Part shown: positions 1 through 64,000 of the stretch, in pieces | How the letters are laid out: the number at the start of each line of letters is the position of its first letter | Position numbering within the stretch: position 1 is the first letter of the stretch | Assembly (NCBI GenBank): GCA_041641295.1 | Contig: JBEPYO010000001.1 | Location: forward strand, 864,001 to 928,000 | Direction of reading: 5' to 3' | Source of the DNA: Nitrososphaerota archaeon | GTDB lineage: Archaea > Thermoproteota > Nitrososphaeria_A > Caldarchaeales > Calditenuaceae | DNA: 64,000 nt | Made by a program: the position numbers and the translations under genes | The notes under the pieces: generated by a model | The model's input: the letters and a program-made list of their open reading frames with translations, nothing else | Told to the model about the DNA's origin: nothing | Database searches by the model: none

Positions 1-159
1 CGCGTTGACCCCTAGGCATGAGGACCACTGACAGCCAAGGCCAGCTCCCGGCGCTGCCTGGGCGTAGACGTTGGGCGGCTGATACAGCAGTATCGCCGCG
101 ACCAGCAGACTCGCAACACCCACAGCGACTACAGCCGATATCTTAAACCCACGATTCAT
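1..159 (-). CDS. Secreted/exported protein, N-terminus only (runs off window edge)
   Basis: Manual translation from ATG at 159: MNRGFKISAVVAVGVASLLVAAILLYQPPNVYAQAAPG..., basic N-terminus, hydrophobic stretch and VYA-Q-like cleavage site; not in ORF track. Confidence 0.55.
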   Translation of the reverse strand, partial: MNRGFKISAVVAVGVASLLVAAILLYQPPNVYAQAAPGAGLGCQWSSCLGVNA

Positions 160-216
160 ACAGCCCTCAACACAGTATACAGGACAGGCGTGATAAAAGC
201 CACATGTACGAATCGT

Positions 217-1047
217 CTAACGCGGCCTCTTGGCCCCCTTGCCGGACTCAGCGAACCTCAGCAGGTTTACGAGAATCGCGATATCTGTGCGAGGTATCCT
301 TAGACTTCCCGAGCCCTCTGCCTCGAGCTGTGCATAGCCCTTAGCAAGCCTCAGCCTGTAGCCTGTGTTGCCGCGGCACTCGTAGACTTCCTCTCGGGTT
401 AGGGGGTCTGAGTAGATGAGGCGGGGCCTGGAGGCGATTATCCTAGCCAGCGCTTCTTCTGGTCCGAGAGGGCCGTAGAGCTCTATCAGCCTCCGAACCT
501 CGCGAGAGGATAGAGCATTCTCTCTCGCTAGCTCTACGACGCGACCCTTGTCCTCCTCCGGCAGGTCCGATGCGGCCACGATGGACTTTGCACTGATGCT
601 CAAGCCCTCCTCGCGAACCCTCCCAGCCCTCTCCAACTCGTAGTACCAGGCCCTGCTTATCCCGAAGTGTCTGCAGGCCTCCTCGACACTCTTGAATACC
701 TCCCGCTGGATCATCAGGTCTATGTAGTTTAGGAGCTCTTCGGGCGTCAGGTCTTCTTGGCTCAGGTGTATTGAAAAGGCTATCTTCATCGCCTCCTCCT
801 CGGATACCTCGTAGACTATTGCTGGGACCTCCTGGAGGCCCGCCCTCCTCGCCGCCTCTAGTCTGCGGGAGCCGTCAAGGACCTCGTACCTGCCATGCGC
901 GCTGTTCCACCAGAGGATTAGGGGCTGCGTGACCCCCATTTGTCTGATGGACGTGGTGAGGGCTTCGAGCCGCTCCCTATCCACCACCTGCCTCGGGTTT
1001 ATCGGGGTTTTATGGATCTGGCTGAGGGGGATTGGGGCTACTTTCAT
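217..1047 (-). CDS. parB: ParB/Spo0J-family protein (ParB N-terminal CTPase domain + HTH)
   Basis: NPRQ...L..SIRQMGVTQPLIL, YEVLDGSRRLEAA (GxRR motif), HTH-like VEEACRHFGISRAWYYEL. Confidence 0.85.
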   Translation of the reverse strand: MKVAPIPLSQIHKTPINPRQVVDRERLEALTTSIRQMGVTQPLILWWNSAHGRYEVLDGSRRLEAARRAGLQEVPAIVYEVSEEEAMKIAFSIHLSQEDLTPEELLNYIDLMIQREVFKSVEEACRHFGISRAWYYELERAGRVREEGLSISAKSIVAASDLPEEDKGRVVELARENALSSREVRRLIELYGPLGPEEALARIIASRPRLIYSDPLTREEVYECRGNTGYRLRLAKGYAQLEAEGSGSLRIPRTDIAILVNLLRFAESGKGAKRPR

Positions 1048-1325
1048 GGCTGCTTTATTCTCAGCCTCAGGACTGGCTTCTTATTGTCGAGAACTTCGAG
1101 CACCCAGCGGGGGGTCTCGACTACCTGCTGGCAGAAGTATTGGAGGGCCATCGAGGTCAGGTCTCTCGCCCTCGTATCTGGTAGTAGCCTCCGGTAGAGG
1201 GCCCTGTACTCGGCGGAGCCTACCACGAAGTCCCGCCCCTTAACTCCCGAGAGCTCATCGGCTAGGAGGTCGCCCAGCCTCCAGACAAGCCTGAGAGCGA
1301 GCCTCTTATCCCTGAGCCGCGGCAA
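1044..1325 (-). CDS. Small hypothetical protein, translationally coupled to parB
   Basis: 93 aa ORF whose stop overlaps the parB start; no recognised motif. Confidence 0.6.
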   Translation of the reverse strand: MPRLRDKRLALRLVWRLGDLLADELSGVKGRDFVVGSAEYRALYRRLLPDTRARDLTSMALQYFCQQVVETPRWVLEVLDNKKPVLRLRIKQP

Positions 1326-1344
1326 GGCAGCACCACCCGGCCCA

Positions 1345-1491
1345 TTAGAGCCCCAGCGCGCTCCTCAGAATCCTCCGTATAAGCAAGGAGACAGGCACCC
1401 CCTCTGATGACGCCCTCTCCTCCAAAGCCCTATACAAGTCCTGTGGTAGGCGGATATGGATGTCCCTTGAATCTTTAAGCGCCCTCTTCAA
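1345..1491 (-). CDS. Ribbon-helix-helix (CopG/Arc-like) DNA-binding protein, ~48 aa
   Basis: IHIRLPQDLYRALEERASSEGVPVSLLIRRIL is an RHH pattern; start moved to TTG 1491 behind a GGTGG SD-like sequence. Confidence 0.75.
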   Translation of the reverse strand: MKRALKDSRDIHIRLPQDLYRALEERASSEGVPVSLLIRRILRSALGL

Positions 1492-1607
1492 GCTCCACCA
1501 CCCCCAGCCGTGGATCACCACTGTCCAGAACCATACAATGGTTATCCATACCGATACCACCGTCTGACACCACCCCATGGATTCGCGACAAGATATATAT
1601 CTTAAGA

Positions 1608-1988
1608 GTGTTAGGTGAAAGTGTGCCGAGGCCCACGTCTGCGAGGGAGGCTGTCTGGAGCATCAGGCTGAAGCGGGAGATAGACGAGATTTTAGAGAAG
1701 GAGGCCAAGAAGCGGGGAATAAGCAAGAACGACCTCGTGAAGTCCATCATACTCGACTGGGCCTACAGGAACGGATACAACAAGGTGCTCCACTTCAACT
1801 TCCGGAACACGACAATCACCCTCTGGGACTTCCTACTCAACCAAACCGTCGACATCACATACACGGGCGACAAGCGTCTCTTCTGCGAGCACTGCAGGAC
1901 GCATAACTGCGGCCACGTATACTACGCAGTCACGAGCATACCGGAGGTTGCTAGGAAGGTTAGGCGCGGCGAGATAAGGGTTGACTAG
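1608..1988 (+). CDS. RHH protein with C-terminal Cys/His zinc-binding motif
   Basis: WSIRLKREIDEILEKEAKKRGISKNDLVKSII (RHH) and CEHCRTHNCGH (SWIM-like). Confidence 0.75.
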   Translation: MLGESVPRPTSAREAVWSIRLKREIDEILEKEAKKRGISKNDLVKSIILDWAYRNGYNKVLHFNFRNTTITLWDFLLNQTVDITYTGDKRLFCEHCRTHNCGHVYYAVTSIPEVARKVRRGEIRVD

Positions 1989-2029
1989 ACTCTGAGGAAT
2001 ATTTTGCGGCAGGTGGATGGGCTGTCCCT

Positions 2030-2341
2030 GTGGGACTGCTCTACAGGCTCGGCCTTCTAGCCGCCATCATTGTTCTGGTAGTCGTCGGGGTTGTCCTTCT
2101 CGCCGACTGGCCGGTGGGGCTTGGCGAGTATTCCATCCAAGTCTGCAGGGGGATTGTGGAGGGCGGCCCAGCTGGTGGGAGGGTGATCTGCGAGGAGAGG
2201 AGATTTAACCTCTTCCGGGGAAGCCAAGTTTCAGGGATTCTAGGCACCGCTATACTTTCCTTGGCCCTAAACCTCATAGTTTTCTTTGTGAGAGAGTTTG
2301 CCAGGTTTTTGAGATTCTTTCATGGGGGTGGACAGGCCTAA
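2030..2341 (+). CDS. Small two-TM membrane protein
   Basis: Two hydrophobic segments flanking a short loop with two Cys. Confidence 0.55.
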   Translation: MGLLYRLGLLAAIIVLVVVGVVLLADWPVGLGEYSIQVCRGIVEGGPAGGRVICEERRFNLFRGSQVSGILGTAILSLALNLIVFFVREFARFLRFFHGGGQA

Positions 2342-2742
2342 AATCCCTTGAGATCCCCGCCTCTGCATTCACAATATCACTGACGCCACCCTGTTGCCCT
2401 GTATGGAATACATAGTAAGGTAAGAAGCTGACACATTCTCATCGACTTCTACTTGGCTGGGACTATTCTGACTGCTCTGCCGACCGTAAGCATCCTCCAC
2501 CCTCTCCCCTACTTGGTGCATAGACTATGCGGATTCCGATCTAACCTAGCCCTAGCTGTCTGAGTGGATGTGAAGAGACTGGCAGCTTGGGGCAGCCGTG
2601 TCTAGGGTCTGGGATTGGCCAATCGGTTGGCGTAGCCTCCCCGCAACACTGGCTGGAGATTTGATAGATGACATGGCCCCGGTATGATCACGGCCATTCC
2701 ACAGGAAGCCCGCTAGCCAAAACAAATATAATGTGAGAGAGT

Positions 2743-3165
2743 TTGGGGCCGGGCCTGGAGGCTTTGCCTGCGAAGAGGAGGGTTAGGGTAGAGGTTGTGA
2801 GCGACGACGGCGACAGATTAACAGTCATACTTGAGGGGAGGGTTACGAGGGAGAAGATCATGCAGCTTGCCGACCTCGTGGACCTCTACGGCGGAGGCGC
2901 CTCCCCCCAGCAGCCCATAGAGAACAAGCTGACGAGGTTGGCCAGGATGATTGAGAAGAGGTTCCCCTACGCCGAGTTCACCTCACGGGACGTGGTTGAG
3001 GCCTATGAGGCCGAGTATGGAGAGAAGCTGACCCTGAGCACGGCCTCCACCTACCTCTCGAGGCTTGCTGAGAGGGGGTTCTTGGAGAGGGCCGGCGGCA
3101 TGCTAAATAATATTAGATATCGGCTGCTCAGGGGCCGGGTTGAGGAGGTTGAGGGCGACCAGTAG
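2743..3165 (+). CDS. Winged-HTH DNA-binding protein
   Basis: FTSRDVVEAYE...LSTASTYLSRLAERGFLER...YRL wHTH pattern; true start may be TTG 2764. Confidence 0.75.
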   Translation: MGPGLEALPAKRRVRVEVVSDDGDRLTVILEGRVTREKIMQLADLVDLYGGGASPQQPIENKLTRLARMIEKRFPYAEFTSRDVVEAYEAEYGEKLTLSTASTYLSRLAERGFLERAGGMLNNIRYRLLRGRVEEVEGDQ

Positions 3166-3550
3166 CCCTCCCGGCCAGCTTCTCCAGTATCTCTAGCGCA
3201 TCCTCCATCTCTCCGCTCTCCAAGGCCTGACTGAGCTCTAGCAGCCAGGCGAACCGTCTCTCGCCTAGGAGGCCTAGGTATCCGAGGAGTAGGAGGGTGT
3301 GGATGGATTGGGAGATGTTACGCAGGGCTTGTCCGAGTATTTTGGCGTAGGTTCCGCGGGAGACGCCGAGTAGCCGTGCCTTCTCTTCAAAGGTCCTCCG
3401 AGCCCCGGTCGCATAGTCCTCGGCCTCCAGCCTGAGTGCTTCAAACTGCCTCCTCGTGAGGGATGAGCCCCGGAGTAGGGCCCTGAGAACCGGGTCTTCC
3501 CCCGGAATAGAGCCCCTCTCCTCCAAAAGGAGCTCAAGCGGATAAGTCAA
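3128..3550 (-). CDS. HTH transcription regulator (Tfx/HTH-10/sigma70-r4-like)
   Basis: LTRRQFEAL...TFEEKARLLGVSRGTYAKILGQALRNI. Confidence 0.7.
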   Translation of the reverse strand: MTYPLELLLEERGSIPGEDPVLRALLRGSSLTRRQFEALRLEAEDYATGARRTFEEKARLLGVSRGTYAKILGQALRNISQSIHTLLLLGYLGLLGERRFAWLLELSQALESGEMEDALEILEKLAGRATGRPQPPQPGP

Positions 3551-3598
3551 GCATCGCCCACCTCCCTGCTAGACATTTTTGTCAACGCCACTCCCTGA

Positions 3599-4435
3599 TT
3601 AGTGCTCGCCACCCTCAAGACCCACCCCACTCTCGATAGACTCTCCACGTATTACCTCACCCCTAAGCCTCGCCAACACCTCCTCGGCCAAGGCCGCATA
3701 CGCCCTCGCAGCATCCGAGTCGGGGGCATAGATTACTAGGGGTGTCCTGTGGAAGTGGCCCTCCTCAGCCTTGACGCTCATGGGGATCTCGGTCGAGAGG
3801 AGGCCGTCGCCGAGCCTGGCCCGGAGGTCGCTCCGAACCTCCCGCGTAACACGGTACCTGTTGTCGACCATCGTGAGGAAGTGACCTAGAATCTCGATCC
3901 TCCTCCCCAGCCTCTTCCTCATCAAGTGTATTATCTGGTATAGCCTTCTAAGCCCCTCTATGCTGTAGAGCCTGGGCTGGATTGGGACGAGTACGTGGCT
4001 GGAGGCGTATAGGGCGTTGAATGTCAGGACGCCGAGGCTTGGCGGAGTATCCACCAATACGACGTCGTATTTGGAAAGTTCCGGCTCCAAGACTGTGGCC
4101 AAGACGGCCTCCCTGCCGGGCTGACGGGCAATCCTATCCTCTGCTGCCGCAAGCGACTCGTTACTAGGTGCGACATATAGCCCCGGAATCCCCGTCTCCC
4201 TGACAACTTGGCCTAGGCCTTGGACTCCGATGAGGGCTGCTGTAACGGTTCTCGAGGATTCGCCAGTGTCTATGCCGAGGGAGAGGGCGAGGTGTCCCTG
4301 GGGGTCCATGTCGACTGCCAGAACTTTGAGGCCGTGCCTCAGGGCGAGGGCTGATGCCAAGTTGACTACGCTCGTCGTCTTTCCGACGCCGCCCTTTTGG
4401 TTGCTAACGGCTATCACCCACGTCACACACGTCAC
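3599..4435 (-). CDS. parA: ParA/Soj-family ATPase
   Basis: Deviant Walker A NQKGGVGKTT, VDMDPQG, YDVVLVDTPPSLG, TMVDNR. Confidence 0.93.
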   Translation of the reverse strand: MTCVTWVIAVSNQKGGVGKTTSVVNLASALALRHGLKVLAVDMDPQGHLALSLGIDTGESSRTVTAALIGVQGLGQVVRETGIPGLYVAPSNESLAAAEDRIARQPGREAVLATVLEPELSKYDVVLVDTPPSLGVLTFNALYASSHVLVPIQPRLYSIEGLRRLYQIIHLMRKRLGRRIEILGHFLTMVDNRYRVTREVRSDLRARLGDGLLSTEIPMSVKAEEGHFHRTPLVIYAPDSDAARAYAALAEEVLARLRGEVIRGESIESGVGLEGGEH

Positions 4436-4458
4436 CCCTGTCCCCCATGCCCCACACG
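4414..4458. repeat. Five tandem 9-bp repeats, consensus TCACCCAYG
   Basis: TCACCCACG, TCACACACG, TCACCCCTG, TCCCCCATG, CCCCACACG read contiguously. Confidence 0.8.
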
Positions 4459-4755
4459 GGCGACAAGTTCCCTAATCCCAATCTTCACCGACATCCTAAG
4501 CACCTTTGAGTAGAGCCCCCGCGGGTCGCCTAGGGGCCCCTGCATCTCGGCCAGCCTCGAGACAACACCCTCCAGCAGCTCATAGTCCTCCGGGTCTATG
4601 TAGAAGTGGACCTTCCTCCGCCTCTGCCTATCTTGGGCCCCGGGCCGGGTGGCAGGCTGCTCCGCCGGGGTCTCGGGCGATAATAGGTCCTCGATCGTTG
4701 GTAGAAGCCGGTCTAGATAATCGGATGGTATCCGCCTAGACGATGGGTCCGGCAT
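4432..4755 (-). CDS. Small RHH-like protein upstream of parA (candidate centromere-binding partner)
   Basis: Low-complexity N-terminus then RRKVHFYIDPEDYELLE...YSKVLRMSVKIGIREL; stop overlaps parA start; ATG 4755 lies ~26 nt downstream of a TATA box (ORF track start is 4779). Confidence 0.65.
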   Translation of the reverse strand: MPDPSSRRIPSDYLDRLLPTIEDLLSPETPAEQPATRPGAQDRQRRRKVHFYIDPEDYELLEGVVSRLAEMQGPLGDPRGLYSKVLRMSVKIGIRELVARVGHGGQG

Positions 4756-4762
4756 GACGAGA

Positions 4763-4816
4763 GCACCCACATCACCCACGTATTATAGGTTGCACACGTC
4801 ACCCATGGGAGACATG
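4763..4816 (-). promoter_or_regulatory. Promoter of the RHH-parA operon embedded in 9-bp phased repeats
   Basis: GCACCCACA, TCACCCACG, [TATTATAGG = minus-strand TATA-like box], TTGCACACG, TCACCCATG in exact 9-bp register, plus an inverted copy CATGGGAGA at 4804-4812. Confidence 0.65.
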
Positions 4817-5211
4817 TCCTCCGTAGTACCATAATTTATAGCCACCACGGACCTTTTACAACGTTCCACCGGATTATTCTTGTATTGTAATACTAGGTTT
4901 AAATATTAGTTACTTTCTATACTCGACTACTAAAAATATGTAGTCTATACTTGTATCTTCTCTTTTTATTGATGAGTTTAAGGGGATGATTAACAATTCT
5001 CAGCAAGTTTATCAGTGTGCGCAAACATGGTATCTTTTAAGCTGCGTGCGCACATCTCCTGATAATCAGAATTGTCCTACTGACTAACTGACCATTAACA
5101 CGCGTTATCTAAAGTATTTCGCTGTAATACAGATATTATATAATGTTTTCGTTATCTCCTAGTGATTTATTACTCTTACTGCGGGTCCCCATATTTCGCT
5201 GGTGGGTTGTA

Positions 5212-5472
5212 ATGGCGGATACCGTGCTACTTCAGGTTAGGGTCAGTTCAGCTTTGGTAAGGAAGATTGATGAGCTATGCAGTGAAGGTATCTTCAGAAA
5301 TAGGAGTGAGGCAGTAAGCGACGCGATACGGATGCTCATAGCTAGGTACTCGAAGACCTCTCCTGAGGCCCGCACAACAGCACTCTACCTGAGCGGGAGG
5401 CTCAACAGGGCCGGCAACCCCGAGGACTTGGTCTTTACAGCTGAAACAGAGATCGTTGATAAGGAAGAGTAG
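5212..5472 (+). CDS. RHH (CopG/ParD-like) regulator
   Basis: LLQVRVSSALVRKIDELCSEGIFRNRSEAVSDAIRMLI; start moved to ATG 5212. Confidence 0.75.
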   Translation: MADTVLLQVRVSSALVRKIDELCSEGIFRNRSEAVSDAIRMLIARYSKTSPEARTTALYLSGRLNRAGNPEDLVFTAETEIVDKEE

Positions 5473-5728
5473 TGCATAGCCATTAATGCTAATTTTTCTA
5501 TTTTTTACACCATCTAACGCTAATGAGCGACCTAATAGGGCGAGACAGAATCGTTTATAGAGCGGGCGGGAAGGGTAAAAATAAATAAAAAGGTGAGACA
5601 CAAAAAGACACCCATCAGCATTGATGACATATTTAATCTTTACTACAAAATAAAGACAAACATATATATTACTAAAAGCACACTATATTCAGCAGTATGA
5701 TGAATGAAATATACATATCCCATACAAG

Positions 5729-6436
5729 ATGCAAAGCAATAAGGGGGTGTCGGAGGTGGCTAGCCTAGGGGTTAAAGCCAAGACAACAGCCGAGAGGAAG
5801 GGCTCTCCAGAGGACATTCTGCGGCAGATCGAGGAGCTCCGCGAGCCGATTGAGAAGACCCTCACGGACATTCGGGAGATGATAAGCGCCCTCGACAACC
5901 CGTTGATCGGGGTTATGGAGGAGCCGCCGCCCCAGCCGCGCGGGGAGCCTCTCACGAGGAGGGGGCGGGATGGTGAGGCTGAAGCTGGCCGCATAGGGTC
6001 TCCACCCCATGTAGGCGGGGCCGCTCTTGAGGGTGTGGCCAGCGGTGAGACGGCCGGGCCGCCAGCCCCTCCACCAATCCCCCAGACCCCACTCTCCGCA
6101 AGCGCCAGCGTCTCACGGTTCAACGCCACCGCCATCGCCTCCCTCGCAGTCTGGCTCCTAGGCCGCGACGTCTTCGAGAGGCTTGTAAACTCCCTCGCAC
6201 TCAACTCTCCCAGCAACCTCTATCTAACGGCACTCCTGAGGGAGTCCGCCGACTTCGTGGCAGCGACGCTCCGGGACGAGCGCGTCTTCGCTAGGGCAGG
6301 CTCAAGCCACGAGGCCTACCTGCTATGCGTCATGCTCCTCGAGCTCTACCTCTCCAACCCCTCTCTCTCCTCCATCGGGATTGTCGCCTCTCTGATTCAG
6401 AGGCTCCTCTCACATGGTGGGGTGAAGGGCGCGTGA
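5729..6436 (+). CDS. Archaellum accessory protein, ArlC/D/E-like
   Basis: First gene of arl operon; N-terminal coiled coil ending IREMISALDNPL (ArlC-like NP motif), Pro-rich linker, helical C-terminal domain. Confidence 0.5.
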   Translation: MQSNKGVSEVASLGVKAKTTAERKGSPEDILRQIEELREPIEKTLTDIREMISALDNPLIGVMEEPPPQPRGEPLTRRGRDGEAEAGRIGSPPHVGGAALEGVASGETAGPPAPPPIPQTPLSASASVSRFNATAIASLAVWLLGRDVFERLVNSLALNSPSNLYLTALLRESADFVAATLRDERVFARAGSSHEAYLLCVMLLELYLSNPSLSSIGIVASLIQRLLSHGGVKGA

Positions 6437-6933
6437 GCCCCTCAGGCATAGTTGGTGAGGCCTACCTTCTCATCGTCTCCATCATCATCCTCGCAGGCTT
6501 CTCCACCGTCTACTACAGCAGCTACTCCTCGCTGGGTGAGGCGGTGAGGCTTGAGGCGCTGGAGGCCAGGGATAGGGTTGAGAAGAGACTAGTAGTCGCA
6601 GCCATCAACTACGACGCCAGCCAGGGAGTCCTCGAGGTCTACCTGAAGAGCGTGGGGGCGCGTGGCATCTCAAGGGGCGAACTCCAAGCCTCCTCAATCT
6701 ACCTAATCTCAAACGGGTACTTCCAGCACTTCGCCTACTCGGAGGGCGGAGGACCCGGCACATGGAGCCTCGAGCTCGTCTCAGACAGCCTCGGGAACGG
6801 AGTCCTCGACAGGGGAGATACTGCTAGGGCGGTCCTCAGGCCTTCTGGAGCCCTGGCCAACGGGACGTATGTGGTGAGGGTGGTGATGCCGACTGGCAGG
6901 GTTGTGGAGGAGGTCTTCTCCGTCGGGGGGTGA
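6433..6933 (+). CDS. arlG: Archaellum protein ArlG (FlaG)
   Basis: N-terminal TM (GEAYLLIVSIIILAGF), VYLKSVG, LDRGDT archaellin-like beta domain; GTG overlaps upstream TGA; position before arlF-H-I-J. Confidence 0.75.
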   Translation: MSPSGIVGEAYLLIVSIIILAGFSTVYYSSYSSLGEAVRLEALEARDRVEKRLVVAAINYDASQGVLEVYLKSVGARGISRGELQASSIYLISNGYFQHFAYSEGGGPGTWSLELVSDSLGNGVLDRGDTARAVLRPSGALANGTYVVRVVMPTGRVVEEVFSVGG

Positions 6934-6942
6934 GGAGCGGGT

Positions 6943-7458
6943 ATGGGCTTGAGCACGGCGGTCACCGCCTCCTTTGCCCTCATGCTCCTGATAGGAGCTA
7001 TGGCAAGCCTGCTCACACTCTCCTCCGAGGTCAGGAGCGGCCTACTGGAACTCTCGGAGAAGATGCGCTCCGACGGATGCCAAGCCCGGTCAGCAGTGCT
7101 AGAAGTGAAGTGGATAAATGGTTCAGAGGTGGGGGCGGGTCTGAGACTCCACTCGGGCTGCGGCCTCAAGCTCCGCGACCTAGCCTCCTCAGACCTCTAC
7201 GCCTACTATTGGACCCTCTCCGGCGCCCGGGGGTTCAGCAGGCTCAGACCGGACCAAGACTGGAGAGTCTTAGAGGTAAGGGGGCCGGCGGGCTTGGAGC
7301 TCCTGAACCCCTCAACACCCGGGGCGTGGGAGGGCGTCCTAGACCCTGGGGAGGAGGCTGTGATGCTGGCTAGGCTTCCCGGAGAGTTTGACGCGGGCAG
7401 GGGAGCCGTCTTGGTTCTAGTTACGCCGGATGGTGATAGGGTGGTGGGTGGGGGTTGA
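6943..7458 (+). CDS. arlF: Archaellum protein ArlF (FlaF)
   Basis: MGLSTAVTA N-terminal TM, LNP...LDPGEE, VTPDG motifs; operon position. Confidence 0.75.
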   Translation: MGLSTAVTASFALMLLIGAMASLLTLSSEVRSGLLELSEKMRSDGCQARSAVLEVKWINGSEVGAGLRLHSGCGLKLRDLASSDLYAYYWTLSGARGFSRLRPDQDWRVLEVRGPAGLELLNPSTPGAWEGVLDPGEEAVMLARLPGEFDAGRGAVLVLVTPDGDRVVGGG

Positions 7459-8174
7459 GCGACGGGTCGAGGCACCTAGTCCTAAAGCTCCAGAACGAGG
7501 AGCTTGACAGGCGGATAGGCGGGATAGCCCTCCCGGCCCTGATAGTCATTGAGGGGCCGAACGACTCGGGGAAGAGCGTCCTATGCTACCAGCTGATGCA
7601 CGGAGCCCTCGCGGCAGGCCTCAGGGTATGCCTCATCTCCTCGGAGGGAGGCGGCAAGACAATCGTCAAGAACATGGAGAGCCTCAGCTTCACAGCCTCG
7701 AGACACTACCTGACAGGGAGGCTCCACGTCATCTCCTTCTACGTCAAGGACACCAAGTGGAGGCCAGAGTACTCGAAGGTGATAATGGACAGGCTCCTCA
7801 CATACATCGGCTCCAAGGCCGAGAAGTTCGACATATTCGTCATAGACTCACTCACGGTCTTCGTCACCGGCGGAGACCAGGAGGACGTCCTAACCTTCCT
7901 CTCTAGGCTCAGGATGATTTGCGAGAAGAGCGAGGTGAGCATGGTCCTAACCGTCCACCCCTACGCCCTCACACAGGAAACACTCATCAGGATAAGATCC
8001 CTCGCCGACGCCCACTTCCTCCTCTCGATCAAAGAGGTCGGAGACAAGATCTTCAAGACGATGCAGATACTCAAGGTGCGGGGCGCCTCGAAGTCCTCCA
8101 GCCAGACGATAAGCTTCGACGTCGACCCCGTCTTCGGGATAAAGATCCTCCCATACACGCAGGTGAAGGTCTAG
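7455..8174 (+). CDS. arlH: Archaellum RecA/KaiC-type ATP-binding protein ArlH (FlaH)
   Basis: ELDRRIGG, Walker A GPNDSGKS, Walker B FVIDS, TVHP, KVRG, FDVDPVFGI. Confidence 0.93.
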   Translation: MSDGSRHLVLKLQNEELDRRIGGIALPALIVIEGPNDSGKSVLCYQLMHGALAAGLRVCLISSEGGGKTIVKNMESLSFTASRHYLTGRLHVISFYVKDTKWRPEYSKVIMDRLLTYIGSKAEKFDIFVIDSLTVFVTGGDQEDVLTFLSRLRMICEKSEVSMVLTVHPYALTQETLIRIRSLADAHFLLSIKEVGDKIFKTMQILKVRGASKSSSQTISFDVDPVFGIKILPYTQVKV

Positions 8175-8175
8175 C

Positions 8176-10986
8176 ATGTCGGAGGAGCTTGGAGGGTTCG
8201 GTTCGCTCGAGGAGGCGCTGAGGAGCAACCCACACCTCGCCGAGTATCTCGAGACGCTTGAGGGCGAGCAGCCGGTCTACGCAGTACAGCTTACGAGGGA
8301 GATGCGATACATGACGCCCGTCAACGTCCTCTACCCGATAGGCGACCCCTACTTCGTCCACATCTACTCAGACCCAGCCGGCGTCTGGAACAACTACAGG
8401 GTAGTAATGCCCGAGATACCGCCGGGCGCTTGGAGCAGCCTCAAGGCGGTGGAGGAGGCGCTCGCCGTGCGGCTTGCAGAGCGGGACCCTCCCGAGAGCC
8501 CCGAGGAGAAGCGGGAGCTCCTCTCGGCCCTGCTGGAGGAGGTGGTGTCTGAGGACCCGTCGATGGGTCGGGGCGAGTATAGGGAGCTGAGGAGGAGGGG
8601 GGCGGTGGTGGGTGTTGTAGCAAGTCCCGAGCTTGCCGTCGCGATAAGGTATGCGGTCATCTCCGAGAAGGTTGGGCTCGGAGTGCTTGAACCCCTCATC
8701 AGAGACCCCTACATCGAGGACGTGAGCTGCAACGGAGTCGGCGCAGTCTACGTTGTCCACAAGGTCTTCGGCCCCTGCCGGACGAACATATTCTTCGAGG
8801 ATGAGAAGACTCTAGACCAGTATGTCTACAGGCTCTCCCTCAGGGCGGGCAGGCCTGTGAGCATCAGGTCCCCTATAACCGACGCGGTCCTGCCCGACGG
8901 CTCCAGAGTCAACATAGTCTACGGCAGCGACATCAGCAGGAGGGGCACAAACTTCACGATAAGGAAGTTCACCGAGAACCCGATCAGCATAACCCAGCTG
9001 ATAAGGTGGAACATGATAAGCGCGAGGTGCGCCGCCTACCTCTGGCTCCTACTGGAGCACAACCTCAACGTCTGGTTCGTCGGCGAGACCGCCTCTGGGA
9101 AGACAACACTCCTCAGGGCCGCCTCCGTCTTCATAGACCCCTCAGCCAAGATAGTCTCGATCGAGGATGTCCCGGAGATAGTGGTTCCGCACGAGAACTG
9201 GGTGAGCGAGGTGACGCGGCAGGCCCAGGAGGCCGGAGAGGGCGTCGAGCTCTTCGACCTCCTCAAGGCCGCCCTCAGGCAGAGGCCCAACTACATTCTC
9301 GTGGGCGAGATTAGGGGGAGGGAGGCGGCGATAGCCTTCCAAGCCATGCAGTGCGTGGCCGACGCCTACGTAGCCAGCCCCGGAGGCGTCATCAGCATCC
9401 CAGAGCTCTACAGCTCCGCGGCCGCCGGAGTGGGGGCCGCATCGAACGGCGAGGTGAGGCTCAACGACCCCTTCTACGTATACGCCACCGCTCCGGGTGA
9501 GGGGGTCGGGCTCGCAAAATGCGTAGGGGTCAAGAGGATGTGGGCCGCATCAACGGTCAGGGTCGAGACTAGCGACGGCCTCTCAATAGTCGTCACACCC
9601 AACCACAGGTTCATAACGCTGGCAGGCGGTCAGGAGGTGGAGATAGCAGCCGAGGAGCTACTAAACAGGTGGAGGGCTGGTGAGAGGTCGATAGCCCTGG
9701 CCAAGAGGCCGCCCCCCAACCCCTGCATCCCCCTGAGCATCTACTCGGAGAGCCGCAGCCTAGTCCTCAGCGGTGATTCCTGGTGGGCCCTCGGCAGGCT
9801 GGCGGGCGGAGACTTCCTCACCATCACGCCCAGAGGGTTTGAGTGGGTTACTTGGGGGAGGGGCGCGGGCCTCGAGAGGCTTCGGGCCGCCCTCAGAAGG
9901 CTTGGCTGGAGGGGCGGTGAGAGGTGGGCAGAGGTTAGGGGGAGACGAGCAACCATCCTAGAGAACATCGACCACAGGCTCGTCCACTGGGCCCTGATGC
10001 AGGGCCACCTCTACCGGCAGGGCGAGGCGCTGCTGGGCACGGACAGGGCGGTCGAGCCGGCCTACAGGGCCCACTACCTGAGCGGAGCCTACTCGGCCAT
10101 CCGCGACGCCGAGCCCCTCCTCGAGGAAGGCGCAGGCATCTGGGCAAACGGGCTGAGCCCGCCGCGGACCAAGAAGCCTACACCGCCGGAGGAGCTGGAC
10201 CCACAGCCGGACTGGGAGCCCCCAACCACTAGGTTCGAACTCCACTACGTGAAGACTGAGCCTTGGACGGCCTACAGGGCAGGCTGCCTAGCCTGGGTCC
10301 TGGGCTGCAGCACCGCCGTCCACAAGGCACATGGCACCGCCTACCTCTACCACCATCCATCAGCCGAGGCGTGGATCACCTCTGTTGAGCCGGCCGGAGG
10401 AGCCGCTGTCTACGACCTAGTCTTGGAGGGGGGTGGCTACTACATGGGGGGCCTCGGCCCGGCTCACCCGATACAGGATACGGGGCATGGCGTGCTCTCC
10501 ACGTTCCACGCGGGGAGTGTCCAGAAGCTGGTCCAGAGGCTGACTGGAGACCCCATAAACATTCCCAGGACATTCGTCGACAACCTCAACTGCATCGTCA
10601 TCCTCAGCGCGGTCAGACACCCTGTCACGGGGAAGCTTGAGAGGAGGGTGCTGAGCGTCAACGAGCTCCTAGGCCTAGACCCGGAGACCGGGGGCGTCAA
10701 CTATGTCGAAGTCTTCACCTGGAACCCCGTCGACGACTCCTTCGAGTTCAGGGGCGAGGGGACCAGCTACCTCCTCGAGGAGAAGATAGCGAAGATGAGG
10801 GGTATACCGAGGCACAGGCTCAGAGAGGTATACGAGGAGCTGAGGAGGAGGGCGGGCTTCCTCCAGAGGCTGGCCGACGCAGGGGTCCTGGACTACAAGC
10901 AGGTCTACAGGGCCGTGGCGGCTGCCTACAACCTCGGCCTGGAGGAGGCTGAGAGGGTTGCTCTCGAAGGTGCTGGGGAGGCCTAG
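8176..10986 (+). CDS. arlI: Archaellum motor ATPase ArlI (FlaI), intein-containing
   Basis: DPYIEDVSCNG, GETASGKTT, SIED, LRQRPNYILVGEIRG, TGHGVLSTFHA; 936 aa minus a 376 aa insert gives ~560 aa. Confidence 0.93.
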   Translation: MSEELGGFGSLEEALRSNPHLAEYLETLEGEQPVYAVQLTREMRYMTPVNVLYPIGDPYFVHIYSDPAGVWNNYRVVMPEIPPGAWSSLKAVEEALAVRLAERDPPESPEEKRELLSALLEEVVSEDPSMGRGEYRELRRRGAVVGVVASPELAVAIRYAVISEKVGLGVLEPLIRDPYIEDVSCNGVGAVYVVHKVFGPCRTNIFFEDEKTLDQYVYRLSLRAGRPVSIRSPITDAVLPDGSRVNIVYGSDISRRGTNFTIRKFTENPISITQLIRWNMISARCAAYLWLLLEHNLNVWFVGETASGKTTLLRAASVFIDPSAKIVSIEDVPEIVVPHENWVSEVTRQAQEAGEGVELFDLLKAALRQRPNYILVGEIRGREAAIAFQAMQCVADAYVASPGGVISIPELYSSAAAGVGAASNGEVRLNDPFYVYATAPGEGVGLAKCVGVKRMWAASTVRVETSDGLSIVVTPNHRFITLAGGQEVEIAAEELLNRWRAGERSIALAKRPPPNPCIPLSIYSESRSLVLSGDSWWALGRLAGGDFLTITPRGFEWVTWGRGAGLERLRAALRRLGWRGGERWAEVRGRRATILENIDHRLVHWALMQGHLYRQGEALLGTDRAVEPAYRAHYLSGAYSAIRDAEPLLEEGAGIWANGLSPPRTKKPTPPEELDPQPDWEPPTTRFELHYVKTEPWTAYRAGCLAWVLGCSTAVHKAHGTAYLYHHPSAEAWITSVEPAGGAAVYDLVLEGGGYYMGGLGPAHPIQDTGHGVLSTFHAGSVQKLVQRLTGDPINIPRTFVDNLNCIVILSAVRHPVTGKLERRVLSVNELLGLDPETGGVNYVEVFTWNPVDDSFEFRGEGTSYLLEEKIAKMRGIPRHRLREVYEELRRRAGFLQRLADAGVLDYKQVYRAVAAAYNLGLEEAERVALEGAGEA
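9352..10479 (+). mobile_element. Intein in ArlI (C393-D768) with degenerate LAGLIDADG region
   Basis: Interrupts conserved AMQ|TGH; starts with Cys, block B VTPNHRF, block F VYDLVL, ends PIQD before Thr+1. Confidence 0.88.
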
Positions 10987-12445
10987 GAGACGGGAGACAG
11001 GGCTGGGAAGGGATGCAGCCCTACTATACCTCTCAGCCCTAGCCTCAGCCATCCCCGACGACAACACATTCCTAGCAGCAGTAGCAGAGACCGAGGGCCC
11101 GCTCTCAGGCAGGCTCCAACCCCTGAAGAAGGCGGTAAGACTTGTGAATGGCTGGAGCTACCCAGTCCCCGCCGCACTCTCGGCCGCCGCGAAGACCGAG
11201 CCGCGGGACGAACTCGGCGAGCTGGCTGAGAAGATGTCCAAGGCGGTGAACATCGGGATGAGAGCCTCCAGCCTCGTCTCGACCGAATATGAGAAGATGA
11301 GGGAGCACTCTCAGATAAACTTCGAGAGGGCGATGGAGAGGGTCAAGACGATGGGCGACGTCTTCTCCACAATCCTCAGCTCCAGCAGCTTCCTCCTCAT
11401 CTCCTTCATGATAGCCTCGATAGTCTTCAGCGGGATAGACCCCTACGCAGTCCTCGCCCTAGTCTTGGGCGGAGTCTCGGCAGGCCTGGCCGGGATAGTC
11501 TACTACGTCTACAGGGTGAGCGGAGGGGGCAGCCTCCTAAACCCCTCACCCTACAGGCCCCTGACAGTATACATCGCCTCGCGCGCCGCAGCCCCAAGCC
11601 TAATCGCCGCACTAGCCATCGTCCTCACGGCCGCAGCCCTCCTCCCCCTACAGCACGCCAGACTCCTCCTCGCAGCAGTCCCAGCAGCCCTCATAGCAGC
11701 CTACGCCCTCCCAGCCCTAAAGGTAAGGAGGGTCCCTGCGATAGATGAGCAGCTGCCATTCTTCATGAAGAGCCTCTCGGAGACGCTCGGCTCGGTCCAG
11801 CTCCCCGAGAGGGTCCTAGAAATCCTGAGGCTCAACGACTACGGCGCCTTGAAGAGGTATCTGGAGCGGCTCTACCTCCGCGTCAAGAGCGGTGTGGACT
11901 TCTTCCTCTCGCTGAGGGTGATGGCGGGAGAGTCGTCGAGCGGCCTCCTATACGAGGCGGTCGAGGTCTTTGTCGAGTCCCTCAGGAGGGGCGTGCCGGC
12001 AGGAGCCCTCGGCAGGAGGCTCTACGACTACTTGGCAGATAGGCTCGCGATGAGGAGGCGGAGGGCCCAGGTCTCCTCCTACATCAGGGGTATACTCCTG
12101 CCAACCTCCTGCGCGGTGGCGGCTATCCTCGGCCTGATGGACTCGCTCTACATACTCCTCGCAAGCTACAGCTCTCTCGCCGCGACCATCCTACCCCTCT
12201 CCCCGGCTGCGCCGCCCGAGGCCGTTACCCGCGCCTCCATGGTCATGGTAACCGTCTTCTCACTCGCGGGGAGCTTGGTCCTCCACTTCGCCGAGAGGAG
12301 GAGCGGGATACATCTCTGCCTCACATTCGGAACACTCCTACTCTCCTCAGCCCTCACATTCCTAGCCGTCAGCGCGGGCACACACATGATCCTAGACACG
12401 ATGACCGGGTATGCGAGGAGCCTCAGGGAGATGGTGCCATCTTGA
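10958..12445 (+). CDS. arlJ: Archaellum membrane platform protein ArlJ (FlaJ)
   Basis: T2SS-F-like multi-TM protein, IDEQLPFFMKSL, NDYGAL; follows arlI. Confidence 0.85.
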   Translation: MLSKVLGRPRRRETGLGRDAALLYLSALASAIPDDNTFLAAVAETEGPLSGRLQPLKKAVRLVNGWSYPVPAALSAAAKTEPRDELGELAEKMSKAVNIGMRASSLVSTEYEKMREHSQINFERAMERVKTMGDVFSTILSSSSFLLISFMIASIVFSGIDPYAVLALVLGGVSAGLAGIVYYVYRVSGGGSLLNPSPYRPLTVYIASRAAAPSLIAALAIVLTAAALLPLQHARLLLAAVPAALIAAYALPALKVRRVPAIDEQLPFFMKSLSETLGSVQLPERVLEILRLNDYGALKRYLERLYLRVKSGVDFFLSLRVMAGESSSGLLYEAVEVFVESLRRGVPAGALGRRLYDYLADRLAMRRRRAQVSSYIRGILLPTSCAVAAILGLMDSLYILLASYSSLAATILPLSPAAPPEAVTRASMVMVTVFSLAGSLVLHFAERRSGIHLCLTFGTLLLSSALTFLAVSAGTHMILDTMTGYARSLREMVPS

Positions 12446-12903
12446 CACAGGGCGAGCTAGTCTTCGCCGCCATACTAGTCGTAACGGCCGCGGCGCTGGT
12501 CGGCCTCTGGCTCTCCACTAGGACTCCCAAGAGTAGGGAGGAGCCGGTAGACCTCTACCTCCAGCCCCAAGCACAAGCCCCGCGCCCCCAGAGGACCCTG
12601 CAGCCCGAGCCCAGCCGAGCGAGGCCCAGGCAGAAGCCGCCGAGCCAGCCCCAACAGGCACCACCGACGCAGAGACCAAAGATGGTGGGAGGAGCTGAGG
12701 CGGCCCGGCCCGCGGGTGTGGAGGCTGAGAAGTCGGTGGAGGGTGGCGCGGAGACTGGAGGGCCTAGGCGGGAGCAGCCCGTGGCTGGGGGAGGGTCGGT
12801 GGCGGAGGCTGAGAGGATGCTTGAGGAGGTGCTGAGCCTCTACTCAGACCTCCTCAAGGAGATGGAGCGGCTCAAGCAGCGGCTAGGGGAGAAGCTCTCT
12901 TAG
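12442..12903 (+). CDS. Single-TM protein with Pro/Gln-rich linker and C-terminal coiled coil
   Basis: N-terminal TM, low-complexity middle, heptad C-terminus; overlaps arlJ stop. Confidence 0.65.
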   Translation: MTQGELVFAAILVVTAAALVGLWLSTRTPKSREEPVDLYLQPQAQAPRPQRTLQPEPSRARPRQKPPSQPQQAPPTQRPKMVGGAEAARPAGVEAEKSVEGGAETGGPRREQPVAGGGSVAEAERMLEEVLSLYSDLLKEMERLKQRLGEKLS

Positions 12904-13368
12904 CCTCTCCACCAGCCTCCAAACCCTGTCTCCAGGGTGGTGGATGTTCTCGGCGACCCGCCCCCGGCTCCTAGGCTGTAGCGAGCCGCTCTCAACCAGC
13001 GCCCTACATATTGCCAGGGCCTTGCCATGCCTCTCATCCCTGACGACTACCAGGTCGCCCACACCAAAGCTCCCCCGGACCTCGACGACGCCGGGCCCCA
13101 TGACGTCCGCCCCTCCAGCAATCTTCGCGACAGCACCCATATCGACTACGAGGCTCGGCATCGAGCCCAGCAGCGCCGCGTTTGCCCGCTCGTCTAGGGC
13201 GGGGAACCGGAGCCCGCTCTCTTCTGCAAGTATCAGGCCGTCGAGCCAGTAGAGCCTGACGCCCTCATCCTCCAGCACCGTCCCCTCCTTCACACCCCCA
13301 ACCCCTAGGCCCGCAAACCCCTCACAGACCCTCCGCAAATCACTCTTACTCAGCTTGTGGAACTTCAA
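12883..13368 (-). CDS. PUA-domain RNA-binding protein (Tma20/MCT-1-like)
   Basis: VVDMGAVAKIAGGADVMGPGV...HHPGD. Confidence 0.85.
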   Translation of the reverse strand: MKFHKLSKSDLRRVCEGFAGLGVGGVKEGTVLEDEGVRLYWLDGLILAEESGLRFPALDERANAALLGSMPSLVVDMGAVAKIAGGADVMGPGVVEVRGSFGVGDLVVVRDERHGKALAICRALVESGSLQPRSRGRVAENIHHPGDRVWRLVERLRELLP

Positions 13369-13432
13369 GCCAGCTACACGATGTTTAGTCTACTGCCAAG
13401 CCATAAAAGCTGCGGTGGGGCGGGGGCGTGTG

Positions 13433-13747
13433 ATGCCTAAGCGTCTGAGTAGAGCTGAGGCGGAGGAGCTAGTGGCCAAGGTTAGACCCTGGAGGCTCCG
13501 TGGAAGATACATTGTCAGGAGCTTGAAGACGCGCGACTTCGCCGAGTCCCTCGACCTCTTGAAGAGGATTGCCAGGGCTGCGGAGAGGATGGGGCACCAC
13601 CCCGACGTGGAGCTAGGCTATGGATACTTGAGGCTGAGGCTCACGACCCATGACGCCGGAGGACTGACGGTCCGCGACTTCAGGCTTGCTGAGAGAGTCG
13701 AGAAGATTATTGAGGCGTGGGGCAGGTCTAGGCCTGCTGGGAGATAA
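13433..13747 (+). CDS. phhB: Pterin-4-alpha-carbinolamine dehydratase
   Basis: AERMGHHPD, LTTHDAGGLTVRDF; start moved to ATG 13433. Confidence 0.9.
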   Translation: MPKRLSRAEAEELVAKVRPWRLRGRYIVRSLKTRDFAESLDLLKRIARAAERMGHHPDVELGYGYLRLRLTTHDAGGLTVRDFRLAERVEKIIEAWGRSRPAGR

Positions 13748-14777
13748 GCCTCAGGGCCTCTAGCGTCAGCTTGTAGGCCGCCTCTAAGTCCCTCAGGTCT
13801 AGGACTAGGTGGGGTGAGTGGAGGTATCTGCAGGGCACGCCGACCACGCCGGTAGCCACACCCCTACCGTGAAGGTGAATCCTACCCGCATCCGTCGCGC
13901 TCCCAAAAACTATCTGGGACTGATAGCCCACACCAGCCCTCTCAGCCGCCCGCACCAAGAGAGAGTAGAACCTCCTGTTCGTGATCATTGAGGAGTCCAT
14001 CAGCCTCAGGGCAGCTCCGCGGCCGAGCCGGGTTATGCGGCTCTGCTCCGGGACACCGGGCGTGTCAGCAGCCACCGTCCCCTCCAAGACAATAGCGTAC
14101 TCTGGGTTGACGCTGTTCACGGCAGTCGCTGCGCCCCTCAGCCCGACCTCCTCTTGGACGGTGAAGACTGCGTGGAGCTCGACTCCTACCTCCTCTGCCG
14201 CCGCTGCCCTAGCCACTAGGGCTGCAACGACACATCCGACCCTGTCGTCGAAGGCCTTACCCATGACCCGTGTGCCGAGGAGTCTAGCGAAGTGGGCGGG
14301 GAAGGTGGCGTAGCTTCCGACCTTGACGCCGGCGGCCTCCGCCTCCTCCCTGCTTGAGGCGCCTATGTCTATGTGGAGCTCCTTCAGCTCCGGGGCCCTC
14401 TTAGCCTCCTCCTGCGTCGTGATGTGGGGTGGCTTAGCGCCTATACACCCCTCCAGCGGCCCCCTTTCAGAGTGGACCACGACCCTCTGCCCCACTAGGA
14501 CCCGCGCGTCGAGACCACCCAGGGGCGCGAAGCTCAGATACCCTTCCTCGTCAATCCAGCTAACCATCATCGCAACCTCGTCCATGTGGGCCGCAAGCAT
14601 AACCCTCGGCCCCCCACTGCCAATCCTGACAATCAAGTTCCCCATCACATCTCTCTCCACCGAGCCGGCATACTCCTCGAGGAATCCTTTGATAATCTCG
14701 GCAACCGCGTCCTCACCGCCCGGCGGCGCATAGCTCGTACTCAGCTTCTCTAAAAGCCGTAGGGCCTCCTCCATCAC
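13728..14777 (-). CDS. M42-family metallopeptidase (TET/FrvX)
   Basis: AAHMDE, KAFDDRVG, VQEEVGLRGA, RYLHSP. Confidence 0.92.
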   Translation of the reverse strand: MMEEALRLLEKLSTSYAPPGGEDAVAEIIKGFLEEYAGSVERDVMGNLIVRIGSGGPRVMLAAHMDEVAMMVSWIDEEGYLSFAPLGGLDARVLVGQRVVVHSERGPLEGCIGAKPPHITTQEEAKRAPELKELHIDIGASSREEAEAAGVKVGSYATFPAHFARLLGTRVMGKAFDDRVGCVVAALVARAAAAEEVGVELHAVFTVQEEVGLRGAATAVNSVNPEYAIVLEGTVAADTPGVPEQSRITRLGRGAALRLMDSSMITNRRFYSLLVRAAERAGVGYQSQIVFGSATDAGRIHLHGRGVATGVVGVPCRYLHSPHLVLDLRDLEAAYKLTLEALRLISQQA

Positions 14778-14868
14778 AAAACCGAGACCGCTGGCTCAGC
14801 ATAAAAACGGTTGTTCCAAACACAACTCCGGGCATGTCTTTATCACCAGGCATCTGGCTAGGGCTAGC

Positions 14869-15660
14869 TTGGTTGGAGGGTGGCTCGGCCTGGCTAGGCT
14901 CCTCGTCCTGAAGCTCGGAGGCTCCCTAGTCACGGAGAAGAGGATGGGTGGGGCTGTGAGGGTGGAGGCGTTGAGAAGGCTCGGAGAGGCGCTCTCAGGA
15001 ATCACTGACAGGCCCTTGATAATTGTTCACGGAGGTGGGGGCAGGGTCCACGAGGTGGCTGGCCAGTACCAAGTCGCCTTGGGCTCGGCCTCTCCCCACG
15101 GAGTCGAGGGGTTCATCAAGACCTCCATCGAGACCAGGAGGCTCAACCTACAGGTGACAGAGATACTCGCGGAGGCGGGGCTCAAATGCATAGGGCTTCC
15201 CTCAACCGCCGTATTCCAGACGAGGAAGGGAAAGATAGTCTCGGCCGGCCTAGACCCGATACTCGCCGCCCTAGACCAGGGCCTCGCGCCAGTCCTCACA
15301 GGCGACGTGGTCTTCGACAGGGAGCTCGGCTTCACAGTCCTCTCAGGCGACACGATAGCAGTAGACCTCTCGCTGAGGCTTGGGGCGGAGAGGCTCGTCT
15401 TCGCCACAGACGTGGACGGAATCTTCGAGCACCCCGGCGAGGGTGCTAGACTGCTGAGGGAGCTGGACAGAAAGACCCTAGCCTCGGTGAGGTTTGGAGA
15501 TGTAGGAGACGTGACTGGCGGGATGGCGGCGAAGGTTGAGGAGGCCATGAGGGCCGCGGAGGCGGGTGTTGAGGTCTACGTCGTTAACGGCCTTGAACCG
15601 TCTAGGGTTGTAGACGCGCTGCTAGGAAGGGAGACGATAGGGACACATATTCTAGGATAG
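14869..15660 (+). CDS. ipk: Isopentenyl phosphate kinase (amino-acid kinase family)
   Basis: LKLGGSLVT, IVHGGG..H, GDVV, SGD, TDVDG, DVTGGMAAKV. Confidence 0.85.
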   Translation: MVGGWLGLARLLVLKLGGSLVTEKRMGGAVRVEALRRLGEALSGITDRPLIIVHGGGGRVHEVAGQYQVALGSASPHGVEGFIKTSIETRRLNLQVTEILAEAGLKCIGLPSTAVFQTRKGKIVSAGLDPILAALDQGLAPVLTGDVVFDRELGFTVLSGDTIAVDLSLRLGAERLVFATDVDGIFEHPGEGARLLRELDRKTLASVRFGDVGDVTGGMAAKVEEAMRAAEAGVEVYVVNGLEPSRVVDALLGRETIGTHILG

Positions 15661-16668
15661 CTTTACTGGCGCACCGCTGGCCGCGGACCTGTAGCAGGCA
15701 TCCTTGAAGAGCGCCACCCTCAAGCCGTCCTCCGCACTGGCTGCAGGCTTCTCCAACCCCCTGATGGCTCTGACAAAGTTGGCGAGCGGGCTCGAGGAGG
15801 GTGGGACCTCCCCCATAGGCCGCCTCACACTCTGGGCCTCACGGTCCATAAACCAGACGTTCCTAGAGCCGAGCTCGTCGAGATAGGCAAGGAGGCCGCC
15901 TGGACAGTATATCCTCAGCCTCTCGGACCAGATTGGCGCGTCGCCCATCAGAGAAATGCTTGCCACACAGCCGTCAAACCTGGCCGTGATTGCTGCCATA
16001 AGTTCTGCGCCCCACCCCTCCTTCGAGGATAAGGTTGCGTAGACCTCGCGGGGTAGCCCGCCCAATATCCAGAGCACCATGTCTATGATGTGGCTTCCAG
16101 AGTCCATGAGGAAGCCCCCGCCGGCGAGCTTCGGGTCAGCCCTCCAAGTCCCCTTCGACAGCCTTGTCCAGTCCTGGGAGAGCTGGTGCTCTATGTATAC
16201 GGGCCTGCCGAGACCCTCGGGCGAGGCCATCCGCTTGATGTATCCGAATAGACCGTCTGTCCGCCTCTGATACCCTACAGCCACTACGCGGCCCGACTCC
16301 TCAGCAGCCCTCACCACTTCCCGCGCATCCTCCACGCTTGAGACCATGGGCTTCTCGACGAGGACGTGGAGGCCTCTCTTCAGGGCCGCGAGTATCTGCT
16401 CCTTGTGGTAGGCGTGGGGCGTGAGTATTAGGACGCCGTCGAGGGCTTCGCGGTCAAGCATCTCGATGTAGTCTGAGTATTCCTTCGCGCCTCCGAGGTG
16501 GGGTGCGGCTCCCTTCAGCCTAGCGATAGCTTCCCTGTTCGTGTCGCAGAGGGCGACGACCTCAGCGCCCAGCTCTCCGGTGAGGGACCTAGCGTGGAAG
16601 CCGGCTATGCCTCCGCAGCCTATGAAGGCGAGCCTCAGCCTCTCACTCATTGAACCTTCCCTTGGCAT
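15652..16668 (-). CDS. Gfo/Idh/MocA-family oxidoreductase
   Basis: IGCGGIA, HVLVEKP, GGGFLMDSGSH. Confidence 0.9.
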   Translation of the reverse strand: MPREGSMSERLRLAFIGCGGIAGFHARSLTGELGAEVVALCDTNREAIARLKGAAPHLGGAKEYSDYIEMLDREALDGVLILTPHAYHKEQILAALKRGLHVLVEKPMVSSVEDAREVVRAAEESGRVVAVGYQRRTDGLFGYIKRMASPEGLGRPVYIEHQLSQDWTRLSKGTWRADPKLAGGGFLMDSGSHIIDMVLWILGGLPREVYATLSSKEGWGAELMAAITARFDGCVASISLMGDAPIWSERLRIYCPGGLLAYLDELGSRNVWFMDREAQSVRRPMGEVPPSSSPLANFVRAIRGLEKPAASAEDGLRVALFKDACYRSAASGAPVKLS

Positions 16669-16785
16669 TTGTCGCAGACCCTCTTACCCTTAACCATTAC
16701 CAGCTTCTCAGTCTTCCTGCCGCAGAGCTGGCACCTGGGCATCCCCTCCCCAACACCCCCAAACCCCCCAAAGGCCTAGCAGGGC

Positions 16786-17616
16786 TTAACCCTTTCTCCA
16801 GCCCATGCGGGCGGCCAAGGCCAGCTTACCCACCTGCTCCAGCGAGAGCTCAGCCGGGAACCCTACAAGAAGCCTCACACCGCTAGAGGCCAAGCCCGCA
16901 ATCCTCTCAGCCGCCTCCCCGACACTCCCCACAATCGAGACCCTACAAGCCTCCCGCAGACCCGGAGACCCACCCCCCAAAGCCCCTACAAGCCTCTTCC
17001 TCCGCCGCGCATAGGAGACCAAGACCCTCTCAGCCTCCCCAGATACACCGTCGCCTATGTAGAATGGCGCATAGACCGCTACGCCCCTCGGCGATGAGTC
17101 GGCGAATCTGCGGGCCTCCTCCTCCACACCCTCGTCAAGTAGGAGGAACGCCGTGCAGCCTAGGCTTCTGCAGATTCGTCTAGAGACGTTCTCGACATTC
17201 TCGGTCCCAAGCAGCATCAGCCTCCCATTCAACACCTCTCCCGCCGCACTACACGCAGACCAGAGGAGCCTGCCAGGCCTGATGGAGGCCTCCTCGGCGC
17301 TCAGGTAGGCTGGGTTCCCCGCAACGATACAGAGCCCCATCGAGTCGCGCCTAGAAAGTATCTCGAGGTAGCGCGGCAAGAGGCTGCTGAAGTCGCCACG
17401 CCTCACCGGGACCGTCGGAACAATAACAGGCCCCCCTACATCCTCGGAGAACCTTGCAGCGGCCTCGACGTCTGCGGGGTGGAGGTCGTCAACCACCCTC
17501 TCAGAGTCCAATACTATAACATCGAAGCCGGTACTAGACGCCGTCTCGACTATGCGGATAAGCTCTTTCCTCTTAGCCTCGCGGCTTTGACCTAGCATGC
17601 TGGGCTTCAGAGCCAA
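16786..17616 (-). CDS. Hypothetical TIM-barrel-like protein (MTHFR/luciferase-like resemblance)
   Basis: IVAGNP resembles the MTHFR strand motif; C-terminal IVGSVGEAAERIAGLASSGV resembles LLM/Mer. Confidence 0.45.
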   Translation of the reverse strand: MALKPSMLGQSREAKRKELIRIVETASSTGFDVIVLDSERVVDDLHPADVEAAARFSEDVGGPVIVPTVPVRRGDFSSLLPRYLEILSRRDSMGLCIVAGNPAYLSAEEASIRPGRLLWSACSAAGEVLNGRLMLLGTENVENVSRRICRSLGCTAFLLLDEGVEEEARRFADSSPRGVAVYAPFYIGDGVSGEAERVLVSYARRRKRLVGALGGGSPGLREACRVSIVGSVGEAAERIAGLASSGVRLLVGFPAELSLEQVGKLALAARMGWRKG

Positions 17617-17900
17617 GCCCAGCTGGAACTAGACCACCACTCATGCCTTACCGGTACGTGGCCCCGCACGAGCTTTTAAGGATTACCGGCCCCGCCCCGC
17701 AGCTATCAGCCGCAGACACGCGGCCCACAGCATCCACAGCCCCGACCTCCTCTACCCGCGGCGAATTTTAAGGGCATATAGTCATTGATTGTTGGCGCAC
17801 CTGCTTTTTTAAACCTATCACAATCTTCAGAAGCCGATCACCGGGAAAAAGGGATAGTTGGGGGCTTTGGTCTCTGGACGGGTCTTGGCGGCCTAGGCGT

Positions 17901-18284
17901 CTAGCCCTTGTACGCTATCGCGTCTATCTCTACAAGAAGCCCCTCGGCAACCATCTTGACTGCGACGGTGGTCCTGGCTGGCGGCTCCTCTGGGAAGAAT
18001 TCTCTGTAGACCTCGTTCATGGCCGCGAAGTCCTCCGGCCTCGCGAGGTAGACATTCACCTTCACTACGTCTTTAAGACTTGCACCCGCGGCCGAGAGTA
18101 TCTCCCTAATGTTCTCCAAAACCCTCCTCGTCTGCGCCTTCACGTCTCCACCAACCAACTTACCGGTCGCAGGGTCTATTGCCACCTGTCCTGCCACGAA
18201 GATCCATCCACCCGCCTTTATCGCCTGTGAGTAGGGCCCGACTGGGCGGGGTGCTTTCTCGGTGAAGATAACCTCTCGAGCCAT
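17901..18284 (-). CDS. ridA: RidA/YjgF enamine deaminase
   Basis: GPYSQAI, AGQV, MNEVY, PPARTTV, VEIDAIA. Confidence 0.93.
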
Positions 18285-18321
18285 AGCGTATCGGCGATAG
18301 TAATTTGTGGGGTGTAATAAA

Positions 18322-19674
18322 CTAACTGCCGCGCCTCTCCTCCTCTACAATCCTGTAGAGGAATTCTGCTATGAGTGGTGCTAGGCCCAAGTATTCCTCT
18401 GCGCTCTTCGGTAAAATCTCGGAGGGCCTGAGTCCCTGCCTCTCCAATAGGGCCTTAACCCGCTCCAAGTAGTCGGCGCCGCCCACCCCGAGGGCCCTAA
18501 GCTCGTCAAGCAGGTCTACACCCCTCAGCCTAGCCCTTATCTGGATGGCCTCGGCGAGGATCTCAGGGTGCCTCTCCAAGTCCCTCCTAGCCTCATCCCT
18601 GTCAACCTCCATTCGCTCGAGGAAGGCTGAGAGGTTCTTGGCTCCGATTAGGAGGTGGGCTAGGGCTACCCCGTAGTTTCTCTTGATTGTCGAGTCGGAG
18701 AGGTCCCGCTGGAGTCTTGAGACTAGGAGTCTGGAGGCGAGGAATGAGAGCATGTTCGAGGCAATCTCTAGGTTTCCCTCAGCGTTCTCGAGTTCGACTG
18801 GGTTGCTCTTCTGCGGCATGGTGGATGAGCCTACGCCGCGCGGCCTCGGGTAGACTATGCCGAGCATTGTCAGGAGCCAGAGGTCTCTGCAGAGGTCGAC
18901 GAGGACCATTGAGGCGACTGAGAGCTCGTAGAGGAGGCGTGAGACGTCGTCGTGTGGAATTACCTGCTTCGTCGCGAGCCAGTGGACGAGGCCCAGCGAC
19001 TCGACCAGCCTCCTCGAGGCCTCCAGCGCGTCGCTTCCGAAGACCTCTACGAGGCCCGCATAAGTGCCCACGGCTCCTGAGACCTTCCCCGGCAGCCGCA
19101 TCTCACTAACCCTCCTGAGACATGTTAAGAGCCTATAGGCGTGGACTGCCAACTCCTTTCCCAGAGTTGTCGGGACTGCTGGGCGTCCATGGGTCCGCGC
19201 AACAATCGCGGTGAACCTCTCCCTATACGCGGTCTCTACTATGCTTCGCAGAAGCCTCTCTAGGGCTGGGATGATTGCTGCTGAGATTGCGTCTCTCAGC
19301 GCCAGTGAGTGGGCCAGATTATTCACGTCCTCAGAGGTGAGGCCGATGTGTACTAGGTGGCCGACCTCCCTGAGGCCCTCCCGCTCAAGCCTCTCCCTCA
19401 GAAACCGGACCACAGCCTCCACGTCATGCCTCGTCTCAGCCTCAATCGCCTTCACAGCCTCGACGCCGCCCTCATCGAACCGGGAGACTATCTCGTCGAG
19501 CTTGGCTGAGAGCCTCCCTAGCAGGTGGGGTGCAACGCGTTCCGCGACCAGCTTCAGATACTCTGACTCGACCCTGAGCCTATACTTCATCAGGGCCTCC
19601 TCAGAGAAGTATGACTGGAGCTCGGAGACCAGCGCCCTATAGCGCCCGTCGACAGGCGATATCGCCCCTCTCAC
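18322..19674 (-). CDS. purB: Adenylosuccinate lyase
   Basis: [45 protein letters not shown]. Confidence 0.95.
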
Positions 19675-19758
19675 ACAGTCTAGCTGCAGGATGGAGGCTT
19701 AATCCCTTTCCACCTCTCCTCGGGAAGAGTAGATTAAGCCGGCTTAACCACTAATCCC

Positions 19759-20331
19759 GTGCTAACCCCCCTCGAGAAGGCCCTCCTGGAGGGTGAGCTG
19801 GGAGGACAGTCGAGGTGGAGGGCTGGGTATCTCGTAGCAGAGGATTCTGGGGAGGATGGCTCGATAATGCTCACCCTCTCTGAGGATGTTGGGGAGGGCT
19901 TTGCGGGGGTTCACAGGGTCAGGTGTTATCTCGGCAGGTTCCCCCTCAGGGCCGGCACAGTGGGTGGAGCCGTAGTCAGGCAGCACAGGGGCCCAGACAC
20001 CCTCAGCCTGATACTGTTCGAGGTCAACAGGGCCCTAGTTGATGGGGGCGCACTAGTCCTCTCGGCAGAGGTCGACAACCCTGAGCGGCTGCTTGTTAAG
20101 CACGGGTTTGCCCTCATCTCGGAGCACAGACCGGGTGGCGGCGGCTTCTCGGTAACCTTCTCGAGGAAGGCATGGAGAAAATATCTAGGCGACGCATGCC
20201 CGAGATGTGGCAGCACCCACATACTCCCACTAATCCCGCCCGACGCAAACGTCAGGAAGATCTGGACACTATACTGCTCCTCCTGCTCCTATAACTGGAG
20301 CGTCGAGGAGCCGATAACCGAGTGGATTTAG
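19759..20331 (+). CDS. Methyltransferase-fold-like protein with C-terminal zinc ribbon
   Basis: FPLRAGTV...EVNRALVDGGALVL; CPRC...CSSC. Confidence 0.5.
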   Translation: MLTPLEKALLEGELGGQSRWRAGYLVAEDSGEDGSIMLTLSEDVGEGFAGVHRVRCYLGRFPLRAGTVGGAVVRQHRGPDTLSLILFEVNRALVDGGALVLSAEVDNPERLLVKHGFALISEHRPGGGGFSVTFSRKAWRKYLGDACPRCGSTHILPLIPPDANVRKIWTLYCSSCSYNWSVEEPITEWI

Positions 20332-20911
20332 CCGGAAGATATAGAAGGCCTTCCGACTGGTCTCCGAGGGCTATGCATCTGCCTCTGTGGTGGAGTAGGG
20401 CGACGTAGGCGCAGGTCGCTGCGTCAACCATGTCTAGGCTCAGGGAGTGGGGCAGCTTGAGTCCAAGCCTCCTCAGCCCAGATGTGATGGACACCGCTCT
20501 CCTCTGGCCGCGCCTCCAGATGCCGAGAACCCTCTGAGCACCGCTCGGAAAAGTCTCAATCACCTCGAATCCCATCTCTCTGAGGAGCGCTGCAAGCCTC
20601 ACACCCCTCTCCGCCAAAAGCCTCATAGACGGGAGGGAGACCGGGAAGATCCCAATACCCAGCCTCCTAACCTCCCTGTCGCAGAGCCTGTAGCCGCGGC
20701 CCCAAGCCCCTGAAGGATAGGATAGTGGTGCATCGATAGCCACGCAGGCAGGCGCGCTGGCCCGGGCCAATCCAGCTATCTCCTCGTCAAGCCAAGCCTC
20801 GTAAAAAACCGCCACTAGGCGCGCCGATAAAATGCAGATGGAGGAGGCCCTGCGCGGTGATGCGGTCAGGTCTATGCCCATGAACCGTCTAGGCGTCAAA
20901 ACCCGCCACAC
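20252..20911 (-). CDS. DUF429-like RNase H-fold nuclease
   Basis: GIDL, VAIDAPLS, RLCD, IETFP, DAATCA. Confidence 0.8.
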   Translation of the reverse strand: MWRVLTPRRFMGIDLTASPRRASSICILSARLVAVFYEAWLDEEIAGLARASAPACVAIDAPLSYPSGAWGRGYRLCDREVRRLGIGIFPVSLPSMRLLAERGVRLAALLREMGFEVIETFPSGAQRVLGIWRRGQRRAVSITSGLRRLGLKLPHSLSLDMVDAATCAYVALLHHRGRCIALGDQSEGLLYLPAKSTRLSAPRRSSYRSRRSSIVSRSS

Positions 20912-20973
20912 TAGCTTGTCTGGGAAGTTAAACCCTCTCCACGGCCTCTAGCGGCGCGGAGGCATGACTAGTG

Positions 20974-21762
20974 CTACAGCTTCCTCAGCACTCTCTCGAG
21001 CCACTCGGCCGTAGCGGATATGGCCTTCCACTCCACCTCAGGGCCCGTAAACGTGTGGTCCCCATCCTCAACCACAAACTTCTCCCGAGGCTCACCGGCC
21101 CTATTGTATAGCATGTCCGCGTGGCTCGGAGGGACGACGCTGTCCCTACCACCATGGACTATGAGCAGAGGCCTTGGAGAGATCTTGGAGACTGCCTCTG
21201 ATATGCTGTAGGACAGGAGGTCTCGGATGAACCTCATGCTCATCCTATACCCCGATGGCAGGTCTATGTATTCGCCGGAGGCCGCACCACCCTTTAAGAG
21301 GGTCTTCGCGTACTCTGCCAGTGCTAGGAAGTCTGCGGGAGCGCTCCACGTGCAGACAAACCTAATCCTAGGGTCGCGTGAGGCCCTGACTAGGGAGACC
21401 GCGCCACCCATACTCAAGCCCAGCACCCCAATCCTCCCAGCGTCAACGTCAGGCCTCCCTGAGACATAGTCCAGCACACTGCCTAGGTCCTCAACCTCGC
21501 TTGTAAAAGTCGCCTCACTAAACTCTCCCTCACTCTCGCCCGAGCCATAGAAGTCGAACCGCACCACGAGAAGACCCCTCCTACAGAACTCCCGGGCAGC
21601 CCTCACAAATAGGCGGTGAGCCTCAATCCTATTCCCAGTAAATCCATGGCACATAATGAGGCTGGGGGCTGGGGAATGGTTGGGAACGTGGAACATGCAG
21701 GCGAGCCTACCCCGAGGCCCCCCCACCCAAACAAACTCCTCCCGCACAACCCAGAGCTGCAC
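20974..21762 (-). CDS. Alpha/beta hydrolase
   Basis: CHGFTG, GLSMGG nucleophile elbow, HGGRDSVV, GDHTF. Confidence 0.9.
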   Translation of the reverse strand: MQLWVVREEFVWVGGPRGRLACMFHVPNHSPAPSLIMCHGFTGNRIEAHRLFVRAAREFCRRGLLVVRFDFYGSGESEGEFSEATFTSEVEDLGSVLDYVSGRPDVDAGRIGVLGLSMGGAVSLVRASRDPRIRFVCTWSAPADFLALAEYAKTLLKGGAASGEYIDLPSGYRMSMRFIRDLLSYSISEAVSKISPRPLLIVHGGRDSVVPPSHADMLYNRAGEPREKFVVEDGDHTFTGPEVEWKAISATAEWLERVLRKL

Positions 21763-21839
21763 ACCTCAATACAAATAGGTTATATACGCTAGGACAGAGA
21801 TGCCCATCCACCTGACCACCCAGCTGTACCGACGGAGAG

Positions 21840-21871
21840 TGGGGCCGGCCGGATTTGAACCGGCGACCTCC
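21840..21871 (-). pseudogene. Orphan tRNA 3' half (about positions 42-73)
   Basis: GGAGGTCGCCGGTTCAAATCCGGCCGGCCCCA; 31/32 identical to the 3' end of tRNA-Val at 39285-39316; no adjacent 5' half found. Confidence 0.8.
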
Positions 21872-22062
21872 ACATCTTTGAGTTCTCCATTAAAATATCC
21901 ATATTCAGTGTCTTTAGCCTTCTGTTGTAGCCTCTATTAATGCTTCGGAGAACTCGCTTCGTTATATCGGGTCTTAACCGATGGTCTTTAATAGGCTCAG
22001 ACTATGATTACTACATAGGCTGAGCTATTGTGTTGTGGTATTTTCGCTCTGGTGCCTATTCC

Positions 22063-22069
22063 TTTATAT
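22063..22069 (+). promoter_or_regulatory. Candidate TATA box for the downstream structured RNA
   Basis: TTTATAT ~28 nt upstream of the first helix at 22098. Confidence 0.4.
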
Positions 22070-22097
22070 CTATGGGTTTGTTTGTTGGTCTTAGATA

Positions 22098-22320
22098 GGC
22101 TCATCGGGAGCCCCGCAGCCTGATGGATCGATGAGTCGGGTGGGCCGACGAGACACCATCTCCAGAGGCGGTGGAGGTGGTGTGGAGTGTGCGTCAGGCT
22201 GTAGTAGTAGAGGCGCCCGCTGGTGACGTGTGATGTTAGTTCCACGTCTACAGAAGGCGCTGGGCTCCGCCGCTAGGCTGAGGCCGCGCGCCCAATAGAA
22301 AGACGCGGCTATAGGCCTAG
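22098..22320 (+). ncRNA. Candidate structured ncRNA, unknown family (domain 1)
   Basis: At least seven complementary segment pairs, including a possible pseudoknot; irregular pairs are G-U on the + strand. Confidence 0.6.
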
Positions 22321-22446
22321 ACAGAAAGATTAGACGACCATAACCACATACTCTTCCCCCAATTCTCACCCTAGCATGGGTGACCACCCCACCGTCTTTT
22401 TTGGACGGGGTGGCGGGGGGAGGGGTTGGCTGGGCTAGGGGCCTTG

Positions 22447-22497
22447 GGGCGGTTCGCTTGGACCGACCACGCGCCAGGGCGGCTCGCTTGGGCTGAC
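22447..22497 (+). repeat. Two 21-nt direct repeats (30-nt period), each a GCUU-loop hairpin
   Basis: GGGCGGTTCGCTTGGACCGAC and GGGCGGCTCGCTTGGGCTGAC; all differences preserve pairing. Confidence 0.75.
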
Positions 22498-22600
22498 GGA
22501 CGCGTGGAGAGGGACGAGGAATACCGACGACTCCTAAGGGATTGCTGGATGGTTTCAGATGTTACGGTTGATTCTAAAGGAAGATGGTCTAGGAATTAGG

Positions 22601-22857
22601 CCCCGATAGGAGGTCCCCTATCTCCGCCGGAGGGGTGTGCTCTCCGGCGGGAGGGGGTGTTATTCCTCCTGTCGGGGAGTCCCGTCTTTCTGGCGGCCTG
22701 GGCCTCCCGGGAAGGCCATGTCTCAGGACATGGCTTTTAGGGTTCCCCAGCACCTTGGGGGTGGGTTGGTGGCTGGGGATAATAGGGAGCAATATGCTCC
22801 CTCCACAAACCCCACGGCCCCTCCTGGTCCCGGGAGGAAGGCCGCCATGGATGGGAC
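22601..22857 (+). ncRNA. Candidate structured RNA / 5' leader of the LAGLIDADG gene (domain 2)
   Basis: 13-bp closed long hairpin 22601-22677 plus multibranch domain 22679-22857 ending just before the GGAGG SD. Confidence 0.6.
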
Positions 22858-22870
22858 GGGGGAGGATAGG

Positions 22871-23935
22871 ATGGAGAAGACTAGGCGAAGACTAACACCG
22901 GAGAAGAGGGCTAGACTCTTAGATGCGTTGAGGAGGGGTGTGGAGAAGGGGTACGGCTACGTTGATGTTTGGAGGGAGCTGAAGAAAAGCGGGATAGATG
23001 TTTCTAGGAAAGCCGTTGAGTACTGGTATTACAAGTGTTTTCCAGAGAGGGTTAGAAGAAGGGGAGAATACCTCCCAAGAGAACTGAGAATAAGATTGTA
23101 TGAAGAAGTCAGAGAGCTGAGAAGAAAAGGCCTAGGATACCGGAGAATAAGGAAGAATATCAAAGAACTTTACGGAGTTACGCTGAACAATGCTGTAATT
23201 AGTCATTGGTGTCGTGGAATTCACACACCATACAACGGTGCAAGGATACCCACAATAGACCATCTAGAACCATCCCCAGAGCTCGCCTATGTTATAGGTG
23301 TGGTTGCCGGTGATGGGTGGGTGGTAAAAATAAGCACAAGGAGTGGAGGATATAGGATTGGTGTCAAGGCGAAGGACAGAGAGTTCATTGAGGAGTTCGC
23401 GAGATGCTTGGGGAAAGTCCTCGGAAGAGAGCCGCCGAAGCCAATAACTGTAGAGGGTGGGAAGCTTGAAGTACGCGTCCAATCGAAGACACTATATCAG
23501 CTTTTACAGAAACCCTTTGACATTGGGATGATAAGACCACTCGCAGAATACTCCGAAGACTGTATACGAAGTTTTCTGAGAGGATTCTTCGATAGTGAGG
23601 GTTCTGTGGATAAAAATAAGGGAGAGATTTGTTGCTATAATACTGATATCAGGCTTCTCGAATACGTCCAGAAACTACTAAGGGCTCTAGGCATTGAGAC
23701 AACGGGGCCGAGAATCAAAGCGAGAAAGGGGTCAATCTATAAAATATGCTATAAAATATGGGAGAGAACAACTGTGAAGAGAAAGGACGTATATTGCATT
23801 GAAGTCAGGGCAAAGGATAGACTAAAATTCTATAGACTGGTAGGGTTCACTATAAAGCGAAAGCAACAAAACCTAGAAGAACACCTTAAGAAACGCGGAC
23901 TTCTGGTGACAAGCCACCAACCAACCCTCCCCTAA
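22871..23935 (+). CDS. Free-standing double-motif LAGLIDADG endonuclease with two N-terminal HTH domains
   Basis: LAYVIGVVAGDG and FLRGFFDSEG motifs, FYRLVGF...RK tail; no intein splicing blocks; ATG 22871 follows GGAGG; visibly more AT-rich than flanking genes. Confidence 0.88.
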   Translation: MEKTRRRLTPEKRARLLDALRRGVEKGYGYVDVWRELKKSGIDVSRKAVEYWYYKCFPERVRRRGEYLPRELRIRLYEEVRELRRKGLGYRRIRKNIKELYGVTLNNAVISHWCRGIHTPYNGARIPTIDHLEPSPELAYVIGVVAGDGWVVKISTRSGGYRIGVKAKDREFIEEFARCLGKVLGREPPKPITVEGGKLEVRVQSKTLYQLLQKPFDIGMIRPLAEYSEDCIRSFLRGFFDSEGSVDKNKGEICCYNTDIRLLEYVQKLLRALGIETTGPRIKARKGSIYKICYKIWERTTVKRKDVYCIEVRAKDRLKFYRLVGFTIKRKQQNLEEHLKKRGLLVTSHQPTLP

Positions 23936-23984
23936 TCCCTTCCCCCCACTTAATGCCCTCAGACTCATTTGCTCATTTGAAAAA

Positions 23985-24093
23985 TGGGGCCGGTGGGATT
24001 TGAACCCACGACCTCCTTCCCCAACTTGGGGGTGAAGCCCCAAGTTGACCGGGCCCGAGCCGGGCATCTTAGACCATGCTCGACCACGGCCCC
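23985..24093 (-). tRNA. tRNA-Pro(CGG) with 33-nt non-canonical intron (24016-24048, position ~42/43)
   Basis: GGGGCCG/CGGCCCCA acceptor stem, CCCGG-CT-CGG-GC-CCGG[intron]G anticodon arm, GTGGG-TTCAAAT-CCCAC T arm; 10-bp intron hairpin. Confidence 0.88.
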
Positions 24094-24150
24094 CCTACCG
24101 CTCCAAGCAGCCGCGCAAAAAATAAACGTAATCCGGTCTGGGAGGGGATG

Positions 24151-24381
24151 TTAGACGACTATAGCGGTTTCGGTCCTCTCAACGCCGTCGATCGTGTGTA
24201 TCTGGGATAGGACCGTGTCTGTCAGCTTCTTCAAGTCCTCAGCCTCTACTAGGACCAGTACGTCGTATCTGCCGGTTATCATGCACGCGAGTTTACAGCC
24301 CGAGATCTTTCCAACCTGCTCGACAACATTCTTCGCCTTACCCGCCCTAGCCCTAATGAAGACGTATGCTTGGACCGCCAC
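24151..24381 (-). CDS. Lrp/AsnC ligand-binding (RAM) domain protein
   Basis: AYVFI...ITGRYDVLVLV...IDGVERTETAIV. Confidence 0.88.
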   Translation of the reverse strand: MAVQAYVFIRARAGKAKNVVEQVGKISGCKLACMITGRYDVLVLVEAEDLKKLTDTVLSQIHTIDGVERTETAIVV

Positions 24382-24399
24382 GAAGTATCCACTGCCCTA

Positions 24400-25014
24400 A
24401 ACGCTTATATCCTTTCCTCCCCCACAAACCCTTCACAGGACCACGCAGAATCTGTGAACTGTGGAGGGCTTCTCTGTGAAACTGTGAAGTGTGAAATAGG
24501 ACTCTGAGAATCTCTGAAACAGACCCATAGATGGTTCATGTATTACCATTGTATGAATGATTGCAGTTTCTGCGTATCTCTCAGGGATGCCTGATTGTTG
24601 CAGAAAATGAGCATTTCTGAGCCATTACAGTCGTGTCATAGGGCCCTTAACGATCCATAACTTTACCCGGTGAATATGGGTGGTGAAGGGTGGACGCCAA
24701 CACTCCACACGCTCCACTGGAAAAGGAGGGGTTCAACAGACCTAACCCCCATTCACAGTGAAAAGCCGCGAAAAACAGCTCTTCGAACAGGATAGGCAGA
24801 TTTCGGACCTGAGGCCAAAGGCCTACGACCGGCACCTCAAAGAGGTGGAATAGCCAAACTCGCTTTAACACGCCCACCCCACCAGTTCTAATGGAAATTA
24901 ACTAAAATCAACACAAACGGAGGAGGGAAAAAGAAATTAGATAAATAATTCCTCTTATCCTAGAAATTTCTCTCATGGCTACCGATAACACTGCTGGCTA
25001 GCCCTTCAATTGTT
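24400..25014. other. Probable replication origin (oriC)
   Basis: Intergenic region upstream of cdc6 with ORB-like CTCCACTGGAAAAGGAGGGG (+, 24712-24731), an inverted ORB-like TTCCATTAGAACTGGTGGGG (-, 24877-24896), mini-ORB-like motifs and an A-rich tract. Confidence 0.75.
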
Positions 25015-26286
25015 GTGGACGACTTTCAGTTGAAAGAGAGGGGTGACCCCCTCAGCGACCTGCTGGCGCGGGTCTCAGCCTCGTCGCGGATATTCAAGGA
25101 TAGGGAGGTCTTGCGGGCCGACTATATTCCTGGCAACCTGCCGCATAGGTGGGAGCATATCAAGAGGCTGGGTGAGATCGTCTCAACAGGTCTCAAGATG
25201 CATAGGCCGAGCAACGTCTTCATATACGGCAAGACTGGGACAGGTAAGACAGCTGTCGTCAAGCACGTCTTCAAGAGGTTCTCCGCGGAGGCTGAGAGGC
25301 TCGGCATTCCACTCCGCTTCGTCTACATCAACTGCAGGATTGCGGGGACTGAGTACAGAGTCTTGGCCGAACTCTGCGAATCCCTCGGCGTACAAGTACC
25401 ATTCACGGGCCTCTCAAAGAGCGAGGTCTTCAACAGGTTCAGGAGAGCCCACACCTCATCACAGAACCTCCTGATAGTATGTCTGGACGAGATTGACGTC
25501 TTGGTTAAGGGGTTTGGGGACGCCCTGCTATACGAGCTGACTAGGATAAATGAGGGGATTGAGGGGAGCAAGCTCTCCCTCATCGGAGTGTCGAACGACC
25601 TCATGTTTAAGGAGATGCTGGACCCGAGGGTTTTGAGCAGTCTGAGTGAGGAGGAGATCGTCTTCCACCCCTACACCGCTGTAGAGCTCGTCGATATTCT
25701 GAGCGAGAGAGCTAGACTTGCCTTTCACGAAGGAGCCGTCCCCCAGTCGACCATAAACCTCTGCGCAGCCCTTGCAGCTGCTGAGCACGGTGACGCTAGG
25801 AGGGCGCTCGACCTCTTGAGGGTGGCTGGTGAGATTGCTGAGAGGAATATGGCTGAGAGGGTTGAGGAGCAGCATGTGCGCATGGCGCTTGGCGTGATTG
25901 AGCAGGGCCGCGTCTTCGAGGCCTTGACGACTCTCCCTCTCCACGGCAGGATCGTCCTCCTCGCAGTCTATCACGCGACTCTCCGCTCACCAAGCAAAAT
26001 AACCTCAGGCCTGGTCTACCAGCACTACCGCTCGCTCTGTAGCCAGCTGGGCCTCGAGCCTCTCACGGACAGGAGGATCAGCACCCTAATCTCGGAGCTA
26101 GACATGCTCGGGGTCCTCTCGAGCAACGTCATAAGCTATGGGAGGTATGGGAGGACTAGGAAGATTTCCTTGAAGATTCCGGTGGACGAGGTTAGGCAGG
26201 CGCTGGAGCGAGACGAGTTCCTATCCCACCTCTTGGACCAGGAAGTGGCTCAGGCGGGTAGCGTGGAGAGTGAGCGAGGTAGCTAG
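25015..26286 (+). CDS. cdc6: Orc1/Cdc6 replication initiator
   Basis: YIPGNLPHR, YGKTGTGKT, LDEID, GDARRALDLL, wHTH with GRYGRTR. Confidence 0.96.
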   Translation: MDDFQLKERGDPLSDLLARVSASSRIFKDREVLRADYIPGNLPHRWEHIKRLGEIVSTGLKMHRPSNVFIYGKTGTGKTAVVKHVFKRFSAEAERLGIPLRFVYINCRIAGTEYRVLAELCESLGVQVPFTGLSKSEVFNRFRRAHTSSQNLLIVCLDEIDVLVKGFGDALLYELTRINEGIEGSKLSLIGVSNDLMFKEMLDPRVLSSLSEEEIVFHPYTAVELVDILSERARLAFHEGAVPQSTINLCAALAAAEHGDARRALDLLRVAGEIAERNMAERVEEQHVRMALGVIEQGRVFEALTTLPLHGRIVLLAVYHATLRSPSKITSGLVYQHYRSLCSQLGLEPLTDRRISTLISELDMLGVLSSNVISYGRYGRTRKISLKIPVDEVRQALERDEFLSHLLDQEVAQAGSVESERGS

Positions 26287-27706
26287 GAGGCTTGCGGTCA
26301 AGGCGATTGAGCGGGGCTACCAGCTCTCAGCCGAGGCCCTGGAAAGACTGCTCAAGGATGAGAATCCTCTAGGCCTCCTCGACGAGCTTCTCGCTTGGCT
26401 TGAGGGTAGGCGCACCAGCCAAGTAATAATAGACAGGCCCACGCTCGAGTTATTTCTGGCGGGCAGGGTTGCTCGGGCCGGGGCCCCAGAGGAGGAGCAG
26501 CCCCTAGAGATTGTCCTCGAGTCCCCCACCTATGAGGACTTGGCGATAGAGGGTGTGGCTGAGGAGCAGCGAATCTACCTGCTCTCTAGGTTCCAGTCCA
26601 TTCGACGGGTCTTCGAAGAGCGGGGCCTAAGCCTCAGGCCCGCCAAGGAGCTGATGAGAGAAGGGGGCGAAGGCTATGTCGTGGGAATGGTCTTGAGCAT
26701 CGTGCGCCGAGACACACACTTTCTAGTCGAGATGGAGGACCCCGTCGATACTTGGAGCCTGATAGCCCCCACACGAGACAGGGCCCTGGCGGCGAAGATG
26801 GAGTACATTCTGCCGGACATGGTCGTCGTCTTCCGTGCGAGGTCTAGGAGGGGTCCATTGGTGGCCAGCGACGTCTATCTACCCGACACAGCGGGGAAGA
26901 AGCAGGCTTGGAGAGGCCCCGACAAGAACATCTGTATAATCTCGGACCTTCACATAGGCAGTGAGAGACACGCGGCAGAGAGGCTCAAAAGCTTCCTCGA
27001 CTGGATCTGCGGCCCCGAGAACGAGGCCGAGAAGACAACACTCCTCATAATCAATGGAGACTTGGTCGACGGGGTGTATGTGTATCCTGGGCAGGAGTCC
27101 GAACTCAGCCTGAAGTCGTATGCCGAGCAGTTCGCTGCAGCGGCCAGAACCCTCTCAAGAATCCCGGAGCACGTCAAGATCATCTACGTGCCGGGAAACC
27201 ATGAGCCTTGCAGGAGGGCCCTCCCCCAGCCTCCTGTCCAAGCAAGGTATCGACAGCTGCTCGGGGGTGGTGGTAGGATAGTCTATGCAGGCAATCCCGC
27301 GTGGATTAGGGTCGGAGGCCTAAAGATACTCGCGTTCCATGGCCAGACTCTCGACGACGTGATACAGGCCGGGACACTCTTCAGCTACTCGACACTCCGT
27401 GAAAGGTCTAGCGAGATGATGGAGCTACTCCTCAAGGCCAGACACCTGGCACCCACACTGGGCCTCTCAACACCCATACTCCCCACGAGGACCGACTATC
27501 TCGCAATACCCGAGCAGCCCGACATCCTCTGCCTAGGACACACCCACGTAGCGGCCTACACAACCTACAAGGGAACACAGCTGGTAAACAGCGGCTCATG
27601 GCAGGAGCAGACAAAGCTCCAAGAGAGCATAGGCCTTGAACCAACTGTCGGAACAGTGGTCCTGCTAAACCTCAAATCACTGTCAATACGCTTCCTATCC
27701 TTCTAG
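26270..27706 (+). CDS. dp1: DNA polymerase D small subunit (DP1)
   Basis: OB-fold region then SDLHIGS, GDLVDG, PGNHE, FHG, RHLAPT, GHTH, NSGSWQ. Confidence 0.93.
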   Translation: MSEVARRLAVKAIERGYQLSAEALERLLKDENPLGLLDELLAWLEGRRTSQVIIDRPTLELFLAGRVARAGAPEEEQPLEIVLESPTYEDLAIEGVAEEQRIYLLSRFQSIRRVFEERGLSLRPAKELMREGGEGYVVGMVLSIVRRDTHFLVEMEDPVDTWSLIAPTRDRALAAKMEYILPDMVVVFRARSRRGPLVASDVYLPDTAGKKQAWRGPDKNICIISDLHIGSERHAAERLKSFLDWICGPENEAEKTTLLIINGDLVDGVYVYPGQESELSLKSYAEQFAAAARTLSRIPEHVKIIYVPGNHEPCRRALPQPPVQARYRQLLGGGGRIVYAGNPAWIRVGGLKILAFHGQTLDDVIQAGTLFSYSTLRERSSEMMELLLKARHLAPTLGLSTPILPTRTDYLAIPEQPDILCLGHTHVAAYTTYKGTQLVNSGSWQEQTKLQESIGLEPTVGTVVLLNLKSLSIRFLSF

Positions 27707-27816
27707 CTGGATCGGCAGGTAGGGACTGGTGTTTTTCTGCATTTGCTATATCAATTTTTCCACCCATTAAAGCCGGGTAGGATTATTTATAGAGGTCTGG
27801 CTGTTCTGAAGGCGGT

Positions 27817-29700
27817 TTGGAGGCCTCTGGAGGGAGATTTAAGCGGGAAATAGGCTGGTTCAGCGCCTTCTCCATGGGCTTCGGCGACGTAGGGGCCGAC
27901 GTATTCATAGCCCTAGGGGTTGTGATGCTCTACGCAGGTGGGGCTGCTTTCATAGCCTTCGCGGTCACGGCCATAGCCTATGTAGCCATCAGCCTCTCAT
28001 ACGCTGAGCTGGCGCCGGCCTACCCCTACGCGGGAGGCGTACAGGTGTACTCCCTCAGGGCCTGGGATACTTTTGGAAGCTTCATCGCAGGCTGGGCAAT
28101 ACTACTTGACTACGTGCTATGCCTCTCACTCTTCGCCACGGCCGCAGCCGGATACTTCAAGTTCCTAATCCCCCAGGTTAAGGATTTAGCCCTGCAGCTG
28201 GGGCCCATAACCATTGGAAGCCTCGGCACTATAGCCGCTGCGATAGTCCTCCTCCTAATCGCGCTAAACTATTTTGGCATCAAGTATTCGGCCGGGGTGG
28301 TTGCAGGGATAGTCGCGTTCGGACTTATCATCCAATCACTCGTGATCATTCTGGGATTCTTGACGGTCTTCGACCCGGCTAGATTCTCCTCCCAGCTCTT
28401 CGTGGTCGGAAACCCCGAGCCCCAAGAGGAGGTATTCTACCCTCCGGGCCTCAGCTTCTCTGAGAGCAACTTCCTATACGGTCTGACGATAGCCATGGCA
28501 TCATACATTGGCGTAGAGTCGATAGCCCAGGCGGCTGAGGAGACGCGGAGGCCGCACCGCTGGATACCTAGGGCTACGATGCTCTGCGCAGTCATGGTTC
28601 CGCTCTTCGTCTTATTGTTCAGCTCAATCGCGTTGGGTGCCACAGACTGGCGGAATATCGCCGCCGCGATCGAGAACCCCATAGCAACCCTAGTGAGCAT
28701 GTATCAGGTATTCGGCGCGGAGTTAGCCATGCTGGTCTCGTTCACGGCGATAATCCTCACTACCGCCTCCTCGAATACCGGGCTTATAGGGGTCACGCGG
28801 CTGGCCGCGAGCATGGGGAAACTCGGGCTCCTACCCCAATGGCTCTACGTAATCCACAGGCGATATGGGACGCCTACGCGAGCTATAATCTTCTTCGGCA
28901 TCATAGGCCTCCTACTAACCCTCCCCGGCGACATACCCTTCCTAGCTAGCCTCTACAACTTCGGCGCCTCCCTCAGCTACATCATGCTCCTCCTCTCACT
29001 GATCATCCTCAGAAACAAAGAGCCACTCGTCTACAGGCCGTGGAAATTGAAACCAACCCTTCGACTAAAGCGCGGAGATAGGGTCTACGAGATACCCCTC
29101 CTCAGCCTCATAGGCCTCATAATAGTCTCAGCAATATTCGCCCTATTCCTCCTCCTACACAGCATAGGACGCATCCTAGGCGTCGTATGGATGGCCGTCG
29201 GTGTAGCGGGCTTCTACATCTATAGAAAGCATTTTCTGAAGCGGCCTGTGAGGAGTGTTGAGGAGCAGGCCCTCGCAGTCCCCGCCGGCTACCTAATGCG
29301 TCTAACAGTTCTAGTGAGGCCGAGGGAAGATCCGAAAACGGTGGAAGAGACTCTACGCCGCTCGCTCGACAAGCGGTTCTCGCTAAAACTGCTCTCGGTA
29401 GTAGACCCGGAAGTAGAGGATGATGTGGAAGAGACGAGGCTTGAGGCTGAGAGGAACTTGGAGGAGGCCCGCAGGATGCTTGCATCTAGCGGCTTTGAGG
29501 TCGAGCACGAGGTGAGGGTGGGTAGCTACGACGAGATAGTGGATTGGGAGGTTGAGAAGGGTGGCTCCGACTTCATAGTCCTGCTGGTCAGGAGGTTTGA
29601 GAAGGCCGTGTTAGAGAAAGAGTCCATGCTAGACTCGAAGGTACACTCAGTCCTAGTGAGGCATCCTGCTAGAGTAATGTTGCTGAGAAAGCCAACCTAG
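27817..29700 (+). CDS. APC-family amino-acid permease with C-terminal USP-like domain
   Basis: SYAEL...AGG, YIGVES, TPTRAI, ~12 TM; soluble C-terminal domain. Confidence 0.88.
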   Translation: MEASGGRFKREIGWFSAFSMGFGDVGADVFIALGVVMLYAGGAAFIAFAVTAIAYVAISLSYAELAPAYPYAGGVQVYSLRAWDTFGSFIAGWAILLDYVLCLSLFATAAAGYFKFLIPQVKDLALQLGPITIGSLGTIAAAIVLLLIALNYFGIKYSAGVVAGIVAFGLIIQSLVIILGFLTVFDPARFSSQLFVVGNPEPQEEVFYPPGLSFSESNFLYGLTIAMASYIGVESIAQAAEETRRPHRWIPRATMLCAVMVPLFVLLFSSIALGATDWRNIAAAIENPIATLVSMYQVFGAELAMLVSFTAIILTTASSNTGLIGVTRLAASMGKLGLLPQWLYVIHRRYGTPTRAIIFFGIIGLLLTLPGDIPFLASLYNFGASLSYIMLLLSLIILRNKEPLVYRPWKLKPTLRLKRGDRVYEIPLLSLIGLIIVSAIFALFLLLHSIGRILGVVWMAVGVAGFYIYRKHFLKRPVRSVEEQALAVPAGYLMRLTVLVRPREDPKTVEETLRRSLDKRFSLKLLSVVDPEVEDDVEETRLEAERNLEEARRMLASSGFEVEHEVRVGSYDEIVDWEVEKGGSDFIVLLVRRFEKAVLEKESMLDSKVHSVLVRHPARVMLLRKPT

Positions 29701-29707
29701 CACACAC

Positions 29708-29986
29708 TTACTCCCAAGTCTCCACGCCGTTCTTCTTATGCGTGTGCAGTATAACAGATGTCACAGAGCTCTTAACACCCTCCACACCGGACAGCACCTT
29801 GGATATGAACTCTCTCAACTCCTCAACACTCGAAACAGCAACCACCACTATAGCGTCATACTCGCCCGTCACCTCATAGACGTCCAGAGTCTGAGGAAGC
29901 TTGGCAAGCCTCTCACAAACACTCTCAAGCTTCCCCGCCTCGACGAAGAGGTGAAGCACCGCCTTAACACTAGCAGACAACTCCAT
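29708..29986 (-). CDS. Lrp/AsnC ligand-binding domain protein
   Basis: VYEVTGEYDAIV...VEGVKSSVTSVIL. Confidence 0.85.
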   Translation of the reverse strand: MELSASVKAVLHLFVEAGKLESVCERLAKLPQTLDVYEVTGEYDAIVVVAVSSVEELREFISKVLSGVEGVKSSVTSVILHTHKKNGVETWE

Positions 29987-30031
29987 TAACTCGGGCACTC
30001 TCAAGCTCCCTAATTAATTTGGACCCTTATA

Positions 30032-30138
30032 TGGGGCCGGTGGGACTTGAACCCACGGCTTCCGGGTTTCTTCTGTGCCAGCTACGCTTGTTGATGGGAT
30101 CTGGAGCCCGGCGCCCTACCTTGCTAGGCCACGGCCCC
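30032..30138 (-). tRNA. tRNA-Trp(CCA) with 33-nt intron at canonical 37/38 (30068-30100)
   Basis: CCGGG-CT-CCA-G[intron]A-CCCGG anticodon arm, T arm GTGGG-TTCAAGT-CCCAC. Confidence 0.9.
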
Positions 30139-30252
30139 TTCCGCCTCTCTGAGAGGTGGAAAACTACAATTAATCCTTTTCCCGTTTGATCGCTTGGCGG
30201 GAAACGTTAAAGCATGGTCTTGAAGTATTTTACCCGTCTGGTGTGATGCTCT

Positions 30253-31137
30253 GTGAAGCTGGCCAGGTTTAGGATTGGAGAGCTCACGACCTACGGGTTT
30301 GTTGAGGGGGACTACGTGGTTTCTAGAGAGGAGTTGGAGGAGGCTGTGGGCCTCGCACTACCACCCTACTTCTCGGACTTTGTTGAGAGGCTTGTCGTCG
30401 AGCAGGATTTTCGAAAACTGGTGCTGGAGGCCGCTGGGAAGGTTCCGCGCGTCTTGAAGCTCAGCCAAGTCAAACTCCTCGCACCAACCGATAATAAGCC
30501 GAAGATAATCTGCATCGGGCTCAACTATAAGGACCATGCTGAGGAGTCGAAGGCCGAGGTGCCCGAAGAGCCTATAATATTCATGAAACCCCACACGGCC
30601 CTGACTGGGCCATACGACCCTGTCGAGTATCCCTCAATCGTCACGCAGCTCGACTATGAGGCAGAGCTTGCTGTGGTTATTGGGAGGAGGTGTCGGGGCG
30701 TGAAGCCGGGCGAGGCACCAGACTTTATCTGCGGCTACGCTGCCTTCAACGACATATCTGCCAGGAACCTCCAGTTCAAGGACAAGCAGTGGACCCGCGG
30801 AAAATCATTCGACACATTCGCGCCCATGGGCCCGTGGATAGTCACGCGCGACGAGATACCTGACCCTCAGAACCTTAGGATAATGTCCCGCGTCAACGGG
30901 GAGACGAGGCAGGACTCGAATACGAGGAACATGATCTTCGGAGTCTACTATCTGGTCTCGTTCATAAGCATGGTTATGACGCTTGAGCCGGGCGATGTCA
31001 TAGCGACGGGGACTCCTGCAGGCGTCGGGATATTTGCCAAGCCGGAGCCGAAGCTACTCAAGATTAATGACGTGGTCGAGGTGGAGGTTGAAGGCATAGG
31101 AGTGTTAAGAAACACAATTGTTAAGGGCCGTGTATGA
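30253..31137 (+). CDS. Fumarylacetoacetate hydrolase family protein
   Basis: CIGLNYKDH, DYEAEL, NDISAR, GKSFDTF, TGTPAGVG. Confidence 0.92.
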   Translation: MKLARFRIGELTTYGFVEGDYVVSREELEEAVGLALPPYFSDFVERLVVEQDFRKLVLEAAGKVPRVLKLSQVKLLAPTDNKPKIICIGLNYKDHAEESKAEVPEEPIIFMKPHTALTGPYDPVEYPSIVTQLDYEAELAVVIGRRCRGVKPGEAPDFICGYAAFNDISARNLQFKDKQWTRGKSFDTFAPMGPWIVTRDEIPDPQNLRIMSRVNGETRQDSNTRNMIFGVYYLVSFISMVMTLEPGDVIATGTPAGVGIFAKPEPKLLKINDVVEVEVEGIGVLRNTIVKGRV

Positions 31138-31278
31138 GCCTGTTTTAGCTTCGTGCATCAAGATTTATGCTATTGAGGCATAAAGCATCTTTTTTGATGC
31201 AACAACACAAGAGTAAGCGGAAAACAAATATGAGAAGCCTTATTATCTCTTAAGCATCATCTAGGGTGTGGTGGGTTA

Positions 31279-32604
31279 TTGGATCAGGTAAAGCTTGGGG
31301 AGCTGGCTGTAAAGTATTCGAGGCTTTATGGAGGTAAGATAGAGGTTCATCCAAAGGTCCCGGTCAGGGGGCTTCAGGACTTCTCGATCTGGTATACACC
31401 AGGTGTTGCTGAGGTTTGCAAGGCTATTGTGAAGAACAGAGACGAGGCCTTCAGCCTGACCAATAGGTGGAACACGATAGCGGTGCTGACCAATGGGACG
31501 CGTGTTCTGGGTCTAGGTAACATTGGACCAGAGGCGGGCCTGCCGGTGATGGAGGGAAAGGCGCTGATCTTCAAGTATCTCGGCGGAGTCGATGCGATCC
31601 CCTTGGCCGTGAGGGCTGAGTCTCCGGAGCAGTTCATACAGGTTGCGAAGGCGTTGGAGCCGTCCTTCGGAGGCCTAAACCTCGAGGACATCCAATCACC
31701 CGACTGCTTCTACATACTTGAGAGACTCATGTCGGATCTGGAGATTCCGGTCTGGCACGACGATCAGTTAGGAACGGCCGCTGCGACGCTTGCAGCTCTC
31801 ATCAACGCTCTCAAACTTACGGGCCGCTCACCTAGAGAGTGCAGGGTGGTCCTACTAGGTGCTGGTGCTGCGAACATAGCTACGGCCGTCCTCCTCGAGA
31901 AGTACTGCTTCGACCCTGGTAAGATGATCCTAATCGATAGGAATGGGATACTCCACTCTGAGAGGGAGGATATGGACTCGCTGATGCTGAAGAATCGCTG
32001 GAAGTATGAGATAGCCCTCAAGACGAATAGGGATAAGGTGAAGGGTGGGCTGAGGGAGGCTCTGGTGGGAGCTGACGTGCTCATAGCTGCGTCAACCCCG
32101 GGGCCGGGAGTTGTTAAGCCCGAGGATGTGGAGTTGATGGAGAAGGACGCGATAGTCTTTGCCCTCGCAAACCCTGTGCCCGAGATATGGCCTTGGGAGG
32201 CCAAGAGGGCTGGAGCCGCCATAGTCGCTACTGGGAGAAGCGACCTCCCAAACCAGGTGAACAACAGCCTGATATTCCCCTCAGTCTTCCGAGGAGCCCT
32301 CGACTGCAGTGCCCGCCGAATCTCCTATGAAGCGATGATCCGGGGGGCGGAGGAGCTTGCGCGATGTGCAGAAGAGAAGGGTCTCTCACCCGACTACATT
32401 ATACCGACTATGGAGGAGTGGACGGTCTATCCGAGGGTGGCGGCCGCTGTCGCGCAAACCCTGTCGAGACAGGGGCTTGCCCGTCGAAAGATTAGCTATG
32501 AGGAGGAGCTTGAGCGGGCGAGTGAGATAATATCGAGGTCTAGGCGGATTCTCAGCGCGCTGGTCGATTCGAGGATTGTGGAGGTTCCGGCCTCCGAGGG
32601 TTAG
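31279..32604 (+). CDS. mae: NAD(P)-dependent malic enzyme
   Basis: YTPGVA, VMEGKA, NLEDI, HDDQ, GAGAA, ANPVPEI, ATGRSD. Confidence 0.93.
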   Translation: MDQVKLGELAVKYSRLYGGKIEVHPKVPVRGLQDFSIWYTPGVAEVCKAIVKNRDEAFSLTNRWNTIAVLTNGTRVLGLGNIGPEAGLPVMEGKALIFKYLGGVDAIPLAVRAESPEQFIQVAKALEPSFGGLNLEDIQSPDCFYILERLMSDLEIPVWHDDQLGTAAATLAALINALKLTGRSPRECRVVLLGAGAANIATAVLLEKYCFDPGKMILIDRNGILHSEREDMDSLMLKNRWKYEIALKTNRDKVKGGLREALVGADVLIAASTPGPGVVKPEDVELMEKDAIVFALANPVPEIWPWEAKRAGAAIVATGRSDLPNQVNNSLIFPSVFRGALDCSARRISYEAMIRGAEELARCAEEKGLSPDYIIPTMEEWTVYPRVAAAVAQTLSRQGLARRKISYEEELERASEIISRSRRILSALVDSRIVEVPASEG

Positions 32605-32631
32605 TCGGGGGAGACTGGTTAAGGAGATATA

Positions 32632-33078
32632 TTGTGGCTTCGTGATGAATGGCTGGTGGCTAGGGTTAGTCTTAGCAGGCTTGAGGCAGTCTACCTCGTC
32701 GAGCTCCATAAAATGGCTGATGGGGGGCGTACTGGGACTAGCGCTCTTGCTGCTAGGTTTGGTGTAAGGGAGGCGAGTGTGGTGGATGTGGTTAAGAGGC
32801 TTGAGGAGAAGGGACTGGTTGTGAGGGAGCCGTGGAGGTCGATATCTCTGACTAGGCGGGGAGAGTCTCTAGCCGAGCAGCTCATACACAACCACCGCGT
32901 CATAGAGACATATTTCCACAGGGTCCTCAACCTCCCAGCCCAGCTCGCATGTAGCGAGGCCCAGAAACTCGACAGCATCTTGAGTTGGAGGACAATAGCC
33001 TCGATGTGCCGCGCCCTAAACCACCCAAAAACATGCATACACGGCGAAGAGATAAAACACTATAAGCGGTGTAGGTAG
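32632..33078 (+). CDS. DtxR/MntR-family metal-dependent regulator
   Basis: YL...LAARFGVREASV...LEEKGLV, HRVIE, P..CIHGEEI. Confidence 0.88.
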   Translation: MWLRDEWLVARVSLSRLEAVYLVELHKMADGGRTGTSALAARFGVREASVVDVVKRLEEKGLVVREPWRSISLTRRGESLAEQLIHNHRVIETYFHRVLNLPAQLACSEAQKLDSILSWRTIASMCRALNHPKTCIHGEEIKHYKRCR

Positions 33079-33084
33079 AGCCGA

Positions 33085-34137
33085 CTATTGTACCACCTTT
33101 CTGAGGCGGCGAGGCCTGTCAGGGTCAAGCCCCTTCTCCAGCGCAGTATAATAGGCGAGGAGCTGGAATGGGACAACCTCGACCGCCGTCGCAAACACAT
33201 GGGCTATCTTCGGAAGAGAAAGGTCGGCACCCAGCCCCCCACCCTCATGAGAGAGCATCAAGGTCTGTGAATCCGCCGACACAGCCTCGGCGGCCACCTT
33301 CTCGAAGACCTCCAAATAGTCGCCGGGCTCCGGCGGTGCTATGAATATGCAGGCGGCATCGCTGTCGAGTAGGGAGATGGGGCCGTGCCTGAACTCGCCT
33401 ATTGAGTAGGCCTCCGCATGTATTCCGCAGGTCTCCTTAAGTTTGAGCGATGCCTCGAGGGCCGCTATGTAGGAGGGGCCGTAGCCGAGGATAAAAGCGT
33501 GCCTAACATTCGCCAGCCTCTTGGCCTGCCTCTGCATAAGCCCTTCGGAGCGGTCTATTGTCTGTTCTAGGAGGATGGGAAGCATGGTCAAGTCCTCCCT
33601 AACCGAGCCCGTCCTCCCCGCTCCATGCTTGGCAGAGGCTAGGCCGAGGGCGAGGGAATAGACCGCCGCCAGCTGGGCCATGAAGCTCTTAGTTGCCGGA
33701 ACAGCCCTCTCCACCCCACACCTAGCCTCTACAACGTAGCGGGCCAGAGACCCAAGCGTGCTAGCCGGAACACTCGTCAAAGCTAGAACGTCAACATTCT
33801 TCGACGAGGCGAGCCTAGCGGCTCTAACCGTATCCACGGACTCGCCTGACTGCGAGATGGCAACTAGGAGGTGATCCCTCTGGAGAAAGTTGTGGATGTG
33901 CTCCGAATACTCTGAGGCCTGGACCGAGTAGGCCTCAATTCCTGCGAGCCTCGAGGCGGCGTAGCTGAGGCAGAGGCCTGCGTGATGTGAAGAACCACTA
34001 CTGCATGTTACGAGACACCTATACCTTGAACTTATCTCGCCCCAGAGACCATCTATCGCGCTGAGAGCCTCAAGTGTCTCACGAAAGACAGCAGGCCCCT
34101 CGCGGATCTCTCGTATCATGTGGTGGCTGGCCGTCAA
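33085..34137 (-). CDS. Double-SIS-domain sugar isomerase/deglycase (GlmS C-terminal-like)
   Basis: SSGSS, SQSGES, ATKS, LKLKE, EFRHGP, PDRPRRLRK; no glutaminase domain. Confidence 0.88.
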   Translation of the reverse strand: MTASHHMIREIREGPAVFRETLEALSAIDGLWGEISSRYRCLVTCSSGSSHHAGLCLSYAASRLAGIEAYSVQASEYSEHIHNFLQRDHLLVAISQSGESVDTVRAARLASSKNVDVLALTSVPASTLGSLARYVVEARCGVERAVPATKSFMAQLAAVYSLALGLASAKHGAGRTGSVREDLTMLPILLEQTIDRSEGLMQRQAKRLANVRHAFILGYGPSYIAALEASLKLKETCGIHAEAYSIGEFRHGPISLLDSDAACIFIAPPEPGDYLEVFEKVAAEAVSADSQTLMLSHEGGGLGADLSLPKIAHVFATAVEVVPFQLLAYYTALEKGLDPDRPRRLRKVVQ

Positions 34138-34184
34138 CCCCTCCTCACTACCAGCGCCTCACCCTGCCCTTAAAGGGTTGTTGG

Positions 34185-35309
34185 TCATCGCCGCGTCTTC
34201 CGGAACTTCTCGAGGTCCTCCTCTCTAATCGATATGCCGAGTCCGGGCCTTGTGGGAGGCTCGAACTCCCCATTAGAGTGTTTAATCGCATCTCCAGCCA
34301 ACGCCTCCCTGAGCGGATTAGGCCTGAGGTGGAACTCGATGATTGGCGAGTCGATTGTGAGGGCCGTGTGAAGGCTTGCGACGAATCCTATCCCACCCGC
34401 CGAGTAGTGGGGTATCAGCGGGAGACCATAGCTCCTCGCGAGAACACCTATCCTCAACATCTCCGTTATCCCACCATTCCAGGCCGCGTCAGCTTGGACA
34501 ATATCGACGGCATATCTCGAGATAAGCTCCCTGAACTCGTGTATCGTGAAGGCGGTCTCGTAGCCTGCTATCGGCACGTCCAGCTGCGCCGCTAGCCTCG
34601 CACTTAGCTCGGGATAATCAGTGGATATCGGCTCCTCGAAGAAAAGTATACCCAGCTTCTCCAATCCCCTCCCCATCCTCAAGGCCTGGTTGAAGTCGTA
34701 GACATTGTTGGCGTCCACCGCGATCCCCAGCCCCTCGCCGAATCTTTCCCTCAGAGCTGAGAGGCGTTTAAGGTCTTCCTCGATGCTGAGGCCACCCACC
34801 TTAATCTTGACGGTCTTGAAGCCGCTTCTAACATATCCCTCAACCTCCTCAATAAGCCTTGGAATATCCTTGTCAGGCCTGTAGTATCCTCCCGTTATGT
34901 ATCCCTTCATCTTTCTAGAGTTACCGCCGAGAAGCCTGTGAATCGGCGCCCCGAACTCCTTCCCCGCCAAGTCCCAGAGGGCTATGTCAACCCCACTCAT
35001 CGCCGAGACCACTATCCCCCTCCTCCCAAGCCTGAAGGTGGCCTTGTACATCTTGTCCCAGAGATACCAGATGTTCGTCGACTCCTCACCCCTAACTATC
35101 CGGCTCAAAACACTGTTGACAGTAACCGCCACACTCTCGGGAGAGCCATAGCCTATCGCCTCGCCGAAACCCACACCCCCATCAGAGGTCTCAACGCGTA
35201 CGAGGCAAACCTCCATCGGATGCTCAGCACCACCGACGACCGCCAGAGCATCCCTCTCATAAAACTCCGTAAACTCCAAAACCTCACAACCCACACTAGC
35301 GATCTTCAA
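34185..35309 (-). CDS. Mandelate racemase/muconate lactonizing (enolase superfamily) enzyme
   Basis: DIALWDL.GK, KIKVG, VDAN, EEP, PGLG. Confidence 0.92.
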   Translation of the reverse strand: MKIASVGCEVLEFTEFYERDALAVVGGAEHPMEVCLVRVETSDGGVGFGEAIGYGSPESVAVTVNSVLSRIVRGEESTNIWYLWDKMYKATFRLGRRGIVVSAMSGVDIALWDLAGKEFGAPIHRLLGGNSRKMKGYITGGYYRPDKDIPRLIEEVEGYVRSGFKTVKIKVGGLSIEEDLKRLSALRERFGEGLGIAVDANNVYDFNQALRMGRGLEKLGILFFEEPISTDYPELSARLAAQLDVPIAGYETAFTIHEFRELISRYAVDIVQADAAWNGGITEMLRIGVLARSYGLPLIPHYSAGGIGFVASLHTALTIDSPIIEFHLRPNPLREALAGDAIKHSNGEFEPPTRPGLGISIREEDLEKFRKTRR

Positions 35310-35529
35310 GACAAAGAGAGAGGTAGCACAGAGAAATTAAACATTTTCACAATCGAGTGTAACAAGCTGGTGTGTGCTTAATCCGCGTAATCAGAAGGGG
35401 TAAGAAACTTCAACATATTCTACCAGATGATAAGAACAAGAGGTGGCAGCTAGCCATGCTTAGCCAGACACTATCGGCGGTACTTAGGAAAGGCTTAAAT
35501 AGGTTAAACCTCCTCCTAATGCGATAAAC

Positions 35530-36198
35530 ATGAAGTTATCAACAGCCTCAAGCCTGCTCGTAGCCTTATTACTCCTATTCGCCCTCACTACAGCATCTGT
35601 CCAAGCCGCAACATCTAGCATAGACCTGATAGGCAGGTGGAGCACCCCCAAAGCGCTCACTTTCAAAATTGTGGCGAAGGGTGGTGTACCACAGTCAACC
35701 ATCGATGCAGCAGTAAATGTCATAACTAGCACGCTAAGCGGATACCAGCAAGTAGGTGATGGGAGATTCGGCTATTTGGGTGTGAAAGGTGCTTTGGATG
35801 CAGTCGGTGGTGGCATTTCAGTAGGTGATATTGTTACAGGCAAAACACAAGCCGACATCATCGTGGAGCTCAAAAACGGCGCTGGCTCTGTCTTGGGTCA
35901 AGCCTTCCTAAAAAGGGATAGGGTCAACTCCTTCGTAATAGTGGGCTGCACAGTGAGGATGAGTGGAAACTTGGTTTTCGGCAGCCCGCAAGAGGTTGAT
36001 TTCTTCAAAACAGTCCTAAGACATGAGCTGATACACTGCCTAGGCCTCGGCCACGCGAATGATTCCAATGACCTCATGTACGGAACCCTCAACGCCTATC
36101 CTAAGCTCATCTCAGAATGCTTGGATGTGGAAGCTCTGAAGGCGCTTTATGTCGGCGGAGTAAGTTCCCCCCAGACGATAAATTCTAGCTGTCCGTAG
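35530..36198 (+). CDS. Secreted matrixin-like zinc metalloprotease
   Basis: Signal peptide, HELIHCLGLGH, Met-turn DLMY. Confidence 0.85.
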   Translation: MKLSTASSLLVALLLLFALTTASVQAATSSIDLIGRWSTPKALTFKIVAKGGVPQSTIDAAVNVITSTLSGYQQVGDGRFGYLGVKGALDAVGGGISVGDIVTGKTQADIIVELKNGAGSVLGQAFLKRDRVNSFVIVGCTVRMSGNLVFGSPQEVDFFKTVLRHELIHCLGLGHANDSNDLMYGTLNAYPKLISECLDVEALKALYVGGVSSPQTINSSCP

Positions 36199-36299
36199 GT
36201 ATCGGCTCGCTTAGCCCTGTCTCCATATTAATGATGTTTGAGCAACCCATTTTTAGGTACCCTAGTGTAGTTTAATACAATAACTGACATCATAATACC

Positions 36300-36725
36300 A
36301 TGACTGACAATATATCAGCTAGTGAAATGGAAAGAGCTGTACGTAAAGTGAAAGATTCGTTCAACCGTGGCGACCTGAGTGTGATAGATGAAATCTATGA
36401 CAAGGAGTTTGTCTATCATGGTAGTGGTGAGACGGCTCATTTGACGAGAGATGGGTGGACACAATTTGTCCGTGGAATGTTGACAGCTTTTCCAGACATG
36501 CATATACAACTGGATGAGTTCTTCACCTCGGGTGATAGGCTATGCTATCGTATAACAATATCTGGAACACATAAAGGTGAGCTGTTAGGGCTGCCTCCTA
36601 CAAACAGGAAGGTATCTATAAGGGCTATTGGCATCATGAAGTTTAGAGATGGGAAGATTATAGAACAGTGGGACGTCGCAGATGATCTGGGGATGCTACG
36701 CCAAGTCGGCGCAATACAAGACTAG
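36300..36725 (+). CDS. SnoaL-like/ester cyclase (NTF2 fold)
   Basis: AFPDMH, GTHKGEL.GLPPT.RKV, DGKIIE.W. Confidence 0.88.
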   Translation: MTDNISASEMERAVRKVKDSFNRGDLSVIDEIYDKEFVYHGSGETAHLTRDGWTQFVRGMLTAFPDMHIQLDEFFTSGDRLCYRITISGTHKGELLGLPPTNRKVSIRAIGIMKFRDGKIIEQWDVADDLGMLRQVGAIQD

Positions 36726-37039
36726 CTCCCACCAATTATTCCGTCCAGCCGAATCTATCTTGACAAGCTATCCGCCGCACAGATCCAAAGAAGGCTGCTG
36801 AGAGAACCTACCAGCTGGCCCTGACAGTAGCGGAGACAGAATAATTCGCCCCACGCGGCGATATACAGTCGAGATAGAAGGTTTTACGACATGTAAATAC
36901 TCTTGGAAGATTTGTGGCTCCTCAAACACCAGCTATCGACATAAAACCCTACAAGCCCTGCTATCCCCCCGCCAGCCAGCAGGTCCGAGTTATCCAAAAA
37001 TACCCCCAACCCCCACCAATCTACGCGGGAGACAGGGAC

Positions 37040-37114
37040 GCTCCGGTAGTATAGCCCGGTCAAGTATGCGGGCCTCTCGAGCCCGAGACCCGGGTTCAAA
37101 TCCCGGCCGGAGCA
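37040..37114 (+). tRNA. tRNA-Glu(CTC)
   Basis: GCTCCGG/CCGGAGC-A acceptor stem, CGGGC-CT-CTC-GA-GCCCG, CCGGG-TTCAAAT-CCCGG. Confidence 0.96.
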
Positions 37115-37204
37115 TACCTCCTGATTCTCATCGTTTGGCGATTTTTGCATTGCTTACGGTCTATTGGACAATACTTAACTAGGAGGCTGTAGCTTGGTTG
37201 GGAT

Positions 37205-38086
37205 ATGTGTAGGATGGTTGCGCTGAGTTTTCGCAGCGAGGCATCCGGGATTGCACTGGATGTTCTCGGACATCTCGTGGAGGCTTCGCGGAGCGATCCT
37301 TATCTACGGGAGATTGCCGGTGATGGCAGGCACTGTCACGGCTACGGATACGTTGCTGCTCTCAGGAGGAGGGGCCTCTGGAGAGTTGTGTATGAGAGGT
37401 TTGACGCTGAGCCCTCCCTGAGCGGCGAGGAGGCATGCGAAGCTAACCTCGAGGCGCTAGGCGACTGTGTTAAGCGGCTCTCACACATGATTGGCAACGT
37501 GGAGGAGGCGATGGTGATGGTTCACTCTAGGAGGACGCGGGGCGAGCCACGTGGAGTGCCGGCAGCACACCCCTTCAGAGAGGAGCTAATAATAACGGCT
37601 GAGGGAGGCCCCGAACTAGCCGAGCTCTACCTCTCACACAACGGAGGCGTCAAGAAGGAAGTTCTGGCAGCACACCTAGGCATCGAAAACTACAGGCTCT
37701 ACACAGACTCACACCTCTATCTCAAATACTTGGCAAAACACCTCGAGGGCGCCAGATACGAGGAGACACCTCAACTAATCGCCCGGATAGTCTCAGAGTC
37801 CAAACCACTCACAAAATCCGCACTAGACCTCTGCATACTACTATACTCGCCAACCAAAGGCCCCATGCTTGCCGCAGCATCATACGTTGCAGAGAAGAAT
37901 GACGAAAAACGCTGGCGATACTACGAGCCCGTACTCATAGAGTCCAAGGGCATCACAGGATATGTCTCAAGCACAGTAAGAGACCTAATGAGAGACAGAG
38001 AGCCCGCGACGAGGTTCATGGATGGCAGAGACGGCTTCGTCGCCGTCCTGAACCCAAACATGTTGCAGATAATAGATTTGCAGTAG
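37205..38086 (+). CDS. Class II glutamine amidotransferase-like Ntn hydrolase
   Basis: MCRM N-terminal Cys, HGYG, HSR, HPF, SHNG, TDS. Confidence 0.82.
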   Translation: MCRMVALSFRSEASGIALDVLGHLVEASRSDPYLREIAGDGRHCHGYGYVAALRRRGLWRVVYERFDAEPSLSGEEACEANLEALGDCVKRLSHMIGNVEEAMVMVHSRRTRGEPRGVPAAHPFREELIITAEGGPELAELYLSHNGGVKKEVLAAHLGIENYRLYTDSHLYLKYLAKHLEGARYEETPQLIARIVSESKPLTKSALDLCILLYSPTKGPMLAAASYVAEKNDEKRWRYYEPVLIESKGITGYVSSTVRDLMRDREPATRFMDGRDGFVAVLNPNMLQIIDLQ

Positions 38087-38152
38087 GCATTTTTGGGTTT
38101 TGTGTGGGGGAATATTTAGGTAGCGGCTATTTTGTTGGCTTGGTAAAGGCGG

Positions 38153-39280
38153 GTGGTGTTGTCGAGGGGTCTTCGCGTTGTTTTGATGTTGGGTGTCGTA
38201 AGCCTTCTCGGCGATTTTGTCTATGAGGGTGGGCGGTCTGTATTGCCCGATTATATGAGGCAGCTGGGGATGAGTGCCCTCTTGGTTGGGAGCGTTTTGG
38301 GGTTTGCCGAGCTTGCGGGCTGGCTGGCAAGGCCGCTGGGAGGCCTAGTCGCCGATAGGACGGGGAGGTTCAGCGCCATAGTCAGGGTGGGGTATGCGGG
38401 TGTGATCGTTGTGCCATTGATGGCATTCGCCCGCGACTGGCTGGTACTCGCGCTCTTAGTCTTTGCTGAGCGCATGCTTCGGGGATTGAGGGTGCCTGCG
38501 AGGGATGCTATGCTGGCTAGGATGAGGGGGAGTGTGGGTCTTGGGACTGCGTTCGGGCTTCACGAGCTCCTCGACCAGTTTGGCGCCACTGCGGGGCCGC
38601 TGCTCGCGGCGTTAGTTCTAGTCCTCTACAGGGATACGGGGCTCGCCCTCCTATCCCTGCTCATCCCATACCTCTTCCTGCTAATCGCCCTTCTAAGAGT
38701 CCCAGAATATTCTGAGCCGCCCCAAAAGCTGTCCCACGCTAAGCCGACCAGGCAGGTATACCTCTTCTCACTTGTTGTGGGGCTGAACGCGGCAGGCCTC
38801 CTCCCCCTACCCATAATCCTGTACCTCGTCTCGCTCAGCGTGGATCAGGGCTCTTGGCTGGTCCCATTAACCTATACCCTCGCAATGATTGTTGACGCCG
38901 TCGCGGCAATGGTGCTGGGAAGAATCTTTGACAGGGCTGGACCCCGGGTCTTGGCCTCCATACTGGTCCTTGCCGTGACACCATGCCTTTTTGTCGGGGG
39001 GAGGATTGACCTTCTGCTGCTGGCTGCGGGGCTGGTTGGGGTTGTAGTCGGAGCGCAGGAGTCGGTCTTCAGGGCGATGGTGGCGCGCCTCGCGGTAGCG
39101 GGCGGTATAGGCGGCTCCTACGCGGTCTACGGCCTCGCAATAGGCGCGGGGAGCGCCGCAGCAGGCTTCACGTATGGATTGATGGTGGACTTGGGCCTCG
39201 GCCTCCCCTACCTCCTCGCATATTCCATAGCCGCAGAGGCCCTAGCACTCATAATATTCGCCAAGGCGATAAGCTCGTAA
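38153..39280 (+). CDS. MFS transporter
   Basis: GLVADRTGR and GRIFDRAG motifs, ~12 TM. Confidence 0.9.
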   Translation: MVLSRGLRVVLMLGVVSLLGDFVYEGGRSVLPDYMRQLGMSALLVGSVLGFAELAGWLARPLGGLVADRTGRFSAIVRVGYAGVIVVPLMAFARDWLVLALLVFAERMLRGLRVPARDAMLARMRGSVGLGTAFGLHELLDQFGATAGPLLAALVLVLYRDTGLALLSLLIPYLFLLIALLRVPEYSEPPQKLSHAKPTRQVYLFSLVVGLNAAGLLPLPIILYLVSLSVDQGSWLVPLTYTLAMIVDAVAAMVLGRIFDRAGPRVLASILVLAVTPCLFVGGRIDLLLLAAGLVGVVVGAQESVFRAMVARLAVAGGIGGSYAVYGLAIGAGSAAAGFTYGLMVDLGLGLPYLLAYSIAAEALALIIFAKAISS

Positions 39281-39284
39281 TCTC

Positions 39285-39357
39285 TGGGGCCGGCCGGATT
39301 CGAACCGGCGACCTCCGCCGTGTAAGGGCGGCGTCATGGCCGCTAGACCACGGCCCC
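39285..39357 (-). tRNA. tRNA-Val(TAC)
   Basis: GGGGCCG acceptor, CCGCC-CT-TAC-AC-GGCGG, GCCGG-TTCGAAT-CCGGC. Confidence 0.96.
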
Positions 39358-39383
39358 TATCTATGCCAGTCTCCCGCGGCGAA

Positions 39384-39944
39384 TTAATTAATCTCTTCTC
39401 GAGGGTCTTCCTTCTTTCTCAGTTTTCCGAGCCTGCTTGGCTTTATGGTGATTTTTGCGTCTGGGTAGATTATGGTTAGTTCCTTTCCTTGGTGTATCCG
39501 GTCTAGGGCTATTGCGAGGGCGGCTATCTCGCTGTGTGGCTGGTTAGTGACTGCGACGTTGATGTCTGCGAGCTCGTAGACCTCGATGGGCACCTTGGAG
39601 GAGCCGACAACCAGTACGATGCCCCGAGTGGCGTAGGCCTCTCGAAGCTCCTCTTCCACATCCTGGATGCCGATTCCGTACATTGTGAGGTGGGCTATGT
39701 ATTCGCCCTGAGCCTTCCTCTCTGCTAGGAATTTTCTCCAGTCTGGTGTGTAGCTGGCCTTGAAGCCTCCTCCCCACCTCTCGACGACCTTGGATATGCT
39801 CTCTAGGAGTGCGGGGTCATGTTCTCCGGCGAATACTACCTCGTCAGCCCCCAGTGCCCTTGCTGTGAGGGCGACATGGCTCGAGACCCTCTGGTCCCTC
39901 ACAATTCTATGACCCAGCCTTAGGACTGTTATCCTCCGGGCCAA
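39384..39944 (-). CDS. trm56: tRNA (cytidine56-2'-O)-methyltransferase
   Basis: LRLGHR..RDQRVSSHVALTARALGA, HLTMYG, NQPHSEIAALA. Confidence 0.93.
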   Translation of the reverse strand: MARRITVLRLGHRIVRDQRVSSHVALTARALGADEVVFAGEHDPALLESISKVVERWGGGFKASYTPDWRKFLAERKAQGEYIAHLTMYGIGIQDVEEELREAYATRGIVLVVGSSKVPIEVYELADINVAVTNQPHSEIAALAIALDRIHQGKELTIIYPDAKITIKPSRLGKLRKKEDPREEIN

Positions 39945-39948
39945 CCCG

Positions 39949-40455
39949 TCACTCTAGGAGCTTGTTTATCTCTGCCAGCGTATCGTCGACTGCTTTGAGG
40001 AGTTTGGAGTGGTCGTAGACCATTAATTTGCCTCCGCAGCTTGGGCATTTGAAGAATTTGTCGAGGGCCTCGTCGAAGGTGTATTTTCTGCATCCTTCGC
40101 TTCCGCACCAGTAGAGCTGGTTGGACTCGTAGTGTTTCTTCAGAATCTGGAGCCTCTCTGCAATCCTCTTTAACTGTGTTTTTACAACCCCTTGGACCTG
40201 CTCCTGCTGAAGCCTCCAGCGGAAGACCCTCTTGTTCAACTCCTTGTCAACTACTATGTCGTAGGCGACGAGTGAGAACTCGCTGAGCTGGTGTAGGAGC
40301 TTTCTAACCCTCTTCACGTCCATCTGCAGCGCTGCTGCAAGCTCATCCTCCCTCATCCCAGGCTTCGCCAAGAGTAGTTTGGCTAGCTCCTCCGCCTCCA
40401 CACCACCTATAAGCCTGAAGACTGATAACAGCCCCTCCGTATCGATGTAAAACAT
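39949..40455 (-). CDS. tfe: Transcription factor E alpha
   Basis: wHTH (EDELA...VRKLL) and zinc ribbon C....C...FDEA....FKCPSCG; adjacent to trm56. Confidence 0.9.
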   Translation of the reverse strand: MFYIDTEGLLSVFRLIGGVEAEELAKLLLAKPGMREDELAAALQMDVKRVRKLLHQLSEFSLVAYDIVVDKELNKRVFRWRLQQEQVQGVVKTQLKRIAERLQILKKHYESNQLYWCGSEGCRKYTFDEALDKFFKCPSCGGKLMVYDHSKLLKAVDDTLAEINKLLE

Positions 40456-40539
40456 TCGATGCCTCCTGTATACAGAAGGCGACGGCCTGAATTATATCTA
40501 TCTCTGACAACCTAATCAAGGTTAGGTGTTGTAGGGGAG

Positions 40540-41478
40540 TTGGCTGGTATATTGGCGGCGGAGGCGAGGAGTGTGCGATACTCTGTGGGCGGGGCGGAGA
40601 TTCTCGTCGATGTAAGCCTAATGGTGTTTAAGGGTGAGGTTACGGCGCTTCTCGGGGGCTCGGAGGGTGAGGCGCTGCTGGGCCTATGGGCTGGGATTTG
40701 GCAGCCTGTAGGCGGAGGTGTCATGGCTCTGGGCCTCGACCCGTACCGAGCGGTGGGAGAAGTTGCCCGGCGGATAGGCTATCTGCCCCCCGAGCCTTGG
40801 CTGCCGCCGGAGCTGAAGCCTGAGGTAGTAGCTGGGCTCGTTGGAAGGGGTCGTGGATTGGTTCCCCGCGAGGCTGTGGAGCGTCTGAGGAATCTTCTCA
40901 AGCGTCTGGGGAAGGAGGGTGTGATGGGGCGTAGGATTGGGCGGCTCACTGCAGAGGAGAGGCAGGCCGTGGCGGTGGCCCTAACTATGCTCCACGACCC
41001 TGAACTACTGCTCCTCTCAAACCCGTTGAGGATGCTGGGGCCCCTTGCGAGGCTTGAACTCGCATCACTTTTGAGGGAGTATGTAGAGCCGGGGCGGGCT
41101 GCTGTCTTGACTGTGGATTCTGTGGAGGAGGCTGGCTTCGCGGATAGGCTTGTTGTCTTCCGGGAGGGGAGGATAGCTGCTGCCGGGCCTCTTGACGAGC
41201 TCTCCAAGACGATAGGCGCTGAGAACTACCTGGTTATCCAAGCCATAAACACTCAGCGGGCCGTTGACTATCTTGGGAAGATGCCTCAGGTTAAGAGGTT
41301 CTCCGTCGCTAGGGACGGCTCGATAAAGGTGTGGCTGCGAGAGTTTGAATCCGACCTGCCCCTGGTACTAGACCTCCTGCTTTCACTAGGGCTGGGCGTG
41401 AAGCTAGTTGATGTGAGGAGGGTTGAGTATCACGTTGCCCTCCTCAACTATCTCCGGAGGGGGGCTGGAGGTAGGTGA
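40540..41478 (+). CDS. ABC-transporter ATP-binding-like protein with degenerate catalytic motifs
   Basis: ABC fold pattern recognisable, but Walker A, signature, Walker B and H-switch all substituted. Confidence 0.75.
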   Translation: MAGILAAEARSVRYSVGGAEILVDVSLMVFKGEVTALLGGSEGEALLGLWAGIWQPVGGGVMALGLDPYRAVGEVARRIGYLPPEPWLPPELKPEVVAGLVGRGRGLVPREAVERLRNLLKRLGKEGVMGRRIGRLTAEERQAVAVALTMLHDPELLLLSNPLRMLGPLARLELASLLREYVEPGRAAVLTVDSVEEAGFADRLVVFREGRIAAAGPLDELSKTIGAENYLVIQAINTQRAVDYLGKMPQVKRFSVARDGSIKVWLREFESDLPLVLDLLLSLGLGVKLVDVRRVEYHVALLNYLRRGAGGR

Positions 41479-42161
41479 GCCGGCATCTATTATTAGAGCT
41501 TAGACTTCTCCTCGCCTCACCACTCAGAATATCTGTGCCCCTAATCGCCCCGCTGGCACCGCTCCTACTCAGATATGCGGGGCTGCTGGGCCTAGACCTT
41601 GTCGAGCCCCTATTCCTCCTGATGTACCAGTTTCTGGCGATGGCTTATCTTCCATGGATGTTGGGGCTGCTCAGGGGAGGTTGGAGGCTGGTCTGGCTGC
41701 TGGGGCCGCCGGGCTCCGCCTTATCCCTCACCCCTTCATACTTGGGGTTCTTCGCACTGACATCAGCCCTGCCGCTGGCGCCCTACAGGCTCCTACACCA
41801 TCTACCCGCCTCCACACCGTTTGATAGCCTTGCAGCATCGCTAACCATCTTCACACTATCAGTAGGAATGCTTCACCAGTCCCTCGCAGCACTGCTCCTC
41901 TCTAGGTCGCGAGACATGACAATTGGATGGGCGGCCGTTCTCACATACCAGTCCCTACTCATAGTCCTCGCCGCATCCCTACTCTCCCAGGGCTGGTCTG
42001 ACGCCTACGCCGCCGCGGCGTTCCTCTTCCCAGTCCTCCTAGCCGTGAAGCCCCAAGCCTCCTTAGAGATACTCCTCATAGCCGCGGGCCTCTGCCTAAT
42101 CTTCTCAATAATCTTCACGTACTTGACTGTTCGCGGAGCTGTGAGGCCGGCCCCGTCTTGA
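41475..42161 (+). CDS. Multi-TM membrane protein (ABC-2 permease-like)
   Basis: ~6 hydrophobic segments, coupled to the upstream ABC-like gene. Confidence 0.6.
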   Translation: MSRHLLLELRLLLASPLRISVPLIAPLAPLLLRYAGLLGLDLVEPLFLLMYQFLAMAYLPWMLGLLRGGWRLVWLLGPPGSALSLTPSYLGFFALTSALPLAPYRLLHHLPASTPFDSLAASLTIFTLSVGMLHQSLAALLLSRSRDMTIGWAAVLTYQSLLIVLAASLLSQGWSDAYAAAAFLFPVLLAVKPQASLEILLIAAGLCLIFSIIFTYLTVRGAVRPAPS

Positions 42162-42186
42162 AACGAGCCTCAATTTAATAACAGGA

Positions 42187-43095
42187 TTGTTTGCGAGGTA
42201 TAGCGGGTTGGCGATACTCGTCGACCGCAATACGCGGGTCTTGGTTCAGGGGATAACTGGGAGGCAGGGGAGCTTCCACACGGCCGAGATGCTGAAGTAC
42301 GGGACGAGAGTTGTTGCCGGTGTTACGCCCGGTAGAGGCGGGTCTGAGGTGCATGGTGTCCCGGTCTATGACTCGGTGGAAGATGCTGTTAGGGCTCATC
42401 CGGAGATAGACGCGTCCATCATTTTTGTCCCAGCGGCGGCTGCTGTAGATGCGTGCTATGAGGCCATAGAGGCTGGGATACGTCTGATCGTACTGATTAC
42501 GGAGGGGATACCGACCCACTGGACAATGCAGCTTGTCAGATACGCCTCTCTGAGGGGTGTTACGATAATTGGGCCCAACACGCCGGGAGTAATCACACCG
42601 GGGGAGTGTAAGCTGGGAATAATGCCCGGGAGCGTCTTCACGCGCGGCCCAGTCGGGATAGTATCGAGGAGTGGGACCCTAACCTACGAGATAGCCCAGA
42701 ACCTCACTGAGAGGGGGATAGGCCAGAGCACGTGCGTTGGGATAGGTGGAGACGCAGTCGTGGGGACAGGCTTCATAGAGATACTCGACTTGATGGGCAG
42801 GGACCCCCAGACCAAGTGCGTGGTCTTGGTTGGCGAGATAGGTGGGGACGCCGAGGAGAGGGTTGCAGAATACATAGTGAGGGAGAATTATCCTAAGCCG
42901 CTGGTGGCATATGTCGCTGGTAGGACTGCTCCGCCGGGTAAGAGGATGGGGCACGCAGGGGCGATAATCTCGCTGGGCATGGGTGATGCCTTGACCAAGA
43001 TGAAGAGGCTGAGGGAGGCGGGTGCGAGGGTTGCCGAGACGCCGGGCGAGGTTGCAAACCTAGTAGAAGAGGCTCTGAGAACCCCTAAGAGATAG
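42187..43095 (+). CDS. sucD: Succinyl-CoA synthetase alpha subunit
   Basis: VQGITG, GPNTPG, SRSGTLTYE, GEIGG, MGHAGA. Confidence 0.95.
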   Translation: MFARYSGLAILVDRNTRVLVQGITGRQGSFHTAEMLKYGTRVVAGVTPGRGGSEVHGVPVYDSVEDAVRAHPEIDASIIFVPAAAAVDACYEAIEAGIRLIVLITEGIPTHWTMQLVRYASLRGVTIIGPNTPGVITPGECKLGIMPGSVFTRGPVGIVSRSGTLTYEIAQNLTERGIGQSTCVGIGGDAVVGTGFIEILDLMGRDPQTKCVVLVGEIGGDAEERVAEYIVRENYPKPLVAYVAGRTAPPGKRMGHAGAIISLGMGDALTKMKRLREAGARVAETPGEVANLVEEALRTPKR

Positions 43096-43096
43096 G

Positions 43097-44254
43097 CTAT
43101 CTCGAGAAGCTCTCCTCAACTATACCCTCAACATAGCTGTAGTCGAGGCCCATCCCATACTCGTTAAGCGCGCCGCACAGCGCCTTGAGCGTGGCCTTAA
43201 CCCTCTCAGGAGTCACTTGCCCCATGCTCCCGATCCTGATCATCCTGCCCTTCTCCTTGGAGACGCCGACGCCCACGTGAACCCCATACTTCTCGGCCAT
43301 GATTTTTGCGACATCGGTGTCGCGGATGTGTTGGGGTAGTTGGATGGCTATGAGTGTTGGAGACCTGAACTGTGGCTGGGGGTATATCTCGAGCCCCAGC
43401 TCGCCTAGCGATCTGTAAAAGGCCTCTGCCCCCCTCCTATGCCTATCAATCCACTCGTCTAGGCCGGTCTCAAAAATCTTGTCCAGTGAGGCGTCGAGGC
43501 CGTAGAAGAGCGTTATGGCGGGGGTGTAGGGCGTCTCTCGGCGGGACATAAACTCTCTGTGAAGGACTAGGTCGAAGTAGGCGGGCCTCCTCTTGAGCGA
43601 CTCAATCTTCTCCCAAGCCCTCTGGGAGACGGCGACGATGGCGAGGCCAGGCGGCCCGGCAAGACACTTCTGAGTCCCAGCAACCAGAACATCTATGCCC
43701 GCGCCGTCAAAGCTGAACGGCACCCCTCCCAGAGAGGTGACAGCATCCACTACGAGCAACGCCCCGGCACGCCTGCAGGCGCCCGCAATCTCTTCAATGT
43801 TGGGGGCCAAGGCCCCTGTGGAGGTCTCGTTATGGACCAGCAGGACCACATCGACGTCGCTATTCTCCTCAAGCCCCCTCTTCACGTCCTCCACCGTCGG
43901 CGCCCTGTTCCATGGAACCTCTATAATGGTTGTATTCGCCGAGTAGTATCTCGCCGCCGCGGCCATCCGCTCGCCGAACTGGCCGCCCACAAAGGCTAAG
44001 ACCTTGTCGCCGCTCTCTATTGTGTTGGAGACAGCTGCCTCTACTCCGCCGGTTGCGGAGCAGGTGAGTAGGAAGACATCCTGTCTCGTCCCAACCACCT
44101 TCTTGAGCTTCTCTATGAGCTGGGCGTGAAACTCCTTAAACTCCTCTCCCCTGTGGTTTATCAGCCGCCCACCCATGGCCCTGTAGGACTCCTCAGGAAT
44201 ATCGGTCGGGCCTGGAAGCATCAGGATGTCGCGCCAGCTTCTACGCAGCTCCAC
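43097..44254 (-). CDS. Class V PLP aminotransferase (serine-pyruvate/alanine-glyoxylate type)
   Basis: MLPGPT, HNETSTG, VDAVTS, GTQKCLAGPPG, RIGSMG. Confidence 0.92.
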   Translation of the reverse strand: MELRRSWRDILMLPGPTDIPEESYRAMGGRLINHRGEEFKEFHAQLIEKLKKVVGTRQDVFLLTCSATGGVEAAVSNTIESGDKVLAFVGGQFGERMAAAARYYSANTTIIEVPWNRAPTVEDVKRGLEENSDVDVVLLVHNETSTGALAPNIEEIAGACRRAGALLVVDAVTSLGGVPFSFDGAGIDVLVAGTQKCLAGPPGLAIVAVSQRAWEKIESLKRRPAYFDLVLHREFMSRRETPYTPAITLFYGLDASLDKIFETGLDEWIDRHRRGAEAFYRSLGELGLEIYPQPQFRSPTLIAIQLPQHIRDTDVAKIMAEKYGVHVGVGVSKEKGRMIRIGSMGQVTPERVKATLKALCGALNEYGMGLDYSYVEGIVEESFSR

Positions 44255-44353
44255 TTCCCCACTCCTGCAACGAATCCATTAATAAACCATCATCAAGCCC
44301 AGGTTAATAATAAAAGTAGGAGCATCTCGGCTCGATAGTGGTCGGAGAGTGGT

Positions 44354-45280
44354 GTGGAGAGGGTACTCGTCGCATGCCCCTTCAGCGAGAGGCTTTTAGA
44401 CGCTCTACGCGGGGCTGGGGTTGAGGTTGATTACAGGCCTAAGGCTTCGCAGGAGGAGCTCGACGAGCTGTACACAGGGTACGACGGCCTAGTAGTCAGG
44501 GGGAATCTCCGGGTTAGGCCGGTCAAGGGTCGGGGGCGGCTCAAGGTCATAGTCAGGGCGGGCGCGGGCGTCGATAACATAGCAGTGGAGGAGTTCGCGG
44601 GGCTGGGCGTCAAGGTCTTCAACACTCCTGACGCTGTTGCCGAGTCTGTCGGAGAGCTGGTCATAGGCCTCATGATAAGCCTCTCCCGCGGAATAGTGAG
44701 GGCTGCATCAGCACTCTCCAGAGGCGAGTGGTTGAAGCAGGGTCTCATGGGCCAAGAGCTCGCTGGCAAGACACTAGGCATCATCGGGCTGGGCAGGATA
44801 GGGCGAGTAGTGGCGCGGATAGCCCACGCCATGGGGATGAGAATACTAGTCTATGACGTGGTAAAGTTTGAGCCAGAGACCCTCGCACAATACAAGGCTG
44901 AGCAAGTAGATCTTGAGAAGCTGCTGTCAGAGTCAGACTATATCACAATACACGCGCCGCTCACGGAGGGGACGAGAGATATGATAGGTGAGAGGGAGCT
45001 CAGGATGATGAAGAAGACCGCGTATCTAATCAACACTGCCAGAGGGCAGATCGTTGACCAAGAGGCCTTGAAGCGCGCCTTGAAGGAGGGGTGGATTGCG
45101 GGGGCCGCCCTAGACGTCTTCGCCGAGGAGCCGCCGCGGGACTTAGAGCTTCTGAGCCTCCCAAACCTAATCCCCACACCGCACATAGGGGCTCAGACCA
45201 AGGAGGCGCAGGAGAAGGCCGCTCTCGAGGCCGTGCACATACTGCTGAGGGAGCTTAAGGGGGTACGGGCCGGACCATAG
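44354..45280 (+). CDS. serA: D-3-phosphoglycerate/D-2-hydroxyacid dehydrogenase
   Basis: RAGAGVDNI, GIIGLGRIG, NTARG, LDVFAEEP, TPHIGA. Confidence 0.85.
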   Translation: MERVLVACPFSERLLDALRGAGVEVDYRPKASQEELDELYTGYDGLVVRGNLRVRPVKGRGRLKVIVRAGAGVDNIAVEEFAGLGVKVFNTPDAVAESVGELVIGLMISLSRGIVRAASALSRGEWLKQGLMGQELAGKTLGIIGLGRIGRVVARIAHAMGMRILVYDVVKFEPETLAQYKAEQVDLEKLLSESDYITIHAPLTEGTRDMIGERELRMMKKTAYLINTARGQIVDQEALKRALKEGWIAGAALDVFAEEPPRDLELLSLPNLIPTPHIGAQTKEAQEKAALEAVHILLRELKGVRAGP

Positions 45281-45362
45281 GGGCCCGCCTTTGCGGAATT
45301 TGAATGGTATGTAGCGGATACTCGGCTATTGGCTTAAATATGATACGCGCTCCAGTAGAATC

Positions 45363-46865
45363 GTGCCAAGTGCCAGTAGAGTCTCCCTCATCGGGGCTTT
45401 AGGAGTGGTGCTGCTAGCTGTTGCGATGGCCCTACCCGCAGCCTATGCGCAGGCCTACAACATCACGGTCGAGGATGCTAGGATAAAGGTCAGGCTCACA
45501 TACCCTCCCGAAGTCGAGGTAGGCTCCTGCTTCAACGTCCAGATAGAGGTTACAGCCCTCTCGGCACTAGACAGTCTCAACCTCACCCTCAAGATAATCT
45601 ACTTCTACGACAGTCAGAGCCAAACCCTCTACAATCAAGTATTGATAAACGATGTGGACGTGTCGGCCCCCAGTGTAGTATTATTCAAGAACATAGGCCT
45701 CTGCATACCAACACAAGTTGCTGCAGATCCTTGGCTCGAGGCGAGGGTAATCTTCAACTATTTCACAGACAGCACCCCCGTAGAGATAACGAACACATTC
45801 TACATGAGCACCGTGAGGCAGATATCCTATGAGCGGCTATCCGCTAGGCTCGCAGACGCGAACCAAGAAATCTCGAGGCTGAGGTCCGAGGTAGCGGCCC
45901 TGAAGGCTGAACTTGAGGAGGCTGCCGCGAGGGAAGAAGCCCTGAAGGCGAAGATCGATGAGCTGACCCAAGTCAAGGAGGATTTGGAGAAGAGGCTGGC
46001 CGAGCTTCAAACCCTTAAGAGCGAGTTGGAGAAACAGCTGTCAGACCTCACCAGCAGGTATAGCCAGCTGCTGGTGGACAACTCCGCGCTACAGGAGCGA
46101 TACAAGACCCTGATGGACAACTACGCAATCCTCCAGAAGAGCTATGAGGAGTTAAGAAAGGACTATGACGCGGTCTCAAGAGACCTATCATCGACCAGAA
46201 GCCTCTACAGCGAGCTACAGTCTAGGCACGAGTCCTTGAGAGCATCATACGAGGATTCTGTCAAGACTTTGGGCCAGTTGGAGGGGTCCTTGAAGGAGCT
46301 TGAGAGGCAGCGCGAGGTTCTCGAGGCGATGCTGGCCCAGGCCACCGGGGAGAGCGGCTTCTTCAAAAACGTCGCTGTTGGACAGGGTGTCGGGCTGGTC
46401 GCCCTAGGTGGCGGCGTCGCAGCCTGGATGTTGATGAGGAGGAGGGGTAAGGCCGCAGCGGTTGGGGGCCAAACAGCTCCCACGCCCCCTCCACCTTCGC
46501 CACTGCCCACAAACCCAACCACCAACCAGCCACCCTCAACAGCAGCCAACCCCGAACAGCTAAGCGCGGCGGAGCGCGCAGCCAAGGAGCCAGCACACGT
46601 AGAAGAGGCGCCGGAGAGCGAAGTGGTCCAGAAGGTAATCTCAGGCAGAAGGGTCACTATCCCCTCACGTCTGGCCGAGAGGCTAGGCATAGGTATAGGG
46701 GACAGCATAAAGATAGGGCTGCTAGGCGACAGGCTGATTCTCGTCCCGATAAGGGCTAATGGAGCAGCTTATCCGCAGCCTCCTGAGCCTGCCTCACAAC
46801 CTCGACACTCTTCAGAAACTCGCGCCGCTCAGAATCATCAAGATCGAGCTCGATTATTCGCTTAA
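45363..46865 (+). CDS. Exported coiled-coil membrane protein with cytoplasmic AbrB/MazE-like domain
   Basis: Signal peptide (AYA-Q), beta-rich domain, long heptad region, TM, Pro-rich linker, RRVTIPSRLAERLGIGIGDSI. Confidence 0.75.
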   Translation: MPSASRVSLIGALGVVLLAVAMALPAAYAQAYNITVEDARIKVRLTYPPEVEVGSCFNVQIEVTALSALDSLNLTLKIIYFYDSQSQTLYNQVLINDVDVSAPSVVLFKNIGLCIPTQVAADPWLEARVIFNYFTDSTPVEITNTFYMSTVRQISYERLSARLADANQEISRLRSEVAALKAELEEAAAREEALKAKIDELTQVKEDLEKRLAELQTLKSELEKQLSDLTSRYSQLLVDNSALQERYKTLMDNYAILQKSYEELRKDYDAVSRDLSSTRSLYSELQSRHESLRASYEDSVKTLGQLEGSLKELERQREVLEAMLAQATGESGFFKNVAVGQGVGLVALGGGVAAWMLMRRRGKAAAVGGQTAPTPPPPSPLPTNPTTNQPPSTAANPEQLSAAERAAKEPAHVEEAPESEVVQKVISGRRVTIPSRLAERLGIGIGDSIKIGLLGDRLILVPIRANGAAYPQPPEPASQPRHSSETRAAQNHQDRARLFA

Positions 46866-47685
46866 CACCGCTGAGCCCCAAAACAGCCGGCACCACGCTG
46901 CATACACCATCCACGCCATACTCGCCCCTCAGGTAGACGCTGGAGGGAATGACTGCGTCAGTATCCTTTAGGATAGCCTCGGCCATAAGCATCACGCCAG
47001 CCCCCGGGGCATGGCTTGCCGACCACCCCTTAAGGGATATCACCTCGGCACCAGCCTTCCTAGTCCTCTCGACCAGTTCACCGATCTTCTCCCGCGACAG
47101 GAGTGAGGTGAGCGGCTTACCGAGTACATGAGTTAGGCGCGGTAGGAGGACCATATTGTCGCCGTGCTCTCCTATTATGGGGCCGACGATAGATGAGCGC
47201 GAGACCCCCAGCTCCTTGGCAACCAAGTATCTGAACCTGCCAAAGTCCAGCAGGCCGCTAAACCCTATAACCCTCTCCCTCCCAAACCCGGTCTTCCTCA
47301 AGGCAACATAGGTCATTACGTCGAGGGGATTTGTTACTACTATGACCTTGGAGTTTGGCGCATATTCCCTAACCTTCTCTGAGACGTCCGCGACTATGGC
47401 AGTGTTCTTCTGGAGGAGGTCCATCCTCGTCATGTCGGCCTTCCGAACTACTCCAGCCGTAATAACCACCAAATCCGCTCCCGCGATATCCTTATAGTCA
47501 TTCGACCCAGTTATCTCCACGTCTATCCCAAGTATCGAGGCCATGTGAGAGAGGTCCAGCGCCTCACCCTGCGGCAGCCCCTGCACAATATCCACTAGGA
47601 CAAGATCTCCCAAACCCTTCAAAGCAATATGTATCGCCGCTGAAACTCCAACCCTTCCACACCCGATAACACCTATCAGAGGCAC
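46756..47685 (-). CDS. mdh: Malate dehydrogenase (LDH-like)
   Basis: IGCGRVG, TAGVVRKADMTRMDL, VTNPLD, GEHGD. Confidence 0.92.
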   Translation of the reverse strand: MPLIGVIGCGRVGVSAAIHIALKGLGDLVLVDIVQGLPQGEALDLSHMASILGIDVEITGSNDYKDIAGADLVVITAGVVRKADMTRMDLLQKNTAIVADVSEKVREYAPNSKVIVVTNPLDVMTYVALRKTGFGRERVIGFSGLLDFGRFRYLVAKELGVSRSSIVGPIIGEHGDNMVLLPRLTHVLGKPLTSLLSREKIGELVERTRKAGAEVISLKGWSASHAPGAGVMLMAEAILKDTDAVIPSSVYLRGEYGVDGVCSVVPAVLGLSGVKRIIELDLDDSERREFLKSVEVVRQAQEAADKLLH

Positions 47686-47749
47686 AAAATACCACTGGAG
47701 AGAGTTCTAAAAAAGGTATTCTACGTGGCTCACCCCCTCTATAGCTTGG

Positions 47750-48649
47750 ATGACCGTGGCGGCGATTTCGAGGGGCGTATACATGGTGGACACTGGCGGC
47801 CTCGGATACAGGAACACTGTTGCAGCATACATTGTGAAGGGGGAGAGGTACGCGGCGGTCGTGGACACTGGTTATGGCTCATCCACGAGACGTATGGCAG
47901 AAGCAATAGCGAAAGCCAACGCCGCGGATAAGCTCAGATACATAATCCCTACACACGCCCACCTAGACCACTGCGGGGCGACGGGAGACTTAGCAAACAT
48001 CTACAAGGGGGCCGAGGTCTACGCCCACGAGCGGGCGCTCCCTCACATCATCAACCCCGCGAGGCTGCTGGAGAGTGTCAAGGCGATCTACCCTGCCTAC
48101 GCACTGGCCGCTATGGGCGGTATGAAACCTGTCGATGAAAACAGGGCGCGAGTCATGGATGATGGTGAGGAAATAGACTTGGGTGGACTCACTCTCCGCT
48201 CAATCTACACGCCAGGCCACGCCCCACACCAATTATCCATCCAGATAGTGGAGCTGGGCTACATAGTGACCGGAGACGCCGTCCCATCCAAATACTCGTT
48301 CGGCGACTACTACATCCCCAACATAGTCCCGCCGAGATACGACCTAGACCAAGCACTTCAGAGCCTCAAGAAGATCTTCGACCTAGAGCCCCGCCTCCTG
48401 CTCACCCCTCATTTCGGGCCAATCCTGCCATCCAAGAGCCTGTATGAGAAATACGTGTCGGTGATTATGGGGGCGGTGGAGGCTGCGAAGGAGTTGATTG
48501 GGAGGGGTGAGGGGTTGGAGGCGTTGAGGTCTAGGCTGGCCGTCGCAATTACGGGTGGAACCGATTTGTCGGGCCTTCACCCCTCCATACAGGTCGGGGT
48601 GATATTCGCGGCGCTCGCACTCTACCAGACCTACAGGTCATCCACGTAG
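47750..48649 (+). CDS. Metallo-beta-lactamase-fold hydrolase
   Basis: THAHLDHCG, TPGHAPH, TGDA, PHFG. Confidence 0.9.
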   Translation: MTVAAISRGVYMVDTGGLGYRNTVAAYIVKGERYAAVVDTGYGSSTRRMAEAIAKANAADKLRYIIPTHAHLDHCGATGDLANIYKGAEVYAHERALPHIINPARLLESVKAIYPAYALAAMGGMKPVDENRARVMDDGEEIDLGGLTLRSIYTPGHAPHQLSIQIVELGYIVTGDAVPSKYSFGDYYIPNIVPPRYDLDQALQSLKKIFDLEPRLLLTPHFGPILPSKSLYEKYVSVIMGAVEAAKELIGRGEGLEALRSRLAVAITGGTDLSGLHPSIQVGVIFAALALYQTYRSST

Positions 48650-49431
48650 CGGAAGCTGACGCCCCCCGCACCTATCTCCGCGACCGCGGGCCTGATGCCG
48701 TAGAACCTGCAGGAGAATACCGTGTAGAGCTTTCCTCCGAAGAGGGCCTCATAGCCTGCGGGAACAGGCTCGTGGGCCCTAAACAGCCTCTCACACCCGC
48801 TCGCCTCCAAAAACCTCTCAAGCACCCTACGCCCAAAAACCCTCGCACCTCCTCCACGCGGGCTGGGCCCAAACCCGTCCACACCCTCTCTCGGATCGTT
48901 CCAAAGAACCTGGAACACAACCTCATCCTCCAAATCCTCACCCTGCTTCCCCCGCGAAGCGACATCCCGTATAGAGCTGGCACCCTCCGGAACCCCTCCA
49001 TGCACCAGTATCGAGGACCGGTTGAAAACGCCGCCTATAGGCAAAGTAGAGTAGAGGTTAGCGAAGAGGCCGTAGGCCCCGGGGCCAAGCCTCCTCGACA
49101 CCACCTCATAGAACCCATAGTACATATTCATCTCCCTAGTCTCGTGGTTCCCCCTCAGAAGGTATATTCTCTTGGGCTCGTCCCGCTTAGCTTCGAGCAA
49201 TCTGACAATATTCTCCAACTGGTAGGGGCCCCGGTCCACGTAGTCGCCGAGAAAAATTATGACGCCACTCCCCACCCTCTCTAGGACTCGCTCAGTCGTC
49301 TCCAAGTCGCCGTGAGTATCGCCAACAACAACCGCGCTCTTGGCCTCAATCTCGAGGACTGCGCTCTCGGCAGAGAGAATTGGAGTAGCCTCCTCCACAA
49401 CCTTCTTAACAGCGCCCAAGCCCAGCGACAA
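48631..49431 (-). CDS. PPP-family Ser/Thr protein phosphatase
   Basis: GDTHG, GDYVDRG, RGNHE, HGG, WNDP, RAHE, TVFS. Confidence 0.92.
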   Translation of the reverse strand: MSLGLGAVKKVVEEATPILSAESAVLEIEAKSAVVVGDTHGDLETTERVLERVGSGVIIFLGDYVDRGPYQLENIVRLLEAKRDEPKRIYLLRGNHETREMNMYYGFYEVVSRRLGPGAYGLFANLYSTLPIGGVFNRSSILVHGGVPEGASSIRDVASRGKQGEDLEDEVVFQVLWNDPREGVDGFGPSPRGGGARVFGRRVLERFLEASGCERLFRAHEPVPAGYEALFGGKLYTVFSCRFYGIRPAVAEIGAGGVSFRYVDDL

Positions 49432-49598
49432 GACCCAAACAACACTATATCCCCAGTATTTCTAAGTAGCCTTGCAGAAAATAGAAGCGCCAAAACTCTT
49501 GCCTGCAACGTATTTATCCCCAGCCCCCCACTCTTAGGCAGCTACTCGAAACCGCGGAGCAGTTGAGAAATATATAATCACAGTATAGGGGACTGTGA

Positions 49599-50075
49599 TT
49601 GGATAATCTAATATTCTCAAGGCTGGTGTGGTTGTCTGTGAGGCCTAGGAAGCTGGAGCTTGGAGAACTCCTAAATATGCTCGTAGAGGAGCATAGACAG
49701 GTTAAGTCTCTGCTCAACAGGCTCAACACCCTCCTACAGGAGGAAAGATACGCGGAGGTAGCAGAAGAACTCAACAACTTCAAACCATACCTAGACCAGC
49801 ACATAATAGACGAGGAGGCGACAGTCCTCAAGGTGCTCTTGGACGCTTATGGGAGAGAGGGCGCCGAGCGCGCGATAAAAGTCTTCCAAGAACACAAGGA
49901 GATACACCAGCTAATCTCAGAGATGCGGTCTGCAGCCCTGTCTTCACCCGAAGGACTGGCTGAGAAGAGGGATAGGCTTAGAACCGTTCTAGAAAGGCAT
50001 TTTAGGGCTGAGGAGGAAGAGGTTTTCCCATGGGCGCTAGACACCGTGAGAAAGAGGCAGGGGAAGCCCATATGA
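49599..50075 (+). CDS. Hemerythrin/HHE cation-binding protein
   Basis: EEH, HIIDEE, QEH, HFRAEEEEVFP. Confidence 0.85.
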   Translation: MDNLIFSRLVWLSVRPRKLELGELLNMLVEEHRQVKSLLNRLNTLLQEERYAEVAEELNNFKPYLDQHIIDEEATVLKVLLDAYGREGAERAIKVFQEHKEIHQLISEMRSAALSSPEGLAEKRDRLRTVLERHFRAEEEEVFPWALDTVRKRQGKPI

Positions 50076-50118
50076 TACTAGAGAACCCTGAAGACGGCTC
50101 CCCTAGGACGAGGCCACA

Positions 50119-51021
50119 TCAGACCCAGACGGCGAAGTCACATACGTCAGCCATGTTTGCTTGGCAGAGCGTCTCAACGCATGAGACGTTCGTCAACCCG
50201 AACGCCTCCTCAAACAGGCCGGAAAGGAAGCCTCTGAAGAAGTGGCTCCTGTTAACACTCACGCCGGGACGCCGCTTTGAGCACTCGAAAAGCTCCTTAA
50301 CACCGATCCTCCAAACCATCTTGCTAGAATCGGCTTGGTAGTTCTCCAACACGCACCAGCCGGCAGCCTGAACCTCAGCCAGGGATAATCTGACCAGCTC
50401 ATCACCCGTCAGTGACGTCTCAGCCCTGAGGTTTTTCGCAAAACTCTCACCATATCTACGCCCCATGTCGTATAATAGCGCGTTAGCCGCGTCGCCTAGC
50501 TTCTCCCTCAGGTGCTCCATCATGTCGCAGAAGTAGTCGACCGTAAATACGACGGCCCTCTTATCGCCCATCATGATGGGGAACATGTGGCTATTTACAG
50601 CGACGCCCTTGACTAGCGCCCCATTCACCGAGACGCTCTCAACCACGCCGAGACCGCCGAGACTATACTCTATCCCCTCAGGGCTCAACCCGGAGTCAGT
50701 ATAGTCCACGAAAAGGGAGACGAGCAGCCCTCCATCGGAAATCTTAACCAGGGAGCCTCCCAAAACGTCGACAGTTTTCTTCGAAGCGATGCTTGAGAGG
50801 AGGACGATAAGGCCCGCCAGGTCGGGCGCTATGGCTGTCACCTCGGCGACGCTTCTACCCTTCCTGACGCACAGAGAAGGTAGAGAAGTTGGGACGCGAA
50901 ATGTCTTGTCGGTGGAGAGATTCCCTGGGTAGTACTCGTGGCTTAGGTCTCGTGGCCTCGCTGCGGCGGGGGTTGCGACCACGTGATTAACACACATGTA
51001 CATGCTTATAAATTTTGTCAA
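50119..51021 (-). CDS. ACT + V4R (4-vinyl reductase) domain protein
   Basis: APDLAGL ACT-like start; LYDMGRRYG, ELFEC, HFFRGFLSG, ETLCQA....CDF; true start probably internal. Confidence 0.8.
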   Translation of the reverse strand: MTKFISMYMCVNHVVATPAAARPRDLSHEYYPGNLSTDKTFRVPTSLPSLCVRKGRSVAEVTAIAPDLAGLIVLLSSIASKKTVDVLGGSLVKISDGGLLVSLFVDYTDSGLSPEGIEYSLGGLGVVESVSVNGALVKGVAVNSHMFPIMMGDKRAVVFTVDYFCDMMEHLREKLGDAANALLYDMGRRYGESFAKNLRAETSLTGDELVRLSLAEVQAAGWCVLENYQADSSKMVWRIGVKELFECSKRRPGVSVNRSHFFRGFLSGLFEEAFGLTNVSCVETLCQANMADVCDFAVWV

Positions 51022-51054
51022 TCAGTTTGTCTTTAAGTCCGTCAAGACTTAATT

Positions 51055-52257
51055 TTGTGGAAAACTTTATATAGATGTTACCCCCCTAAATTTAACAGAT
51101 GTTGTTTGACTAACAAAAACTCAGGATTGGCCACTGCGTCAAAAAGTGTAAATCGCAACGACGAGTTCATCGAACTCCTCGACGCCCTTAAAAGATACGG
51201 CCCACGAAACCTCTCACTCATCTCCATGCTGACAGGAATACCAAGGGAAACTGTCCGGTATAAAGTGAAGAAGCAGCTAAAGAACCTCGGATTCGAAATC
51301 CAGATGGTTCCCAATTTCTACAGAATGGGTCTCACAAGACTCTGCGCAAGACTATCATTCACCAAGAACGGATTGAAGATAGCGCGACACATCCTAGACG
51401 AGCTGGGCAGAAACTCATACCTCTCATACTACGGCAAAATAGCATTCAGCAACGACTACCTAGTCCTAATCAACCCTCCATCAAAATGGGCCAGTGTGTT
51501 CGGCGAACTCTTCAACAACCTTCAAGATGAGGGGGTAGTAGAGAGCTTCGAGATGAGCGAGATCAAAGAAGTCGGATACCCACACGTATCATACCGCCTC
51601 TTCGACTTCGAAAAAGGCACTTGGAAAATAGGTGAGGAAGGTGAACCAGCATACGAAGGAGTAGTCTCGATGCAAAAGGCATCTAGTGAAGAAGCGGCCA
51701 ACTACCTTCTGGATTCGACGGATCTAGCAATAATCACGGAGTTGCTGGGTGACGCATTTAGACCGCTTACAAAGATATCGCCGAGTATCGACCGCGACCC
51801 AAGACTACTAAGATACCACTTCCAAGAACATATAGTCAGGAAAGGTCTAATCGCAGGCTACGTATTAAATCGGTTCCCAAGCGGAAATGATGCTCCTAAT
51901 CTTTCTAGAATATGGGTCAAGATAGACGCGCTCCCTACTTCCAAGCTTTGTGATTTCTCAAAAGCAGTTGCTTCATCACCTTTCTGTAAATTTTATCAAG
52001 TCTTAGAGGACAACACGCTGCTCACATACTTGCTTATTGATCAGCAATTTTCATCAGCCATCAGACATCTCTCAAACATATTCACAGAATATGGCGTAAG
52101 AGGTGAGTCGTTCATAATAGAAGACTCTACGTCATTTACATTAACTAAAGAGCTGTTTAAGGATGGTTATGGTTGGTTAAAACCCTTCATAAATCTATCA
52201 TCAATACTAACAAGTAAAGGAATAGGACCAGTGGGGGTGGAGTCTAAGTCAACTTAG
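51055..52257 (+). CDS. Duplicated Lrp/AsnC-like wHTH transcription regulator
   Basis: GPRNLSLISMLTGIPRETVRYKV and LDSTDLAIITEL...LLRYHF; AT-richer than neighbours. Confidence 0.7.
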   Translation: MWKTLYRCYPPKFNRCCLTNKNSGLATASKSVNRNDEFIELLDALKRYGPRNLSLISMLTGIPRETVRYKVKKQLKNLGFEIQMVPNFYRMGLTRLCARLSFTKNGLKIARHILDELGRNSYLSYYGKIAFSNDYLVLINPPSKWASVFGELFNNLQDEGVVESFEMSEIKEVGYPHVSYRLFDFEKGTWKIGEEGEPAYEGVVSMQKASSEEAANYLLDSTDLAIITELLGDAFRPLTKISPSIDRDPRLLRYHFQEHIVRKGLIAGYVLNRFPSGNDAPNLSRIWVKIDALPTSKLCDFSKAVASSPFCKFYQVLEDNTLLTYLLIDQQFSSAIRHLSNIFTEYGVRGESFIIEDSTSFTLTKELFKDGYGWLKPFINLSSILTSKGIGPVGVESKST

Positions 52258-52512
52258 AATGGATCTTTTCCAATTGGTGGGCCCTGCATCACTTAATCAC
52301 CTATGTGTAGCTGTCGGTGTATCGTTTATAAGCTTTTTCCTTTAAAACAATGATTTAGTTTTTTGTTTGGGAATTAGGAAAAGTTGGAGTCTGGGTTTAG
52401 GGGTGGTTTAGGCTTTCTGGGCGTGGTTTTTTCTTATATTTAAACTTATTTGGAGCCGGTTGGCCGTTGAATACTTTTATTGGTGTGCGTTGTGTTAGGC
52501 GGTTAGTCTGCG

Positions 52513-53706
52513 TTGCTGTCAATCAGGTTGACTGGTGGGCTTCCGCGGGACTTTTGGATCCTCTTACTCTCACTTTTCTTAATTAACATGTTTGGGCTTG
52601 GGTTTAGCCCGTTCATGGCCTATTTTCTCCGCGAGATTGGTGGGAGTGTTGGTGAGGTTGCCCTTGTCTTGGCGGTCTCGCGGGTTGCGTATACGTTGTT
52701 TCTCGTGGTTGGCGGGGTGGTTGGTGATTTTGTGGGTAGGCGGCTGCCCCTGGTAGTAGGGCCTATCGTCATCGGATTCTCATACATTGCGTTGTCGGGT
52801 GCCAAGTCTTGGAGTGATGCAGTAATTCCCCTAACCTTCTCGATGCTGCCTGTGGCCTTCACGGCTCCGGCAGTCTTCGCATACATAGCGGATGTGGTTG
52901 ATGAGTCGAGGTATGGTAGGGCGTATGGAGTCTACTTTGCAGTTATCAACCTAAGCGCAGTCCTAGGGTACCTCATAGTCGGCCACATGATTGAAGTGTT
53001 TGGATACGGTGTCAGCCTCATAGCGGTGGGTGTAGCATCGATCTTGACTGCGCTAATCAGGGTCTGGCTCAGAGAGCCTAGGAGGCAGCGTGTGGATCGC
53101 CCAGTTATGGCATATGTGAGAGAGGCCTATGGACAGTTGAGGCGCAGATTCATATCCCTGCTGATCCTGTCGCGTGGGCTTTACCTCGGGCTCGCATCCA
53201 TGATGAGTTCGGTCATAATTCCATTGTGGGCCAGGGAGATCGCCACGCTGGGCGAGGCCCAGCTCTCATTCATATTCGCCATAGAGGCGGCCATCTACTC
53301 CATACTTGCGCCAATAGGTGGTAGGCTAGTTGAGTCTCAGAGATGGTGGCTTCGACTCAGCCTACTCGAGCTTCTGATAAAGATCCCCGCCCTACTCATT
53401 CTTATCTCTGCTTCAACTTTTCTCCAGCTCCTCCTCGTCATGTTGCTGGACTCGGGGCTGGCCATATTTATCATACCTGCTCTTGACTCTCGCCTCTCTT
53501 CCGGTCTTGCAAGCATACACCGGGGCGCCATCTGGGGCCTACAACAGTCCATCACCTCGGCTGCCACAATCGCCCTCATACTGGTTGGCGGGTATGCGTG
53601 GGAGCTGTTAGGCCCCATGAGAACAGTCCTCATGTTCTTGGCCTATCCGGTAGGAATGATGCTGTTGATTCTTGCTTTGGCTAGGGCTGGCGGTGAGGGC
53701 CGGTAG
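52513..53706 (+). CDS. MFS transporter
   Basis: GVVGDFVGRR motif A, ~12 TM. Confidence 0.9.
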   Translation: MLSIRLTGGLPRDFWILLLSLFLINMFGLGFSPFMAYFLREIGGSVGEVALVLAVSRVAYTLFLVVGGVVGDFVGRRLPLVVGPIVIGFSYIALSGAKSWSDAVIPLTFSMLPVAFTAPAVFAYIADVVDESRYGRAYGVYFAVINLSAVLGYLIVGHMIEVFGYGVSLIAVGVASILTALIRVWLREPRRQRVDRPVMAYVREAYGQLRRRFISLLILSRGLYLGLASMMSSVIIPLWAREIATLGEAQLSFIFAIEAAIYSILAPIGGRLVESQRWWLRLSLLELLIKIPALLILISASTFLQLLLVMLLDSGLAIFIIPALDSRLSSGLASIHRGAIWGLQQSITSAATIALILVGGYAWELLGPMRTVLMFLAYPVGMMLLILALARAGGEGR

Positions 53707-53818
53707 TTTTTCCGGCTCGCTGAATCATCAGGCTAATTGTTTGTGAAAAGGATAATCAGTAAACAGTAAGCTAAATATCCCTTGGAGTCAGCCGGCAGAA
53801 TGGCGATTAACAGAAGAG

Positions 53819-54715
53819 GTGTATGCGTTGGGGCTTGATGTGAAAAGGCAGGAGGCCAGTCTTCTAGCAGGCGTTGACCCCGCCCTTCTAGCAGGCTTCA
53901 TTAGGCGTGTTCTCAACTACCTAGGTGTAACAGTTCTGAGGCCGAGTATCAACAATAGAAATGGTGGCAGCAGGATTGTCTATCCTCAGGCTGACGCGTT
54001 ATTCAGGACTAGCGGGGAGGAGACTGTCAGGATGCTTGAAGCCCTAACATCGATGGGGGTCTTTAGAAGGATGCTCTTGGAGGTTGTCAAGGTCTGCCCG
54101 AACTGTGGCTCACCCTCTATAGAGATGAGGGAAAAATGCCCCTCCTGTGGTGCAGAGACAACGATACAGTTCTTCGCGGGAGCTATGCCTGCCTGCCCCT
54201 CCTGCGGGGAGAGGCTGGACGGGTCAACGGCTCTAATGACTTGTAGGGGCTGTGGATCAAGCTTTACGCTCCAGAGCTGCAGGGATGTCCCGCTCTACAT
54301 GTATGTCCTAGCTAGCCCGTCTGAGGAGCAGCGGAGTGTTTTGGCCGAGTGGGCTGGGCGGGGCCGAAACTCTGAGAGCCTCTCCATAGAGATGGTCAAG
54401 GTTATTGACGCCTTTGCAGAGAGGCTGGACAAGATCCTAGACGAGTACTTCAAGGCGCGGCCGATGTATCAGGTGTCCCAAACCACATCTGTCCAGCCGC
54501 AGGGCGGAGTTACACAGATACAGCTGGCACCACACCTCGCAAAGACTTACCAAGTCGTGAGAAATAAGGGCAAAGTCACCGCCCTCGACGTCTCGATAGA
54601 GACCGGCCGATCTAGGCCCTTAGAGAGTGTATACTTGAACCAGCTCGTGGCTCTTGGATTGGTCGCGAAGCATAGGGTGGGTAGGAAGCTATACTTTACA
54701 CCGAAGGCGCAGTAG
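53819..54715 (+). CDS. TackOD1-like multi-zinc-ribbon protein with C-terminal wHTH
   Basis: Four CxxC pairs (CPNC, CPSC, CPSC, CRGC) after a helical segment; TALDVS.ETGRSRPLES.YLNQLV..GLV. Confidence 0.7.
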   Translation: MYALGLDVKRQEASLLAGVDPALLAGFIRRVLNYLGVTVLRPSINNRNGGSRIVYPQADALFRTSGEETVRMLEALTSMGVFRRMLLEVVKVCPNCGSPSIEMREKCPSCGAETTIQFFAGAMPACPSCGERLDGSTALMTCRGCGSSFTLQSCRDVPLYMYVLASPSEEQRSVLAEWAGRGRNSESLSIEMVKVIDAFAERLDKILDEYFKARPMYQVSQTTSVQPQGGVTQIQLAPHLAKTYQVVRNKGKVTALDVSIETGRSRPLESVYLNQLVALGLVAKHRVGRKLYFTPKAQ

Positions 54716-54757
54716 GGTTACAATTATAACGCGGGTTCTCCCGGACTCTACTAAGGA

Positions 54758-55408
54758 ATGCCTCGGCTTGGAGTAATCTTCGACCTCGATGGGACCCTGA
54801 TAAGGTTTCCTGAGCCTTGGATAAGGGAGGCTAGGATGGAGTTTCTAGACTGGCTTGTAAAGACTTTCCCGGTGGATGTCGAGGCTATAGATGAGCTTTC
54901 CATCCCGCAGATAATCGAGAAGGTCGCTAATGGTGACCGCTCGAGGTATAGGCATCTCCGCGAGGTTGCCAACTCGATATATGTTAGGCGGGAGATGGAG
55001 GCTGCTGAGAACGCGGCTGTCAGGGAGGGGGTTGTCGAGCTGTTGGAGGAGCTTAGAAGGATGGGCGTGTCGATGAGCATAGCAACCAACAATTGTAGGG
55101 ATGCTGCCATACTCTCGCTGGACACAGCCGGCATAAGGGAGTACTTCGACTGCGTGGTGAGTAGGAGTGATGTGGAGGAGATGAAGCCGAGCCCCGAGAT
55201 GCTGGTGAAGGCCGCATATGCTACCAACACCCCGCTGAGCATGGGGATGCATGTCGGAGACTCTGTCGTCGACGTCCTAGCCGCCCGCTCCATAGGTATG
55301 ATGGCCATATCCGTCATGGGGGGCGTCCACAGCCTTGAGAAACTACTATCATCCAAGCCACACTTCATCATAGAGCGGCCAATCCAGCTTCTCGAGATAC
55401 TGAGATAG
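54758..55408 (+). CDS. HAD-superfamily hydrolase (phosphoglycolate phosphatase-like)
   Basis: FDLDGTL, ATN, KPSP, VGDS..D. Confidence 0.9.
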   Translation: MPRLGVIFDLDGTLIRFPEPWIREARMEFLDWLVKTFPVDVEAIDELSIPQIIEKVANGDRSRYRHLREVANSIYVRREMEAAENAAVREGVVELLEELRRMGVSMSIATNNCRDAAILSLDTAGIREYFDCVVSRSDVEEMKPSPEMLVKAAYATNTPLSMGMHVGDSVVDVLAARSIGMMAISVMGGVHSLEKLLSSKPHFIIERPIQLLEILR

Positions 55409-55447
55409 GCCCAGCCTATAAGCCACCTCTACCGCCGGTATCGTGGG

Positions 55448-56827
55448 TTGGCGGCAGGGCATTCTATCGTCAAGAACTTGGCTGAGCTGGAGGACCTATT
55501 CAGGGGTAGGGAGAAAGCTCTCGCTGACCTGCTCAGAGTGATAGAGTCTGCCCTAGCTGCAGTCGAGCCTAGGAGGCTGATCCGGCGAAAGGTGAGGGTG
55601 AGGGGAGATGAGCTGATTGTTGGTGGAGAGTCTCTACGCCTAGACGGGTTTAGGGAGGTGTGGGTGGTCTCTGTGGGTAAGGCTGCCCCACTTATGGCGC
55701 GGGGAATGCTTGACGTCTTGGACAGGCCTGTTGGAAAATGTATCGTGATAGCTCCGGCCGGGTCTGACACATCGATCATCGAGGACGATGCGGAGGTTCA
55801 CCTAGCCTCACATCCTATACCGGACGAGTCGGGGCTAAGGGCCACGGCCCGGCTCCTCGAAGAGCTGCGCAAAGCATCCCGCGACACGCTGATAATCCTC
55901 CTGCTCTCGGGAGGGTCGTCAGCCCTCCTCCCCGCACCCGCAGCCGGACTCACACTAGAGGATGAGGCCGAGGTCTCTAGGCGTCTCATGAATGCTGGGG
56001 CCACGATTGAGGAATTGAACATCGTGAGGAAGCACATATCGTCTATCAAGGGCGGGCAGCTTGCCAAGGCGATGATGCTCGCAAGGGTGCTTTGCCTCAT
56101 ACTCTCGGACGTCCCCGGCGACAGGCTTGACGTGGTGGGCTCGGGCCCAACCCTCCCAGACCCCTCGACCTTCAGGGACGCCTACAACGTCCTAGTCCGG
56201 AGAAATGTCTGGAAAGACGCGCCGCCGAGGGTTAGGGAGAGGATTGAGGCGGGGATGACGGGTGCTATTGATGAGACACCTAAGCCCGGAGACCCTGTCT
56301 TCCAGCGGGTCACCAACATCTTGATAGGCGGTGTGGGGGATGCCTGTGAGGCTGCTGCCCAGGCGGCTAGAGAGATGGGGTATGATGCCGTGATACTTTC
56401 GCGGAGTTTTGAGGGTGAGGCATCATCACTGGGTCTACTCTTAGGTTCTGTGGCGCTGGAGCTTGGGGGGAGGCCCGGAACCCTCTATGTTCTCGGAGGG
56501 GAGTCGACTGTGAGGGTTAGGGGAGGTGGCGTTGGTGGTAGGAACCAGGAGCTAGCGCTGGCCGCCCTCACCAAGCTGAGGAGAGATAGTAGATGCGTGT
56601 TGGCCTCGGTTGGGACTGACGGTGTGGACGGGCCCACAGACGCCGCAGGCGCGGTCGCCTGCTCCGAGCAAGTGGCGAGGGCGGAGAGCCTCGGACTAGA
56701 CCCCCGAGACTACCTAGGAAGGAACGACTCCTACACATTCTTCAAAAAAGTCGGAGGCCACATAGTCACAGGCCCCACGGGAACAAACGTAGGCGACATA
56801 GTGCTGGTTCTATCGCCCAAGGATTGA
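55448..56827 (+). CDS. Glycerate 2-kinase (MOFRL family)
   Basis: VGKAA, SHP.PD, SGGSS, KGGQLA, SDVPGD, GGRNQE, TDGVDG, TGTNVGD. Confidence 0.92.
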   Translation: MAAGHSIVKNLAELEDLFRGREKALADLLRVIESALAAVEPRRLIRRKVRVRGDELIVGGESLRLDGFREVWVVSVGKAAPLMARGMLDVLDRPVGKCIVIAPAGSDTSIIEDDAEVHLASHPIPDESGLRATARLLEELRKASRDTLIILLLSGGSSALLPAPAAGLTLEDEAEVSRRLMNAGATIEELNIVRKHISSIKGGQLAKAMMLARVLCLILSDVPGDRLDVVGSGPTLPDPSTFRDAYNVLVRRNVWKDAPPRVRERIEAGMTGAIDETPKPGDPVFQRVTNILIGGVGDACEAAAQAAREMGYDAVILSRSFEGEASSLGLLLGSVALELGGRPGTLYVLGGESTVRVRGGGVGGRNQELALAALTKLRRDSRCVLASVGTDGVDGPTDAAGAVACSEQVARAESLGLDPRDYLGRNDSYTFFKKVGGHIVTGPTGTNVGDIVLVLSPKD

Positions 56828-56862
56828 ACAAGTTTAATAGGCCCGGGAAAAATCAGCAGTCG

Positions 56863-57429
56863 ATGCATCACCATCATGCCCACGGACACGCGCCGGCAGG
56901 ATTGACAGGCTCCCTCATCGCGGATCATGAGACAATTCTCACAGCCCTTGAAAGGCTTGAGCTGAGGCTCGGCGATATGAAGAGAAGAGGGGTGGTTGAT
57001 GTTGAGACTGTTAACAAGTTTCTCGTCTTCGCCCGGTCCTTCATTGATAGGTGTCATCACGGGAAGGAGGAGAGGTGTCTCTTCCCCTGCCTCGAGAGGA
57101 GGGGGATTCCGCGAGAGGGTGGGCCGATAGGAGTCATGCTCTATGAGCACGAGCTGGGGCGTAAACTAGTGAGAGAGCTGGACGGGCTCTTGAAGTCTTA
57201 TAGCGAGGGGAAGACGGGTCCAGAAGCCGTTTTCAACAAATGCGAGGAGTATATCCAGCTCCTCAGGCAACACATAGCGAAGGAGAACAATGTTCTGTTT
57301 CCAGCCGGCGAATCTGTAGCGGAGAGTGAGGATGTCAGAGAGGTTACTGAGTGCTATGAGGCGATCGAGGGAAAAGAGGTTGGGCATGAGGTCCACGAGG
57401 AGCTGGAGAGGCTAGCCAAAGAACTCTAA
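56863..57429 (+). CDS. Hemerythrin/HHE domain protein with His-rich N-terminus
   Basis: MHHHHAHGH; DH, HHGKEE..LFP, EH, HIAKENNVLFP; start moved to ATG 56863. Confidence 0.88.
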   Translation: MHHHHAHGHAPAGLTGSLIADHETILTALERLELRLGDMKRRGVVDVETVNKFLVFARSFIDRCHHGKEERCLFPCLERRGIPREGGPIGVMLYEHELGRKLVRELDGLLKSYSEGKTGPEAVFNKCEEYIQLLRQHIAKENNVLFPAGESVAESEDVREVTECYEAIEGKEVGHEVHEELERLAKEL

Positions 57430-57624
57430 AAACCCTAGGGACTTTCACCAGACTTGGGTTAGGTGATACGCTGTTAAACCTCCATCCATCAACAGCAAGT
57501 CCTGATGAATGGTAGAGAAGTCTTTAAGAATCGGTCTGTAGGACACTGAAAGGCGTGGCATAGTGGGCCGTATTAAATTTATTTATGGATGCTGGTTGAA
57601 TAGAGGGAGTGCTGGTAGGCCTTC

Positions 57625-58257
57625 ATGGTGTCGCAGGCTCGAGTAGCTGGGTCTATTATTGCGGCCTTCGGTGGGGCTGTCCTCGCCCCACTGTTAGTGT
57701 ATCTTGGCATCAGCGTGCCCTTCCCGGCTACTGCTCTAGGGCTGGTGGTTGCGGCCCTTGTCCCGGCGATACTCTGCAGGTCGTTCACAACCGCCTCAAT
57801 AGCCTCTATAGCCGGTATCCTAGCGGGCCTGATAGTCTGGCTTACCCTCATTTATAACCCGGTTATTGACGCCCTCGTAGGCGCAGTTGCGGGAAGCCTG
57901 CTCGTAGACCCCACACTGGCCTACATCCTCCTCCTAGCCGCCATGGCCCCCCTCTCAGGTGTTTTGGGCCTCGCCCTCTCACCGCGCGGTGAGGTGATAA
58001 AGGCTACCTTGGAGCGGGGTCCCGAGGAGGCGGCCGCAGCAGAGACGCCAGCCGAGGCGGAAGGTGGTGAGAAGGTGGCGGGAGGCGAGGCCGAGACCGT
58101 GGTAACAACTCGCGAAGAAGCGCCTGCAGAAGCGGCTGAGGTTGAGGCCCCCGCTGCTGGCGAGGAGGTGGTTTATGTCAAGTGTATACACTGTGGCGAG
58201 CCTGTTCCAGAGGAGGCGGTCTACTGCCCCCACTGTGGCAAAAGGGTTAAGACGTGA
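57625..58257 (+). CDS. Membrane protein with acidic linker and C-terminal zinc ribbon
   Basis: ~4 TM, E/A-rich linker, CIHC...CPHC. Confidence 0.75.
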   Translation: MVSQARVAGSIIAAFGGAVLAPLLVYLGISVPFPATALGLVVAALVPAILCRSFTTASIASIAGILAGLIVWLTLIYNPVIDALVGAVAGSLLVDPTLAYILLLAAMAPLSGVLGLALSPRGEVIKATLERGPEEAAAAETPAEAEGGEKVAGGEAETVVTTREEAPAEAAEVEAPAAGEEVVYVKCIHCGEPVPEEAVYCPHCGKRVKT

Positions 58258-58265
58258 GCATCACG

Positions 58266-58499
58266 CTAAGAGGGTTTACGCCTCTGTTGGAGGAGCGCTA
58301 CACCCATCCAAGCTATGAAGACCACCATCCCCGAGACCGAGGCCAGGACTAGGAGCCTAACGTGCAGGGGCCTCCACACCTCACTCGGCGGCTCGAAAAA
58401 GATTAAGAGGTAGGCCACCGCCAGCGCTAGGGCCAGCCCTATCAGCGAGTATCCGACAATGCCCAGCATCCTTCCCTCCCCGGCCAACCCCTCTAACAC
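58266..58499 (-). CDS. Small two-TM membrane protein
   Basis: Two hydrophobic helices, basic tail; fills the intergenic gap. Confidence 0.55.
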   Translation of the reverse strand: MLEGLAGEGRMLGIVGYSLIGLALALAVAYLLIFFEPPSEVWRPLHVRLLVLASVSGMVVFIAWMGVALLQQRRKPS

Positions 58500-58556
58500 A
58501 ATCTCCCAAGCTAGGTATTACGAATAGGTTATGAGTCTGGACGTGGCGGATAGTGT

Positions 58557-61385
58557 GTGGAGGGCTTGTCTGAGGACGTGGAAGGGCTTCTCTGCCGCCC
58601 GGTGATTGAGGCGGTTAGGGAGAGGTTTGGGGGGCTGGCCGAGACGCAGAGGCGTGCTATCCCCCACATACTCAGGGGTGAGAATGTCTTAATAGTATCG
58701 CCGACCGGCACGGGGAAGACCGAGGCCGCCCTCCTACCAATACTCAGCACGATACTAACCGACCCCTCAGTCAAGCCCATCTCAACGCTCTACATTACGC
58801 CTCTGAGGGCCCTGAACAGGGATCTTCTCGACAGGCTTGAGTGGTGGTCGCGCCGCCTCGACATCTCCGTTTCGGTCAGGCATGGTGATACATCTCAGCG
58901 TGAGAGGAGAATTCAAGCACTCAGCCCTCCACAGATAATGATAGTCACTCCCGAGGCTCTCCAGTCTCTCCTGATAGGCCGCGTAATTAGAAGGAGCTTT
59001 GCGAACTTAAGATGGGTAGTGGTGGATGAGGTCCACGAACTCGCGACGGATAAGCGTGGGGCGCAGCTCGCAGTGGCGCTCCAGAGGCTGAGGAAGATTT
59101 CGGGCAGGCCGTTCCAGCTGATCGGCCTCTCGGCGACTGTGGGCGAGCCTGAGGAGGTTGCGCGCTTCCTTGTGGGGCCCAAGGGGAGGTTTGTGGTTGT
59201 GGAGACGAGGATGCCGAGGGCTCTCGAGGTGGATGTTGTATTCCCCGAGCCTAGCAGGGCTGACGTGGAGATGGGTGAGGCGATAGGTGTTGCACCAGAC
59301 GTCGCCGCCAGGATGAGGACCATAGTAGAGCTCATATCAAACCACTCCTCCACACTCATCTTCACCAACACGAGACCCCTCGCAGAGGCCCTCGCAAACA
59401 GGTTCAAGGCATGGGACGAGACACTCCCAGTCTCAATCCACCACGGCTCGCTCTCCAGAGACCACAGAGTAAGGGCTGAGAAAGACCTGAAGTATGGAGA
59501 GGTACAGGGGCTAATCTGCACCTCAAGCCTCGAGATGGGCATAGACGTGGGGAGGATCGACCTATGCATCCAGTATAACTCGCCGAGGGAGGTGACTAGG
59601 CTGATACAGAGGATTGGGCGCAGCGGCCATAGAATTGGGGGGACTGCCCGCGGCGTCGTCATAGTGATGGACTCGGATGATGCTCTCGAGGCGGTTGTCA
59701 TAGCCAGAAAGGCCAAGGAGGGGGAGCTTGAGCCAGTCAGAGTTGTGAAGAACAGCCTAGACGTCGCAATGCACCAGATAGCCGGCCTCCTCCTCGAATA
59801 CGGCCGCCTCTCAAGAGAAGAGATCGCATCACTCCTCAGAGAGACATACAACTTCGCAAGCCTCGAAGACTCAGACCTCGACATGCTGCTCAAATACATG
59901 GAGACGCTCGGAGTTGCCAGAATAATCGACGGGACAGTTACAAAACCCATCAAGGCTAGACGACTAATCGAATACTACTTCGACAACCTCTCAATGATCC
60001 CAGAGGAGAAGCAGTACCTAGTCGTGGAGGAGGCGAGCGGAGAGCCTGTGGGCATCTTGGACGAGGCGTTCGTCGCGGAGTATGGTGAGGTGGGAACACG
60101 CTTCATCCTCGCTGGGAGGGCATGGGTGATACTGAACCTCTCCGGAAATAGGATCTACGTTGCTAGGCTGAAGGAGGGTGAGGGCGCGGTGCCGTCCTGG
60201 GTGGGCGACGAGATTCCTGTTCCTCTCGAGGTTGCGATGGAGGTGGGCTCCATCAGGAGGAGGTACTTGGAGGCGAGGATGAGGGGTGTGGGGCCAAGTG
60301 AGGCGGCGGCCTCGCTAGCGTCGGCTTATGGTGTCTCGCAGCATTTCATAGAGAGGTCTCTCAGAGAGGTTGAGCAGCACATCGAGATGGGTATCCCAGT
60401 CCCCACCGACAAGCTCGCAGTGGTTGAGGAGACGGGCGAGTACGTCGTCCTCCACATAACGGGAGGTCTGAGAATCAACAGAACCCTAGCCCGCCTCCTC
60501 TCAGTATATTTGGCAGAGCGTATAGGGGCGCCGGTCTCAGCCCAGTCAGACCCCTACAGGGTGGTGCTCAAGTCCAAGAACCTAGACGCCTCAGACGTGG
60601 AGAAGGCCCTCACACAAATTTTGGACGAGGAGCTGCTCAGGAGGGCTGTAGAGTCCTCCGGCGTCTTCAGGAGAAGGCTAGTCCACGTGGCTAGGAAGAT
60701 GGGCGTCGTGGGTAAGGACGTCAGCCTCCTCGACGTGAGCGCCCAGATGCTTGTGGAGTCTCTTAGGGGGACACCGGCCTACTTGGAGGCCCTCAGATTC
60801 ACCATCTTCACAGACTATGACTGGGATGGTGTAAAGACGCTTCTGGGAAAGATAAGGAGCGGGGAGATAGGTGTGGTAGCCTGTATACTGGAAAAGCCAA
60901 GCCCCCTAGCCTCCCTAACGATCAACAAATACCAGTACGAATACGAGACCTACACCCCTGAGAGGATGCACAAACTCATCATAAACGCCGTCCGCGGAAG
61001 AATAAACAGAGAGCTAGTGGTCCTAGCCTGCCTAGACTGTAGGAAATACGTGGAGACGGTTGAGGTCGGTGAAATGGACAACAAACCCGTTTGCCCAAAT
61101 TGCGGCTCAAGCCGTATAGGATTTGTGAGCGTCGGAGGGCGCGAGGATGTGGAGAAGGCTATGCGGGGAAAGACAGCAGAGTCGCGGAGATTCTGGAGGG
61201 AAGCTGAGAAAACAGCACCACTGGTCGAGAAGTATGGGAAGGCCGCCGCCTTCGTACTCTCAGCCCGAGGAGTGGGTCTCAAGGAGGCGGAGCAGCTCCT
61301 CAGCGAGGAGCCTCGAATATCGCCCAAACTAATCGAGAAGCTAATAGAACTAGAGAAAAAAGCCCTCCTAAGAGAGTTTAGCTAG
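58557..61385 (+). CDS. lhr: Lhr-family SF2 helicase
   Basis: PTGTGKT, PLRAL..D, DEVH, SAT, HHGSL, QRIGRSGH, C-terminal CxxC...CxxC. Confidence 0.93.
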   Translation: MEGLSEDVEGLLCRPVIEAVRERFGGLAETQRRAIPHILRGENVLIVSPTGTGKTEAALLPILSTILTDPSVKPISTLYITPLRALNRDLLDRLEWWSRRLDISVSVRHGDTSQRERRIQALSPPQIMIVTPEALQSLLIGRVIRRSFANLRWVVVDEVHELATDKRGAQLAVALQRLRKISGRPFQLIGLSATVGEPEEVARFLVGPKGRFVVVETRMPRALEVDVVFPEPSRADVEMGEAIGVAPDVAARMRTIVELISNHSSTLIFTNTRPLAEALANRFKAWDETLPVSIHHGSLSRDHRVRAEKDLKYGEVQGLICTSSLEMGIDVGRIDLCIQYNSPREVTRLIQRIGRSGHRIGGTARGVVIVMDSDDALEAVVIARKAKEGELEPVRVVKNSLDVAMHQIAGLLLEYGRLSREEIASLLRETYNFASLEDSDLDMLLKYMETLGVARIIDGTVTKPIKARRLIEYYFDNLSMIPEEKQYLVVEEASGEPVGILDEAFVAEYGEVGTRFILAGRAWVILNLSGNRIYVARLKEGEGAVPSWVGDEIPVPLEVAMEVGSIRRRYLEARMRGVGPSEAAASLASAYGVSQHFIERSLREVEQHIEMGIPVPTDKLAVVEETGEYVVLHITGGLRINRTLARLLSVYLAERIGAPVSAQSDPYRVVLKSKNLDASDVEKALTQILDEELLRRAVESSGVFRRRLVHVARKMGVVGKDVSLLDVSAQMLVESLRGTPAYLEALRFTIFTDYDWDGVKTLLGKIRSGEIGVVACILEKPSPLASLTINKYQYEYETYTPERMHKLIINAVRGRINRELVVLACLDCRKYVETVEVGEMDNKPVCPNCGSSRIGFVSVGGREDVEKAMRGKTAESRRFWREAEKTAPLVEKYGKAAAFVLSARGVGLKEAEQLLSEEPRISPKLIEKLIELEKKALLREFS

Positions 61386-61986
61386 GCTTCGCCTCTTCAC
61401 CTGTGCCGGTCTCCTCGGACTCCTGTCCTACAGTCTCCCCTGTGCTGAGTGAGGCGAAGGCTTTGAGCAGCTCCTGTTTATCCACTTCGACGAGTGTCCT
61501 CCACCCAATAGACACCACACCCTCCTCTGTCCTGTTGAGATAACCTCTCCTAGCGAGCCTCTCTAGGGCGGCCTCCACCCGCCACTTCGGATACTTCGTC
61601 TCCAGCATCTCTACGACCTCCTTCTCTGAGGCGCTGCCATTCTTCGCGAGCAAGTATGCAAGGGTCGCTGAGAGTATTGCGAGCTCGTCTAGGCTGTAGC
61701 CGAGTGTCTGCACGTCTGAGAGGGTGAGTGGGTCTGAGAGGACGATGTAGAAGCGGGCCCTATCTAGGTCATCTGGCCCCGCCTCGGGGTCTGGGACAAT
61801 CTTAACCCGCAAGCCTATCTGCTTCAGCCTCGAGTCCAAGGAGTTTATTATCTTGGGGAAGTTTTTGCCGAGCCTCCTCCTCAGCTCCCAGCCCCGCACA
61901 CCCGGAAGCCTATGCCCCGATGCGAGAATCAGGGCTACCGCCTGCGCCATCTTCTTCTCCAGCTTACCCAGCTCCTCACCGCTCAC
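61378..61986 (-). CDS. scpB: Kite-family (ScpB/Nse1-3-like) tandem wHTH protein
   Basis: Two wHTH-like repeats; operon with kleisin-like and SMC-like genes. Confidence 0.6.
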   Translation of the reverse strand: MSGEELGKLEKKMAQAVALILASGHRLPGVRGWELRRRLGKNFPKIINSLDSRLKQIGLRVKIVPDPEAGPDDLDRARFYIVLSDPLTLSDVQTLGYSLDELAILSATLAYLLAKNGSASEKEVVEMLETKYPKWRVEAALERLARRGYLNRTEEGVVSIGWRTLVEVDKQELLKAFASLSTGETVGQESEETGTGEEAKPS

Positions 61987-61993
61987 TTCTCCA

Positions 61994-62719
61994 TCATCTG
62001 CCGATGGTTAGCGCTAGGGATGTAGTTCTAGGCTCGTCTGAAACCTTTTCCGCCACCTTTATCCATATCTCGCCGCTTAAAGTGTTAACCCTCACTTCAA
62101 CCTCGCCCCTCGAGATGAGGTAGCTCAGAAGATATGCCCTATTCTTCCTATCCCCCCTCATGTTGACGAAGTCCCAATACCTCACCCAGCCGCCGATCGA
62201 TGAGAGCTCGGCTAAAAGCTCCCCGAGCTCGCGGCTTATCTGGCTCTCAATAGCCTCGTAGGCGCTGGGACTCCCCACAGCGAGCTGTACAGCCTCTAGA
62301 CCGGCTGAGCCCCTGGTCGGCCTTGAGAGGAAGTGCTGATACCCCCTCAATAGCAGGTCTATCGAGATCTGCTCAAGCCTAACTATCGGCCTCCAAGCCT
62401 GGAGAAGGGCTGCAACGAGGGACTTGGGGTCCGCACCCACTATCTTGGAGTAGATCATGCCCGCGTCGATGAAGAGCGAGGAGGCCCTCTCCCTAATCCA
62501 CCTCTGCTGGAGCCCCAGCACCACCGAGACCCTGTAGAGCGTCTCAGCGTCGAGGCTAATCGTCTCAACATCCCTCTCCCTCTCAATTATCTCGCGGAGC
62601 CTCGAGAGGAGTGAGGAGACATCGACGCTGAAGGGGTCAAGCCTCCTCGACTCGATCTCGCCGAGGATAGAGATCATCCGGAGGAGTTCCTCCCTTGGGA
62701 TCCTGACTACCTTGCTCAT
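61994..62719 (-). CDS. scpA: Kleisin (ScpA-like)
   Basis: LDPFSVDV N-terminal motif; C-terminal wHTH YLLSYLI..GEV.....GEIWI. Confidence 0.7.
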   Translation of the reverse strand: MSKVVRIPREELLRMISILGEIESRRLDPFSVDVSSLLSRLREIIERERDVETISLDAETLYRVSVVLGLQQRWIRERASSLFIDAGMIYSKIVGADPKSLVAALLQAWRPIVRLEQISIDLLLRGYQHFLSRPTRGSAGLEAVQLAVGSPSAYEAIESQISRELGELLAELSSIGGWVRYWDFVNMRGDRKNRAYLLSYLISRGEVEVRVNTLSGEIWIKVAEKVSDEPRTTSLALTIGR

Positions 62720-64000
62720 CCAACCTCCACCGAGCTGGTAACGAAGGAGGACCCGGCCACGTTCTGGACGATTATGAGGTTGAAGCCGTCTGTGATTGGT
62801 AGCCTCCCGGGTGTGATGAATAGGAACTGGGTTGAGGGGTAGGAGCGGGCGATCTCGACAAGCATTTTGGTAACCATCTCCCTGTTCAGGGGGTCTAGGT
62901 GTACGTCGAACTCGTCTACGGCTCTTATGGGAGACTTGACGTAGCTCTGGAGGGCTAGGAGGAATGCGATGGTTGCCACAACCCTCTCGCCACCGCTGTG
63001 CGTGTGTGCGTCAACTATCATCGGCTCCATCCCCCTGAACCCGGCCATCAGCTCCAAGCTAGCAGTGACAGGGTCGTCGAGGCCCCTGATCCTGATATAC
63101 CCTCTCCCGCCTACCGCCTCCAAGAGCCTCTGATAAACCGGGTTAATATCATCGATAATCTCCTTAAGCTTGTCCCTCCAGATCTGCCTCCTCTTCTCAA
63201 CTTCTTCAATCGCCTTCTTCACGTTCTCCTCAACTTGTCTAGCCTTCAGCTCAACCTCCCTGAACCTTGAGTCTGCTAGGAAATACATGGTCTCTGCGTC
63301 GGGGATTACTTTGCCGAGGGAGGCAATCTCGAGGGTGGTTAGCTTCAGGTCCTCAAGCACCGCTGAGGGCTCCCTCTCGGTCGCGACCTCCTCTCCCTTC
63401 TCGGAGGCTGCCGCCCTCCTCTCCTCAAACTCCCTCAAGAGGCTGTTGATCTCCGACTGGGTCTCAGAGACCTCCCTCTCTAGGCTCGAGACCCTATACC
63501 GCCTCACACCCTCCTCAACAGCGGCCTTCACCAAGAGGTCGACGGCTTCCAAGACCTCTTCTGGACGCCCGGAGGCGTAAAGGCTCTCCCGAATCCTCTC
63601 CCTTAAGGAGGCCGCCTCGGCACCGTAGGCTGCAGCCTCCTCCTCAAGCCTCGCCTTCTCCTTCAACATCCTCTCAAGGACCAGCCGCCTCCTCTCGAGG
63701 CTCCTCCCAACCTGGTGGACTAGGCTCCACGCATACTCTAGCTCTAGGCTCTTCCTCCTCTCCTCGAGCTCCTTTAGGTGTTGGAGCTTCTGGAGCTCCT
63801 TCCGCCAGTACTCTACGGCCTCTTCTGCCTCTGAGAGGAGACGCTTGACGGACGCTTCCTCTGATCTGAGGCTGTTTAGCCTGCTCTCGGCCTCGAGCAG
63901 TCTCTCCCTGAGATGTGAAAGTCCTACTGCGTCCTCCATCGCCCTGAGCTTCTCGACGTTATCCCTGGAGGCGAAGTTCTCTATCATGTTCTGGTGCATT
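62716..64000 (-). CDS. SMC-like ATPase (coalescin/Smc5-6-like), N-terminus outside window
   Basis: Q-loop HQN, coiled coil, signature SGGER, Walker B/D-loop AVDEFDVHLD..NR, QFLFITP. Confidence 0.85.
   Translation of the reverse strand, partial: MHQNMIENFASRDNVEKLRAMEDAVGLSHLRERLLEAESRLNSLRSEEASVKRLLSEAEEAVEYWRKELQKLQHLKELEERRKSLELEYAWSLVHQVGRSLERRRLVLERMLKEKARLEEEAAAYGAEAASLRERIRESLYASGRPEEVLEAVDLLVKAAVEEGVRRYRVSSLEREVSETQSEINSLLREFEERRAAASEKGEEVATEREPSAVLEDLKLTTLEIASLGKVIPDAETMYFLADSRFREVELKARQVEENVKKAIEEVEKRRQIWRDKLKEIIDDINPVYQRLLEAVGGRGYIRIRGLDDPVTASLELMAGFRGMEPMIVDAHTHSGGERVVATIAFLLALQSYVKSPIRAVDEFDVHLDPLNREMVTKMLVEIARSYPSTQFLFITPGRLPITDGFNLIIVQNVAGSSFVTSSVEVG

What the first reader, a model, noticed from the sequence alone, without database searches (positions are those of the whole stretch)
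21840..23985. Candidate RNA-associated endonuclease element: ~770 nt structured RNA plus free-standing 2xHTH-LAGLIDADG between a tRNA and a tRNA half
Seen: about 1 kb (21872-22870) with no credible CDS in an otherwise gene-dense genome, filled with helices whose irregular pairs are G-U on the + strand. A TATA-like box lies at 22063, and the region is followed on the same strand by an AT-richer 354-aa ORF with two tandem HTH domains and two intact LAGLIDADG motifs (GVVAGDG, GFFDSEG), with no intein blocks or host intron. The unit sits between the 3' end of tRNA-Pro and an orphan tRNA 3' half. Known: LAGLIDADG enzymes normally live in introns or inteins; structured RNAs linked to endonuclease ORFs exist (HEARO/omegaRNA with IscB, LAGLIDADG-associated RNA motifs). 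Inference: this may be a tRNA-associated mobile or domesticated RNP system in which the RNA scaffolds, guides or regulates the nuclease.
Basis: partly seen in the sequence, partly recalled or inferred. Interest (0 to 1): 0.85.

Follow-up and report, generated by a model that had tools for sequence, protein, structure and literature searches.

The report
Homing-endonuclease cassette inserted in tRNA-Pro
A 2.2-kb selfish DNA cassette has landed inside a proline tRNA gene of a hot-spring archaeon, mending the gene with its own spare tRNA piece, and it carries a homing-endonuclease gene behind a large folded RNA leader that other mobile genes of these archaea share.

Summary
Window 21873-24050 is about 2,178 bp of inserted DNA. 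In two same-genus genomes tRNA-Pro(CGG) is uninterrupted, and its 3' part is 100% identical to the "orphan" half at 21840-21871.

The insert carries:
- a replacement tRNA 3' part (23985-24017) plus a 33-nt intervening sequence;
- a free-standing I-DmoI-like LAGLIDADG gene with both catalytic acidic residues and two weak N-terminal HTH repeats;
- an AT-rich segment with a TATA-like box;
- a roughly 760-nt GC-rich leader.

The leader is non-coding and conserved. It is structured on the + strand: 90% of cells pair, against 46-58% in slid controls; G·U cells number 100, against 26 A·C cells.

The leader is not specific to the endonuclease. Its core motif occurs in 13 of 76 genomes of the order. 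Of 30 copies, 13 precede LAGLIDADG genes and 12 precede an unannotated protein family whose model matches IS110 bridge recombinases and TIGR-TasR.

Most likely this is a tRNA-targeting homing cassette. The leader probably acts in cis or belongs to the recombinase-like system. A role as guide for the LAGLIDADG enzyme is unsupported. No RNA data exist.

The parts
21840..21871 (-). Displaced original 3' part (variable loop, T arm, acceptor 3' strand) of tRNA-Pro(CGG): the 'orphan half'.
   Evidence: It is 100% identical over 32 nt to the 3' part of the uninterrupted tRNA-Pro genes in L037 (G003) and L019 (G001), and over 33 nt (21839-21871) in L038 (G002). It differs at 6 of 34 positions from the 3' end of the resident tRNA-Pro, with paired changes in the T stem.
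21873..22110 (+). AT-rich left segment of the insert. It begins ACATCTTTGAG and holds the TATA-like TTTATAT at 22063-22069.
   Evidence: GC is 0.40-0.49. It is not shared with the other leader copies, apart from 21888-21946, which resembles the upstream region of the Arg(CCU)-linked paralog (78%), and 22028-22074, which matches one other place in the genome. A similar left terminus (ACATGTCTTGGG) follows the orphan fragment in L015. Promoter function was not tested.
22111..22525 (+). Leader module M: a GC-rich multi-helix region ending in two degenerate stem-loop units (about 22441-22510).
   Evidence: It is homologous at 69-81% to regions upstream of IS110/TasR-fold genes and of a LAGLIDADG gene in G000, G005 and G006. 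RNAalifold on 5 copies predicts 121 pairs, 25 of them with a change on both sides. Stem-loop units were counted.
22569..22759 (+). Leader core motif (model R1): a long irregular hairpin (S1/S1b/S2), the invariant GGCCUCCCGGGAAgGCC and hairpin S5.
   Evidence: The model matches here at 132.6 bits. It occurs in 13 of 76 genomes of the order. On 30 copies 90.0% of cells pair, against 46.5-57.7% when the partners are slid. Nine pairs change on both sides (10 of 500 shuffles reach this). The covariation score is 0.174 against 0.130 (0 of 500). G·U cells number 100, A·C cells 26.
22750..22870 (+). Leader module P3': hairpins CCCCAGC/GCUGGGG and GGGAGC/GCUCCC, the 3' strands of the long-range helices (UCCCGGGAGG, GGCCGCC), and a purine-rich Shine-Dalgarno-like run before the ATG.
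   Evidence: It is 85-90% identical among LAGLIDADG-linked copies, while the ORFs are about 72-75% identical. Its substitution pattern is not that of a coding region, and one copy has a 1-nt insertion. The long-range pairing was read from the alignment and was not counted statistically.
22871..23935 (+). Free-standing gene for a 354-aa protein: two HTH-like repeats followed by a monomeric double-motif LAGLIDADG endonuclease.
   Evidence: Pfam LAGLIDADG_3 E 1.2e-21. I-DmoI is the closest solved relative (E 3.7e-6, residues 138-290), and both motif acidic residues align. There are 5 full-length paralogs and one broken copy in the genome. The family has up to 50 matches per related genome.
23936..23984 (.). 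Spacer between the stop codon and the tRNA 3' end. On the - strand a T run follows the tRNA directly.
   Evidence: Read from the sequence. A comparable gap of 53-91 nt (as measured) separates each of the 5 full-length paralogs in this genome from its tRNA.
23985..24017 (-). Replacement 3' part of tRNA-Pro brought in with the insert (T stem GUGGG/CCCAC).
   Evidence: It is identical to the 3' part of this genome's own tRNA-Pro(UGG), and to the tRNA-Pro at the orthologous site of G007 and G004 (100% over 33 nt). Almost the same 3' part sits beside the closest homolog, in a tRNA-Val(CAC) in L015.
24018..24050 (-). 33-nt intervening sequence inside the anticodon-stem 3' strand (position 41/42 or 42/43; a G makes the boundary ambiguous by one base). 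It forms an 11-bp hairpin.
   Evidence: It is absent from the uninterrupted genes of G001, G002, G003, G004 and G007. Hairpin. Only a relaxed bulge-helix-bulge can be drawn by hand. Splicing is not shown.
24051..24093 (-). Resident 5' part of tRNA-Pro(CGG), host DNA.
   Evidence: It runs on, together with the right flank, into the orthologous loci (91% to L037 over 24049-24200).

Best explanation
Window 21873-24050 is a recent, mosaic mobile insertion of about 2.18 kb in the tRNA-Pro(CGG) gene.

Its engine is most likely the free-standing I-DmoI-like LAGLIDADG homing endonuclease, whose two N-terminal HTH repeats would add DNA binding. This gene family lives next to the 3' ends of tRNA genes, in convergent orientation.

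Proposed course:
- The enzyme cuts a tRNA gene at or near the variable-loop/T-arm region.
- Repair copies in the cassette.
- The cassette brings a replacement 3' tRNA part with a different T stem, plus a 33-nt spacer that the archaeal splicing endonuclease would have to remove. The tRNA stays usable and the new allele is no longer a target.
- The old 3' part remains as an orphan.

The roughly 760-nt GC-rich region in front of the gene is a non-coding, + strand structured leader. It would be transcribed from the TATA-like box at 22063. It belongs to a family of leaders shared by LAGLIDADG genes and by IS110/TasR-fold genes of these archaea. At this locus it most likely acts in cis on the mRNA (stability, or control of translation through its CCUCC/GGAGG helices and the Shine-Dalgarno-like run), not as a guide for the LAGLIDADG enzyme.

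Shown: the insertion, its composition, the tRNA linkage, and the conservation and pairing of the leader.
Inferred: cleavage, homing, splicing, transcription and the leader's role.
For: Insertion:
- In L037 (G003) and L019 (G001) tRNA-Pro(CGG) is uninterrupted. Its 3' part equals window 21840-21871 (100% of 32 nt) and is joined directly to the counterpart of 24049-24093.
- In G003 both flanks are syntenic: 85% over 21701-21816 and 91% over 24049-24200. The left-flank protein is 76% identical.
- The replacement part 23985-24017 equals the 3' part of this genome's tRNA-Pro(UGG).
- Contigs from a second hot-spring study (runs X2, X3) carry the same arrangement, with 0 differences over 21400-24014.

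Endonuclease:
- LAGLIDADG_3 E 1.2e-21.
- I-DmoI is the closest solved relative, and the D and E of both motifs align.

Mobility:
- 5 full-length copies plus one broken copy in the genome.
- 28 of 41 related genomes have matches, up to 50 each, many broken or at contig ends.

tRNA linkage:
- All 5 full-length copies in G000 lie 53-91 nt from a convergent tRNA.
- An antisense T-arm motif lies within 140 nt downstream in 14 of 35 distinct loci.
- The same architecture (orphan 3' fragment, leader, gene, tRNA-Val with an insertion before nearly the same replacement 3' part) is seen in L015.

Leader:
- Not coding.
- Conserved above the level of the ORF.
- Paired with covariation and a G·U bias to the + strand.
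- GC 0.56-0.64 against 0.40-0.51 in the ORF.
- Shared by two gene families.
Against: - No cleavage site or target is known. No experiment or RNA data exist: no RNA run is listed, so transcription of the leader and splicing of the tRNA are unproven.
- The 33-nt sequence does not form a canonical bulge-helix-bulge (hand analysis). tRNA-Pro(CGG) could be dead, with tRNA-Pro(UGG) reading its codons.
- In G001 a short-form homolog sits beside an uninterrupted tRNA-Pro that has the 'old' T arm. That T arm is therefore not necessarily a target.
- Orphan fragments upstream are rare: 6 of 35 rows. Two of those rows are this locus, and one is a palindromic hit that also scores in the sense orientation. 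The 'patch' route is not shown to be general.
- The junctions share at most one base, which neither proves nor excludes a recombinase.
- The cis-regulatory role of the leader is reached by elimination. Its link with an RNA-guided-fold protein family keeps a trans-acting role open.
Confidence: 0.6

Rival explanations
1. The leader is a guide or bridge-type RNA of the IS110/TasR-fold protein family ('B', P0122). That protein is absent from this insert but encoded 5 times elsewhere in the genome. It would act in trans on the leader-bearing unit and would have placed it in the tRNA gene. The LAGLIDADG gene would be cargo that replaced the recombinase gene.
For: - The AF2 model of B (pLDDT 87.1) matches the ISCro4 and IS621 bridge recombinases and TIGR-TasR: Foldseek E 5.5e-7 to 8.4e-6, TM 0.58-0.66, 13 hits at E <= 0.001. 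The ESM Atlas points the same way.
- 12 of 30 leader copies sit directly upstream of B genes.
- Module M is about 1 kb upstream of B in G000 and G006.
- M holds 2-6 stem-loop units with a conserved apex and covarying flanks.
- IS110 bridge RNAs lie in the non-coding end upstream of the recombinase, and TIGR arrays lie beside Nop-domain genes (PMC11208160, search listing and abstract only; PMC12045711, passages read).
- The paper on Caldiarchaeum describes a non-coding region 'a' plus an ORF 'b' of 813 bp between a tRNA fragment and a tRNA that gained an intron (PMC3293823). A 270-aa Caldiarchaeum subterraneum protein belongs to the B family (P0170).
Against: - Only 1 tRNA was found in 13 B loci, and it lies far from the gene. 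All 5 LAGLIDADG copies in G000 are tRNA-linked, with or without the leader.
- No significant complementarity links the leader and the target.
- B has no sequence-level match to the IS110 Pfam models, even in a one-genome search. Its catalytic residues were not established.
- B elements also carry a second structured region at their 3' end, which could be the true guide. It is missing here.
- The element ends of B were not defined.
Confidence: 0.15
2. One reading: the roughly 770-nt RNA and the LAGLIDADG protein form an RNP in which the RNA scaffolds, guides or regulates the nuclease.
For: The coupling is recurrent: 13 of 30 leader copies lie 104-482 nt upstream of LAGLIDADG genes, on loci from at least seven genomes (G000, G005, G006, G013, G032, G038, G047) plus the named record L101. 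The leader is under stronger nucleotide constraint than the ORF. LAGLIDADG proteins that bind RNA (intron maturases) exist (recalled, not tested here).
Against: - 3 of 5 paralogs in this genome lack the leader core.
- 12 of 30 leaders serve an unrelated gene.
- No match to the target above chance.
- No LAGLIDADG enzyme is known to use a guide RNA (recalled).
Confidence: 0.07
3. The region is the decayed remnant of a larger integrase-borne integrative element (virus or plasmid of the SSV or pNOB8 kind). That element would have integrated into the tRNA gene and left a partial tRNA repeat; the endonuclease gene would be a leftover passenger.
For: A full tRNA plus a partial 3' copy flanking foreign DNA is the classic footprint of such integration (PMC3293823, Discussion passages). 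The ORF is AT-richer than the genome.
Against: - There is no integrase gene or fragment in the 2.18 kb.
- The two tRNA 3' parts differ at 6 of 34 positions instead of forming an identical att core.
- The insert is the same size and identical in independent samples.
- The endonuclease-tRNA linkage recurs at many different tRNAs.
Confidence: 0.08
4. The 'leader' is coding: an N-terminal extension from the conserved in-frame ATG at 22718, or a decayed gene.
For: The frame is open from 22637. Gene callers start the protein upstream of 22871: the public record P0002 has 388 aa. Four indels among close copies are multiples of three.
Against: - There is no third-position excess, and divergence is lower than in the ORF.
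- Single-base indels occur in L064 and in the 5' half.
- The same sequence lies upstream of the unrelated B genes at other distances and in another frame.
- More distant homologs of 337-358 aa have no such extension.
- No Pfam hit.
Confidence: 0.03

Closest known systems
I-DmoI and other archaeal intron-encoded monomeric LAGLIDADG homing endonucleases
   Same: It has two LAGLIDADG motifs in one chain. I-DmoI is the best solved match (E 3.7e-6), and the motif D and E align. The host is archaeal and thermophilic.
   Different: The gene stands free on the strand opposite to the disrupted gene, not inside an rRNA intron or an intein. It has about 135 extra N-terminal residues with two HTH-like repeats. 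It is linked to tRNA genes. Cleavage was not tested.
Free-standing homing endonuclease genes beside their targets, such as phage T4 SegB in the tRNA gene cluster (recalled from memory; no paper read here)
   Same: The endonuclease gene lies next to, not inside, a conserved RNA gene. The flanking allele is inherited along with it. Immunity through sequence differences in the carried allele is the proposed logic.
   Different: The enzyme class differs (LAGLIDADG, not GIY-YIG). The setting is an archaeal chromosome. Here the insertion splits the tRNA gene and supplies a replacement part plus an intron-like spacer.
The 'a+b' insertion sequence at tRNA-Thr(GGU) of Caldiarchaeum subterraneum (Sugahara et al. 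2012, PMC3293823; abstract, section 6 and passages read)
   Same: The phylum is the same. About 1.9-2.2 kb sits between a tRNA fragment and a tRNA gene that gained an intron at the junction. A non-coding region conserved at the nucleotide level lies upstream of a multi-copy ORF. The authors' model of intron gain by a mobile element fits this locus.
   Different: - There the ORF has 813 bp and is called a putative recombinase. LAGLIDADG is not mentioned (0 occurrences). By size, and through a named 270-aa C. subterraneum homolog (P0170), it resembles the B family, not the endonuclease.
- There the ORF is on the tRNA strand and the duplicated piece is the 5' part. Here the ORF is convergent and the 3' part is duplicated.
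- Sequence identity of 'a' with this leader could not be tested.
IS110-family elements with bridge RNA (IS621, ISCro4), and TIGR-Tas systems
   Same: The leader family at this locus also precedes genes whose predicted fold matches these RNA-guided proteins. It is a structured non-coding RNA region beside the gene, with repeated stem-loop units.
   Different: - No such protein is encoded in this insert.
- The leader is about 4 times longer than a bridge RNA (177 nt for IS621; recalled).
- No target or donor complementarity was found.
- There is no Pfam-level membership.
HEARO/omega-RNA with IscB
   Same: A large structured RNA lies next to a mobile nuclease gene.
   Different: The nuclease here is a protein-guided LAGLIDADG type. 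There is no Rfam match. The RNA is shared with another gene family.
SSV- or pNOB8-type integrative elements at archaeal tRNA genes
   Same: A tRNA gene and a partial tRNA copy flank foreign DNA.
   Different: There is no integrase. The repeats are not identical (6 of 34 differ). The insert is only 2.18 kb.

Membership tests
LAGLIDADG homing endonuclease (monomeric, double motif) | Two LAGLIDADG motifs in one polypeptide | tested here: met
   Pfam PF14528 E 1.2e-21, 2 stretches. The motifs are GVVAGDG and GFFDSEG.
LAGLIDADG homing endonuclease (monomeric, double motif) | An acidic catalytic residue at the end of each motif | tested here: met
   The D of GVVAGDG aligns with GLIIGDG of I-DmoI, and the E of FFDSEG with YVAEG. 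Which I-DmoI residues are catalytic is recalled, not tested.
LAGLIDADG homing endonuclease (monomeric, double motif) | Site-specific DNA cleavage and homing | not testable with these tools
   Only indirect signs: presence/absence polymorphism and many copies, including broken ones.
LAGLIDADG homing endonuclease (monomeric, double motif) | Residence in a self-splicing intron, an archaeal intron or an intein | tested here: not met
   The ORF stands alone on the strand opposite to the tRNA. NCBIfam hits are only to the intein-bearing parts of large proteins, far below their cut-offs. There is no group I or group II intron match in Rfam. It is therefore filed as a free-standing member.
Integrase-mediated integrative element at a tRNA gene | A tyrosine-recombinase integrase gene in the element | tested here: not met
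   The only long ORF is the LAGLIDADG gene. The other ORFs gave 0 Pfam families.
Integrase-mediated integrative element at a tRNA gene | Identical direct repeats (att core) at both ends | tested here: not met
   6 mismatches in 34 nt. The junctions share at most one base.
IS110-family element with bridge RNA | A DEDD/RuvC plus Tnp-domain recombinase encoded in the element | tested here: not met
   None lies in 21873-24050. The B family with that fold is encoded elsewhere. Pfam PF01548 and PF02371 find no B copy in the genome.
IS110-family element with bridge RNA | A non-coding RNA whose loops pair with the target and donor DNA | tested here: inconclusive
   The longest match of the leader to the tRNA-Pro site is 9 nt, reached by 184 of 500 shuffles. 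Donor ends are unknown.
Caldiarchaeum 'a+b' insertion sequence (PMC3293823) | Lies between a tRNA fragment and a tRNA gene that gained an intron at the junction | tested here: met
   for this locus.
Caldiarchaeum 'a+b' insertion sequence (PMC3293823) | An ORF 'b' of 813 bp of the putative recombinase family | tested here: not met
   The ORF here is a 354-aa LAGLIDADG protein. 'b' resembles the B family in length (270-aa P0170). The paper's own sequences were not at hand.
Archaeal bulge-helix-bulge intron (the 33-nt sequence) | Two 3-nt bulges separated by a 4-bp helix at the splice sites | tested here: inconclusive
   The fold gives an 11-bp hairpin. By hand, only a 3-bp helix with one bulge can be drawn. 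Splicing was not tested.
Any Rfam family (leader RNA) | A score at or above the gathering threshold | tested here: not met
   No match in 21873-22870 at gathering. At E up to 10 only chance-level microRNA and sRNA models appear. RNase P RNA and SRP RNA lie elsewhere in the genome.

The most novel reading that the evidence does not exclude
The 760-nt leader would be a member of an undescribed family of large guide-type RNAs, with modular helices and arrays of stem-loop units. These RNAs would belong to a divergent archaeal RNA-guided recombinase or nuclease with the IS110/TasR/Nop5 fold. LAGLIDADG homing endonuclease genes would have captured this RNA module repeatedly. The unit at tRNA-Pro would then be a hybrid selfish element using both a protein-guided nuclease and an RNA-guided partner supplied in trans. 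Such hybrids would be a living source of new tRNA introns and split tRNA genes.
Probability: 0.2. Interest if true: 0.9.

Novelty: new variant of a known kind. Interest (0 to 1): 0.68.

Why it matters
1. The locus is a clean natural 'before and after' case. The same tRNA-Pro gene is intact in sister genomes. Here it is split by a cassette that supplies a spare 3' part and an intron-like spacer. That bears directly on the old question of where archaeal non-canonical tRNA introns and split tRNA genes come from. It also names a concrete agent, a LAGLIDADG homing endonuclease family, which the 2012 Caldiarchaeum study did not identify.

2. It exposes a large structured RNA family absent from Rfam 15, present in 13 of 76 genomes of the order.

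3. That RNA links two mobile gene families. One of them has the fold of bridge recombinases and TasR but escapes Pfam. This could extend the known range of RNA-guided DNA systems in archaea, and it touches the proposed IS110-Nop5 kinship.

All functional claims still need RNA and biochemical data.

Tried and rejected
- Housekeeping RNA: RNase P RNA and SRP RNA are elsewhere in the genome. There is no Rfam family in the leader.
- Coding leader: rejected by the codon-position test and by frame-breaking indels.
- Guide complementarity: the 9-nt identity and complement between the leader (22703-22711, 22829-22837) and the tRNA-Pro insertion site is reached by 184 of 500 block shuffles. The motif is also invariant in leaders at other sites.
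- Tandem Repeats Finder does not see the stem-loop units, and a first strict regex found only one. A looser one listed them.
- RNAalifold on the raw MAFFT alignment A1 gave a poor structure. I therefore wrote the structure from the window's fold and let the model realign the copies. The pair counts thus lean towards that structure. The slid controls are the fairer comparison.
- Element ends of the B family could not be defined, because similarity between G006 copies runs on into their flanks.
- Orphan tRNA fragments upstream of the other 4 paralogs in G000: none within 6 kb at 8 or fewer mismatches.
- aragorn's 'tRNA-Met with a 2,101-nt intron' lies inside coding genes and is spurious. Its 'tRNA-Gly with an 890-nt intron' joins the orphan half to the antisense of the leader and is an artefact.
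- No RNA holder is listed for the stretch, so expression is untested.
- The contigs laid show no joined form lacking the insert. The 33-nt 'skip' is a 76-nt contig with 2 other letters, which fits the separate tRNA-Pro(UGG) gene.
- Literature: searches found no paper on free-standing LAGLIDADG genes at archaeal tRNA genes. One search found none on bridge-type RNAs in Aigarchaeota. Supplementary files were not opened and may hold relevant lists, for example the archaeal IS110 homologs of 10.1101/2024.06.21.599552 (only passages of that preprint were read).

Full report
**What is at the coordinates.** The window lies in a 1.56-Mb archaeal genome of 52.5% GC. Protein names of close homologs point to Aigarchaeota/Caldarchaeum-like Nitrososphaerota.

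Rfam finds a tRNA at 23985-24093 on the - strand (44.9 bits) with an internal insertion. aragorn with intron search calls it tRNA-Pro(CGG).

At 21840-21871, also on the - strand, lies the 3' third of a tRNA. It differs from the 3' end of the resident tRNA-Pro at 6 of 34 positions, with paired changes in the T stem (GCCGG/CCGGC against GUGGG/CCCAC).

Between them run, on the + strand:
- 21873-22110, an AT-rich stretch holding TTTATAT at 22063-22069;
- about 22111-22870, a GC-rich stretch (GC 0.56-0.64);
- 22871-23935, an AT-richer ORF (GC 0.40-0.51).

**The ORF.** It encodes 354 aa with LAGLIDADG_3 (E 1.2e-21, two stretches).
- The closest solved structure by sequence is I-DmoI (E 3.7e-6, residues 138-290).
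- GVVAGDG and GFFDSEG align with the two I-DmoI motifs, including their acidic residues.
- The first 135 residues are two repeats that resemble each other (E 2e-4). They touch transposase-type HTH models below Pfam's cut-off.
- NCBIfam gives only far sub-threshold hits to intein-bearing proteins.

So it is a free-standing, probably active, monomeric LAGLIDADG endonuclease with an added DNA-binding head.

**It is an insertion.** I took the left-flank gene (window 20974-21762) to the same-genus genomes and compared the loci.
- In L037 (G003) and L019 (G001) tRNA-Pro(CGG) is uninterrupted. Its 3' part is 100% identical over 32 nt to the 'orphan' 21840-21871. That part is joined directly to the counterpart of 24049-24093.
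- In G003 both flanks match: 85% over 21701-21816 and 91% over 24049-24200.
- G002 has the same T arm on a tRNA-Pro(UGG).
- G007 and G004 have, at the orthologous place, an uninterrupted tRNA-Pro(UGG) whose 3' part equals 23985-24017.

Hence in this genome about 2,178 bp (21872/3 to 24050) were inserted at tRNA position 41/42 or 42/43; a G leaves one base ambiguous. In tRNA orientation the insert consists of:
- a 33-nt intervening sequence (24018-24050);
- a new 3' part (23985-24017);
- a 49-nt spacer;
- the endonuclease gene in antisense;
- the kilobase upstream of that gene.

The old 3' part was pushed to the far end. The new 3' part is identical to that of this genome's own tRNA-Pro(UGG).

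Contigs of two runs from a second hot-spring study carry the same arrangement without a single difference over 21400-24014. No RNA run is listed.

**The gene family is mobile and linked to tRNA genes.**
- The genome has 5 full-length paralogs (54-67% identity) and one broken copy.
- Each of the 5 lies 53-91 nt from the 3' end of a convergent tRNA gene: Pro-CGG, Ile-GAU, Arg-UCU, Arg-CCU, His-GUG.
- 28 of 41 related genomes have matches, up to 50 per genome. Many are broken or at contig ends.
- An antisense T-arm motif lies within 140 nt downstream of the stop in 14 of 35 distinct loci with enough sequence, and in 2 of 3 loci cut by a contig end.
- The closest homolog (L015, 70-72% identity) has the same build. 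An orphan tRNA 3' fragment comes first, then a leader starting with a similar terminus (ACATGTCTTGGG against ACATCTTTGAG here), then the gene. Last comes a tRNA-Val(CAC) with an insertion just before almost the same replacement 3' part.

Against generality, upstream orphan fragments appear in only 6 of 35 rows. Two of those rows are this locus, and one is a palindromic hit. Also, G001 has a short-form homolog beside an uninterrupted tRNA-Pro that carries the old T arm.

**The upstream kilobase is non-coding and structured.**
- Its short ORFs have no Pfam family.
- Both halves fold far better than shuffles on either strand: z -6.0 and -7.2 for 22590-22880, z -4.5 and -3.8 for 22090-22590. The + strand has the lower energy by 20-45 kcal/mol.
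- It is modular: M (22111-22525), P5' (22596-22740) and P3' (22750-22870). The three recur in this order upstream of homologous genes.
- The first 240 nt (21873-22110) are not shared.
- Among LAGLIDADG-linked copies the last 120 nt before the ATG differ at 0.107/0.153/0.095 per codon position. The first 120 nt of the ORF differ at 0.18/0.18/0.37. One copy has a 1-nt insertion. This is nucleotide-level constraint, not coding.

**Covariation.**
- From 20 copies I built model R1 for P5': a 31-bp irregular hairpin, an invariant GGCCUCCCGGGAAgGCC and a small hairpin.
- R1 finds the motif in 13 of 76 genomes of the order, with 1-14 copies each. By family the counts are f1 3/18, f4 7/18, f3 2/35 and f2 0/4.
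- On the model-based alignment of 30 copies, 90.0% of 859 cells form standard pairs, against 46.5-57.7% when the partners are slid by 1-3 columns. Nine pairs change on both sides (10 of 500 shuffles reach this). The covariation score is 0.174 against 0.130 (0 of 500).
- The alignment was fitted to the structure, so these figures lean its way.
- G·U/U·G cells number 100 and A·C/C·A cells 26. That places the folded strand on +. It cannot tell RNA from single-stranded DNA.
- For M, RNAalifold on 5 copies predicts 121 pairs, 25 with a change on both sides.
- M ends in 2-6 stem-loop units with the conserved apex GGACAGCC-N4-GGYUGAC and covarying flanks. There are 6 in L113 and 2 degenerate ones here.
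- Long-range helices between P5' and P3' (GGCGGCC/GGCCGCC, CCUCCCGGGA/UCCCGGGAGG) are visible in the alignment and the fold. I did not count them.
- A purine-rich GGAGG-like run precedes the ATG in all copies.

**The leader is not the endonuclease's own.**
- Of the 30 R1 copies, 13 lie upstream of LAGLIDADG genes, 12 upstream of a second gene family ('B', P0122, 297 aa) and 5 upstream of neither.
- Three of the 5 LAGLIDADG paralogs in this genome lack R1 at E <= 0.001.
- B has no Pfam, NCBIfam or PDB-sequence match. The IS110 Pfam models do not find it even in a one-genome search. All 53 homologs are 'hypothetical'.
- The ESM Atlas pointed to IS110 transposases. An AF2 model from 33 sequences (pLDDT 87.1, pTM 0.82) matches the bridge recombinases ISCro4 and IS621 and TIGR-TasR: Foldseek E 5.5e-7 to 8.4e-6, TM 0.58-0.66. 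There are 13 matches at E <= 0.001 and the listed ones all come from these systems.
- B genes also carry a conserved structured region across and after their stop codon, with a covarying central hairpin. This locus has none.
- B loci are not tRNA-linked: 1 tRNA in 13 loci, far from the gene.
- The leader's best match to the tRNA-Pro target is 9 nt, reached by 184 of 500 shuffles.

**Literature.** Sugahara et al. 2012 (PMC3293823; abstract, section 6 and passages read) described a 1,868-bp insertion in Caldiarchaeum subterraneum.
- It lies between a tRNA-Thr fragment and a tRNA-Thr that gained an intron.
- It is made of a nucleotide-conserved non-coding region 'a' (545 bp, six copies) and an ORF 'b' (813 bp, seven paralogs). 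'b' was called a putative recombinase from a machine-learning classifier.
- The word LAGLIDADG does not occur in the paper.
- By length, and through a named 270-aa C. subterraneum member (P0170), 'b' looks like the B family. I could not compare the sequences themselves.

The kinship of IS110 recombinases, TasR and Nop5, and the existence of stem-loop guide arrays, are taken from passages of 10.1101/2024.06.21.599552 and PMC12045711. I saw the bridge-RNA paper PMC11208160 only as a search listing and abstract. Searches found no description of free-standing LAGLIDADG genes at archaeal tRNA genes, nor of this leader. Supplements were closed.

**Reading.**
- Most likely (0.6) this is a homing-endonuclease cassette that targets tRNA genes and mends its own damage with a carried tRNA part plus a spacer. 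That produces a new non-canonical tRNA intron and an orphan half in one step. The leader is a shared structured 5' leader acting in cis.
- The main rival (0.15) is that the leader is a guide-type RNA of the IS110/TasR-fold protein acting in trans.
- The insertion itself I hold at about 0.95, and the conserved + strand structure at about 0.85.
- Cleavage, homing, splicing, transcription and the role of the leader are inferences.

Noticed in passing
L082 (G000:C1:1092964-1093854) and four more copies in G000 outside the window; L083-L093, L137, L058: An unannotated 297-aa protein family ('B', P0122) is restricted to Caldarchaeum-like archaea. It has no Pfam, NCBIfam or PDB-sequence hit, but its AF2 model matches the IS110-family bridge recombinases (ISCro4, IS621) and TIGR-TasR. 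It has 5 matches in G000, 23 in G006 and 8 in G024.
   Followed up: partly
L082 about 2360-2600 and the equivalent stretch of 14 other B loci: A conserved structured region of about 200 nt overlaps and follows the B stop codon. It has outer helices (GGCUGG.../...CCAGCC, CACCGGCC/GGCCGGUG, GACAGCA/UGCUGUC) and a central hairpin whose sequence differs between copies while staying paired. It ends in CAGCCAAACyCUCCCCUAUUUU. This may be the element's own guide RNA or its right end.
   Followed up: no
window 22441-22510; L113 1035-1330; L137 (reverse strand); L082 955-1100: Arrays of 2-6 stem-loop units have the conserved apex GGACAGCC-N4-GGYUGAC and covarying flanking stems. Copy number differs between elements. 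They recall the stem-loop type of TIGR arrays (PMC12045711, passages). TRF does not detect them.
   Followed up: partly
G000:C1:1113493-1113586 and 618469-618561 (outside the window; L007, L009): Two other tRNAs that neighbour LAGLIDADG paralogs also carry odd insertions. tRNA-Ile(GAU) has an 18-nt insertion after the anticodon loop, and tRNA-Arg(CCU) has about 16-18 extra nt in the variable region. These may be older scars of the same process. No orphan halves are left.
   Followed up: partly
L060 (G006:C9) and L074 (G006:C16): A B-type leader is fused directly to a short-form LAGLIDADG gene (one HTH repeat). This shows that leaders are swapped between the two gene families.
   Followed up: partly
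window 22783-22821 (- strand) with 21839-21871: aragorn joins the orphan half to the antisense of the leader as a 'tRNA-Gly with an 890-nt intron' (row L034). The antisense of the leader there begins with the same 10 letters as tRNA-Pro. Other copies do not keep this, so it is probably chance.
   Followed up: partly
window 30032-30138 (-): A second intron-containing tRNA lies in the window (Rfam 58 bits; aragorn: tRNA-Trp with a 33-nt intron). Default aragorn missed it.
   Followed up: no
G000:C1:859912-860417 (about 3.6 kb before the window start; L011, L012): A broken copy of the LAGLIDADG gene (residues 174-346, with stops and a frameshift) has no tRNA motif downstream.
   Followed up: no
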